A stretch of DNA of 60,249 bases, counting the filler, from Porpidia crustulata (lineage: Eukaryota): the NCBI GenBank assembly GCA_964255105.1. It is 4 parts of 4 records of this genome, joined end to end, with 100 filler letters (N's around TTAATTAATTAA, not from the genome) between each part and the next. Parts side by side here need not be neighbours in the genome. Positions count along the whole stretch, not along the records: positions 30,207 to 45,182 come from CAXUWE010000345.1; 3 more parts are not named here. One strand, written 5' to 3'. Made by a program: the position numbers and the translations under genes. The notes under the pieces are model-generated. The model was given only the letters and a program-made list of their open reading frames with translations. It did not search any database and was not told where the DNA came from. Below are positions 1-60,249 of the stretch, piece after piece. Position 1 is the first letter of the stretch. Every line of letters begins with the position of its first letter.

Positions 1-345
1 GGAAGATGAGAGAAGGAAGACAGCGAAACGAAGTCGCTCGAGCGAGCCACGCATATTTCCATCCCCATACCATTCGTAGGGGGTTGCTTGGGGTTTGGGA
101 CGGATGGAAAACGCGCAAGGGGGAAACGGGAACGGAGGAGCCATAAAGACCCCGAAACGGATTTCGAAGTCCATAGCTCTTTACTCATCATTCAAAAGCT
201 TTCACATTTGTCATATTGATATATCATATACTTCGAATCCACAGCAAAATGTGCAATGTCAATCAGTTTCGTCGTATACTCTAGATACGATAGTCGGGAG
301 CGTGATGGATGTTTAGTAGCAAGTATGCAATTTCTTAAAGGATTC

Positions 346-373
346 GTAGTAGTAGTAGTAGTAGTAGTAGTAG
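346..373. repeat. (GTA)9 trinucleotide microsatellite
   Basis: Perfect gtagtagta run read directly from the sequence. Confidence 0.95.
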
Positions 374-1437
374 ATATAGATAAGATAAAATAAAAAGAAA
401 AGGAGGAGGAAGGAGAGGGAGAATGGGTAGGAGGCTGAAAGTAGAGCAAGGAGAGAAGCGAGATGGCAGCAAGATGAGACAGAGGTAGAAGATTGGAGTA
501 CAAGCATGCGGGAAATGGATCATCGCTACCATACATGCATTCATATCGAGCAAGTAGATCAGAGCCTAGATAAGGAAAGCAACGCAAATTGATTTTACGA
601 ACCCAAAAAGCGAAGAAACAAGAAGAAACAATAAACAATCTCACCTCTGATACAATAACCGAAGTACTGTTAGAAAATCGAGCTCGTCCAAGAGCGTTAG
701 AGCAGAACCTACTAAAAAAAAGGCGTCAAGAAGATCTTGGCGGGAACTCTGATGGATCGAAGCTTTCGGGGGGATATACGAGGAAACTACTTATATATAT
801 TTCCCGTCGTCATACTTCCGAGGCTAGTATATTTAACGCTGCTGGGTCTGTCGTGTGGTGGGGATGAACAGACAGGAGCGAAGACTGAGCCTAGTTCTAA
901 GAGAATTTGGATTGGTATATCGTAATTCCCTTTTCCTTTCTCGGAGATTTCTTTATGACCTTTGGGATTTGAAATTTTGGTTCCTAGTCAGATATCTTGA
1001 AGAACAAGCTTGCCATTTACACCGAGGACCACCGTAAGATTTACAACATTTCTTCAGGACGTCGCTCGCACCTGGACTTATGACAAGAAGCAGTCCGCCC
1101 TTCGATAATATAGACCGCTTTCAAATGCATTCCTATCGTTACACAGTACCTGGTTCGCTACATTGTACTATCCGATCGTAATCACAGCAGCCGAAGCTGT
1201 AGATAGGCTCACGGCAGAGCGGCAATATTCAAGGATTTTCTGCGAGGATCCAAGTGGATGTATCAATTCCAACGAGATAAGAATCCAAGACAGGTGATGC
1301 TTGGATCGAAAAGGTAGGATCAAAGCGGTCGCTGAAACTAGAGATTAGTGTGAGCAGACGGAAACTGAATCCAATACAACTCATGCGCTGCTCACTTACT
1401 TCTTGTCCCAGGAGGTTATTCTAACACCCAAAGAAAT

Positions 1438-2028
1438 CTACTCGGTGGCGACAGTGCTGTTCATACCGATCTTGAAATTCGATACGACTATGATGAAGCA
1501 TCTCCGCGGACCAACGTTGCTCACCCCTCCTAGTCCGATTGGCGTACAGAGCTGCGCGACACGCATAATCTCCCAAGCGATCAGATCCGGCTTGAAGACA
1601 TCGGTGACACCTTCGCGGATGCCCGCCACGGAGACATAACAGCCGCCGTACGACCAATTCAATTTGCCTTCAGCTTGTCTATACACTCGAAACGTATGCG
1701 CGCCGTCGCTTCTTCCAATATCGTCAGACAAGTGTTGGCAATCTTCTTTGACTAGTGGCAGAGCAAATGGGCGTCGGGGTTTCGAGCATAATACGGGCCA
1801 TTCTGGTTCGAGTTCCAAGTTCTTTGTGGAGGCTTCGGGAAGATTTATATTGGTGAGGCTGGGGTCGGATGCTTCGGAGATCTTAACAGATGAGATATCG
1901 CGCTCGACAGTAGTCATGGAGGACAGAGCGCCAGGTCCAATCTTTGGTTGTAATCCCTGTGTCAGAGTACAGAGAAGACACAGAATGACGGGCGCACATG
2001 AAGGCGAGAGGAAGGAACAGAACATCAT
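1438..2028 (-). CDS. Small secreted cysteine-containing protein of unknown function (effector-like), 196 aa
   Basis: Single ORF with a hydrophobic N-terminal signal (VILCLLCTLTQG), a low-complexity pro-region and a C-terminal Cys-spaced domain (VLC..EDCQHL..WSYGGC..QLC..LGG..VG..CF). Confidence 0.7.
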   Translation of the reverse strand: MMFCSFLSPSCAPVILCLLCTLTQGLQPKIGPGALSSMTTVERDISSVKISEASDPSLTNINLPEASTKNLELEPEWPVLCSKPRRPFALPLVKEDCQHLSDDIGRSDGAHTFRVYRQAEGKLNWSYGGCYVSVAGIREGVTDVFKPDLIAWEIMRVAQLCTPIGLGGVSNVGPRRCFIIVVSNFKIGMNSTVATE

Positions 2029-2125
2029 CTTCTATCTCGGATTTTAGACTGAATGTATGAACAAGGTATCGAGGAATGTAAAGTCGGGACATTTGCAAAG
2101 TGATATTGAGACAAACTCGTCCGAC

Positions 2126-2306
2126 CTTGCAGGGTTGCAAGAAAATCCCACGGCTCGTCGGAGATAGACCCTATCAAATCGGGTATTATTCGCATCTCCA
2201 TTTCATACCCTCTGGTAGACCCCCACTGAACTTGAAGGTCTGCAAGTAAATCCCATGGCTCATGGGAGATCGATTTTATCAAATCGGGCATTATTCGCGT
2301 CTCCAT
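2126..2306. repeat. Imperfect direct repeat: two ~76-bp copies with 105-bp period
   Basis: 2126-2201 (cttgcagggttgcaagaaaatcccacggctc...atcaaatcgggtattattcgcatctccat) aligns without gaps to 2231-2306 (cttgaaggtctgcaagtaaatcccatggctc...atcaaatcgggcattattcgcgtctccat). Confidence 0.85.
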
Positions 2307-3633
2307 CAAATGCCCTAGAAAAGCGCATATAGGTCTTTTCTTCCGATAGCGTCTCATCGCGAATCCTCGGAACAGCTGCGTCACAGGCTACCCATCCGTT
2401 TAGTCTGATGAAACACATTTTTGGAGGAGAGGTTCTAGTGTTGCAACCATGATAGCAGTCCTGTAGGCACGATCGACACAAAGCCAAGCTAGCATCCAGA
2501 GACTGCATAGCGGATAGAGGTGAAACAGGGTTTTTTGATTTCAGCCATAAGCTTGTACTGTCTATCTACTCGGTCCCATCAGGTTCGAGACGAATGGACC
2601 GGATTTTTCCGAGTGAGCCGTAAAGACTGCGTTGTCTACTCTATGCGTAGGCTGAGGTTCTGCAGGTAAGGCCATTGATATAGCAGATGCAATTCCAGGA
2701 GCGTATCGCCGCGCTTATATGAAGATCAAATGGACCGAGGTACAAAGATCTGCTAATCTGCGTGTCTGCGTAACAATAGCCGCGCTTGAAATATCGGAGC
2801 GGAGCACCAACGGAACAACTAGGCTCAAGTAATAACAATAACCCTAACCCTAGACTAGCTGTTCTGCTGAGGGGCGAGTGCCGTGAGCCTTCGAGGTATA
2901 ATCAATATTAGGTTCGATTCCTAATGGCGATGGTACAATGGTACTTGTCACCACTCACTTAGGGCTACATCTTACTACCTAGGTACCTAGTCCTTCTGGA
3001 CTTTGCCGCTCAGGAGCTAACCCAAAAAAGCTTGGCTGCTCTTGCCATGTCTAAGATCCCACCAGGAAACCTTACCTCTCTATAACTTTGGAAACTACTT
3101 AACACTTGAAGCGGGAGAGCTGATGCTGAAACTTCAATATGCACACTCGTGACAGGTTCGAAGTTTGGATGGGGGCCTAAATATAAGCTTGCCCTTCTTT
3201 CCCCGAATGACAGTATGAGAGAGGTGGGAGATACTGGGGGCCAGAGGTGGCCTTTCTCGCCTATTTTGCGAAAAGCTACCTATGCTGCGAATAGAAGAGG
3301 CCAGGTTTTGATGAACCTCGTCTCTCAAGGTTGAGGTCTGCATATCTGCTGCATGTCCTGCCCTTCAAGTCCCCCACCGTGCGTCGGATCCATGGCGAGG
3401 GGAATCTCAAACGTCTGTGGAGGACAGCAGGCTGAACTACAAGGCTTCCGGGGATCTCCCATATCTATATGAAAAGTACGTGCGCCCTCCCTCTTCCTTA
3501 TTCACCTCATCTCCTCGCCGTGTGTCTCCGTTGGAAATCACACTGATTCAGCGATAACGGCGTGAGCTTGGTCGAAATTTTTGCGAAAGGACGTCCTCTC
3601 AAACCATCCCGCGCCGTACGCCAACTCCCCATC

Positions 3634-4503
3634 ATGCGCCACTTTCACACACGACTCTCCTTTCTGCTTTCCCTCTTCCCGCTCCTGCACGCTCAAGAAT
3701 GCGATCCCGCCCAGCCCCTAGGCCCTTATTGCGACACCAGCCCTCCTGGCATCGAAATCAATCGCTTGATACACATGTGTGGTGAGGTCTTGAGCTCCTG
3801 CCCTGGCGGCTTCCCGGCCGCAACGTCCTGTGTGCAAGAATGGTGCAAGATCGGCTGTGTAGACGAGAACCACTGTTGTACTTCCTCCAACCCGCAGAGC
3901 TGCTTCCAAGTCTCCTCTTCCACACCCAAGTCCGGGTCGGGGACGGCGTCTAGTAGCGCAGGCTCTGGTAATGGAGGTACGCAGTCCTTGCCTGCCGGCG
4001 CCTCCATGTGCACCGTCGTCGTCAACATTATCCTCGCCTGCGAGTCCTCCACGTCTGGTTTCGCCAGCCTTCCTAGTACGCAGCAAGCGAGCTGCTTTTG
4101 CTTCAACGACGGTGGCCGTGGGAAATATAACGGGACCGTATGGGATGATGCCGCATCAACGTGCTACTCAGCGCTGGCCGCCGAGTCCTTCAGCCAGAGC
4201 GCGTTGAATGCCTACAGCACCAACGTGGTAGGTGCATGTACGCGGTTTGTGGACGCTGGAGTGCTCAGCAGTGCTGGTGTCAGCACCGGCGGGTCGGCTA
4301 CAGCTGTGGCGACGGAAAAGAGCTCGAGTCCAACCGCTAGTTCAAGTGGAATTGCATCACAGACGGCGGGAGCGCAGACGGGGACGAGCGCGACGGCCGG
4401 GTCTCCCACGCCGACGAAAAGTGCGGCTGAGATAGTCAATTATGATCTGGCTATATTGTTAACGGGCTTCGTGGCTGTTGCTCTCGCGTTCTGTGGACTC
4501 TAA
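3634..4503 (+). CDS. Putative GPI-anchored, Cys-rich cell-surface protein (~289 aa)
   Basis: ATG at 3634 gives a signal peptide (MRHFHTRLSFLLSLFPLLHA). Two Cys-rich blocks follow, then a Ser/Thr/Gly/Ala stalk and a C-terminal hydrophobic tail after KSAA (LAILLTGFVAVALAFCGL). Intronless. Confidence 0.85.
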   Translation: MRHFHTRLSFLLSLFPLLHAQECDPAQPLGPYCDTSPPGIEINRLIHMCGEVLSSCPGGFPAATSCVQEWCKIGCVDENHCCTSSNPQSCFQVSSSTPKSGSGTASSSAGSGNGGTQSLPAGASMCTVVVNIILACESSTSGFASLPSTQQASCFCFNDGGRGKYNGTVWDDAASTCYSALAAESFSQSALNAYSTNVVGACTRFVDAGVLSSAGVSTGGSATAVATEKSSSPTASSSGIASQTAGAQTGTSATAGSPTPTKSAAEIVNYDLAILLTGFVAVALAFCGL

Positions 4504-5156
4504 TGCCACTACTTGTCGATACCTATGACTACGGGGACCGCTCTGGCCGAGAATCTCCGCCTAGAGCTCCGGCCGGATGACTTATCGTTAAGTATGACTG
4601 GTTAAGAATATAGAATCCCGTCTCACAAAAAGCCTTGTACGCATTCTCTCATCGGGCAAGTTTCTTCTATGACGGACATGACCACGGATCTTGAGTATGA
4701 GCTGTGTGCAATTCCTTCGTAATTCAGCTCATTGTCACTATATTATCCATGTATTTTCGCGGAGGTACTTCGTCACACGCATCTTTACCGCTTCGTCCCA
4801 TCCCCAAGCATCTATGATTGGCTTACGATGGATTCGAAGCATTGGCAGATGGCTAAGGTTCTTGAACATTGGGTTACCTCCAGACTTGGGTGGTTGGATA
4901 CTTACGATACATATCTTGCGGCTATATCGAACAGACCAGCAGTCTAGCCCGACTGTATAAAATTGAATCTCAATTGGCTCTAACATGCTCAGCATTCAGT
5001 TGAAAAGGCTACGTGCTCGTAACACATTCAGAGCGAGATTTAGCGACAATCACAAGTAATATATATTGTCTTACTTATCTCATGGTCGTGGAGGGCTTTC
5101 CTACGTAGGTAGCGCGCGATTGGAAAGGGATGGAAAGCAGCAAAGAAACCCAAATA

Positions 5157-5474
5157 CTCGTGTTTACCCCTCAAAAGGACACACCCCCCAAAAGGACAGG
5201 CTAAGCCTTAGGGTTAGGGCTATGGGGATTAATCTAGTTTTTGCACTGAGAAATTGGCAAATTGTCAACGCTCTACTGCCCATCCATCCACACTCACCTA
5301 TGAAATTGCTAGCAAACATGGAATCATTGCAATCTATCGCTCGAGAACTTCTCAAGCTCGATTTTGATCCTCAAGGGAAGCTATATCTTCACAACCCTAA
5401 CCCTAGGGATTAGCCTGTCCTTTTGGGGGGTATGTCCTTTTGAGGGGTATGTCCTTTTGAGGGGTAAGTACGAG
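5157..5474. mobile_element. MITE (non-autonomous Tc1/mariner-type DNA transposon), 318 bp
   Basis: Terminal inverted repeats: left CTCGTGTTTACCCCTCAAAAGGACA..., reverse complement of right end CTCGTACTTACCCCTCAAAAGGACA.... TA on both sides (5155-5156, 5475-5476) fits a target-site duplication. No transposase ORF inside. Confidence 0.85.
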
Positions 5475-6254
5475 TATACACAATCAACAGAACATACGAG
5501 CACAGAAAGAAGATTTCGTTAGCTTCAGGCCACCAAGAGCGATACAGAGATATCCAATTATTGTGATGAACGGCTGAATAAGAAGCGACATATCGTATTC
5601 GGCTATGCTCAGGTACACCGTCAGCTGCCTTTACCTGCAGTATCCTCGGCCAGGTACTACCTCTTGTTCTTAGTGCGGCTTGCGCGCCGTATCCTGCTAC
5701 TCTTCTCATTGGTTGTTGTGCGCGGAAAACATCTTCACCGATCTCCGCACTGAAGAAATCGAAGCCAAGAAAAACTTCGTCTATACCTCAAGATGGAACG
5801 TAAGCCCGGCGCTTGAGAACTCCAAAGTGCACCACAGCAATGCTCGAGCGATGTAAATCGCGACGTCCCGCATGGAAGGGTGGGACAAGATACGGCCAGC
5901 TTCTAGTAGTCTTTCTCTTGAATCTAGTCTCTTTGATTCTGTTGCATATATGTTCTCTCCGACGGCCCGCATCTCTTGACGTCTTTCGGGTTATCCGAGT
6001 CCTTCAAATGAAAAGGTGCTGAAAGCTCCTTTGATCAATGCATTGCTATTCATTCTACTACGTACTGATGCTGATGCGATTTATTTTGGTTAGTCTGCAT
6101 CCCAAAGTGCCACTCTTGGTGTGATTTTGGACGCGCAATCTGTGATTCTTATACTCCAGACCAATTGATCAAGATCTGGGCTTACCTCGCGATTGATCTA
6201 ATCAGCCAGCTGTCACTCTTTCGAGCTCGATTAATTTCACAGCCACACACACAA

Positions 6255-8836
6255 ATGTCTCTTCAAGTACGAATGCTCAATTTTCCTATATTATTCCCTA
6301 TGGCCAACCCCAAGCATGCGACATATACGGACCCGACTGTCAGACGGGTTCGATCACCGTTGGGGTGGACTTGACTACTGCGAATACAACGACTACTCTC
6401 GCCTGCTCCGACTATCTCACAGCTCAGTCATCATTCATTATGAAAGACATACATTATCCCGAAGACTGGCACCCATTTTATCCCCTAGAATGGCAAAGAG
6501 GGTTTGGCCATAGTCTAGAGTGCACGTCTTATGCTCAAGTTTGGCAAAAAGGAGGGCAATATACATTTTCGAATTGTGGAAGCAGGAACACTGTCATCCA
6601 GGCCGCGGCACGCTCCAATTTAGGTGGCTTACCGTCGCAGGTCCCTCCAGGCGTTCTGCGCGATTGGCAAGACCAGTACTACGTGTGTTGCGGAAATTGT
6701 TCGTTGCATGTGTCAGAAGTTCGACTCTACTATTTTCCCGAAAGCTCCACCCCAACATGTGCGAACCAGACACAGAATTCTACCGCTACTGTGTCAACAG
6801 GTCCTATCAGTAAACAAGTCCATCCCCTTGCTCCTAGTGGAAGCATTGCAATCCTCAGCGGACACACATTGTAAGTGTAATGTCCGTAACATCAACAATA
6901 CGTGCAAGCTAACACCAACCGCAGTACATCTCCGTCATATTATATTGAGGTTGTCGGAACAGCAGCCGTTACCGATCTGTGTGGCCCAGTTGGTGCAACT
7001 TACACCAATCCAATCATCGCTGTTCCACCTGATCAATTATCGACATATGAAAATCCTGTTTACTACCCAGTTGGATCCGAGTACAGGGACATAAATGGGG
7101 TATTCGGCGGTGGTTTTCTTGGAGCTGTCAAGCCCCTTCATGTTGCAGATCTGGCATGTCCTACCTGGGGATTGGGTAGAAGCACTAATAAGGATGGTAC
7201 TGTGCATACCACTGTGGGGCCTCCATGGCTGCCACTTATCGTGCCACCTCGAGAAATCCTAGCACTTGACCCAGATTGGAACACACTTTGTGCCGACTAC
7301 TTGTCTTATCTACCAGGGATGACCAGCTTCGCAATCTTTGATCCACCACGTGCGTTGAGCCCCGTGTCAGACATGGGCCCAAGTTCAACTCAACTCCCGG
7401 TGAGCGCTTCTGCAAATCCAACGACAATCATAGATCCGCCAGGCCAAGCATCGGGTGATCCGCCCCTACCAGCCAAGTCACCATCTATGAGCATTCCAGA
7501 CCCAACTACGAATCATGATCCTCCAAACCCTACCATACCGACTGTGAAGTCTGATCCGGAACCATCTGGTGATTCTGGAGTTCCCACAATCGACTCCAAA
7601 GCCGCTGCTCCTCCGCAGCCTACCGCTCCTCCTGGTCCCGGTCCTTCTCCGGATCCCTCAACTCCCTCTGATCCCTCGGCCCCTCCTGCCAAGCTGGAGA
7701 GTACTCAAAGTCTTGGCGCAATAATTCTCAGTGGGTTTGGAGGCAATCCCCCAGGACCTGGTGCAAATGGTGGGAAAATTGTTGAAATCTCTACACCGAC
7801 TATGGGCGTTCATGAAATCACTATCGATGATGGGCAGGTGCTATCTGTCGGCACATTTGGTGCAGCTCTAGATGGAACTACGTATTCAGCCGGCGGTCCT
7901 GCCATGAGTATTTCTGGCCTGGTGTACACTGTAGTTCCTACAGCTGAGACCGGACTCAACACTGCTCCTTCCCTCCCCAATATTATGAATATAGCCGGTG
8001 AATTTGTGACCCTAAATCCATCAGGAATGGTTATTGGAGGATCCAGTCTCTCTCCAGGAGGACCTGGTGTCGAAATCTCGAAGACTCCGATTAGTCTAGA
8101 CCCGTCCGGCAATGTTTTCGTGGACGGAAAACCCTTTCAGAACCAAATAGCTCCGAATGTGTTCACCCTTGGAAGCAAAGCTGTCACCGCCGATCCCGCA
8201 GGCTTCTACATTGACGGCAAATTCGTCTCTCCCGGTGGGTCAGGACAAACCGTTGATGGCACAGTGGTGAGCCTAGGAAAATCAGGAATTCTACGTATAG
8301 GCAGTCAAACCTTGAGTCTCCCGGATCCACAGTACACGGGACCCGGCGGCAATATCTTTACAATTGGTGCGCAGATATTCACAGCGAATCCCACTGCATT
8401 CTCGATTGATGGTACCACAATCTCAGCCGGCGGTCCTGCCTTAACAATCGACGGGACGATTGTTAGCCTTGAACCATCTGGCATATTAGACGTGGGGACA
8501 GGCAGGATTCATCTGCCGGCAACTCCCACGGCGTTTTCGTCCGTTTTCACCGTGGCAGGGTTGACCGTTCAGGCCGAAGCTTCAGCCGTCTTGGCGAATG
8601 GGGTTCCGCTCCAGCCTGGAGATCAGGGCACTACCGTCAACGGACATAGTGTCAGTCTGGAGCAAGGCAAGACTTTGGACGTCGATAGTGGCCGTTTTCC
8701 GGTACCGACGGGGTCGGAGAATGGAACGGCGTCCGTCCAGGCTTTCAAAGGGGCTCAGATAAGGAGGTTCGATCTGCCATGGTGGTTATGTGGGATAGCC
8801 ACGTCACTGTCCGCGATTTCGATTTCATTCTGGTAA
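6255..8836 (+). CDS. Large cell-surface protein: Cys-containing N-domain, Pro-rich linker, repeated Gly/Thr beta-rich modules, hydrophobic C-tail
   Basis: ORFs 6365-6874 and 6902-8836 are joined by intron 6871-6924 (GTAAGT..GCTAAC..CAG), giving SGHTF-TSPSYY. Repeats of the type FTxGxQxxTAxPxxFxIDGxxxSxGGxxxTxDGTxVSLxxSG. The start is uncertain: ATG 6255 needs a putative intron 6267-6343 with a weak branch site. Confidence 0.75.
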
Positions 8837-9908
8837 AATTTGTTGCTCTATTGTAACGCTCTGTTTCTCGCCGGTGTCATCGAATGGAGTCCCGCCCGCA
8901 ACAGAATTAGCCTTTGATAAATTACTGGGAAAGGTGCGCTAACAAACCGTCAAATGAGCATTGAGAAGTTATAGAGGACGGCTGCCAGAGCTAGCGGGAC
9001 GTCACCACTTTAGGTGTGTCTACGAGTAGTCCGTTTACAGTCCTCTCGGCAGGATCCGCCGCGAACTCCAGGACACCATTTTTTGTCCAACTTTCCATAC
9101 CACATGGATATGTTGCCACCCTCGGCCTAGCCATACCTAGGGATCCTGACTTCAAACTGAGGCATGTGTCCTCGGCCATAGTCTGCGTATATGCAGGCTC
9201 ATTGCTTTCTCCAATAAAGAAAAACGTGCCATATCCGGTGAGCCTCCGGATCGCCGCTTTCCATTACATTTGACCGTCATCTTCCGTCTCACTTCCTCTC
9301 TTCTTTATCGCCGTTCTGATTTCACCGTTCATCTTCTATCAGCATGATGGTAGTCTTTTAATATGCACGAAGCGTGTCTTAAGGTAGATAATTACTGGGT
9401 CTTTACACACAGTGATGAATGAGTCGGACTTTGATATTACTCGCCAAATAGGATCTCCATTCTCTAAATTCGTTGCGACAAAATTGCCGTCTCAACATTT
9501 CTGTATGCAATCTTACTTAATTAAGATGAATCTGAGTGGATTTAAAAAAAACTCCAGATACAAACTCCTGATTTCGAACTTGCCTTAACTTCTGGAGTTG
9601 AGCAAAGTCGACTAATGTGAGACGGCATCGATATGACAAAGCGACGGTTACGAGTGCTTTGATGCACTGTACATTCGCACAGAAATCTTGTCATCAGGAC
9701 ATCCTGCGTCTAGATAATTCACTTATCCGCAATTGGACCACGGACCTTTTTGAAGCCCATAACCCTCGATGGCGCTTTCGGCGAACGTCATAAGCCGTAG
9801 CATACTTCCAATTACTTGGTGTTTTACGTTGGCAAGCTACTACATTCTAATCAGCTTAAGGGCAATAATGGTGCTGATTCGAAGACTCTTAGCAGATGCC
9901 GTCATTCT

Positions 9909-12105
9909 ATGATTTTCAAGATTGGTATTAAGATACGGAACTTAGTGAGCTGCCTTGTTGATAATAGGAAAGGCCGCTGACGACAGACGTAGTACAAACT
10001 GATATGCGATCAGTTAAAGATATCGATCAACAAACGGCGTGGCTCTTACGAAAACCCCAAAGTCGCTATCCATTTAAACCAATGGACAGCTGCTACACGT
10101 TGCCTCATCCACATTCTTCCTATTAGAACGACCACTAGAATGCTACAACTAAGCTTTCGCACGGTATATTAACAATATTTAGGAGGTCCCAGTCAGAACG
10201 TCAACCTTAGCGTACTTCAATTCGTCGCAAAGTTCCACGAAATTTACATCATCAGTTCGCTTTCTAAGATAGTTCTACATCGTATCCGGTTTGAACTGAA
10301 CAATGGCGAGGGCATTCCGTTTGGACTTCTGAGTTCAGGGTTTCATGTATCGTCGCTGACCTGCTTATGGAGTTGGGAATTCTGGTCCGGCATAGTCAAT
10401 GAAGATCTTCGTCAAAGCTATTCTCGGCGCTTTTCGTTGCTATTCCTCACTATATTGGCCTCCATCCTAGCGGCTATGTCGGGTCCATCTTCTGCCGTCG
10501 CAATATTACCAAGACTGGATTGGTGGGACGCATCTTATCCCCCATTGGATTCAATAAATACATTTATTGCGAACTCAACGCACAATCTCTGGCCTACAGA
10601 TGTTACAGCTGATCCTCTTCCCAAAGACTGTTTCTTACGAAATACCTCACAAACGACATACTGTCCCTCTGGTGGTTGGCTAACCATGACGGAATGGGAT
10701 AGCTCCACATGGAGGTTGAAACCAAACATATCAATGCCTATTCCAGGTTCAAGTAAGATCCGTTACTTAGCAGAATCTTCGGATATGAGTACAGACACTA
10801 GCCTAAGACAGTATCCGGGAGCTGGCCACGGAGCTATTTACGATCGTGCAGGATATGCCTTGGCGTCCTCCACAAGTCAGTTGATTGCCAAAGCTATTAG
10901 CTGTGCATATGAGGAAGAAATCTATAGCAACAGCCCTTCAGGAATCGGTAAGCCTATCATTTCGATGGCTAAGAGCGATCAAAGTAGTCTACTGAAACCT
11001 TTTGTTGCTGTTGAATGCACATCGTACCCCATTGGTTCGCGCAACATGACGTTTCCACACAGATATCTGCTAACACCTCCAATGAATGCCTATCTAGGAG
11101 AAATTTGGGCGGTCCCTGAGACGACTTGGATCGACTTTGTGGGTCCAACCAAGGCCTCAAAGGCTTCATGGGTGGACATGTCATCTTTTGAGAAAGGACC
11201 ATCTGGTGGGATTGTTATAGTTGACAATAATTGGTTTGGGTCTCCCAAGATCGTGGCTTGTACTATCGATGCAAGATGGCTCCCCGTGAAAGTGTGGATC
11301 GACCCTAGTAATGACAATGCCATCCACGAGGATCGTGATGATCTCCTGGATCAGCCACCCTTTCGTCGACCTCCGCCTAGATCCGAAGGTCAGCAGATTT
11401 TCCTACATCAAGGGTGGCTTGATGTTCTGTCTGTACCACATGGTGAGAGCAACTTCTCTGCTTTCGAGATGCTCCTTGCAGATCAGCTCAGCAAATTGCA
11501 ACGGTTGATATCTCGACGTGGTATCTCTGCTCCTTGCTCTATACCTTGCCGGCGGTCTCGCTCGTCTCAACTCAGACTTAGCAATATACAATGTTCGCAA
11601 TCTCGGTACAAATTATGTTTGGTCCACAATAGCGTGATACCACGGCCAGCCTGGAGTTGCACCGAAGCCCAGCTTTTTTGCATCAGGATTGACAAGACTG
11701 AATTACAGTGCACTTCGATATGGTTTTGGCTGGGGCCTTATTGGTATCCCAATTAAACTCGCCACGACAGTTCTTTGCTCAATCATCCTCTTGTCTCTTG
11801 TCCATATTGCCACTATCCTCGGTGGTCGAGGGTGGACATCAAGCATGCTCAAGACAATAAATGAAACCATAGGAGTGGCCATGAACTCGACGCCGACGGA
11901 AAAGTTAATGAATACCTGTGCTGGAATTAATCAATTAAGTACGTGGAAAAAAATTGTCAGGATACGAGAGACCAATGGAACGCACTTGGAACTTGTGTTC
12001 GAAGATGGGAGTGATGAAGAAGAAATTGGTAAGAAACCAGTACCTGGCAAAGATTACGGCTCGTTAGTGAATCTCAGAAGGAGCAGTCAGTCTAGTCACC
12101 CTTGA
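9909..12105 (+). pseudogene. Disrupted gene of a fungal multi-pass membrane protein family of unknown function
   Basis: Protein-like frame ENPKVAI..RCLIHILP..LQFVAKFHE..GPSSAVAILPRLDWW..RYGFGWG is broken by TAA at 10170-10172 and by frame changes near ~11490 (continuing as VSLLLALYLAGGLAR) and ~11660-11690. Putative intron 9945-9992. Confidence 0.7.
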
Positions 12106-12570
12106 TTGGTGAGATCATTGCAATTGGGGGATGCCAAATTTGCCTCGACAGCATTGGGTTTATCCATAAGTTGCATTGTGAGATTGGTTCCTTGGAATAG
12201 TTTGTAAACAACGCTATCTCATTTCCAAACCCTACTGAAATCAATTCCTCCAACGGGCTCAAAAGGAGGGAAAATGTCATTATAGCAAAATCAAACGGAT
12301 AGGTCTTGTACAACACGGCTACAAAAGGCCGCTCAAGTCGATGTCGCCTCCTACTTCGAATATTCCCTTATACCTTCAAAAGTCTAGGCTTTGCATAATA
12401 AACTGTCAGAGACCAGGATGCGGCTTGTAACGTTCACCAAGCGCATCAAGCAGAACACTATCACACAAACATTCGGCCAAGTCTTGCGTCCTCGCACTGC
12501 GTCTCTAATGACTCATATCCTGGACCTGTAGCGTTGTCAGGATGATTACTCCAATAAGAGCAATCCACTG

Positions 12571-12951
12571 TTAGCCGGTAGAAGTGAGCTCGCAGCCACT
12601 CCCACCGGCAATGATTACGGCGGTCAAAGTATAGAATGACATGCCAAAATCGTTGATCTTATTGCGGACTTGAAATCCATCGTCTCTACCCCCGGGATAA
12701 TTGTACATCATATCAAGGCCACGAGAAGCAGTATCTCTATCGTAGCGCTCAGCTCGAGGGGGTAACAAAGGACTGTGACTATGAAAGTCAACAAAAGCGC
12801 CCTTGCTTGAGCTGGAGTGAGACGATTCGAAGGTGGTCGGCAGGGTTTGATGAATTTGTTTTCGAGTATCGAAGAAGAGAGGTGTTGATTGATTAGGATG
12901 AAGAGAAGAAGTTGAGATTAAAGTTATAGAGCAAGATGTAAAATATTGCAT
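12571..12951 (-). other. Possible degenerate gene fragment next to an AT-rich tract (12950-13250)
   Basis: 126-aa ORF with a protein-like C-terminal half that grades into AT/TA-rich sequence upstream. No family recognised. Confidence 0.25.
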
Positions 12952-13489
12952 AACTTAAAAAAATAGGATATCTATTCGTGATAATTAAAGATTCAATAAT
13001 CGCGCTCTGGACATCGAAGACAATATTAAAAAATATCGTTAATTTTAAATCACTTCGAATAAAGAGTTATGAAGTTTTCAAGTGTAACAAGAATCTTTTA
13101 TAACTCATCGTACATGGCTTCATATCGTGATCAAGTTATTTAAGACTGAAATCATTTATCATTAAATTAATCAAAGAACCATTTCACGAGTCAAAGTAAA
13201 ATTCACTACTACTTGCAATAAATTCCCTATCATTATTTTCAAGAAACATTGATGCCGCGCCCGCAAGCAGTAGCGACTGAGCCTACTCTAAAAACACCTC
13301 CAGCAAAACTTCCACGATCTCATACCCAGTGACAGCGGACATCCAGAATCGTTGTGTGTCCACGATCGCCCGCATGTTCAATGCCCCTACTCACGATCAC
13401 GAGGATAATGCAGTGGGAACTTCGACGATTGGAAGCTCCGAAGCGATCATGCCCGGGACCCTCGCGATGAAGAAACGTTGGAAACGACC

Positions 13490-14980
13490 TCAGCGTCGAA
13501 ACGGCAGCTTATGAAGTTCATGAGACCAAAACGGAGTCGCATTCATTGTTTCTCTTCTCCAACGTGTCGATGCGTCCGTTCCCGTCGGATGCCAATGCGA
13601 GACCTTATTGAATTTGTCGCGGAATTTGGATTTGTTCTGAGGATTCGACGTTTTGGTATCATTTAAGATTTCATCGATTGCATCTCGTGCCTGGTCGGAT
13701 ACAGAGATTTTATGGTGATCGCTGGGGAAGAGTGAGAACTCGTTGGATGATGTTTGTCGAATTTGAGGTCTGGAATCGTTAGACGTTGCCGTCTCAGAAG
13801 CTGTGATATCTAGTGAAACACTCTCGTTTGCGGCGTGGTAATTTCCATCGGAAGGTGATATTTCACGTGGTGCGTTTACAATCTCGGCATCATAGATAGT
13901 AAAATCCCTGGAATCTTGAGGTATATTAGGGCTTATCGCAGTACTAAGTCTTTTTCTGCTTCTGCGGTTAGAGTAACGGCCGGGAGTTGGTACGAGGCTG
14001 CGCGAAGATTCAGAAGCCGTTCCTATCTCTCTAGCAATTTGATGTGGCGTATTATCGTTCATAGATATAGGCTCGCTGTCTTGCTCTGGAGGGAACGACG
14101 CACAGGGTCGATGCTTTGCAGCTTGTCAGACAGCTTCCGATTGCCGACGAGTCTCCGATTTTGCATATGGGATTTCTAAAATTGCGTTCAGACAAGGTCA
14201 CGAGATTTGCAGAAGATATCAACCAACTTCGAAGCCCTAGTGTTTCCCTAAGATCGTTCTCCTTTTGAAATGCGGATGATGCTTTGAGGAGCTCGACAAG
14301 CATCCACTAACAAGAATTGTCTTAGCTAAGAGCTCAAGAGAATGCAGAAGTACTAAAATAAGCTTACCTGAGCGAAAGGTCGGACAGAATATAGCCTCCA
14401 TCCTTTACAAATCTGCGCAATGGCTAATGGTTAGATAGGATTTGGCAAAGAGAGCATAGGACATTGGTTTTTGGATCCGTCACTCACACCTGTATAAGGT
14501 CGTAGATACGCTTCACGTCCGACACACCTGCCCATCTCCTGACGTAGGACGTTTGTATTAATATTCTTTGTATTTAGAAAGGATTCCTTGAGTTTCGATA
14601 GATTTTGTATGGATTGCTTAGGTAAGTGGGCCTCCAAGTTTTGCCGCCATTCCCAAGCTATATCGTCATCCCACTCTTCGTCAACTTCGGCTTCTTGCAT
14701 ACTAGAGTCTTCCTGCACGATGGATTCAGTGATGCCCCGATAAAACGTGTGTTGCTCTTCTTCAGGTGACAACTCCTGCAACCTATCGTGACCTGTATCT
14801 TGTCTCCCACTGTTCAGATCGTCTAGAAATGCACTGTATCGTGATGGTGTCCCAAAATTATTGTCTTGCGCTGTCGGAGGTTGTGTGGCTTTTATGGTCT
14901 TGTTCTTCCTCCTTGTGACCTTCCCCGAACATGGTGAGCATAGCGAGCATAGCGAGCATAGGCTCTTGGCACGAATTTCC
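13490..14980 (-). CDS. Hypothetical multi-exon protein, 5'-truncated at the contig end, possibly decayed
   Basis: Co-oriented ORFs 14431-14781 (frame open up to ~14980), 14052-14303 and 13490-14062, with a clear GTAAGC..GCTAAG..TAG intron at ~14307-14367. I could not join all the frames cleanly. Confidence 0.4.
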
Positions 14981-15011
14981 TATGTCTATATAATGATGGT
15001 CATTTCCTTAG

Positions 15012-15111
15012 NNNNNNNNNNNNNNNNNNNNNNNNNNNNNNNNNNNNNNNNNNNNTTAATTAATTAANNNNNNNNNNNNNNNNNNNNNNNNNNNNNNNNN
15101 NNNNNNNNNNN
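15012..15111. other. Artificial contig linker N44-TTAATTAATTAA-N44
   Basis: 100-bp spacer with a six-frame stop cassette, identical at three positions. Confidence 0.98.
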
Positions 15112-15334
15112 CCCATCCCCCGCTCCCCAAATAAAAAAAGCCAACAACATCAATCTCACATCCCCCAATCCAAATCGCAGAACCTACATCAAAACACTCC
15201 CCATAATCCAGTCAGCGCCAAAGATGATCGATTCCCAATCATTCAAAAGAACATCCTTCATGGTATCAAAATCCCGCGGTGGTCTACTAACTCCTGATGA
15301 AGAAAGAATGAATGAAAAAGAGTTGGCGAGGGTT

Positions 15335-18300
15335 TCAGACACCGCGGAACTGGCATACCGTCCATACGTTAGCGAAACTAATCTTCTGAAAACCGAGCTT
15401 CAAGGTACCCGCGTGCAGAAAAGGAGAGGTGATACTCACCAACCGCACGACCAAGAACCACACCGCCCCGAAAAACCGAAACAGGCTCAACCCGGCCACG
15501 CTCCACAGCACCACGGCCATGTAGATCGTGCTCCGCTGCGTCGTGCTGTTCCCTACCTGCACGCGCTCCAACCCGCCCGCACTCAGCACCACGGCCGCCA
15601 GCGCGAAATTGCAAAACATCCAGACCAGCACGACGGCGGACCGGAAACCCTTGTAGTAATCCTCCTGATGCTCGCTCTCCGACACCTTCTTGATTTCCTT
15701 GGGCGCTTTGAGGGCGATGCGGGCGAGCTCGGCGTCGTACTGGGTGTTGAGGTCGTCCGAGTCCTGGGGGATGTTGACGTCGACCTTGCCGCCGGGTTTC
15801 ATGACGGCCGAGGGCAGCTTCTCGGCCTTGTCGTCGCCCTTGGTGCCCCAGGTGATGTCGTGGGTGTTGCAGAAGGCGTAGACGTTGAGGATGTTGATGT
15901 AGGTCGGGGTGAGGAGGAGGTATTGGATGAAGCAGGTGAAGAGGTGCCAGGGGTCGAAGAACAGAAAGCTGATGACGAACCAAAGGATGTAGGTTGAGGT
16001 TAGGGAGATGATGAGGGTGAAGAAGAGCTGGTTTTTGAAGAGGTCGGAGACGTTGAAGCCGTTGGTTTTAGTTTCAATTTGGATGGACCGGACCGTAATG
16101 AAGACGGACGCGAAAACGAGATACACCATGATGCCGCACCAAAAGTATACCATGGTCATGTAGAATTTATTAGAGCCTTGGGGCCGGTTTCCAAGGGCGA
16201 GAACGAAGCAGGTTAGTAAGGTGGCGAGATAGAGCCATTCGAAGACAACGCCCAGGATATTGCCGGTTGTGGAGAGGAGATCTTTATCGCCGAGAGAATT
16301 TGTAAGAATGTGAAAGACAAGGAAAAAGTTTCCAATGGCAAACCAAGCGAAGAGCATGTTGATGGTTTGGTAGGTGAACTCGACTAAGAACATGAGCTTG
16401 CGGAGGAAGCTGTGGTCGCTTCTGTAGATTTGGTAGAAATGCGCTAGTGCATAGACGGCAGCAAAGAAACTACCGTTGAGCCATCTCCTTCGTTGCATGA
16501 TGAACTCAGCCATGGTATCTGGTACATCCGTTTCGCCGGTCGACGATTTGACGTATTGTAGGATCCATCGAGAATTTCTTTTTGCTACAAGCTCGAAGCA
16601 TAGGATTCTGTCTTCGGCCAAATACATGTTTGCAGTGAAAATTCCTGCGTTTGCTCCATGCATCTTCTCACCAGCAAAGTACTTCTCCAGTGGTCCTGAC
16701 CCGTTCTTGTCATTTTGCAACGCAACGTACCGGTATGCGGAGAAAGCTCCGGGCAAAACCGAGATGAATCCAAAAGCGGATTCAAGAGGTTTGTCAAGGA
16801 TGTTGCTCATCTTGTATTCAAAGTTCTGAGTAGCCACTAAAGGATTTAAGAGCTTTTTTCCTGCATTCAACATGACCTTGATCTCTCCACATGCCCCACC
16901 ACACATCGGCTCCAAATCAAAGGCTTTCCACAGATGATATATGGAGTCTTTGCCGGGTTTTGTTCCCGCATCGAGGAGGACGCAGATATTGGGATCCAGT
17001 ACACGACCGAAAGCCTGAAAGAACCACCTGTGCGAATTGATCTTCTTTTGGTTCTTTTCTTTCAGACAGAATATCATCTGTACAGGAGTTGCTCCTCTGG
17101 GCTTTACCACCACGGTCTTACCCTTGAGATCCAAACCTGCTTGCGTCGTGTATTCGTATATATGCGCTGTGACATCCTTGCCACTAACCTGCTGCTTGGC
17201 AATACCATCCTGATACACACCAAGACCTGCCAATACCGCTCTTGTCCGGGGATTGATTTTTGCACGTCCGTCACTGACTACACAAACTACAATCTTCTTC
17301 CAAGCTTCTTTGCCCCATGTCTTGCTGGTATTCCTCCCACACATGTGCTCAATATTCTTAAACACTCCAGTCATGGTCCTTGCAAAAAGAAAGTCGTCTT
17401 CGTTGTACATAGTGACGACAATGAAAAGCTCAGTGTGTCTTGGCTTGGCGAAAAGTCGCTGTCGTAGCGTAAAGCGCTCGTCATAGAAATCTTTAGGGTC
17501 ACAAGTCGCCGCAGTGTACCTCATATGAGTAAATTCATCTCTTCCCGGAGGCTCTGCGTGAGGAACTTGGCTCAAAAGCCTCGGAGGTATTGGACAGTCT
17601 AGCACCAAGTTGCCATTGAATAGTTGTACCTCTTTCACTGTTTTCCATCTTCGAATAGGCGCAGGACTCGGGGTTGTGCCTGGAGGAGGACCATCATACC
17701 TATCCTCAAAGGGCACTTCCATGTGCGGGTCTGGTCCATAGGCGCTGTCAGCTTGAAGGATCGGCTGGTGATCGTTATCATCATAGTATTGTTGCTCGTT
17801 GTGCGGAGGCATATGCGAGAATGGGGGTGGGGCTTGGTCATGCGGCGAAGGCTCATAGGGTTGTGTGTAGTAGGCATCGTGATGCTCTTCTGGAGATATT
17901 GCGTAATCGTTACTTTGATAGTCATACTCTTGTCTGGATAATGGGTTGTGTGCTTCGTAATGGTTATTGTGGTTCCGCGAGGATGCTATGTTCTCTACGG
18001 AGTATGTAGGTTGCGCCGCCAATCTGTCGCCGGGACCCATGGGAATCTGTAAAGGTGCTTGCGCGGGCCTGTATGGTCCATCTTCGAGAGTGTAGCCTTG
18101 AAGTGGCTGGCCTGGTGAGGGTGTGCGACGTGCGCGGGGATTCATTGGAGAGGGGTGATAATCTTCGTCTTCGTCTGGATATCGTCCAGAGTGGTCTGAG
18201 GAATGCTCACGATATCAGTAGATAGACGTTATAAGACGTGGCGAAGACAGAGGTTGAAACGATATCACGCACGATCTGGAATAAAGGATGACAAGATTTT

Positions 18301-18355
18301 AACAATGAAGCGTTGCTATGAAAGAGGAGTGACTACCTAAACGATTGTACGCCAT
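15335..18355 (-). CDS. chs: Chitin synthase, class I-type (GT2)
   Basis: Motifs [41 protein letters not shown] and TWGTKG. Exon 1 MAYNRL (ATG 18355), intron 18196-18336, terminal intron 15350-15439 before FRGV*. Class inferred from the MAYNR start and [16 protein letters not shown]. Confidence 0.96.
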
Positions 18356-18851
18356 TTACGGCGATCCCTGACGGCGTTTGAGATAAATGAAGTCGTAGTC
18401 GGAGTGAACTGAGGAATGCTAGCTTTCTGCTGTATTCGTCACCTGGTAGAAGAGCAAATCTCCAATGGTGCTATTATGAGATACACAAACACCGATAAAA
18501 AGCTGTTTGGGTTTGTTCGTTGCTATGGGTACTCAATAGGATGCTGTACAGCCCACAACGATCGGTAGAGGATACCCTTCTCCTTCAGCCTTTTGCAGAT
18601 GGAGTTTACGTCCCAAGATGCATATGTCAAAGAGCTGACGATACGAATGTGAAGCCTTGCAGGCTTCGTAACCCTTTCTGTTCCAGGAATAAGCCCTCTC
18701 ACACTCGTATATAAAGACGGCCCCTGCAGCCCCTAGCGCCAGCCTCAACGACGCGTTGCCCAATCGTTCCCTCTTCGAGCCCAAACCGGCCCCATATCCC
18801 AAGTCTCAGCCCAACTGCTCCTCCACCATGACCTGATCAAAGCAGTGCGCC

Positions 18852-19454
18852 ATGGCTAGCACCCAAGCCATCTCGCCTGCCGCGCCAGTCGCCGTGCTCT
18901 TCGTCTGCCTGGGCAATATCTGTAAGCCCTCCACCCCTCCAGCCACAACTCCACACCATTTGCGCAAAGCCACTTCTTCGCTAATCTCACCTCAAGGTCG
19001 TTCACCCATGGCCGAAGCCGTGCTGCGCTCCCTCGCGTCATCGCACCCAAGGCTCTCGCACATTGATTCGGCGGGTACGGGTGCGTATCACGTGGGTGCG
19101 GCGCCGGACACGCGGACGATGAGTACGCTCGCGGATAACGGTATTATGGACTACAACCACGCGGCGCGGAAGGTGCGGGCCAGTGACTTCGTCGAGTTTG
19201 ATTATGTTCTGGCCATGGATGATGATAATCTGTATGACTTGGAGCGAGCGCGGCAGAGATCCGGGAAGGGGAGCCGGGATGCGGGGAAGAAGGCGAAGGT
19301 GATGCTTTTTGGGGACTTTGGGGGCAAGAAAGGGGAGCTGGTTGGGGATCCGTATTATGGGGCAAGAGATGGGTTTGAGGTTGCTTATGAGCAGATGGTG
19401 AGGTTCTCGATGGGGTTCATTGAGGAGGTACTTGATGGAGACGCCGCCTTTTAG
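18852..19454 (+). CDS. LTP1: Low-molecular-weight protein tyrosine phosphatase
   Basis: Removing intron 18922-18996 (GTAAGC..GCTAAT..AAG) restores the P-loop VCLGNICRSPMAE. DSAGT and DPYYG motifs are present. Confidence 0.95.
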   Translation: MASTQAISPAAPVAVLFVCLGNICKPSTPPATTPHHLRKATSSLISPQGRSPMAEAVLRSLASSHPRLSHIDSAGTGAYHVGAAPDTRTMSTLADNGIMDYNHAARKVRASDFVEFDYVLAMDDDNLYDLERARQRSGKGSRDAGKKAKVMLFGDFGGKKGELVGDPYYGARDGFEVAYEQMVRFSMGFIEEVLDGDAAF

Positions 19455-21195
19455 TAAGACCTGTTGATGGGATGGTATTCTGTGCCCTACGGTTATGGCA
19501 TTGCATTGCATAGTGTCGGGGGCTCTGCATAGACCTGTGAGTAATCTGGATAGATGACCATCAATAGTCTGTTTAGAATTCCTACATTTTTCGTTTTGCA
19601 TTTTCGTTTCTCGGTTGTGCATCAGTGGGCTACAGCGTTTCCTCTCTACACTATCTGGTCTCAAGGAAGAATCTTACTGCCAGGCAAGATATACGGTTTC
19701 TTTCTCGTTGTGGCCAAATTCGGCCATACCATATCGCAAACGGCGATATCCTCATGAAATCGCACTGTCGACTGATTCGTGGTTATCAGTTGTCAATCGC
19801 GAGTCACGTACAATATTTTCCTCTCTGCGTGGACACCATCATTGCTCACGTCCTCTTTGAGTTGCATCAAAACTATTCAAGCCAAGACTCGAAGCTTGTT
19901 CATCGACGATTGCATTGTATTCTCTCTACTATATCGCTGTGGCATTCCAGATGCACAAGGCTTACATGGTATAGGTATATATCCCATCAACCCTCCAGAC
20001 TCCAAGACCGAAATTCCTACTCTAAGTTCCAGCTAGGCCCTTCTCCCGTCTCCTATCCCCTCCCTCCTGCCACCTTCCCCATCGCTTCCAACCATACCTT
20101 CAAATCTCTTTCCGACCTCCGTTCGGTCGCAAGTCCCAATGCCGTACGCTCGTGGCTCTGGTCCCGGTGTAGCCAGTCCTTCAGCTGCGGTGTGGTTGGT
20201 GCGGGTAGGTTGGAAAAGGATTTGAAGGTGGGACGATGATGGGAGGAAGAAGATGGTGGGGTGGTCGCGTGACTGCTTTCGGGAAGTGGTCAACGGGCGA
20301 GCTCGACTGGATGAGGGGGAAGTAGGAAGAGAGTGGGGGTACCCACGGCATTTGGGTAGTGGAAGGGCAGGTGAATATTGTAAAGAAGGTGGCGCCTGAA
20401 GGATTGGAATGCCAGGAGTGGCAGGGTGAGCCAGGGGCAACGAGTGTGATGTGGCGAACTTTCCGTTGGTCTATACAGATGGGTCTTTCCTTTCCGTAAG
20501 GACAGAAGTGGATGGCCTTGGACGATGGCATCTCGGCCTTATATAGAGATATCTAAGCCCCCCTTACGGACTGACTACCCTTCTTTTTTGGAGGAATAAG
20601 TCATTTCCCCTGAGGCTGAAAGATTGCTGGAGTCCTGCGTGTCGAGCCTTCGAACGTCTTGTTGTTTTCGCCCTTTTGACACCAGCATCTTCTCGGCCGT
20701 ACCGATGTCATCCTGGTCCTCCACTGATCCTCGAGCTCTAGATCATACCTCTACCTTCGTGAGAGCGCCAACGATGCGTGATCCCGCAGCGTGCGGGGCC
20801 TCTCTCCACGGCCCTGGATCTAGGGCAAAGGCTCAAGGTGACCGAAGATCGAGTAGTACCGCATGATGGGGGACCTTGCTACATGTCAATGGCTGAGTCC
20901 TCCATTGAGTCTAGTACTTTGTTGCAGTCATATCCCTTCAGAGAGGACTAGCGTAGATGATCTCTGGCTCTATGACTTGATCTCGATATGTTGACTCCGC
21001 CCAGAAGGATGTATAGTTTCAATTGCTTAAAAGTCAAATGTGGTATAGTAGCATTACGCTAATAGTGTCGCGTATAGTGATTGATGATGTTATAACGACT
21101 GCAGGGTCGAGAGACCCAAGCCGCTGGAGAATTCAAAAGGGTATATACACTTTAAAACTCATAATATCGGAAATAGAACTTTGGTAGGACTTTTC

Positions 21196-24150
21196 CTAAA
21201 TCTGCTTCCCAGCACTTTGCCTTTCCCGTTTATCAGAAAGCCCGTGAACAACCCTCCGATGTTTACGCAAATTGTCTGTTCGGCTACATTCTATGCCACA
21301 ATATGGTTCTGGACATAAATACTTTGTTCGCCGAAGATGGGTATCGCGCGTATGACGCCGGCGATTTGTCATTCGATACGCACCCTTGAAAGCTTGGCCA
21401 CATGTCGAGCAGTACAAGGTGGGTACGGTAGGGAGCGGAGATGTTGAAGACCCAATACTAGGGCTTGGTAGAGGTTCTAGGGGTGAATTGTTGGGTGAGC
21501 TTAGCTGCGTACTAGTCCCACTGCTTGAACTTGTAGGACAACTCGAAAAGCCAGAAGTGGAAACTGCTGATGCTGAGCTTGTAGGACTAGGATCTTCAAT
21601 AGAAGTTCCTGAAATTGGTGTCTCTAGGTATGAATCACCTGGACTGGGATGGGTGGGTGCATCGTGTACTTGTACTATAGGAGGAAGCGTTTGGTATTGT
21701 TCTTTCTTAAGCTCCAGACAAATGGCTCGGACTCCATCAAGGTCTGTGGCATAGCAACGATCGCGCCAGCTAGAAGACGATTGCGACATGAAGTTATCGC
21801 AAAGTGAACCTACATGAGTCAAGAACTCTTCGTAGGCTTGACGAGGTTGATGACATCGCTACTTCACGTCAGTTTGGAACAGTCCAATGAACGTTACAGA
21901 CTCACACCGCCGTTCAATGCGAGATTGATCTCAACCTCGCGAACATTGCGTAGCACTCCATCGGATAAGTCGATTGTTGTAGTCATTATCGCATCGCAGA
22001 AACCTTTCATAGCAGGTATCCTTATAAGAGGAACAATGATTTGATCCTGAATCTGAGCCACGGATCGTGGTGAGTTCAAAGGTGAATGGACAGAGCAGTC
22101 TCCATTCCAGTCGGCTATGCCAACATACTCGAGGGCTATAAAACGTAGATTAGCAGAGAAAATGCCACGCTTTTGAAAGTTGTAATACCATCTAAGTAGC
22201 GTGAGCATACTCCCGCTACTCTTCCTTTTTTCAACGCATCCAGAATGCTCGATTCACTTGGATGTCTAGCCAAGAAGTCAGGTTCTCTAGGTTGCTCAAG
22301 TGTAAAGCTATTCGCATTCCCGTGCAATGCCCAGGCCGTCTTTCCCGGATTGAAGCCGCTATGCGTCTGAGCGGAAAGAGGAGCAAGCAAAGGCTTTTTG
22401 GAGTAGGCGACTCCCTGCCGCACGACGGGCATTTCTGGTGGCGACCAAATTGAAAGTGCGATTTTCGAGAACAACTGTTGATCGTCTTCGTTCGCGATTG
22501 CACGGCGCATTTCCAATATATCTTGGAAGAATCCATGCCATGAATACTTATCATCGTCCTCATAGAATAGGTACGCGCAAGCAAAGGCAAGCTCGGTCAG
22601 CGAGAATATCTCTGCAAAAGTTGTTGGCAGTACACCTCGGAAACAGCCTTGCAAAGCTTTGAGGCCCGTCTCAATAGGCGCAAATTCCTGGAGTAGATCC
22701 TGAATCGCTAGAACTCCATGCAGAGAGGATAGCTTCTGTAGCCAATACTCGTGCAAAGCACAAACAATTGCATTAGTATCCTTGACTAACGTTTCTGAAT
22801 TTGGAAGCCCATTCTTGGAAAATGGGCCCATACCACATCCGCTGGCAATGTTCGAACTCTGAGTTCGAACAGGCCTGCTAACAGACAGGCTCTGACACGG
22901 AGGGGAACCAGCTTCGTTCTCAATGGCTATCCTGGAAGTCCGCCTAGTGGGGAGAGACTCTGTATTGTTGACTCTTCTGGAGGGCCGCTTTGTTGTGAGT
23001 GATTCTGTGTTGGTAACGATCGATAGAATCGGCCGACGTAGACGGCCTTCTATAGATCCCTGGGCCCACGTGCTTTCAATTGGGGAGACTGGACCAGGTA
23101 TATCTTGTGGCAAGTCACTCTCCACTGAAGAAATCGGATTGAATAAATCAAGCACGAAGCCGCTGCCAACCGGCGAAATCGGACTGACTAAGTCTGATAA
23201 AGGAGTAAAAGTAGACTCTCGGATCGTAAGGGTGGGTGATAGGGGAGAGACGAGATCGTCGATTACTTGTTCATCCAGATCCATAGAAAAATCGGATGGG
23301 GGAAGGTTCTGTCCCCCAGCAGAGAGCTCCGGCATATCAAGGTCTGTACCTAGCAGCTCGTAGCATGGAGGATCACTGCCACAGAGTTCCGCTGGTATCG
23401 AAATAGTGATTGGGCGTTTGAGTTCAGGCTGCGTTTTAGGAGCAGTAATATCCATTTGGTCCTCAATTCTTATTGCACATATCCTTGCTTTTTTATAGTC
23501 TGCGTCCTCAACAACCTTGACATCTGTTGAATCGTAGTCTTGCTCGTCAAGTTCAGGCATCCAAGATATGCGCGGGTGCGCTTCCATTTCATGCTCATCT
23601 CGTATACGCCTGTGTATATGCCAGCGATGTATGCTCTTGCTTTTGTAAGGTAGCCCAGGATTGTGCTTCCGCGAAAAGGATCTGTAGCCCCCGAAATGTT
23701 TAAAGAATGCCACTGCGCGCTTCAGCCGTGTCTCTTTTTTTTGCGTCCACAAACGAGATTCCTGTTCGCCTTCCGGTATGGGAGGGGTAAATTTCTCGTG
23801 GCGAAGACAGATTGAGCACCAGTACCATCCATTAGACAGCCACGAGCACACCGAAACATGTTGTAGAAGCGACTCAAAGTTGTCGAAGACTTTCTCGCAA
23901 TATGATAACGGACAAGCACCAGGCTGTTTGGTAGGAGTGCGTGAGGTATTGTTGCGTACATAAGCAACCCAGTGTTGGAAAGCTATTTGGCAATCTTGCT
24001 GTGAGACAATACTACCGCCTTTATTCATATAATCTTTCACGCTGCTCTCACATTGTCAGAAAGGTTGAGTTTCTCATGGAAGGATGACAGCTCACGCGCA
24101 AGGCACACTCTGCAAGCGACCCGTGATTGAATTTGAATTTGTATGCATCA
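21196..24150 (-). CDS. Large zinc-finger protein (putative transcription factor), multi-exon
   Basis: N-terminal CPLSYC..H..C and WYWCSIC..H. C-terminal tandem C2H2 fingers (CSTC..RRRHTRDTH; CPEPYC..LRKHRRVVH). Introns at ~22136-22187 and ~21860-21906 join ORFs 22136-24040, 21894-22208 and 21196-21822. The 5' end is uncertain and may extend to ~24530. Confidence 0.75.
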
Positions 24151-25977
24151 TTTACCGAATATTCGACTTGCACTGCTCGTGATCTTATTACCTCGCATAG
24201 AAGAGATTCCAAGTGTTTTGTGAATTAAGTAACCAGATGGATTATCGAGAAAACCAAGAACTATTCAACATGAATATGCGGGGACCAGCTTAATATTGAC
24301 GCATTCAGAATATACACCGAGTGTCAGAGAGGACTCGTAGCGTGCAGAGCAGATTTTTGACAGCAAAGCAATATTGTGACATAGGAAACCAATAATGAGA
24401 AGTGCTGCAATTCCTAATGGCGGCATTGGGAAAGGTGTTTCCTGATTGAGCACGTAGGACTCATAGGTTGGAATAGCCTGATAGTCAGTACCAACAAGGC
24501 GCAACGTAGGACCTTGACATGGATCCATGTAAAGTCTGAATGGTGGCTGGAGGACTGGTTCTGATAGCAGAAGAGTACCGGATCTCACGATACAATCATT
24601 CCGATTAGCAGTGTGTAGCACTTCTTTGGTGAAAGCTGCTCATTGGATGATTTCGATTGTCTCTCAAAGCAAAAAGCGAGAGCATTCAAAGAGGGGTACA
24701 CATATGGAAGCCTGGGGCAAGGCAACCGGACTAGTTCGCCCATAAAAGAGGGCGACATAGGGTTCGGCTTGGACCAAAAGCTGTGCAGTCCTCTTGACAT
24801 CGTAATAAGCCGGCTGTACCCTATTGATCGTGTCGCATTTCTTGATTCCGAACGAGTCCTTCCCTTGTTGACGGCTGAAAATGATTGTGTGCTCGGAGAC
24901 AGACTAGCGAAGGCTGAGCGCCCGCGAAGCTCAGCGGTACATGCATTAGCATTCGTAATCCTTTCGAAAGAATGCATGTCCCGACAAAGTAGAGCGCCAA
25001 CTTAGCAGTATCCTACCTGCCAGGCGGATGTTCTAGATAGATACCGTGGTCGGGCGTTAGCTGTAGTCAACCGGACCATATAATGCGGGAGGACGTCTGC
25101 TAAGCGACAATCTGCCTTGGCGTGCTTGGCCAATTTTCTAGGCAGCAAGTTCACATTGGCTTGGTCCCCTGCCATATCGTCGAGTCGACAATGCGAAAGG
25201 ACTTTCAGTAGGCACTGACATGCGGAGGACCTAATGATCGAGAACCTTTGGACGTTGATATTTCCAAGGTGTATAAATTATGACGTGCCACCAGAAGCAA
25301 CAATAGGTCTTGGCTTGGTTATTAGATCTTAATGTATAATAAAAGCGTGTAATTGAAAGACATGGTAAATCTTCTTGACACAGCGCATCGAGCACACTTA
25401 TATACATCAAGGCTTCTCCTTCTCCTGTTCATAGTGGGTGTTCATTTATAGAAACCTGAGCTCAATAAGATAGAACTACCTCCAAATTTAGAAACCTTTG
25501 CGTAAGGGAGTAAAAGCCATTCGAATTACACACGATGGTATTCTTTATTATAGGCCCTTCGACGCAGTAGTGTCCTGCGGGAGGACTCTGCATGCTGTAT
25601 ATGGAACGTTGAGCAGACGAGGCTTCAGAAACCCCTCTCCAGAAACCATGGCTTCTTATCCACTCGATAGGGCACCTCGCTACAACCTCGAACGGTCAAT
25701 ACGTAGCTGCCAGCTATCTACTTTTGCGGCAGACACCACGGCTTCTACATCGTACTAAATTGCAACAGCTGAAGTCGAGTATTGGCCATGGATAGCTTCT
25801 CTGATAGCAGTAGTAATATCGGGCGTCATAGAATTCCGTGCCATTGATTTTCTAGTCAAGGCCAATGTCCGATTCCCTGCGACATAACACACACCGCATC
25901 CTTGTGATCTCTACCAGTCCTCTGAAGAATCCTGCAAAAGCACCCTTTGACGCCTGAGGCCCATTGCGAGAATGTAG

Positions 25978-26370
25978 TCATCGCATCTCCCCAATAATGT
26001 ATTCACATCCCTTTACCCCCATAAACACCTCATGTACCCTTCCGGCTGCCACATCTATTCTGCTGCCGACCCCGAAAGTCTCCATGAAGGGCGTTTTGTC
26101 CTCAGGGTATGTGATTGTCATTGAGCCTTTGCGAACCAAGTGCGTTGTTTCGACATTGTGTGAATGCGGAGCATAGTGGGATTTCCTGGGCTTGCTGTGA
26201 GCGCTGGGAGTATGAAAAGATAGGCAGCATGCAGTATTCAATGCGGAATAATAGTGGTCAGATTGGGCTTACGGTTTATCAGTCCACGCGTAGACATGGG
26301 AGAAGCCCCAAGAACGGACTTCGGCCTCAGCATCCGCGATCGAAAGAGGTTCCTTTTTGCGTGAAGGCAT
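25978..26370 (-). CDS. Small RmlC-like cupin protein (~101 aa)
   Basis: MPSRKK..WGFSHVYAWTDKP / intron 26186-26272 / KSHYAPHSHNVETTHLVRKG..IDVAAGRVHEV..GCEYIIGE, with cupin HxH and H motifs. Confidence 0.85.
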
Positions 26371-26423
26371 TGTTATCAATGAGAATCATGTTGCGAGATC
26401 CTGTTGTATTAGTGGTGCTGGAG

Positions 26424-26694
26424 CACAGGGGGTGCCAAAAGTCAGTGAAGTCAGCCCTACCCAATCCTCACCAAAACATTGAATAGCTATTTGCATGAAG
26501 CCGTCACCATAAATCCGAATTTATAGATTTACCACCAAATTCAATTAGCCGATTACAGCGTCATATCATTTTTTAAATGCGCGCCCGTATTTAACTCATA
26601 GGTAGGTTGTGGGTGGGAACTGAAAAAATAAAATAATTAAATGTATTGGTGAGGCCTCGGTAGGGCTGACTCCATTGACTTATGACACCCCCTG
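26424..26694. mobile_element. MITE-like element with ~60-bp imperfect terminal inverted repeats
   Basis: Left CAGGGGGTGCCAAAAGTCAGTGAAGTCAGCCCTACC.. (from 26426) versus reverse complement of right end CAGGGGGTGTCATAAGTCAATGGAGTCAGCCCTACC.. (ending 26694). AT-rich non-coding interior. Near-duplicated flanks tgctggag (26416-26423) and tgttggag (26695-26702). Confidence 0.8.
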
Positions 26695-27184
26695 TGTTGG
26701 AGAGCTGACTAAAAGTACAAGCTATGACGTAGACTGTGGACGGGACTCGATAAGACTAATCGAATCGATAGATATCTAGATTCTCACCGATTGATACATC
26801 TCAATTTGACGGAAGCCCGCCATAGCGCAATTCAAATGAACAGTAGGTCCCGAGTCCTCATGGTAACATTAGTCAATCGTGGGCGGTAAAAGCTGATTTA
26901 GATATTGGTCAATATCGCTGCTCAAACAACGACGACCAACATCAACTAAGACATTTTTTTGTCGAACTATAGATATTCAGATAGACAGCACTAGTCACAC
27001 AGTAGCGCTCTCCCTCGAAGAGATTGGCGAGGCCTACACCTTCTGTGCTTAGGTCGGAGCTATGGCAAACAATCGGAAACTTGCCTGTCGTCTGTTATAT
27101 TTAAGTGAGCATTATTGATACTAGTCGATGACCTTCCCACGGAAATTATTGTCTTGATGATTTGATAAAGAACGACGACTGTAT

Positions 27185-28564
27185 CTATGGCAATGTTCTG
27201 GAGCCCCTACTCTCTGATCCCTCTTCCAATCTAATGCGCCCTCCTGTTTGCGACCAAAAGATATCCCATCGATCCTGTAGTCTAAAACTCCAATGACAGA
27301 GCATTCCCGCCAGAAATCCGACAGCGTCATTCCGAAAAGCTAAAATTCCTGCTACGGTTATAAGCATGACCGCCCATCTTCTCTTCTTTTCCTCGTTTGT
27401 CACGTCCTTCATTTTCTTGTCATTCCCACTATCACCTGCCAAAGTGGTGTCGTGGTTGTCCTCCAAGTGGATCGTCAAGTCGCGGGCGCCTGCCGAGTTG
27501 AGGCTTTCGCCGACGGACGCCAACTCTAAGCCAGCTGCAATAACCATAACGGCTAGGAGACCCGTGGAAAATTTAGAAAGAGCGTCGGGCGACAAGCCTC
27601 CAGAAAATAAACCGAGGATCACTTTGAGTAGTCCGAGGAAAATGATACTTACCCCAGAACGTGCCCCGAATCGATACTGCGCCGCCAATCCTCCACTGCC
27701 ATGACAGACCGGCATGCTGCCAAACCAAGCGCCGACAAGGTTCATGGCCATCACACTTAGACCCATTGCAGTTATAGATGGTGTTTTTGCATTTGGGAGA
27801 AGGTCTGCAGCTAGGAAGGTGACCGCAATCACCGAATTCAAGGCTGTAAGTGGTACTTGCCCTATCCCAGCTTGTAGAGTGCCAGAACTGAACTCAGATG
27901 GCGTTGGGACATGGAAGAAGGGCTTCCAGATCGTGAATATTGGCGTTCTGGATCGGTATGGTGTTCCTATAATTGCAGTTGCAATACCGAGAAGTACAAC
28001 TAGTAGAGCATAAGGTACCCTTTTGGAGAACGGAGTCCACAACAAGACTAGGAATGCAAACAAGGCTGCGATCAACGACCAGAAACGATCGTCAAACCAT
28101 GCAGAAGGTATCTTCAACAAGGTACCAGCATATATAGTAAGGGAAAGTCCTGTGCCCATTTGAATACCCTTGATCACTGATATTGGTATTCTGTTGGCGG
28201 ACCACTGCAACAGTCCGGTGAAACTGAAGAAACCAATGACCGCTGCAACGAAAAGTCCAGCGGACATGGTCTGTCCTTCACTGAACCTTTGCTGTAAGGC
28301 TACAGCAGCGATAGCTTTCATAGGTTGGACTGGAATAGGTATCCCAAAGACGAAGCCTGTGAAAATATTGGCTAGACCACCAAAGATGAGCGTACTAGGT
28401 AGTGAGATCGATTTGTTCAATGCCAAGGCTATCATTATAGGCAGAAGTGTGCCCAGGTCCCCGAAGGACCCAGAGACTTCTTTCCATGGGTTACGACGAA
28501 AGGTTTGTACATTGTAGGAGTGGACAGTTTTGATTCTTTGTACCCCATCGCGAAAAGCCTCCAT
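27185..28564 (-). CDS. Molybdate transporter MOT1 family (sulfate-transporter-like), 459 aa
   Basis: Signature motifs EVSGSFGDLGTLLP, PIPVQPMKAIAA and FGSMPVCHGSGGLAAQYRFGARSG, with many transmembrane segments. Intronless. Confidence 0.92.
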   Translation of the reverse strand: MEAFRDGVQRIKTVHSYNVQTFRRNPWKEVSGSFGDLGTLLPIMIALALNKSISLPSTLIFGGLANIFTGFVFGIPIPVQPMKAIAAVALQQRFSEGQTMSAGLFVAAVIGFFSFTGLLQWSANRIPISVIKGIQMGTGLSLTIYAGTLLKIPSAWFDDRFWSLIAALFAFLVLLWTPFSKRVPYALLVVLLGIATAIIGTPYRSRTPIFTIWKPFFHVPTPSEFSSGTLQAGIGQVPLTALNSVIAVTFLAADLLPNAKTPSITAMGLSVMAMNLVGAWFGSMPVCHGSGGLAAQYRFGARSGVSIIFLGLLKVILGLFSGGLSPDALSKFSTGLLAVMVIAAGLELASVGESLNSAGARDLTIHLEDNHDTTLAGDSGNDKKMKDVTNEEKKRRWAVMLITVAGILAFRNDAVGFLAGMLCHWSFRLQDRWDIFWSQTGGRIRLEEGSESRGSRTLP

Positions 28565-28778
28565 GATCTGGACGTCTCATCAGAACCATTACGTTCGTTT
28601 GCGATTCGCACTTGATACCTGGCAGATGATCGCCTACCCCGGGACAACGTACACGCGCTAGGCGCGGCAGCGGTTAGAGTAGAGTAGATAGAACCTAAAG
28701 AATGAGGACCTATTAATTCCAATTGGATCTTTACGGTGAATACATGGGCTAGAGAGAGGCCAACCCCTTGTCATCACC

Positions 28779-29980
28779 ATGAGTCTAGCCAGCTCATCAA
28801 AGCGTTTGGCTCAATCGGGTATGCATCTATAATCTGACCCAATGCCATGCTCTCAATCGCTTACACCGTAAAATCTAGCCACCGCTCTAAAACCCTTCAC
28901 AAACCAAGCCCACTATCTTCTCCCGTCCATCACCCTCGACCTCCCAGCTCGCCGTACCCTTCTTGACCGCTTCTTCAATAAGGCCAGGAAACCAGCCAAA
29001 GAATTTCTCGACCCTTCAGACCCCAGCCTCTTCAAGCCTAGACTCCCCAGCAGCGCCAGCCGTGAACAGATCATGCCCAAACGCGGCGACCTCGACTCCT
29101 CCTCCATCTTCGACGCCGCAGCTCCAAAACCCGCAGACAGAAATACTAAAGCACCCTATCGTGATCCAGCCGCCATGGCTGCTGTTCTAGATCCTGCCCC
29201 CATGGCGCGGAAGCGCTGGCAAAGGAAAATGGTGATCAGGGATATAACACAGCGAGGCCGGTTGAACAAGACGAAAAAAATACTACGAACGGAGCGAACC
29301 TCCGTATCCAAGTCCCCGATGCTGAAAACCAGCATCAAGAAACTTGGACCCCTCGCGCGCCAGATCGCCGGCAAGCCCCTCGAGGAAGCAATGGTGCAGA
29401 TGCGGTTCAGCGCCAAAAAAGCCGCAGTCGACGTGCTCAAGCATCTCAAAATTGCGCGGGACGTGGCCATGGTTTCGCGAGGTATGGGCCTGGGTCTGGG
29501 GCCTGCCAGGGTGGACCCGGTCACGAGAAAAGCCATCATGCCGACCAAGGAGGAATCCGAAGGCGTCGTCGTCGAGGACAAGAAGGGCAAGAGGCGCTTC
29601 GTCAGCGACAAGACCAACATGTACGTCGATCAAGCGTGGGTGGGCCGGGGCCCGTACGGCACGGAGTTGGATCATCGAGCCCGGGGTCAAATCAACGTCA
29701 TGCGTAACCCCAGCACGAGTAAGTCCGCACCTTCCTTCTTCTTCTTCTCCTTCTCTCACAATCTCGCCCCAATTTTTACTCAAACAAAAAGAGAGCTTCC
29801 TCACTACCGAAAATATGGCGAACTAACAATAAACCCCTAGGCATTACGGTTCTCCTCAAAGAAGAAACAACTCGGATTCGGCTGGCGGAGGAGAGGGAAC
29901 AGAAGCGGCTGAGGAAGAAGGTTTGGGTCCCGTTGCCGGATCGGAAGATTACGGCGCAGAGGCAGTATTGTCTTTGGTGA
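28779..29980 (+). CDS. MRPL22: Mitochondrial ribosomal protein uL22m
   Basis: L22 motifs TSIKKLGPLARQIAGKPLEEAMVQMRFSAKK, YVDQAWVGRG and RARG. Introns 28819-28878 and 29719-29840. C-terminal KKVWVPLPDRKITAQRQYCLW*; basic presequence-like N-terminus. Confidence 0.93.
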
Positions 29981-30106
29981 TTTTTGAGTGGCTTTTTCTT
30001 GGAGGTGGGGGTGGGCCCAGGTGTTGATAAAGAGCATAGATACGATGTCTCAGCCGTTATGTCTACATATCCACCAACTCATCCACCCATCCAAACTCCT
30101 CAATCC

Positions 30107-30206
30107 NNNNNNNNNNNNNNNNNNNNNNNNNNNNNNNNNNNNNNNNNNNNTTAATTAATTAANNNNNNNNNNNNNNNNNNNNNNNNNNNNNNNNNNNNNN
30201 NNNNNN
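30107..30206. other. Artificial contig linker N44-TTAATTAATTAA-N44
   Basis: Same 100-bp spacer as at 15012. Confidence 0.98.
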
Positions 30207-31712
30207 ACCCACCACCGCCGGCGGCCCCTCCAACAAGGTCATCTGCCCATCGACAAACGTCATCATGGGATGAACATATCTGACCGAAGTCCCCGCGCCA
30301 AAATCAGGCTTGTACACACCGGCGTGTACCCAGGACGTGACGATAACATGCCTGCGACCGAGAAACGCTTGCCAGATCCTCGCGGGGCTCAGTTCGAAAG
30401 CCACGCCGTAGATATGCGCCGCCACTTTCTCGGGCGTGAACTCCGATAGAGTGGCGCGGATCTTCCTGGCGACCGTTGCTTTTCCGGAAGAGGCTTCTCG
30501 GCCTGTCATGGCTACGTCGGCGATCATGACCGGAGATCCCAGGAAATCCTCTTCCAATGGGTTTGCCAGACGTTTGCGCAGTCCGAAGCTGATGTCGCAA
30601 TGAACCAAGTCTTCATCTTCCGCTAGTCCACGCGCGCGGTTGATCGCTGCCCATACATGGGCCACGAGGGCGTCATTACGGCTGACGGGTAAATCGATTG
30701 ATGAGACAGTTGCTTGGATCTCGTCAATTTGGGTTGGACTGAAGTGAAAGACTGTATGAGACACAGGGGCCGTATTGTTTAAATTCTCCCAAGGAATTGA
30801 GGTAGCGGAAGCGGCCACTGTCTTCGCGGCTGGGTTCGTGATAAGAACGGCAGGGACATCGGTCGAAGCAGATTGCCAGGGACAATTGGGAGCAGAAGCC
30901 CACCAGTCGTACCGGTGGCACGGCAAGGAATAGGCCGTCTGGAGGATGTTATGTGAGGGATCGAAGGCCTTGACATCGTCTGCCGCGGCTGCATCAATCA
31001 AAGATGGCTGGAAGATAGGACTTAAAGCGGGTCTTCGGGCACCCGTGAGCACCGGAGAACTCATCTTTGCCCAATCGCCAACGAAATGAGAAAGCGATTG
31101 GGCGTCTGCAAGCGTATGCGACAGTCCCACGGCAATCGCAAGCCCGCCACAAGCGAAGGTCGTGATCTGGACCGCCATTGCGGGAACATTCGAGTCTGAT
31201 TCTGTTGATGTGCCAGAGGCGAGGGTTATGGCCGGAAACAGAACATCCTCACGGGGAATTTTGCCATAGATCAACCCAGATTTCGCTTGGCGCGTAGAGC
31301 TCGGGATGACCTCGTCGAGTCTAGATCGGCAATACGCCTCTACAAATTCGACTCCTGGATCTGAGGAGAAGCCATAGCATACTCTGACTCGACCGTATTG
31401 CTGACGGTGGAGTTGGTCCTGATCAGGCTGAAAAGGAACCATTCCGACGCGACCACTCCAATGAGAATAGGAATCAAGTGTTCTGCATAATGTCTCACGA
31501 AGATGGTGAGCATCAAATTTCGTAGAATAGTTACTTGTCTCGCTGGGAACATTAAGATACCAAATTGCTCCACATATGGTGAAGCTCACCGCTGTGGCAT
31601 CGATGATGGAGAGTTGTGTCGTCGTTCCTGGGGTGTCGTGTGTGGTGCTGCGGGAATAAGGAAATACTCGTTCCTTGGACTGCACCACGACTTCAATGGG
31701 AACTGGATTCAT
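30207..31712 (-). CDS. BAHD/'transferase'-family CoA-dependent acyltransferase, 3'-truncated at the contig end
   Basis: HxxxD motif (SHTLADA) after AVQITTFACGG, and DFGxG motif (PDFGAG). ATG at 31712; the frame runs into the gap. Confidence 0.9.
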
Positions 31713-32762
31713 GGTATTTCTCCGAGGCGAGGTTTTTGGCAACCCGCACGTAGTTTGCTCTTTGAATAAAGCGCCGATGTATGATTAATTTATCAAAGAG
31801 ACTCGAGAAGTTGATTTTTGATGAAGTTATGGTAATGGTCCGGTGTGTAAGTACTTCGGTGAGGCGAGAAGGATATGGAGCTTTCAATCTTGATGTATTG
31901 AGTTCACGAGAATCTTCCGTCTACTTGTAGATCAATATCTATAGCTCTCCCAGCGGACACAGACGCTCCTTGTAGTGATTGTATTTGTCGATGTTAATTA
32001 TTCTCATTTAGAAATATGTAAGCATGTACCCGATGGTACAAGCTTACGGTTGCATGCTGTATGACTTGACGGTCCACTTGACTGGCCGTCTCGCTATATT
32101 TCCATCTTTATAGTGCGCTTCTTGATATAGATTGGCTATCCCTCGGCTTGGGACTATCGTCTGGAAAGTCGTGTCCTCTGGTTACATTGACTTTGGGTGT
32201 GAGAGGCTACCAGTTAGTTTCCAATACTCGTTCTTGGATTTGACTTATTGCCACAATATGGACAGGCATGATCCGTAGAATGAGTCGTCGACATATCAAT
32301 TGGACTTTCTATACTCTGATTAGAACGACATTTAATAGCTTCTATATCCGTTAGTGGCCTAAACGATGTAGAGAGCGCCTCAATATCGTGTTGCCCTGTT
32401 CTAAGTGATTCGTCGCGGACTTACCGACTCGTGCTGTGAAGGGGTAATTGCACTTAGGCGTAATCTTCAATCCACTACATATATAGATTCCTCAGTCGCT
32501 GAAACGATGACATTGGACTGTTGTCGACTTATCTGAAGCAAGTGTCCGCTCCCGAGGGGTAAAACAGGAGCTAGTGCTTAGCGACTGAGACTTTTCATGG
32601 TCTTTCTACAATGATTCGAGAGTTCTATTTGAGACATATGAAAAGCCTCATAAGGTGCTGGGGTGAGACAAACGGTAGTAAGTCAAACTAGGATAAAGAC
32701 ATCCTGATGGCCCTCATATCTGATTGTTGATTTGGGTCAGTAGTACCAGTCTCAGCTCCAAA

Positions 32763-33245
32763 ATGACCACCGTTGTAGCGAGGAAGACGTTTCGCTTCCT
32801 CACGGCTCATCAAGTACACAATCTCCACGATACTTGGATATATCCAATAGCTCCACTGTCACAATCAGGCTTGTTGGAATCTGGCGTGGTCTCGCCAAGG
32901 AACATCAAGCATTACACGAGTCAAGACAATGTCTTTCAACTTGCTGCCGCAATTTCTGAAAAGATCATGAAAAACCATGCTTTCCAAGACGGCAATAAGC
33001 GAACTGCGTTGATAGCAGCGGATATGTTCCTGAAAGTGAACGGGTATCAGCTTCAGTCCATACCACTTCAAGCAGACAGTGCGCACGATCAAGTTAATCA
33101 GCAACTGACGGAAGCACATGTTGCAATGTGTACCAACAAACTCACAGCGCAGCAGCTCGGAGAGCTATACCAGACCGTTGCTGTAAAGATCGAAGAGCGC
33201 ACTGAAGCAGTCTTGATGTATAAAAATGAGCACATTGAAGAGTAA
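32763..33245 (+). CDS. Fic/Doc (death-on-curing)-family protein, Doc-type motif, 160 aa
   Basis: Fic-fold active-site motif HAFQDGNKRTA at 32976-33008, preceded by GLLES..SP and followed by FLKVNGY, as in Doc-like proteins. Intronless. Confidence 0.9.
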   Translation: MTTVVARKTFRFLTAHQVHNLHDTWIYPIAPLSQSGLLESGVVSPRNIKHYTSQDNVFQLAAAISEKIMKNHAFQDGNKRTALIAADMFLKVNGYQLQSIPLQADSAHDQVNQQLTEAHVAMCTNKLTAQQLGELYQTVAVKIEERTEAVLMYKNEHIEE

Positions 33246-33361
33246 TAGCATGACTCTTACTGAGACCGCGATGGAAACATCAGGCGCGAAATCTCGAAGT
33301 ACCATTGACCGTTACAATCTCCATGGTGTTCTTGGTGAAGTAAAGTTAGGGTTTGTCGGAG

Positions 33362-33982
33362 CTATAGATCCCTCAACTTCTCCAACGCAGGTCCAAGTCG
33401 GTACCCAATGTCACTAGCAAATTCCGCAAATCCCGCTGACACGAGTCCTTAGCCATCAAGTTACTTCGGATAACAAAGGGAACTCACCGTCAGCAGTATT
33501 ACTGAGAGCAATGGTGTGTTGATATCCATAGAGGTATAGCGTTGCTGGGCTCACGTTGGATTTTGATTGAGAGGGGAGATCCTGCGGAATTACTAGACGC
33601 GGATAGCTGGGTGACAAGGCTTGACCAGAAAAGTTTAGTAGTACTAGAGGATTGAATGTAATAGGGCTAGCTTACGATGTTCGAAGTGTCGAGTATCATG
33701 AAAGAAACTGAGCGTAGATTTCGCGGAGCCATTGAGGGCTGCCACACTGTCGCTCAGCGCGTTGCCGGCGTCCAGGGCACGGCCAACATCGGTCGGTATT
33801 CCGACATAGGTGCTGCCCCGATCGTCCATCTTGATTGGGATCTTGTCAATGATGAGTTTTCCGTGTTTCCCATATTTGATGAAGTCGGCCGTAGCATCAT
33901 GGTAATGACGGAAAGCTCCTGCTCGGGCAACTTTACGAAAGGACAAGACGGCGAAGAGTATTTGAGTATTGAAGCGTAGCAT
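33362..33982 (-). CDS. Unknown 170-aa protein convergent with the Doc gene, presequence-like N-terminus
   Basis: Three exons (33982-33676, 33619-33488, 33435-33362). Introns GTAAGC..CTAAA..AAG (56 nt) and GTGAGT..GCTAAG..CAG (52 nt) give a continuous 513-nt frame ending LEKLRDL*. Confidence 0.75.
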
Positions 33983-34904
33983 GAGATATTGCGATTCGGG
34001 GATGTTGCGATCATGGACTGGTTCGTAGTTGTACCTTTACTGGATGCTATGATGGACGTTTGCTATTTTGAGTCTGACGCGCCTGGCCAAATCTGCTTAG
34101 CGCAATCTTAGCTTATTTGAGCCTAGCCAAAAATTTAGCCGAGGTATCCAATCTCCACTGTGCCACTGTCATCCCCCCCACCCCCTCATGCCCCTCTCAT
34201 CTCTGATTATGGTCCCTGACGAAGCAACAACTATCAATGGCCTCATTAGTCCCATGGTCCCAAGATCGCCGCCACTAGTCCACGAATTGGAACCATCTCT
34301 AATGATCCAAGCGGGACCACGCTTTGCGACGGCGTGGTGATTGCATTGCATTAGTTTGGCATACATGGTGCTACGGCGATGCATTTCCTAGAGGGTGGCC
34401 AGGAAAATACGACAAAGATTTTAGTTTGATGCACAATGGGGATCTGGAAAATAAGATGCTTACTTGCCTGGACGGGAAATGAGGAGCGATTGAGGGTGAG
34501 CGGTATTGATATTTGGTTTGATGGGAGCATACGTATTCTGATACTCCACGAGCAGTGTCCTCGGCGCTCGGCAATGCCAGTTTATACAGGGACTAATCTG
34601 TGACAGAGGATGGAGAGAATGCGATATTAGAAGTATAATAACATATGTAGGTATAACGTGTCTCCTGAAGCATGATTCTCATTCCTAATCCTTTCATATC
34701 TCCATAATCTCCAGTTCCGTGCGCCTTCAAGAACCCAATGCTTCCGTTTCCTGGCCCTGCCAAATTCCTGATGCCCCTAATCCAGTGTCCCTTGAGTTTC
34801 CCAATGCATCTAATCCCAGCCCATTCCATCTCCGAATGCGTCCGTAAGATTTCCGAATACCCTTTCTCATACTATAACATGCCAAGTAAAGAATGATAGC
34901 GTTA

Positions 34905-36206
34905 TCAGACGTATTTCAGATCAACGTCCTGTCTGACACGAATACCGCTATGTGGTGTTTCTTGCTCCTGACCAAATTCTCTCATCTCATGTTCAGGATT
35001 TAAGGCGCTGTTGAATTCCGTAGTGCGAGAAGCGCCGTCGCCTAGCTGCACGAATTCCCCTTTATTCATCCCCCTCCGAGTCCATGTTTCTGGTAGAGTG
35101 CGAACTCCACTACCTGCGCTTGCACTGACTTTACTACTCGGTGTCATGTATGCGATGACTTTGCGGAATAAGTATACCATGCTTGGGAGACAAGCACTGA
35201 CGATACCGAAACATGGTTCGATTGATGACCAGATACAGATCGGCATCGAAGTCCCTGGTAAAGTAGTCAGATGGATCAATTCAAAGGATCCTGGGCCAGG
35301 TTGGAAGACTTACATGTCACATCTCTACTCATAGGGTCAATTCTGGTAAAGGTCACTAGGCGAATGATAGACATTGCCACCACCCTGAAGTAGACTGTCA
35401 GTATACTTCCAGCTGGGATTTTAGTGGATTATAATCACTCACGAGCCGCCAAGAGAAAAGACCCCAATTAGTGCAACCTTCTGAGACTTTGGAACTTGCA
35501 GTTTCCATATCAAGGGAAGAGGGAGTAGCAGTACAATGAGATCAGTGGAGGTGTTCTGAGCACATTGTGACAAGAAAAAGACGATGCTGTTAATACATTT
35601 GCCGGGTATCCTGGGATTCCAGGTTCTCGGGATGGGGGAACACTGAAAGATGGAGATGAAATTTGAGATGGTGGCCCAGGTAACGATAATAAGCGCTACA
35701 CCGTAAAGAGCGTATTTGAAGGATCGTTGGGGGAAGATTCGACGGTAGAAAAGGAGGATCGATAGCTTGACCATGGCGACGCCAAGATTATATATAATTT
35801 CTTGGAAGTAGAGAATTTTGAAGAAGTAGGCAACTCCGTCAGGAGCCGCCCAGACGTGTTTGCCCATCCCATGAGCAGCCTCTGTATTGAAAGTTAGTAA
35901 ACCGCATCAAAACCTCTCATACTAGGTGCTTCACTTACCAAGGATGAGACATACATGGACACCGATAATCAACGGCTGTAAGCATAGTATATCTCGAATC
36001 AGCTACTCGCCCGTCAAGACTGGGGATCATCATACCCATGCGCTTAGTACGAGCCAATCATCCCACCAAAATCCAGCTTCGGAGAGGTACCTCGAGATAA
36101 ACCTGACAGTCAACGCGATTGCTTCCAGTACGATGCAGAAGATGCCAATGCCAGCCACAAAATGTGTCCTGTCCTCACTAGGCGGGGCATATCCGCTGGC
36201 TTCCAT
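34905..36206 (-). CDS. PTH11-like integral membrane protein (fungal rhodopsin domain, no CFEM)
   Basis: Five exons. Motifs RFISR..GFWWDDW, GMGKH, KLSILLFYRRIF, FQCSP..W..GKC, TDLIVLLLPLP..KLQ and WSSIEPCFGIVSACLP. Confidence 0.92.
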
Positions 36207-37912
36207 GGTCGCTTTGGTGGGATAAAACCACAGCGACTGTCAAGGGCGTGGAGACCGGTCCTGGATTACGGCAGTCCTTGATAACGAGGAGTTCTGTTCT
36301 TGAGGACTTGCGTGATATCTCAGAGTGTTCGAGACTTGGACGGTCAAAGGAGACCGAGTCAGGGAATTCATCTTGCTTTTATTAATACCTTGTCGCACAT
36401 ATGTCATGGTATGGCAACCTCGCTCGTCAAATTATAAGTCTGCAAGCTGAATTAAACCCTCATGTTCCACCTCTGTAGTATCGCATAAGGTACATCGTGC
36501 GGCACATGCAACCATTCTACAGCAGGCTGATCTTGAACCTACAGGAAATCGGCAATTGAACGATATTTTCTAAAATTGACGGCCTGAGTGGTCACGTCCG
36601 TCGCTTGAAATTACCTCGACTTTTGCAGTCCTGGCGTAGGATGTTTTAGGTTCGGCATTACGGATTCTTTGGCTTATTTGCTTTACTTGCTTTTGGTCCC
36701 GCCGCGCCCCAGAGCGCAATCGGTCCAGCACCGCGGCGGAGCAGATGGCTTGCAGTAGATCGATGAGCTTAGCGATAGGTGAGCCGTCGAGCCGGCTTCG
36801 TGACTCGTGGATCATCAAAAACCCCAACGGTTTCCGTCAACTTTTATTTCCCAGCGCGTGTTCGAGCCACTATCAGCGATTTCTGCGACCAAAGTCCTAG
36901 TAGCGATATAAAGAAGTCACTATCAGGGGTGACAGACTGAACAGGGTTGAGCAACATGGAGTGTAATTAGCAAAGTCGTTGCATCGCTTACATTGGGCTC
37001 TCCTGATTGATACGTGCAATGACTTTTGGCCCACCCTCTGAGAAATAAGAAAAAACCACTACACCATTGAACCAGCGCCAATAAGAATCGCACCTATTAT
37101 GATTAAATACTAAACAACACACGACTCTGTACCCACAGTTGAGATGTCACAACCCAGCTCATTATGGTGTGGGACAGTGGATAAAGTACGAGATAGCAGA
37201 AGGTTCTGGGGAAATTTACTCTTCCTGTCAAGTAATTGGCGTCGTAGCGAATAAAATCAGGAGGATATGAAAACGTCGCTACTCAAACCCTCACATTTAA
37301 TCCTCGCCTCCTCTAGATGTAAGATGCTGATAATATTTTCATCAATATTCTTGATCGATGACAACGATGAGTAAAGAAATCAATTCGCGGACCTAAATTC
37401 TAGCCAGGAAGTCGATGTTTGGATGACATGCTTGGATGTCGTATTCTCCGTGTAGCAGCTGAAGGCTAGTAGAGTTTGAAGAGTCCACGTTGTTGTCTTG
37501 TGGCTTGTAGATCTCAAGTCCGTGCTCGCAGTCCCTAATTTCTCACTCACGCCAAGCAACGGCGGAGGCATGGCCCGCCCCTTCTTAAGACTCCGATAGT
37601 AGTGAGGGATCTTGGAGCACGCTTAACGCACTGTCCATACCTCACCAATCATTGATGAGGTACATAGTTGACGGAGATTATATTACGGTCTCGCTATGTG
37701 ATCGCAAATGTATACCCAGTTCCCTCACACATACATATTTCTATACTGAAGCAATGGGTTGGAATCCAGACTAATGGAATAACGTATATCACTAGATTAC
37801 GTTCCATTTGTGGCGAACTCTATCGCATCATATACTTCGACACTTTTGCCGTTTATGTCTCCATTCAACTCTGCCACCAACAATATAAAATTGATTGGCC
37901 CGGTAACTCTCC

Positions 37913-39690
37913 CTACGGATGCCCCACCGGATCCAACTCATGCGGCTCTCCGTACCCCAACTCCGGCTTTGGCTGCTCCAACTCCGGTTTTGGCTGCTCC
38001 AACTCCGCCCTTGCGTTTTCATCTTTCTCCTCCCAGGATGGCCTCTGAGGTAGCTCAGCTGCCAATCGCGCTCTTCGTCGTCGACGTCGTAATAGCCAGA
38101 GCATAACTGTTACGACTAGAGCGATACCTAGGAGTCCACCAATTACGCCGCCTGCGATGGCACCAGCGTGGTTGGTGTGAGGACTACTTGAGGATGAGGT
38201 GGTCGATGGAGGTGATGAGGTACTGTTGCTGGCCGTTGAGTTGGAGGATTTGGATGCAGGGAAATGCGTCACTTTCATAAGCTGAGCTACGCCTGCGACG
38301 AGATTTCCACCGTACGACCCTTGCGCGTAAAACTGCCGAATGACTTTATTGGGCTCATAAACCGTTCCTCCTCCGGTTGTATACTTTGCCGGAAAATCCA
38401 GCGTCTGTAAATCGAAGATAGCGAGCCCTTGCGCAAACGGATCGGGACTTGTGAATGTGCTTCGGACAACATCGTTGAAACTCCCGGTCGTCTGATTGGG
38501 GTTCGAGTCAATGCCACCAACGATCGCAATCAGGCTGCCCCCCACAGATTCGCACGTATGGCCACTGCGTGGGCTGTGTGGGTTGTACGCTACGCTGAAC
38601 CAGTTGAAGGCTGGAAGGCTGAGGATGTTGACTGTATCGAACGGCACTGATGCGGTGCCTAGATTCCCATTGTCGCCGGCGTATACAAAGATCTCGTATG
38701 TGCTATTTGTTGAAGGTGCACCTGCAGCGCAAAAGTTCACACGGGAAGCAGGCTTGCTGCCTGTCGTCGTTTGATTGAACCATGATCCGCTCGCTGGGTC
38801 ATAGACTTGGACGTAGCCAAAGTCGATAAAGCCATTGGTATCTGCGCCGCCCATAACCACGAAGACACCGCCGGGGCCAAATGATGGAACATATTGCATG
38901 GCGCCTTCGTAGCCAGGATTGCCGCTGGGGCTTGTAGCACCGGTTTTGGCGCTGAAGTTGGTGAAGACTTGAGCTGACATGTCAAATTTTATCATTCCAG
39001 ATATGATGTCTTTGCCATATAAGAGTAAGTCGGTGCCTCCTAAGATATATGCGCTGCCATTGCCATAGGCTTGATAGCCACGATTTGTACGTTTAAAAAC
39101 GTTCCAGATTGAGGCGTTGGAAAAGATGGTCTGGTTCCAGGTGCCGCTTCCGAAATTGTCGGGTTTGAATGTCCATACCGACTCGTCAGGTGGTTGAGGG
39201 TCGCTATTGATGTCGAATGAAGACGAGGTTCCGGTGTAGCCCGTATAGAGAAGTTCTGTCGACTCATCGTACCAGAGGGATCCGTGGTTGAGACTGGGCA
39301 CTCCATTCGGTTTTGTCGTAGAGTGGATGGCAACTGTAGCATTGGTCCAATTTTGTGAAAGGTCTATAGAAAGAATTGTATTCGCTGTGGATTGCAACTG
39401 AGCTTCTACTTTTATTGAATATCGGAGTCGGTCATTGCTTACAGTATTCAAATTGCGGAGAACCACCATTCAGGAACGAAAATTGGCCCCCATCGATGTA
39501 GAGCCAATTATTAGCGACAGTAGCTGCAAAGTTCTCAGCTGTGGTATATTCAAAGTACCCAGGGAGTTTGCGTACATGAGTGATAGGCTCGTCGTAGGAA
39601 ATCTGACGTTGCTATTACCGCTGGTGCTTGACGAGGTAGTAAGTCTGTTGAAGGAAGGGCTAGGCTCGAGACGAATCTCTCGAACAACAT
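37913..39690 (-). CDS. Kelch-repeat single-pass membrane protein
   Basis: Exons FLRRAYHS / TVANNWLYIDGG / NTILSIDLSQNWTN. Kelch-like blades (YILGG, VVMGG, QVYDP..WFNQTTTG, ILSLPAFNWF, PRSGHTC), Ser/Thr stalk, GAIAGGVIGG transmembrane helix, poly-Arg stop-transfer and ELEQPKP repeats. Start is 39690, or 39747 if the TAG at 39694-39696 is a lesion. Confidence 0.88.
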
Positions 39691-41818
39691 ATTCTACGCC
39701 GCGTCCAACGTTGCATAATAGAACTGCGCGCTCGCTGAAAAACGCATAGAGACTTGTGGTGACAATGTCTACGTAGGAGAATGAGAGCAAGTTGAAAGTG
39801 AGAGATTAGGATCCCGCATCTTTGGAATCATATTAACTGTCAGGAGGATGGAGACTATGCATGGAAGAGAATCCTGATCGTCTATCCGTGGCTGTTAAGC
39901 ACCAATCAAAGCTCAAGTATGCGGTTGGGATTGGAGTTAAACAGAGAAGACAATTTATAGCCGCCACAGACTATGCTAACCCGTTAGTGATCGAGCTATC
40001 GTCCTTCCCGTCCTCCAGCGTCCCGACTACCGAGCACTGACATTAAACAACTATCTGCTGATGAGGATGATGAAATGCAGTGTAGAAAGACCAGTTCGTC
40101 TGTAACAGAGCTCGTAGCTGATGCCAGAATCTAGTAGTTCTATGACATTTATAAGAAATGTTTGCGTATCTGTCAAGATGATGAACATAATGAAATTTCG
40201 AAACTTGCAGACATAGGCAGTATACGGTCACATGCGATGTTCAAGTCTTCAGAGCACGCATCATTCGACCGACTGGAAACTGGTCTAGGAAGTTGTCAGA
40301 AAAGAAACTGCTGAGCAGGACCAGATAGCTCCTTAACTACCCGACCTCAGGCCTCACTTGACCCACGTTCGATGCCGCTTTCCAAAGTCCTAGGAGACGT
40401 ATGCTGGTGACCAGTTTGGTCATCCCCTGGACTTGGACTACTCACTAGATAGGGTTTCACCTCCAAGTACCTTCGGACCTTGAGAACGGTCACAACAATG
40501 ACTTGATCTAAATTTGAATATGGGACTCCATTGCAAGAGCTTACCGATGATGGAGAGCAAATACTGCGAAGAGAAAAATTGCCGAAGGTAGCCGTCGCAT
40601 GTGGCACCAGCCAGAATTGATGACCAGGGTTGATCTGATTTCGGGAGCATACTCAATACCTAGATAACGTCTGAATAAGTAACAACCATTAAATGATCTT
40701 CGACACATTGGGGACCACAGGCTAGAGTACAGTCAGTCTCTAGAAAGGATGAAACTAAGTCAAGCTAGAATCAATTCACTCAGTCATCCAAGAAACCATC
40801 GCGTCAGCCACTCAGCAAACAAATGAGTCGCATATGAATTTTCAAGTCGCCGTCGTCAATAACGTCTTCATCCCCTATTCTAAGCCTCATCCAGTTCACA
40901 ATGGACCTATGGTTGATATTTAATGCTAAGCAGATTAACGAGCACGTTTACTGTATATTCATGATAATGAAGAGGTGGACAGCACTATTGATATTAATCA
41001 CTTGAGTTGGAAGCAAGGAGCAGCTACTGGTGCGTATGCTTAAAGTAGAGGATTTTTCTATTCTTCGATTGACCTCGTTGCTGCTCTCAATTTGGCGAGT
41101 AACAAGGAATAAGAGACATTTCCTATTTATCTTCCTGCTCAGGCCAGCAGATATGGCATCTCGCCGGCTTTGTGTGCAAAATATAATTCTGATAAGAAAA
41201 ATCCGAGCGTACATCTAATACATCAGTATGAAAGCAAGAAGACTGATCTTACTACAATAGAGTCAGCTGCAGTAGAGCCGGCCTTCATACCTTCTTCGAA
41301 GACTCCGACCGTGAAGCTTCAGAAGGAGGCGGCTTAAGGAGACACTTTACAAGGTTCTCAGAGACAGAGATCAAAGATTCTGATGGAGGAGTGTATGTAC
41401 CGTGATCCTAGGTGTAGTAACAAGGGTAATCAGCGTTTAATAGACAAGGCGGTAATCATGTGTCTCTTAATAAAGTATAGACGAGTTACTAATCTCATCT
41501 TATTGAGTAAAATCGATACCAGTGCTACTCTTACTGCCCCTTTAAAGATCAATATCGCTGCCGCCCGAACTTGTATCTGCAGAGTCAAGTAAGCGGTGAA
41601 GCTGCATACTTATATGTCTATGTTCATGACATAGACTTGCTTCATCACTTTCGGTTACGCAACCTTTGCTTAGAAATTAAGAACCTAACGCAGAAGGTGA
41701 CACAAAGTATTTGCAGACTTCCATGTCATAGGCTCGCTTCGGCAATCGAAACTGTTGTTCAAGGTTGATCTCTCGTCTCTCCCAATTCAAGGTTAAACTT
41801 TTAGACTTCAGCTCCAGT

Positions 41819-42526
41819 ATGAAGAAACCAATGATATCCGACGCCATTATACCGAGTGATGATTTCTTTAACGAGATCGGCGTTGAGTATGAAGAAGCAT
41901 TCGGACATGATGCTGGACTTCGCCAGATTGTTCAGAGGTTTCTCGAAATGCTTCCAGCGAACACTTACGTGCTTGATTGTGGATGTGGCACTGGAAAGCC
42001 TGTCGCCGGCCTGATTGTTGAAAGTGGACGTCGAGTACATGGCATAGATCTGTCGCAGAATATGGTCAACCTCAGCCGGAAGCAAGTCCCAGGCGGTTCC
42101 TTCGAGAGGACTAATATGTTGGACTATTCTCCAACTGAAGACTTTCATGGCATCATCGCTATGCTCTCTCTGTTTGAGCTCACGCGGGAGGAAGTCACCA
42201 CAATGGCCGCTAAATGGTTTCAATGGCTTTGTCCTAATGGAATGCTACTCATTGGTGTTTTTGGTGCCGAAGACTGCGAGACAACCCCAGAGATGTATGA
42301 CAGAGATGGTTAATGTGCAAGCGGAATTCCTTTTACTTTTATGAACCATTAGGTGGCAATGACTCTGTTTACGAAGATGGGTTGGAACAATTTGCTAGAA
42401 AGGGCTGGATTCGAAGTGGTTTACACAGAGACAGATGTGTTTTCACCTCCACCAGTGGCGGTCTCTGACGATGAGCCGCACTACTTCGTTATCGGACGTA
42501 AACCGCCCACTGTTCAAGAGAAATGA
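41819..42526 (+). pseudogene. Class I SAM-dependent methyltransferase with two in-frame nonsense codons
   Basis: Motif I VLDCGCGTG and GIDLS. The frame continues protein-like past TAA 42311-42313 and TAG 42350-42352 (FMNH*VAMTLFTKMGWNNLLERAGFEVV..EPHYFVIGRK) to TGA 42524-42526. Confidence 0.85.
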
Positions 42527-42781
42527 GGGATAGAAACCTTAGCCAGCCTCACCTGCTGTTCTCTCTAGCATACATGCATGATATGAGTTCACGCCTCCTG
42601 ATACAAATTGTGGGCTCAAGCAGTTAAGACTCAAGCGTTGCGATTTATGTTCCTCGAGCTTTTAAACTGCTCCATTGTTATTTGCTGTAATACAGCCCAT
42701 AAACTTCTATAAAATTCTCTCGTCCCTCGAATCACGACGGAGAAGCTTCATGTGGTAATTTGCTATCCTAGTCTACCTTTG

Positions 42782-43950
42782 TCAAGCTGATTTGCTCTCA
42801 AATTGAACTACAAGCCTGTTTCTTGGTTTTCTTGTAACTCGTTCTCTATATCTACCGAATCCTTCATTCTCGATAATCTTCATGATGAAATTTGTGTAGA
42901 TCGAAGCGACTGCGTAATGTATCACTATGCGACTCACGATGAATCGCTTTTTCATTTCTTGAGAGACTTATTAGGTAAAAGCAAACAAAAAGAGAATATC
43001 ACGAAGCTTACTTTCCATCGTTCACTTATTCCCAAGATACATCCTATTTCCACAGCCGAACGTCCAGAACCATTTCTCCTGTTGCACTCGATCTGACTTA
43101 TTGCCAACCCATCGCCCTGGCCACCATTCCTCCGGATCTGGAAAACCGGCTTCGTTACGGTGGAGACACCAAGCAAAGCTGCTGATACGCACTCCTTCAG
43201 GAATGTTCTCGTAGTTTCCTAGTGTCATTTTCTTTTGTTGCGGTGTAACCCTAGAATTCGGTATGGGAAGCGTGTCACGTAACTGAAGAGACTCCTTGAT
43301 AATCGCATTCAAGAGAGGGAGCGCTTCGAGGTGTTTAGGGAATGGTGACTCTGAAGTATTACAAAGGGGAATAACGAGAGATTTCGTGAATAACATGAAC
43401 TTCTTGCGCAATGGGCATACACAGGACCATGTGACTTCTCAATTGCAAACCCCTCTGATCACTCCTGCAGCTGTACAATGTACAAGGGGGAGAAGAAAAC
43501 ATTGTGCGGAATGTAGATGATCGAACCGTTAATGAACGCGATCACCTGCTACCATCTCTATCTAGACAAGTTCTTCGCTCAATTCGAAATTGAAGACCAT
43601 GAAGACATCGCTACGGAGGAACTAGTGCTCATCGAGAACCAACCGCTCAGCCGATCAGGTCGGCATGTAGGTCAAAATAACCACAAGTCGATGCATATAG
43701 GTAAGCCGTCAAAGCTAGCAATGGTAACCCTTCCAAGTGAACGGCTGAGAATGGTACCAGTCATGGCCTTCTCGACCCATAGGACGGCAGATATCTAGTA
43801 ACTACAGACGCCACGTACGTTCTGGGAGGCGGAGAAGACAAACTGGGGAGCATGGAAGCCGACATATGAAAAGCCGATGCAGGATCTCAAAGACTGCAAG
43901 GGCATGGGACCTTTTGTAACCACCGGAAGATGCATAAGTCCTACTCATGA
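42782..43950 (-). pseudogene. Cytochrome P450 pseudogene
   Basis: LPLLNAIIKESLQL (ExxR changed to ExxQ), FPDPEEWWPGRW (PERW-like), heme motif FGCGNRMYLG with the axial Cys replaced by Tyr (43037-43039), and a last exon ASIYTNF..LVVQFE. The upstream part is fragmented and the 5' limit is approximate. Confidence 0.85.
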
Positions 43951-44340
43951 TTTTTAGACCCGAACCAAGATGCTTTCTTTGTATGAGAGTAATTGAATTT
44001 CGTTTTCCTCTACAACCAATAATCGTGAAATTGTAGCCATAACGTATACTTGAATTCTAACTTTGCCGAATTTAAGCACACTAAACCTAGCCCTCTAAAC
44101 TATAGCGAGCAAGGCAATTTCTTTGCTGCGATATTGGATTCACTAAATGGCGGAGAGCCTTGATGAGGTTGACAGAGACCAAGAGAAATTGCAGGCACTG
44201 AGAACGCAGACGGAAGAGGATCAGGACTGGCGGTCGGCGACGGTGTTGAAAGAAGGATAAAAGATGCAGAGTATCAGGAACTGCAAGGCAGGAAGGGTGG
44301 TGGCAAATTGATGCTTAGTGAATTTCTCCAGAGCTTAATC

Positions 44341-45182
44341 TTAACGTTTTTTACGAGTCTTTCGCACATTCGATTCATGATGAACTTCCCTCGACCCTTG
44401 GACGGGATCAGCAGCTCGTGTCCGTGTCCGGTGAGTCCTTCTACGATCACGTACATTAGAGTCATTAATATCTTCTTTCGACTTAAGTAGATGCAATGTG
44501 TCATTTGATGATTGCGGTGGAGTTATCAAAGCATGGGGCGAAGTGTATCCATGGTCCGTAGTGGAAATCTGCATGAAGGGATTATCCTGATTGTTTGCTG
44601 GGAAACTCGCGTACGGCGGAGAGTACACACTGTCTGCAGCAGGAATTTGCACAAAGGACTCGGGATCATTTTCTTGGCAACTGGCGGAAGGCTGAGCGGA
44701 AATACTGTGCGTACGGGGAATTTCTACAAAGGATCCATCCTGATTGTTTGCCGAGAAACTCGTCGAGTTCTCCGTGAGTAATTGACCAGTTGGGTCTTCT
44801 TCGTTGTAACCGTTGCAATCTGCAAAGTCGGCGGTCTCGGCTGGTATACTTGCAGAGGCGGGAGGTGGAACCAATTCATAACTGTCTTCACAGTCTTCGT
44901 CTTCGTCGAACCGCTGATTCTCTGACCACTTCTTGTTTAGCTCGTCCCTCAACTTCTCTGACGTTTCTTTGACATCATCCTGTAGATTCCTTAACCGTCG
45001 TCGGCTTTTCTTGGAATCCTCGTAGCTTGATATAAGAAAGGAGCTAGAGGTAGAACACTGATGGTATTTGACTTGACCTTGGGTGTCGGATGAATAGTGC
45101 GCAAAGATGTTGAGGATAGTATCGTCGATAACGTAGGAGTATTCCCGGGCCCGTGCACGTTCCGGTCCCGTGCACACCCCAC
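44341..45182 (-). CDS. 3' part of a hypothetical protein of an expanded fungal family, with three ~26-aa internal repeats
   Basis: 278-aa frame open to the gap. LNIFAHY..KYHQ..SYE..RRLRNLQD..LRDEL..KW resembles the C-terminus of a common multi-copy fungal family (recalled, not searched). Repeats FSANNQDGSFVEI / SCQENDPESFVQI / FPANNQDNPFMQI. Confidence 0.6.
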
Positions 45183-45282
45183 NNNNNNNNNNNNNNNNNN
45201 NNNNNNNNNNNNNNNNNNNNNNNNNNTTAATTAATTAANNNNNNNNNNNNNNNNNNNNNNNNNNNNNNNNNNNNNNNNNNNN
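45183..45282. other. Artificial contig linker N44-TTAATTAATTAA-N44
   Basis: Same 100-bp spacer as at 15012. Confidence 0.98.
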
Positions 45283-45343
45283 AATCCACAACATGCATGA
45301 TTGCAAAATCGACCGACCATCTTAAACAGTTCCTAGGTGAGAT

Positions 45344-45350
45344 AAAAAAA
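45344..45350 (-). terminator. RNA polymerase III oligo-T terminator of tRNA-Val
   Basis: T7 run on the minus strand 8 nt downstream of the tRNA 3' end. Confidence 0.8.
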
Positions 45351-45358
45351 CCTTAAAC

Positions 45359-45447
45359 TGAACGATGCAAGGCTCGAACTTGCGACCTTCTCCGGTATTT
45401 TACTTGGGGGTGTAAAGGAGACATAATAACCACTATACTAATCGTCC
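45359..45447 (-). tRNA. tRNA-Val (anticodon TAC) with a 16-nt intron
   Basis: Acceptor stem GGACGAT/ATCGTTC plus discriminator A. D-loop AGTGGTT. Anticodon stem TCTCC/GGAGA with TT-TAC-A followed by the intron at the canonical 37/38 site. T-arm GCAAG-TTCGAGC-CTTGC. 89 nt minus 16 nt gives 73 nt. Confidence 0.95.
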
Positions 45448-45763
45448 GTTACCAGTCAAAGTACGGGCTATTAAAACTAATAGTTCCATAGTACTGGGAC
45501 GGTTCCTATGTGGCAATTACGGGGAATTCAGACGTCCAGATGGAGTAATGTATCTACACTACAGGGTATTCTATCCGGTGTGGCAATACCATCAAACGCG
45601 CGAGCTGAAAGCATGTCACGAAGATTTGGTAATGGGCTTGATCGTAAAAAGTGAAAATTATGTACTGCAGACTAGCCCAAAATACCATGGTCATCCAAGC
45701 CCGAAACCTGTGAAAGACAAAAACAAACCACGCCCCAAGCACCACCATGTCCACCAACATGCA

Positions 45764-48700
45764 TCAACGGCTCTTGAAATTCGTCTTCGCCTGCTTTTGG
45801 GCGGCAGTGGATTCCTTCTCCGACACCGCGGCGTAACTGTTTCCGTTGCCTGGACAAACCGCTCCGTAGGCCTTTGCAAACTTCTTGAAGGGGGAGTCTG
45901 TGTCTTTCCAGAAGTCGCTCTTCTTGGCCTTCGCAGTTTTAGGAACTGCGGTGGCGGTACCTTGGGGACGTATGGTCGGGGGCAATGGAGTCTTTGCATG
46001 GGAAGGCCGGGTTGGTTCTGCCGATTTCGATGGTGTGCCTGGACCGGAAGGTCTCTGTGTGTGGCGCGGCTGGATCTTAGTCGAGGTTCTGGACAGGAGA
46101 GGTGATACAGTGGCGATTTCCTTCAGTTGTGCGACTAACGACCCGGGTCTTTCTGTCGGAGTCAATGATGGAGCTTTTAGAGTCGGACGAAGCGATGGAG
46201 AGGATCTGTGAGACGAGACGGCGTTTCCAGTGATAATGTTACGCCGTTTAGGCGAGGACCGCTCGTCGTCCCTCTCAAAGTTAACCCATGGCAGAGGACG
46301 CGATCGTTTTTGACTTGATCGCGTGGTCTCATGGATTTCAGTTGAGGAAACTGAGGTCTCGCTATCGTTGGTGAGATCGATAGTTGCTGGCGAAAAATCC
46401 GGTCTAGGACTGCTTACAGCGAGCGACGCAGGTTTCATCGGGCTTTTGGGCCCTGGCTTTGGAGTGACATCTCGGCAAACCGACTTTGCAGGGCTTTGGG
46501 TTTGCTGTTGCGGCGGCGACGTAGTCTGTCTCTGATCACTGATCCCCAGTATTTCCTGAAGATTCTTTGGTGTAATGATATGTTTTGTGAACTCTGGCTC
46601 TTCGATTTCGTTGCGGTAAAAACGTTCATACGGTAGTGGATCTTCTGCTTTTAATGCGCACCGTTGGAGGTAAAGCGGATACTCTACGGCATGCCTGATA
46701 ATAAAATCATCCCATAGCGAACGATGCTCCATACGATCCTGTTGGATGAGGGCACCGATCTTCTTGCAGATGGCGACAAAGCGCTCTTCGTTTCCGACAT
46801 AACCAGGATAAGAGATCTTGAATTGCTCAAAAATGGTGGCAGGTTCCAAGGGAAGAGACTGCAGTTGAGATTTCTCTGATACAAAGCTCTCTTGTACCTC
46901 TATAGCGATCTGTGGATTTGCATCTACCATGACTACATCCGGGTTTCCCTGGGTATCAAAGCTCTTTGCTATTACTGGGGCTTCTGCTATTTTTTTGTTG
47001 GACGCACTTGCGTAGGAATTAAAATTGAGTTGTTGTTCTGATAGTAGAGATTCATTCGCCGGATCTTCTAGAACTTGACCGGCTTGCGCCTCCATGGATG
47101 CAGCTGCTTCGTCAGTATGAGATCTTTTAGGATGCTGGGAATCTGATAAACCAGAGCCAAGCCCGATTCCTTCTTGTAGATCGTTCGCACGGGGTGCTGG
47201 GCTTGTAATTTCGTTGGTCTTAGACACTTGACTATCCTCGGAGATTGTTGGAACAGACTCGTTAGCTGTACTGAAATCTTGGTCTTTGGATACTTCTGAA
47301 GGGCGAGTAGTCGCGTCATCAGTATTGTCTCTGTTTTGATGGATTCCTTCAATGGTACCCCAGACATTTCTGTCTTGAGCGTGCAACGAGGGAGTTTCAG
47401 GTTTTACCGGAACGTCCTGACTCTCTACCGAAATCACGACATCGTCGTCATTCTCAGCGAAAGTAAACTGAATATTGGGTTCTTTTACGGGCGATGGATT
47501 TCCCAGAGGACTCAGATTTGAGGAAACGTCGGTGTCGGTTAATATTCCACTAAGGTCTGGCTTTGACGATGGGTCCCCATCTTGAATGAACGCCGCCTGT
47601 TGATTGTGCAAGACGACAGAATCTGAGCCGTTCTGTCTTGGAGAATTGACCGCTTTTCGACCAATATCACTCTGCTCTGACGTCGAACTTTTTCTGGAGG
47701 CCAGGAATTCTTGACGGTACGCTCGGGCCAAAATCGAAGGATCTTCCGCGACTCGAATGTCTTGACTGAATCCAAATGATTTAGGTGCTCTCATGCGCTT
47801 GCGACGTTTGTTAACATTTGGAGAGAGAAGCGGAGTCTCGAACGACGTCTGTTTGATTTCAAAGGCACTTCTGGATTCAGGGCTTGACATATTGTCGTTG
47901 AAAGGGAAAGAATCCGACGATGCAGATTCCGAGATCGATCGTATTACAACGTTATCGATGCCAGAAATCTTTCGCTTCTTGTGAGGACTCTCAACGTTAT
48001 CGCTCTTCTGAGGTTGAACATCAACTTCCGCTTTAATTTGGGTAGCTGCCATTGTTTCATTAAGATTGCCAACTACGACATTCATAAAGCGAACTTCATT
48101 TGCTTTCACTGAATCGTCATGAGAAATCGATCCTTCCGTGCCAGAAACTTCTGAAATAGATGGTTGTGGGGGTGCCTCATGCTCCAGCTTCGTGCCTGAA
48201 GCTGTGGATGGAGAAGCAATTATCACTTGTGAAGGAAGAACGGGTGGTGCAGTATGCGAATTCACTAAACCAGCAAGCTGTTCATTAACGTAAGGAGTCT
48301 GCTTGACTTGCGTGAATGGTTCTTCAGATTGCGTAGCCGCGGATGGAAAGCGCTGCGGTGAGACTTTATTCATACGTATGTCCTTTGATTCAATCAATGC
48401 TTGAGGAATTGTAGTCTCCAGGTCTGTGTCCACGCTTGAAGTGTCTGATCTGACACTTTTGGGCCGTTTCTCATTGACGTGAGGCACGGCTTCGTCATGA
48501 CGAGAAGGCACCAGACGGGGAATGCTAGTATTTGATACATTTCGCTCTGTGGACGTTGATACTGGATTACTTCCTACAGCCTCGCTCACTCCCGCATTTT
48601 GAGCGATCGGTATGTAGGGCGATACGTACGTAGCACATGGTAAAGCTGACCATGACTCGCCGGGTCTACACACGACTGAAGTTGGACCACTGCCATTTGT

Positions 48701-50975
48701 GTCTTGCATAAGATCAATAATCCCATCCTTGTGTGTTTCGGGACTAGGCCCGGAGCATGAAACGAGCTCCTCGTGATGGGACAACTCGTTTTTGGTGTCG
48801 AAGTGATGGTGGCATGTGATACATATGTATGTAGTGTGAGATTGACGACTAGCCTTAGATTTAGAATTACGTGTACGTTTTGGACTTTGCGCTGGTCTAG
48901 CTGCGAGGTGGAAATGCTGTGAAAGTCAGCACAAGCCATGCTCGGACTGATCTTTGCTTACCTCCAGATGGTATCGAAGGCCACTCGCAACCACGTATGC
49001 TTTACTGCATCCGGCTTCTTTACATCTGAAACGTTTGATCTCCTCATCAGCTGGTACAGACATCCGACTAGGTGACGATTGAGCTGATTTGTGGAGTGCC
49101 TCGGCGTTTCGCTTAGGATTCTCTCGTATAGCCATTGTTGGAGTCAACGGTGCTGGGGTAGTTGATAGCCTTCGACCGATCGAATTGCTGCCGTATTGCC
49201 TTACTTCTCTGCTGATCTCATCGCCATGGTTTTGTAGACTCTCTATGCTGCTGTCAGGAGGAAGCTCAATACCGGGCCGTTCTAACGGAGAGGAAGCCGG
49301 CCAATCTGCAGACGAGAAAGGTGATTCAGAGTTCGAATCGCCGTTGTCGGCCGCCATTGGCAGTAGAGACGACTTGCAAGCCGGCGTACTCGCAGGCTCG
49401 TGGGCGTTCTCTTGCATTTGATTATCTGGGAAATCTGACAGTCGATGTGCAATGAGCTCGACACGGCGATTTAAAGCCTGCAGAGTCGCAATAGGAACAT
49501 TTGCAACTGGGCCTCTGTGGCCAGGCTCAGCTGGAAGCCAGGCTAGAAGAGATGTTGTCAGCATTCTCCCTAAACCTCAGTCATATTTTCGAGAAGTGGT
49601 TGTCTACGTAGGAGACACTCACAGTCCGCTCGGTTTAAAAAAATTTGCTGGTCTTTTGGGATACTTATGTCACGGCTGGAAATACGCTTCGGTGACTTCG
49701 TATACATTAGCAGTGAGAAAACCATATACGTTGCTCAAATACCTTAAGGATATGAGTGACGACCGCAGAATTTAGCGCTGTGCTGGCTTGAGCAACGTCA
49801 CTGTTTTCATTTGCAAATTGGTCGCCATGAAAAGATACTGATTCTTCTTTGGATATGGTCTGAGAAATGGCCAGCTCACTGGTTTTGAGAGTAGTAAGGG
49901 ATTCCTTAGCTATACCTTCATCTTGTTCATGGACTTCCACAGCAGGGCCGGGAGATAGCAGAGAACTAGCTTTGTCATAAGCTTCTTTGGATGGAAATGG
50001 CTTCTTTGCGGGGTCCTCCGGTGGGTTTGACAGCTGTGCAGGATTCCACTTCTTGGTAGTGGCATGGCTCGATTCTAGGTGCGTTGCTACCCGCTTCGGA
50101 GCAAGTAGGTCCAGAAGAGCTTTTGTATTGTTTACATTCTTCTTGCCAAAAGCCTTTGATTTAGCATCTACCACCAGACAACCTTGTTGCTGCTGTAATT
50201 CCGCACGATTAACATCACTTCCTCTCTGTGCTTCACGCTCCGCTACAAGTGGAATACTGGAGAAGCGAGAAGGTATCTGTGTGGCAAATACTGATTGGCT
50301 AGTTTCCTGGAACGTATGAGCGACGTCTCCATTAGCAAGTTGCGAACGAGAAGGCGATTGTTCTGCTGGGCTTCCAAGACTCGATCGTGACCGGCTTCTT
50401 GTAGACTCCTCTGCTCGTAATGCCTTCAACTGGTCCATCAGGTCCACTATTTCAGGCAAGGACTCAAGGGGTCGAGGGCAGCCAAAGCCACCAGATCCCT
50501 CCGATCCAAGACTTCTGAAATCTTGTACTAAAATAGTTGCTCTCTCCGACCTCGCTCCCAAATGTGTGGCAACTATCTCGAATTCCTTGATCTGAATCAG
50601 ACCTCCAAGTGTGTCTTTCGTGATGCGCTTCCTCGTCGAAGCAGTATTTCTTGCAGCAGCTGAAGATGCAATCGTAGCTCTCATGAATGTGTATGAGTCT
50701 GATACTGCGACTTTGATGGCGCCATCGAAGGTGTAAAGCTGGATGAGAATTCGCATTAGAAATAGGATAATCCTTGTCGTCAGGAAGACTCTCACCTTGG
50801 TGATTTGAACAATACCAGGGATAGAAGACTTCACCCTAAGATTACTACCGTCGTCTAAGTAATCCCGGCTGTCTATTGCATTTGGCTTATGAGATGCGCC
50901 AGCTCTTGCATGTATCATCGCGCGAATCTCGCATATCATTGTAGGTGCAAGCCATTCTTCCCTCAAGAGATCCAT
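45764..50975 (-). CDS. TPP1/Est3 (Tpz1-like) OB-fold telomere protein, large, with internal zinc fingers
   Basis: N-terminal EEWL..DDGSNLR..VQITK..VSDS..IRA-like..GGLIQIKEFEI..GSEGSGGFG matches my recollection of the Pezizomycotina TPP1/Est3 OB domain. Later blocks RISSRDISIPKDQQ..WLPAEPG and C-terminal FKISYPGYVG..LWDDFIIRH. Introns 50739-50795, ~49696-49743, 49543-49622 and 48917-48961 join the ORFs in frame. Confidence 0.75.
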
Positions 50976-51643
50976 TGGATAAATCTTGTGGTCTGTCCTG
51001 GTCTATGCCCGATACTAGTACAGTGATCGCCACTTTTTCAATTTCATATCCAAAGCAATGCGATGTACCCAGCCCATTATAGCATAGCATTGAATCCGAG
51101 AGCTCTGTGCCTTCAGCATGCTCTCGCTCGATGCCGATTAGCAGAGATATACAAAGTCCTCGAAATCGAGTTGGGTGAGTGGTGCAAAAGGATCTGCTGC
51201 AGCGCTCATGGTGGTAGAACGAAAAAGGTTTGATGCTGCCGATGAGTGCTGTGGCTGATCACTGTACTAATACCGGCGGGGCGGGACTCGGACTTAGCGG
51301 CCGGCATGCAAAGCGAATGTGGGAGCGGGATAATACATGGATGACATAAACGGGTGAGTCCGAAAGCTCTGTAGGGACCTCACAGCTTATCAAGTTTCCC
51401 TTCTACTGAATTCTCCACCAGCGATCTGATATTCGCCCCCTACCAAACACCTTGCTTACGAATCAAGTAATCTACACTCTGCCCGGAAGCCTCATGTGTT
51501 CAGCCACAGACTTCTTGAGCTTTCGACTACATTAGCGTTCAGTAGGTGTAGTAGCAATGCAATCACTAAGATACTTCCAGAGCTATATCATGATATATCA
51601 AGTCATTTCATGATCATGAGAATCTCCTCTAAGCGTTTGGGTC

Positions 51644-54600
51644 ATGAGCGCCAAACCTACGCCAGAGGGTGAAAGCCCCCTTGCCTCTTCTCTTTTCCTT
51701 CCCCAGCGCCGGCGTTCTCGTCGTGGATCGCTGGCATCGCTGTCCAGCACCTCCCAAGTCGACAAAGATACACTTGCTCAAGCCTTGGACCAGATACATA
51801 TTGCTGCATACCACAGCGGAACCCTTACAACGTTCAACGAATACACATCGCCACCATCGTCGTCCTCTGGGGTAGAAGCAAAAGGCATTGCAAGCGAGCT
51901 TCACGGTGGCTTGAGTGGGCTCTACAATAGATTCAAAGCGTCTGTGGGAAACGTCAAGGATGTAGTTCCATTGGGGAATGACGATGGAGCCATCGACGAC
52001 GTATCTGTAAAAAGCTCGAAATCAACTCTTCTCAGTCCGGCTTCGACCCAAGGAGCCTCTTCCGATCCTGCAAAACATGTCAAAACCCCTCAATCAATAT
52101 CAAACACGAGCTTCAGACCGGAAAAGCCCCGACAAATTCAGCCCGAGAGTGTCGGAATCGACCCGATTTTCAGAGATACTCTACGACAAACAAAATTGTC
52201 GAAAGTCTCCACTGGCAGTGCTAGTACATCTGTTAGGTCTTCCCTGGCCCCAGATGTTATTTCAAAAGCCTCCCTTGGCCCTTTAAAGCAAGCGACATCA
52301 TCCACAGTCGCCAAGCCCGCAGTAGCTGAAGTTAATGTTACCGCCATAAAAGAGTATGGATTAAGTGGCAAGCCGATTCTCAAAGGCGTAAGGAGTAGCG
52401 GATTGGCGTCCCCGGAACTAGTTGCAGACTCTTGGACCGAAGAGCGACCTACAGGTACAGATCATAGATCTTCTTTAGGGTCATATTCTGCGGAAGTACA
52501 ACCATTGGATGCTCAAACCCGGAGAGATATAAAGTCCCCACTCCCCAATACTGTACCTGACCGGGCAATCGCGGTATCGAAAGGTGTCAGTGAAGAATTA
52601 TTCGCTCGAGATGCAGGAGCGGCTCGTTCAAACAGATCAACCGAGGATGATAGTTCCCTACGGCTTCCAGGGAATGAGGGTGACATCAGAGATGGAAGCC
52701 TCATTCGACAAAGTCTTTCTGGCGCTGCTGGAAGCCTCAGAGAAGCACCTCCTCCAGCCACTACAACGGAAACAGGCGCAGAACCTTCACGAGACCTTAC
52801 AATGGCACTAAGTGGTACCTCTACTGCAGAGCTTGTCATGGCCAATCACCACCAACACTTGGAAATCCCTCCGCCAAAGCTCCCAGGAGAACCACGTAGC
52901 GGCAATTCTCCACCTCCCAACCTAAGTCTTTCTCGAGCGTCTTCCTCGGAAAGTGCAGGTATTACATCACACGTAGGCCCGAATCCGTTGTTTTTGAGTG
53001 ATGCAAGACCATCGGAGACAGTAGTGAAACATACTGGGGGCGCGTTCCAGTCCACCATGAGCCTCGAGCAATCTGATACTGACGCAAGAACCATGAACGT
53101 ATTCTCGCAAATCAAAAGTAAGATTCTGAATAAGGAGTACTGGATGAAAGATGAAAATGCGAGAGATTGCTTCTATTGCGGAGATCCGTTTTCAACATTC
53201 CGGAGAAAACACCACTGCAGAACCTGCGGCCAGATTTTCGACGCCAAATGCACTTCTCTCCTCCCGGGTTCGCACTTTGGACAGCCAGGGTCTTTACGTG
53301 TCTGTAAGCCCTGTGAAGGAATCATCAATGGATATGATGACTCCTCTGAATATTCTGATGATGGTAACGTGTCGGCAGTGGGGCTTAGACCAAGGCACGG
53401 ATCGACTGAAGCAAGTGATGTTCTTGGGACTCCTGTGCCAAAAATGACCCCTGATAATGTGGAGGAGTTTGGTCGAAGCCCAAAACATGTTGACCTTACG
53501 GTCCCAACAATGGCAATACCTGCAACTAGAAAGGCTGGTAGAGAATCTAGTAAGATAACCGTGGATGTGGAGAGACCTCTTCTACGCCCAACATCATCGA
53601 GATCCTTAAAATCTTCGTTATCCACCAGGCCATACTCGTCAGGTCATAAACGCCATAATTCTCGCCATCTGAATCAACGTAGCTTCAAACCCGTTGCGGA
53701 AGATAACGCCCCATTTCAACATGACGCACTAGAAAGCAAAGGGCAGCAAAGCCGGCTAACAGCATTCCACGACGATAACATTATCGACCCTGATCTAGCT
53801 CCGTACCTGTCTGATGAAGGCTCTAGTGGTGATGAACAGATGAGTATCATGGCTGCCTTGAGTGGTGAAGGACTTTCCCGTAGCTTTGACAGTGAAAGGA
53901 GTGGCCTTAATGGACTTTTTGCGTCCTCTAAGAAAGGGCGTTCCATAGTTGGCGAAAAGAACGTTGGCGGTCTTGCGCTTGCTAGTCGTGACGTTGATAC
54001 CAACAGCCTGAGCAGCTTAAGGGCAACTAATTACCCTCGCAACCCCAAAAAGCGGAATATGGCACTTGCCAATAGTATGTATTCACGGCCATCGCCTAGG
54101 AGCTGCAGAGCTGGTACGCTTATGCCGTCATACAATCAACAGCTGCACGAGAGCTCGAGCAGTTCAGCTCTCGCTCAAGTAATCTCATCAAATAACAACG
54201 TGGTGGGATCCCGAATGATACGATCGTCCTCTATGAGAGGGTCTTCCGCCCCAGCGGTCGAGTTGAACAATGCGAGTCTTCATCATGTCAGGAAGTTGCT
54301 TCGGCAGCTCCTCCAAGACGTAGGTATACCATCTGTAGTCAGCTGGGAAAAAGCTTTGATACCTATACTACTACAGGCTACTGATGATGTCAATCCCAAT
54401 GTGCAGAATGGGGACGATATAGATGTCAGACACTATGTCAAACTGAAAAAGATCCCAGGAGGCCGCCCTGGGGATACTTCGTATGTTTCCGGGCTTGTCT
54501 TTACCAAAAACTTGGCTCTCAAGTCAATGCCTCGCACCCTCTCTCACCCCAGTATCCTGATTCTAACGTTTCCTCTCGAGTATGCACGCCATCAGCAACA

Positions 54601-57600
54601 TTTCATGAGCCTTGGCCCTGTCATCCGGCAAGAGCGCGAGTTCCTTCAGAACCTTGTGAATCGAATTGTCTCCCTACGTCCCCAGCTCCTCCTAGTAGAA
54701 CGAAATATCTCAGGACTCGCCCTCGAATTCCTTGAGCAGGCGAACATTGCCACGGCCTATAATGTGAAACCTTCGGTCCTCGCTGCTGTTTCTCGCTGTG
54801 CCCGCACAAGGATCATATCATCCATTGACAAATTGGCCATTAAACCTGCGCAGGCAGGAACTTGTTCAAATTTTAATTTGAAAACTTATGTGCACGGAGG
54901 AAGAAAGAAGACGTACATGTTCTTATCAGGCTGCACGAAAGAGCTTGGTTGCACAATAATACTACGTGGTGCTGGGAATGAGACGCTTGCAAAAGTGAAG
55001 CAAATTACTGATTTCATGGTCTACGTTGTCTACAATCTAAAGTTGGAGACGTGCCTGATGAGAGACGAATTCGCCTTGATTCCCTCTACCATTGGTCTTG
55101 GATCACTTTCGCCAGGTGGAGCCGATCGAATGGTCTCCCAAGGAGCTGATGCCAGTCTAGCTTTTCCTAACCATGCCGTGGCCGAAGCAGGCGCTCGCTT
55201 ACAACGCAACGAAGCCGGCAACAATCGAGCATTATTCAGAAAATCGACTGCGGACGAATCCGAGAAAGTCAGATCAAACCCCAAAGAACCCGAAGCGAAA
55301 CCAGGCATGTCTGATGAAATGCCTCTCCCTGACGATATTCCAATGCCAACGTTCTACGGTGACATGGTTGAGGAACATAAGACGAAAATTTTATCCGCCT
55401 CTCCATTCGTCAATTTCATGCAACCCTACCTGCTCATGAGAGCTAGGGAAGAAGAAAGGCGTTTGACGTATCTCAGACGTCTTTGTGACCAAGACATTCA
55501 AGAGGAGCAAAAATTGGATGAGACGGTAGAACCTCAAAAGTTTGATCTCATACGGCCAGAGATGATACACAAAGAAGTACAAGCGACATCGAAGAAGGTT
55601 CGTGAAGTACTACATGCACTTCACGATGCTGAGTACGATAGGGCTCTCCACAATTATCAGACACAAAGTAAACAGTGGGAGATGTATATCGCGGGCAATG
55701 CTGGTCTTTTCGACCCCTATGCTCATCAAAATATCGCAGTCCTATATAGTGTGGTCTGCACTGTGACCACCGTTCCTTGTTCTGGACCAGATCTGCTTGC
55801 GCTGGCTTTCTACAACCAGAACGAAACTGATGAAGATTTCGAAGCAGACTGTACATTAGGACAATACGTTGAAGATCTGTGTCTCCAAGCGAATACTGTG
55901 TGTACCGCGAATGGGTGCGAACGTAAAATGCTCGATCATCATCGGCAATATGTTCATGGTGAAGCTCAGCTCAGTGTCTTTGTCGAACGTTACCCATGCA
56001 AGCTTCGCGGGCTTCAAGATACTATTCTCATGTGGAGTTGCTGCAGGATATGTGAGAAGGAGACCCAAGTAATGCCCATGTCTGAGAGCACCTGGAAATA
56101 TTCTTTTGGAAAATACTTGGAGCTGTCATTTTGGAGTAGTGGTCTCCGTGCGAGAGCTGGTGTATGTCCTCACGACCTCCATCGAAATCACCTCCGATAT
56201 TTTGGGTTCAAAGACTTAGCACTTCGCGTGCATTATGATCCCATTAATCTCGTTGAAATAATTGTGCCTCGAGTCAGAATCACTTGGAAGGTGGAGAACG
56301 ACCTTCGCTTCAAAAATGAACTTTTCTCCAAGATCGAAGATAGGCTTAACCGATACATGACTTCTGTCAAAGCCAGGATCAGAAGTATCAGGGTCGAGAC
56401 AGTCATACCGGAAAAGATGGATGCTTGCAAACAAGAGGTTGAAAAACTCCAAAAGCGTGCTTCTGACGAGCACCCATTTCTGATCCAGACACTTCAAGAG
56501 ACGTACATGGACTCAAAGCATTATGAGATTATTCCAATGAATCGCGCAATTAGCATCACACAAGAGAAAGTCGCTGAGTGGGACAGCGCGTTTGCAGATT
56601 TTGATCAGAACTTTTTCCCTTCCGAAAAAGATATCCGGCGGCTTGCCACGCTCCAGCTTAAGAAAATATTCCTCGATCGAGACGAATCTACCACATCACT
56701 GACAACTACAGAAGAAGGTAGTGGTACCTCAATTTCTGAAGATGTTTCGAATGAAAAAGACACCCCCGATACTATGGCAACATTGCCACCTCTTACGCGC
56801 AAGTTGTCTCCTGAGAAGGCACATGATATGTTAACCTTGGTTGTGGAAAACAACGTCTCCAGTCCAGATTATACCGAACTAGGCCAAGCGCACCAACATC
56901 AAAGCGCCCCGGCTACAGCAGTGCCGACGGACGATTGCAAAGAAGGGCAGACTTCTCTACAGGATCTCGAAGGAGAGGGTGTCAACCATCTGGATCTTGC
57001 TATGTCCACAGAAGCTTCGGAAGCGCTTGCAGGCAATCCGAAGTGTGCCCTTCAAAATCAAGCAGGCGACACGTTGATACCAGATTCTCACGTACAGTCC
57101 AAGCTAGCGTTCACTCCGGCCATCGATAAGCTTGCTATGAATATTAATGATATCACCGAGTCGACTTCGAAAGACTTTGCCGTTACAGAGCAAAGCAAAA
57201 AGTCCTGTATTCCGAGGCCTGCTGAGGCTAGCTTGCGTCGTAGTAATGTCAATGTGTCTCCGCCCTTAATCCGTGCACACTCGCAGCCAGTGCATGTTAG
57301 AAGGGAAAGGAATAGCAATGGCAGCCAGACATCAATGTTGTTATCTCAGATATCGGACAACGAGGCCCAGATCAAACGTCAAGACTCTATGAGCAATGCG
57401 ATACCACTTAGCCTGACGAAAGTTGGAGAAAAGAGAATATCGGATCGCGTTGGTCTCTGCGTGCTCAAACCCAACGGTATCCCTCCTCACTCGATGATAC
57501 CGCGGTCCATTGCTACCCGGAAAAAGGATTCACAGGTCTCTACGCTGGCAAAGCACTTTGAACAATTGAGTCGAGAATTTGAGAAGGAACGGATTCGAGA

Positions 57601-59384
57601 GCGGCGCTTACGTGCGTCCAAAAGCAGGCAAGCAAGAGCATATCCACTTGCCGCATCAAAGCCCATTGTTGAAATCTACAAGAACGTACGTGAAGCTGTC
57701 GAAGAGCGAGAGCCGTCTGACGAGGAAATGGTCACAAAATATCCGCAGCCGGAACACGCGGAGAGCTCCAGTACTATTGACATGAGTGCAAGTACCGAGT
57801 CGCACACGCAAGGCGATGGCTCATCGCGTACCGAGGACACAACAGCAGATACGACGGAGACTGATGAAAAGGATCATCCCGAAAGCTACACAGGATCTGA
57901 CATTGAGGGTGAGAGCGGTCACTACGGAGGAGATCCCTCCATACTAGACGGAATCAATGTCCCTGGAGCGGCAAACGACCACCATGCACTCTCTCCCTCA
58001 GAAGCGCAACTGGACCTAAAACTTGACCTACCCAAACATGAAAAAACTTCCTTGATGAAAATGCTGACGAATTTCTGGGCCGAGAGATCTGCAAGTGGTT
58101 GGCAGCCATTGGACTACCCTCTCAACGCATCAGACCATGTGTTTGCTGATTCCGACATCATTGTGCGAGAAGACGAGCCAAGCTCGCTCATTGCATTCGC
58201 CCTAAATTCGGAGGACTATCGTGCCAAATTGCGGAGCATAGCTGCGGATGCGGGAGAAGCCAAGGACGTAAATCGAACGAGTCCCTGCCCGCCTTCCAAG
58301 ACGGACTCTGACGATCAGATTAAGGTGGAGCAGGCGCTACTAAGACCAGTGGGTACCCATCTCAAATATCAGTTTCAGGAAGGTCATGCCAAGATGCTGT
58401 GTAAAGTCTTCTACGCTGAGCAATTTGATGCTCTCCGTAGAAAGTGTGGTGTCGCCGATAGGTTTGTTGAGTCGGTCTCTCGCTGTCTGAAATGGGACTC
58501 GAAAGGAGGCAAAACCAAGTCTGTCTTTCTGAAGACCCTGGATGACCGCTTCGTGCTGAAATCACTTTCACCAATCGAGACGCAAGCGTTTCTCCGATTT
58601 GCTCCAGCATATTTTCGCTTCGTTTCGGAGTACTTCTTCCATGAGTTACCCTCCTGCATTGCCAAAATGCTCGGCTTCTATCAGATCATCATCAAGAACC
58701 CCGTCACGGGCGTCGAATTCAATTGGTTTCTCGTCGTAATGGAAAATCTCTTCTACGACCGTTCTCCGACGCGTATCTTCGACCTCAAAGGTTCCATGCG
58801 CAATCGTCGCATTCAGTCCACGGGGGAGCAAAACGAGGTTCTACTCGACGAGAACATGGTGGAATTCATCTACGAGTCTCCGCTCTTCGCTCGCGAACAC
58901 GCAAAGAGATTGCTAAGAGCAACGGTATTCAATGACACATTGTTCCTGCAGAAGCAAAACGTCATGGACTACTCGCTCATGATTGCCATTGACGAAAACC
59001 GGAAAGAGCTGGTCGTGGGGATCATCGACTGCATTCGCACGTACACGTGGGACAAGAAGCTGGAATCGTGGATCAAAGATCGAGGCAAGAATCGGCCAAC
59101 GGTCACGAGTCCGAGGGACTACAAGACAAGATTCCGGGAGGCGATGGGGCGGTATATCCTACAGGCACCCAAGTAAGTATTTCCACCAATATTTCTAACT
59201 ATCCTCCAAACCTCTCCCTCAACACTCTCCCCCCCCCCTGAGACAATCAAAAATCCAAACTAACCCCCCCCCAAGCTGCTGGCACAATTTCCGCGCCTCG
59301 CAGGTCGAATACACCCGCCTAAAACTACGGGACCAAGAACCTCCCGAAGAGAAAGAAGCCGACGACGCGGATGCAGCGGCTTGA
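51644..59384 (+). CDS. FAB1: 1-phosphatidylinositol-3-phosphate 5-kinase Fab1/PIKfyve
   Basis: FYVE (WMKD..RRKHHCRTCGQIF..RVC), CCT/Cpn60-like domain, Cys-rich CCR and PIP kinase domain (GGKTKS, DLKGS, MDYSL, IIDCIRTYTWDKKLE). Terminal intron 59173-59275, then NCWHNF..* ending at 59384. Confidence 0.98.
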
Positions 59385-60249
59385 AAAACGCGGAAATAAT
59401 TTGCATGAAAGGGTGTCTATGCGGCATGGACGGTTTTTAGATGCATGTGATGGTGTTGATATATGGGCATTTTTTCAGCATCCTAGAGCGAAAGCGAGGA
59501 ATATTTCGGTATGATGCATATCTTACGGCAGCAAAGCTTAGCATTCAGCGAGGCGTTTGGGGTCATGCGTGCATCATTTGGTCGTTCATTGGGGAAACCC
59601 TAGGGGGCAATAAACCGCGCTCTGTGTGGTCTGGTGACATGGCAAATTTACGATATGACGACGACGATGAAACCTTACACATGGGCGCTGGGGAATTTTG
59701 CATTGGGGGCTTTAGTGAAGAGCGATGAGATGGAGGAGGGAAGGATCGTGTATATAGATGCAAAGTAGCTCCTGTCTTTCGGCTTTGAAAAATAGTGGTT
59801 GGAAGGATGAATGGCTGAATGTTGATTGATTGGTGCTAAGGGGGATTCTAGGTCTATAATGCGTTGGTGTCTGTTTGCACGTGAAGCCATAGAGCGAAAC
59901 TAGGGGATCGAAATAGGTTTCATGAATGAGATATATTTTCCGTCTCCCAGATCTAAAGCTGTGGAATTTTGCACTGATCTCCATCTTGTTTTCTACGTAC
60001 ACACATATAATTCACGCGGCGAGGCGTTCCGACTCCAAGTTGGCGGAAACCGTATATGACTCTATCTCCTCGACTCTATACTTCCTTTTCCCCGCTATCG
60101 TATTTTCTAAGCACAGGTATCTGACATGGAGCGTGGTCGACATTTGCTTTCGGGGTTGGATTTTCGTGTTGGTTTTCCCCTCGGAGGGGCAGGGTCGAGC
60201 GATGGGGAGGGGAGGTGGAAGGATAAAGATTGTGGATGTTGGATGTGGG

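Follow-up and report, generated by a model that had tools for sequence, protein, structure and literature searches.

Chromosomal toxin-antitoxin modules are, to our knowledge, considered a prokaryotic invention. A locus of the fungus Porpidia crustulata, at which the gene for a Doc-type Fic enzyme lies tail to tail with a gene for a small protein with a presequence-like N-terminus, raises the question of whether a Doc enzyme works together with its neighbor in a eukaryote, what this partner does to the enzyme and in which compartment the pair acts. To date, "DOC family proteins" of fungi have just been annotated or listed in passing. Kinch 2009 (PMC2686095) records fic/doc in "a few fungi", and a fungal Doc gene is entered in two transcriptome tables. 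A search of the literature outside the subscription journals retrieved no paper on fungal Doc function, on the neighbor or on the pair. The comparisons described here make it very probable that Doc and its partner are a conserved functional two-gene module of filamentous ascomycetes (Pezizomycotina). A fuller reading, in which a Doc kinase is controlled by its bound partner and the pair acts in mitochondria, appears somewhat probable.

The window (the whole stretch of 60,249 nucleotides, filler included) carries the Doc gene on the plus strand at 32763..33245 as an intronless ORF of 160 aa, which runs from the ATG at 32763 to the TAA at 33243-33245. The earlier note, made from the sequence alone, had described this ORF and its HAFQDGNKRTA motif, and both coordinates and motif are recovered exactly. 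The partner gene occupies 33982..33362 on the minus strand and, according to a spliced model and the family HMM, has three exons that encode a 170-aa product. Exon 1 (33676..33982, 307 nt) encodes the presequence-like N-terminus and the conserved core and has 67 relatives at E<=1e-3. Its product begins with a 27-aa leader containing five K/R and no D/E, followed by R-x-Y-H, and its core contains the motifs GD..YV.IP..VG.AL and FFHDTRHF. Across intron 1 (33620..33675, 56 nt, GTAAGC...AG), the frame and the family motifs continue only once the transcript is spliced. Exon 2 (33488..33619, 132 nt) encodes the motifs YPRLVIPQ.LP...SPATL...H.IAL, which are common to relatives, and HMM positions 115-163 of the partner family match 33671..33459. 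Intron 2 (33436..33487, 52 nt, GTGAGT...CAG) is placed by the splicing model, and exon 3 (33362..33435, 74 nt including the TAG stop) encodes the C-terminal helix, which ends in ...LEKLRDL where the family consensus is ...L..LKDM. Because relatives carry the motifs encoded by exons 2 and 3, the three-exon model is well supported. Consistently, the spliced product matches positions 1-167 of 170 of the family HMM (E 6e-59) and shares 100 of its 170 residues with the relative P0196, so that the neighbor is a real gene, as had been proposed.

The two convergent stop codons are separated by a spacer of 116 bp (33246..33361). Gene-free flanks extend for about 1.05 kb on one side, where a transferase gene ends at 31712, and for about 0.9 kb on the other, up to an ORF at 34905..35246; spacer and flanks agree with the 116 bp and 0.9-1 kb given in the earlier note. 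The convergent orientation excludes co-transcription of the pair here. The label "accessory contig" is contradicted by core genes. The window also has genes for chitin synthase, a Fab1-type PIP kinase, a mitochondrial-type ribosomal protein L22 and a molybdate transporter, and the label therefore lacks support.

The identity of the enzyme is clear. The Doc of the window scores well above the cut-offs of Pfam Fic PF02661 (6.1e-14, 53.1 bits, cut-off 24) and TIGR01550 DOC_P1 (7.8e-15, 55.1 bits, cut-off 38.65), and it matches positions 3-153 of 154 of a fungal Doc HMM (E 5.6e-71). Its catalytic motif HAFQDGNKR fits H-x-F-x-(D/N)-(A/G)-N-K-R, in which Lys replaces the second Gly. H68, G73, N74, K75 and R76 are invariant among 46 fungal Docs, the mean column identity is 53%, and 45 of these 46 proteins, like all of 80 bacterial Docs, carry the complete motif. 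The fold was assessed on P0199, a relative 53% identical to the Doc of the window, which stands in for the window protein. The Doc part of the P0199 model superimposes on P1 Doc (3dd7_A) with a Z score of 16.5, 118 of 123 residues aligning at an rmsd of 1.8 A, and Foldseek pairs it with P1 Doc at E 4e-4 and TM 0.85. Profile scores, intact motif and the relative's fold thus all uphold the Doc-type assignment of the earlier note. By comparison with P1 Doc, which phosphorylates Thr382 of EF-Tu, fungal Doc is most likely a protein kinase and not an AMP-transferase.

The two genes remain together in other fungi. Seventeen metagenome loci were retrieved with the partner only as query (a 12-sequence alignment), so that sampling is from the partner side. 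Doc, intact or cut by a contig end, adjoins the partner in 12 of the 17 (L001-L009, L011, L014, L016), and a Doc relic does so in two more (L010, L012). The other three (L013, L015, L017) have no Doc; their contigs are 1.1-2.8 kb long and, at one or both ends, stop 0-335 bp from the partner, and they are too short to judge. Grouped at >90% partner identity, the loci represent eight lineages, five with intact Doc, one with the relic and two not judgeable; no assessable partner locus among the metagenome loci is without Doc or a Doc relic. Named genomes extend this picture. Doc and partner have successive locus tags in Onygenales sp. PD_40 (005826/005827), Microsporum canis (004700/004701) and Cirrosporium novae-zelandiae (002971/002970), are merged into single gene models in Lophium mytilinum and Trichophyton species, and lie on contigs of equal size in Byssothecium, Cadophora and Aspergillus homomorphus. 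Dermatophytes, Aspergillus and Penicillium have the pair, and adjacency is confirmed in at least four Pezizomycotina classes. Since the same two genes are neighbors in at least four classes, they probably work as a pair, and the linkage on which the proposal of the earlier note depended holds well beyond the single locus of P. crustulata, so that the proposal passes its first refuting condition.

The arrangement of the pair varies. The two genes converge in the window and in L001-8, L014 and L016; Doc precedes the partner on the same strand by 10 bp in the L009/Trichophyton lineage; and the partner comes first in L011 and in the L010/12 relic, with the genes 0.5-0.7 kb apart. The pair thus differs from an antitoxin-first, co-transcribed operon, since the partner comes first only in L011 and L010/12. 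Outer neighbors vary as well and include transferase/rhodopsin-like genes, P450/ferritin-like genes, DUF7877/PP2C and ribophorin II. In L010/L012 Doc has lost its catalytic two-thirds and the partner is apparently intact. A protective partner would be expected to outlast Doc in just this way; the persistence of the partner beside a decayed Doc also means that it may have a role independent of Doc. Class labels are strongly clustered in a quick tree (3 and 2 changes versus shuffled means of 16 and 12), and by this clustering the inheritance of Doc and partner looks mostly vertical. High conservation and class-wise clustering make the pair unlike typical mobile toxin-antitoxin loci.

The partner belongs to a family of about 170 aa that is restricted to fungi. 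Its members consist of a variable, Arg-rich, acid-free leader, a beta-rich core with FFHD(T/S)QHF and a conserved C-terminal amphipathic helix. None of 40 members has a Pfam match even at E<=10, Phd/YefM, MazE/AbrB and RHH included, and by Pfam, and for MazE-type Doc antitoxins also by hhalign, the family lies outside these known antitoxin families, with weak structure matches. NCBIfam and the PDB sequences each give a single chance match (0.18 and E 0.21, respectively), Foldseek with the partner model finds nothing at E<=0.001, and VIA-align reaches Z 3.9 at best with the model of the partner by itself and Z<=4.1 with the partner segment of the fusion. A protein atlas gives scores of <=0.81, which are leads only. 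Given how little confidence the model of the lone partner has, these failed fold searches do not show a new fold. No DNA-binding domain is evident in the partner, which makes operon autoregulation unlikely.

Structure prediction suggests how the two proteins may be related. AlphaFold2 folds the natural merged model P0199 as a single chain with a mean pLDDT of 88.3 and a pTM of 0.85 in one uncontrolled run with only four paired alignment rows, the gene model itself being probably an annotation artefact, and within the partner part 10-residue blocks mostly exceed 90. The partner P0195 of another species, predicted alone, reaches 63.9 and a pTM of 0.38, in a run that differs from that of P0199 in both target and alignment. 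In both of these models from relatives, confidence is highest in the C-terminal helix of the partner. From the joint model, direct binding of the partner to Doc is probable. Fungal Doc thus comes with a conserved, apparently co-folding partner in at least four classes, and the predicted compact assembly is compatible with the role of antidote or cofactor that the earlier note had proposed for the neighbor.

The N-termini of both proteins bear on where the pair acts. In the window, the first acidic residue is D23 in Doc and D29 in the partner, and the basic, acid-free N-termini noticed there turn out to be family-wide traits. The junction R-x-[FYLC]-H is recognized by pattern in 34 of 35 partners, with one misplaced, and 32 of the 34 have no D/E ahead of it. 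The leaders are 15-43 aa long, typically with 3-8 K/R. Variable in sequence, rich in Arg/Ser/Thr and with Arg at -2/-3 of a putative cleavage site, they look like cleavable mitochondrial presequences by composition. On this sequence evidence, the partner is probably mitochondrial. The N-terminal segment of fungal Docs has a mean net charge of +3.3 (0.35 acidic and 3.65 basic residues), versus -1.6 in 36 bacterial Docs (3.94 and 2.31), a contrast that represents essentially one evolutionary event. Doc has no separate cleavable leader, and its basic N-terminus belongs to the folded helix 1. Because folded complexes are not importable, Doc and partner would each need their own signal.

These observations suggest a mechanism in which the partner would bind Doc directly and control its activity. 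Its most likely effect would be inhibition, in the role that Phd or MazE-type antitoxins have for bacterial Doc, and an inhibitory partner has a little less than an even chance of being correct. The pair would act in mitochondria, which have an EF-Tu of bacterial type; this is the obvious substrate to consider, and a possible but rather doubtful target. The complete scenario of a single domestication of bacterial Doc with an antidote, mitochondrial targeting of both proteins and phosphorylation of EF-Tu as a brake on organellar translation is, taken jointly, unlikely; the antidote would then be newly evolved or diverged past recognition. In a bolder variant, import of the leader-bearing partner would part it from Doc, so that import competence would set Doc activity.

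The partner may instead be a positive subunit of Doc, acting as a substrate adaptor or in targeting, or an enzyme that reverses the modification made by Doc, so that the pair would be a reversible switch rather than a toxin-antitoxin module. The near-invariant His/Asp-containing motifs of the partner (H27, H98 and FFHD(T/S)QHF) are not typical of a plain antitoxin and may point to a ligand, metal or catalytic site within the partner itself. Doc is strongly conserved, the mostly class-wise inheritance would fit a housekeeping regulator, the partner persists intact beside a dead Doc, and a Fic-antitoxin complex that acts as a de-AMPylase has been solved, according to the title of 8wt0. However, the partner has no similarity to enzyme families in Pfam, the PDB sequences or the fold searches, the predicted tight assembly suits an inhibitor equally, and loss of Doc before the partner is the prediction for a protective partner. 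A positive or reversing partner is rather improbable.

A different question is where the partner comes from. It could be a much diverged MazE/AbrB-type antitoxin that was acquired with Doc and later gained the leader and additional strands, an origin compatible with the best explanation. Upstream of the bacterial Docs that most resemble fungal Doc, 40 ORFs were scanned; Pfam MazE_antitoxin is matched by 12 of them at E<=0.01, seven of these above the gathering score, and Phd/YefM by one. The sole hhalign alignment between the profiles falls on the SpoVT/AbrB signature, pairing ..VGDPGEAYVLIP.E.G.A. of the partner with ..VGN-S.GV.LPKE.L..L, although its probability of 0.4% and E value of 0.16 are not significant. 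A strand-strand-helix-strand-strand order can be read by eye from the DSSP string of the P0199 model, and a C-terminal helix is present in both families. On the other hand, no partner member matches PF04014 even at E<=10, nor does the partner HMM match anything in 80 loci of bacterial Docs at that threshold, and the structure searches return no AbrB/MazE chain, although such small domains score low anyway. Descent from MazE/AbrB is a distinctly improbable origin.

It is more improbable still that the pair is a selfish toxin-antidote element, either a post-segregational or spore killer or an addiction module on mobile DNA. Linkage would then be kept tight because a toxin parted from its antidote kills the carrier. 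Such selection would fit an adjacency that survives rearrangement through three orientations and unrelated outer neighbors, and a Doc relic that adjoins an intact partner. Several genomes appear to have two copies, as judged from names, and the named proteins among the 120 matches listed include one Sordariomycete only and no yeast. The class-wise clustering in the quick tree, the high conservation of the Doc sequence and the core genes in the window all speak against selfishness, and no repeats or terminal inverted repeats were found around the pair in the window examined. That the adjacency is inherited microsynteny without functional meaning, with the two proteins independent, is hardly credible: both families seem old and mostly vertical in Pezizomycotina and convergent genes have no common promoter, but the adjacency outlasts changes of orientation and of every outer neighbor across four classes, every assessable partner locus has Doc or a relic, and a confident joint fold is predicted.

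With a conserved, apparently co-folding partner, the orphan "DOC family" annotation becomes a two-component system open to testing. If the partner does control a mitochondrial Doc kinase, this would be a new regulation of organellar translation, dormancy or cell death, and the first toxin-antitoxin-type kinase/inhibitor module shown to work within a eukaryotic organelle. It would also give a function to a protein family without a known fold. Among these fungi are important pathogens of humans and of plants as well as species of industrial use.

The closest known system is Phd-Doc of phage P1 (3dd7, 3k33, 3kh2). Fungal Doc shares its enzyme fold and the Lys-for-second-Gly motif and likewise stands beside a small gene encoding a protein that, by prediction, packs against it; the ORFs of the L009/Trichophyton lineage, on the same strand and 10 bp apart, resemble it in layout. 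However, the fungal pair is eukaryotic, nuclear and intron-bearing, its genes vary in order and orientation and converge in the window, and the partner, with about 170 aa, has a presequence-like leader and no similarity to Phd/YefM. In bacterial MazE/AbrB(SpoVT)+Doc pairs, the antitoxin is the partner of the bacterial Docs that are most like the fungal ones and offers the short, non-significant resemblance at the AbrB signature, but the fungal partner is twice as long as these antitoxins.

The class I Fic pairs VbhT-VbhA and FicT-FicA, and Fic-1/AntF, also combine a Fic-fold enzyme with a separate small controller. Their antitoxins insert an inhibitory (S/T)xxxE(G/N) helix. The Doc part of the P0199 model aligns with structures of these class I and AntF systems (3shg, 5jff, 8wt0) at Z 7.4-8.2; unlike fungal Doc, the enzymes of these systems have a GNGR motif and catalyze AMPylation. 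FICD/HYPE of the animal ER is likewise a eukaryote-native, organelle-targeted Fic-fold enzyme, and 4u04 aligns with the Doc part at Z 7.5. This AMPylase carries GNGR, has TPR repeats besides its transmembrane helix and contains an inhibitory helix within its own chain, whereas fungal Doc has a separate partner and is, at 136-160 aa, a minimal Doc.

Doc and its partner gene most likely constitute a conserved two-component Doc module of filamentous ascomycetes. In the window, the intronless Doc ORF (32763..33245, plus strand) encodes 160 residues including HAFQDGNKRTA and converges on the partner gene on the minus strand, which starts at 33982 and ends with a TAG stop codon at 33362-33364, 116 bp from the Doc stop codon. 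Two short introns (33675..33620, GTAAGC...AG; 33487..33436, GTGAGT...CAG), both canonical at their ends, interrupt the partner frame, and the spliced product of 170 residues matches its own family profile over the entire length (E = 6e-59, HMM positions 1-167 of 170). The ORF, the motif, the introns, the product length and the gap are thus confirmed as described in the earlier note, all of whose factual items are correct except that it called the contig accessory. Because the window carries core genes, namely those for a chitin synthase (15338-18214), a mitochondrial-type ribosomal protein L22 (28872-29837) and a Fab1-type PIP kinase (51620-59173; a Fab1-like FYVE/Cpn60/PIP5K protein of 2518 residues), the region around the pair looks like ordinary chromosome. 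Base composition is even across the whole window, which additionally has a TPP1-like gene and encodes a molybdate transporter. Located 1 kb upstream of Doc is a gene of the Transferase family (PF02458; 30159..31712, minus strand); its translation terminates in a run of X, reflecting a stretch of N near 30160-30200.

Linkage of Doc to the partner has been sampled from the partner side: loci were fetched through the partner alone, Doc having no role in selection, so that the counts describe partner loci and not the share of fungal Docs that have a partner. A partner relative is encoded by 17 of 135 metagenome pattern matches, and Doc was sought in these 17 loci by tblastn and, in their six-frame translations, with a profile. 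In 12 of the 17 (L001-L009, L011, L014 and L016) the partner is adjoined by a Doc that is intact or cut by the contig end, and two others (L010 and L012) retain a relic. No Doc was found in the remaining three (L013, L015 and L017), whose contigs of 2481, 2826 and 1087 bp run out at the partner or close to it on one or both sides and are too short to judge. When partners more than 90% identical are grouped, the 17 loci represent 8 lineages, of which 5 have an intact Doc, 1 has the relic and 2 have contigs too short to judge. The relic, identical in sequence in L010 (7097-7279) and L012, lies about 540 bp downstream of a partner that looks intact; it is a pseudogene with an in-frame stop, in which the C-terminal 60 residues are left and the catalytic part is deleted.

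The arrangement is convergent in the window, L001-L008, L014 and L016. The partner precedes Doc on the same strand in L011 and precedes the relic in L010 and L012. The opposite order is seen in L009 (2430-3422), a Trichophyton-like contig in which the Doc stop codon at 2838-2840 is followed after 10 bp by the partner ATG at 2851 on the same strand. A gap of this size, reminiscent of an operon, is unusual in eukaryotes. The outer neighbours vary across every lineage examined: a transferase and a rhodopsin-like protein in the window, P450 and a ferritin-like protein in L003, DUF7877 and PP2C in L010, ribophorin II in L014 and a methyltransferase in L013.

Independent support for the linkage, which the earlier note had set as a test, comes from named genomes of four classes, Eurotiomycetes, Dothideomycetes, Leotiomycetes and Xylobotryomycetes. 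Doc and partner bear consecutive locus tags in Onygenales sp. PD_40 (FQN55_005826/005827), Microsporum canis (McanMca71_004700/004701) and Cirrosporium novae-zelandiae (M1834_002971/002970), and they lie on contigs of equal size in Byssothecium circinans, Cadophora sp. DSE1049 and Aspergillus homomorphus. They are merged into single gene models in Lophium mytilinum (P0199, 292 aa) and in Trichophyton interdigitale and T. mentagrophytes (P0181, P0226 and P0229), publicly annotated as 'Fido domain-containing' proteins of 255-292 aa. The merging is probably an error of annotation, since in L009, 88-90% identical to P0181, Doc ends in a stop codon and the partner starts at an ATG of its own; even so, the merged models prove that the two genes are adjacent on the same strand. 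Since adjacency has been kept across classes through inversions and total turnover of the surroundings, the linkage points to selection or joint movement rather than leftover synteny.

By sequence, Doc is a member of a known enzyme family, matching Pfam Fic PF02661 (6.1e-14, 53.1 bits; cut-off 24) and NCBIfam TIGR01550 'death-on-curing family toxin' (7.8e-15, 55.1 bits; cut-off 38.65). Of 496 candidates comparable in length, 424 are relatives at E ≤ 0.001. The 120 matches listed are 46-100% identical to Doc, and the named ones among them come from filamentous ascomycetes (Aspergillus, Penicillium, Trichophyton, Microsporum, Pyrenophora, Bipolaris and Cadophora) and are usually annotated as 'DOC family protein'. 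In an alignment of 46 fungal Docs with a mean column identity of 53%, the catalytic-motif residues H68, G73, N74, K75 and R76 do not vary, and a motif search finds the motif in 45 of the 46. A model containing the Lophium mytilinum Doc superimposes on phage P1 Doc (PDB chain 3dd7_A) with a Z of 16.5 and an rmsd of 1.8 Å over 118/123 residues (Foldseek E 4e-4, TM 0.85). The closest prokaryotic Docs are 27-61% identical over short core segments only (best E 3e-17). A quick maximum-likelihood tree places 41 fungal and 8 bacterial rows on opposite sides of a long branch (SH-aLRT 84). Class labels, four of which were checked, are strongly clustered in this tree, with 3 changes for Eurotiomycetes and 2 for Dothideomycetes against shuffled means of 16 and 12. 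The long branch and the clustering suggest that the family was acquired once, long ago, and has since been inherited mostly vertically, some old paralogues included.

The partner belongs to a family of its own. An exhaustive HMMER search with exon 1 (E ≤ 0.001) finds 67 representatives, among them the ORF of the window itself and the merged model P0181; two of the 67, P0169 and P0180, were rejected on inspection as repeat-rich chance matches. A profile search adds 39 proteins, all labelled 'hypothetical' and, where named, all fungal. Members start with a variable leader, followed by a conserved R-x-[FYLC]-H junction and the core motifs GDPGEAYVLIP.EVG.AL and FFHD(T/S)QHF; past the position of intron 1 they share YPRL.IP..LP.Q...SPATL...H.I.LDGT.DA, and the C-terminal helix terminates in L..LKDM. 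FFHD(T/S)QHF is near-invariant (FFHDTRHF in the window, exon 1 region 33700-33680), as is the His directly after the leader, and together they could form a metal, ligand or catalytic site, which would be atypical for an antitoxin. Members have no matches in Pfam even at E ≤ 10, and the partner has none among PDB sequences. The Onygenales sp. PD_40 partner (P0195) folded alone gives a poor model (mean pLDDT 63.9, pTM 0.38), confident only in two beta-hairpins and the C-terminal helix; for this model Foldseek finds no fold match at E ≤ 0.001, and the best VIA-align Z is 3.9.

The natural merged model P0199 was folded as a single chain of 292 residues, its alignment comprising 4 merged, 46 Doc and 24 partner rows. 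In a single uncontrolled AlphaFold2 run, the mean pLDDT is 88.3 and the pTM 0.85, and most 10-residue blocks of the partner part score above 90; these scores and those of P0195 come from different targets and alignments, and the covalent junction of P0199 may impose contacts. Because so high a pTM would not be expected of two randomly placed domains, AlphaFold2 predicts, judged from its pLDDT and pTM scores, a compact assembly of Doc and partner. Residues 9..292 of the model align with a Mycoplasma Fic protein (8idv_B, Z 7.8), a hint only that the C-terminal helix of the partner occupies the place of the own helix of larger Fic proteins.

The junction pattern was found in 34 of 35 partners examined, being misplaced in one, and 32 of the 34 leaders have no Asp or Glu before it. 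Typical leaders are 15 to 43 residues long, with 3-8 Lys+Arg, several Ser/Thr and little sequence conservation. Such a composition with Arg at -2/-3 is textbook for a cleavable mitochondrial presequence. The absence of a hydrophobic core from most leaders speaks against a secretion signal. Doc lacks a leader of its own, and in the alignment its N-terminus corresponds to helix 1 of bacterial Docs. Over profile columns 6-34, the mean numbers of acidic and basic residues are 0.35 and 3.65 in the 46 fungal Docs, in contrast to 3.94 and 2.31 in the 36 of 80 bacterial Docs covering this segment; the segment is acid-free in 30 of 46 fungal and 0 of 36 bacterial Docs. Because the fungal Docs form one clade, this contrast is in effect one conserved evolutionary change. 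The basic N-terminus fits an uncleaved targeting signal and could equally serve partner binding.

In the proposed module, an active Doc-type enzyme, by analogy with P1 Doc a kinase, would be paired with a cognate partner that probably binds Doc directly and controls it. An inhibitory, antidote-like role of the partner is favoured because of the predicted tight assembly, the conserved linkage and the decay of Doc first in one lineage. The mitochondrion is favoured as the site of action on account of the partner's leader and the basic N-terminus of Doc; there, the bacterial-type EF-Tu would be the candidate substrate, by analogy with what is known of P1 Doc. The main rival is a regulatory switch, in which the partner would be a cofactor or reversing enzyme of Doc. 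The earlier note had read the genes as a candidate toxin-antitoxin-like pair, and the linkage in loci fetched through the partner supports this reading on the point that could be checked. Several points count against a classical toxin-antitoxin system, namely strong conservation with mostly vertical descent, no operon, a partner in no known antitoxin family, near-invariant His/Asp motifs suggesting a site of its own, and its survival beside a dead Doc.

Beside the bacterial Docs that most resemble those of fungi (L018-L064), 40 of 77 candidate upstream ORFs were scanned. Twelve have a hit to Pfam MazE_antitoxin (SpoVT/AbrB type) at E ≤ 0.01, and 7 of these exceed the gathering score; Phd/YefM is hit by one, RHH weakly by one, and 25 have no Pfam match at this threshold. 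It is mostly MazE/AbrB-type antitoxins (12/40), not Phd/YefM (1/40), that precede these Docs. Descent of the partner from a MazE-type antitoxin is possible but unsupported: its profile has no match in 80 bacterial Doc loci at E ≤ 10, and in a profile-profile comparison with 11 of these MazE-type antitoxins the only alignment falls on the AbrB signature (probability 0.4%, E 0.16).

As far as found, a conserved eukaryotic Doc pairing with a new partner family is undescribed, the full-text search returning no study on fungal Doc function or on the neighbouring partner. Kinch et al. 2009 (PMC2686095) place fic/doc in 'a few fungi', the table in section 2.4 of PMC5838799 touches on the neighbours of a Doc gene, and a table of terbinafine-modulated genes in co-culture with keratinocytes (PMC6963840) lists the Trichophyton rubrum Doc TERG_02161 at -2.25.
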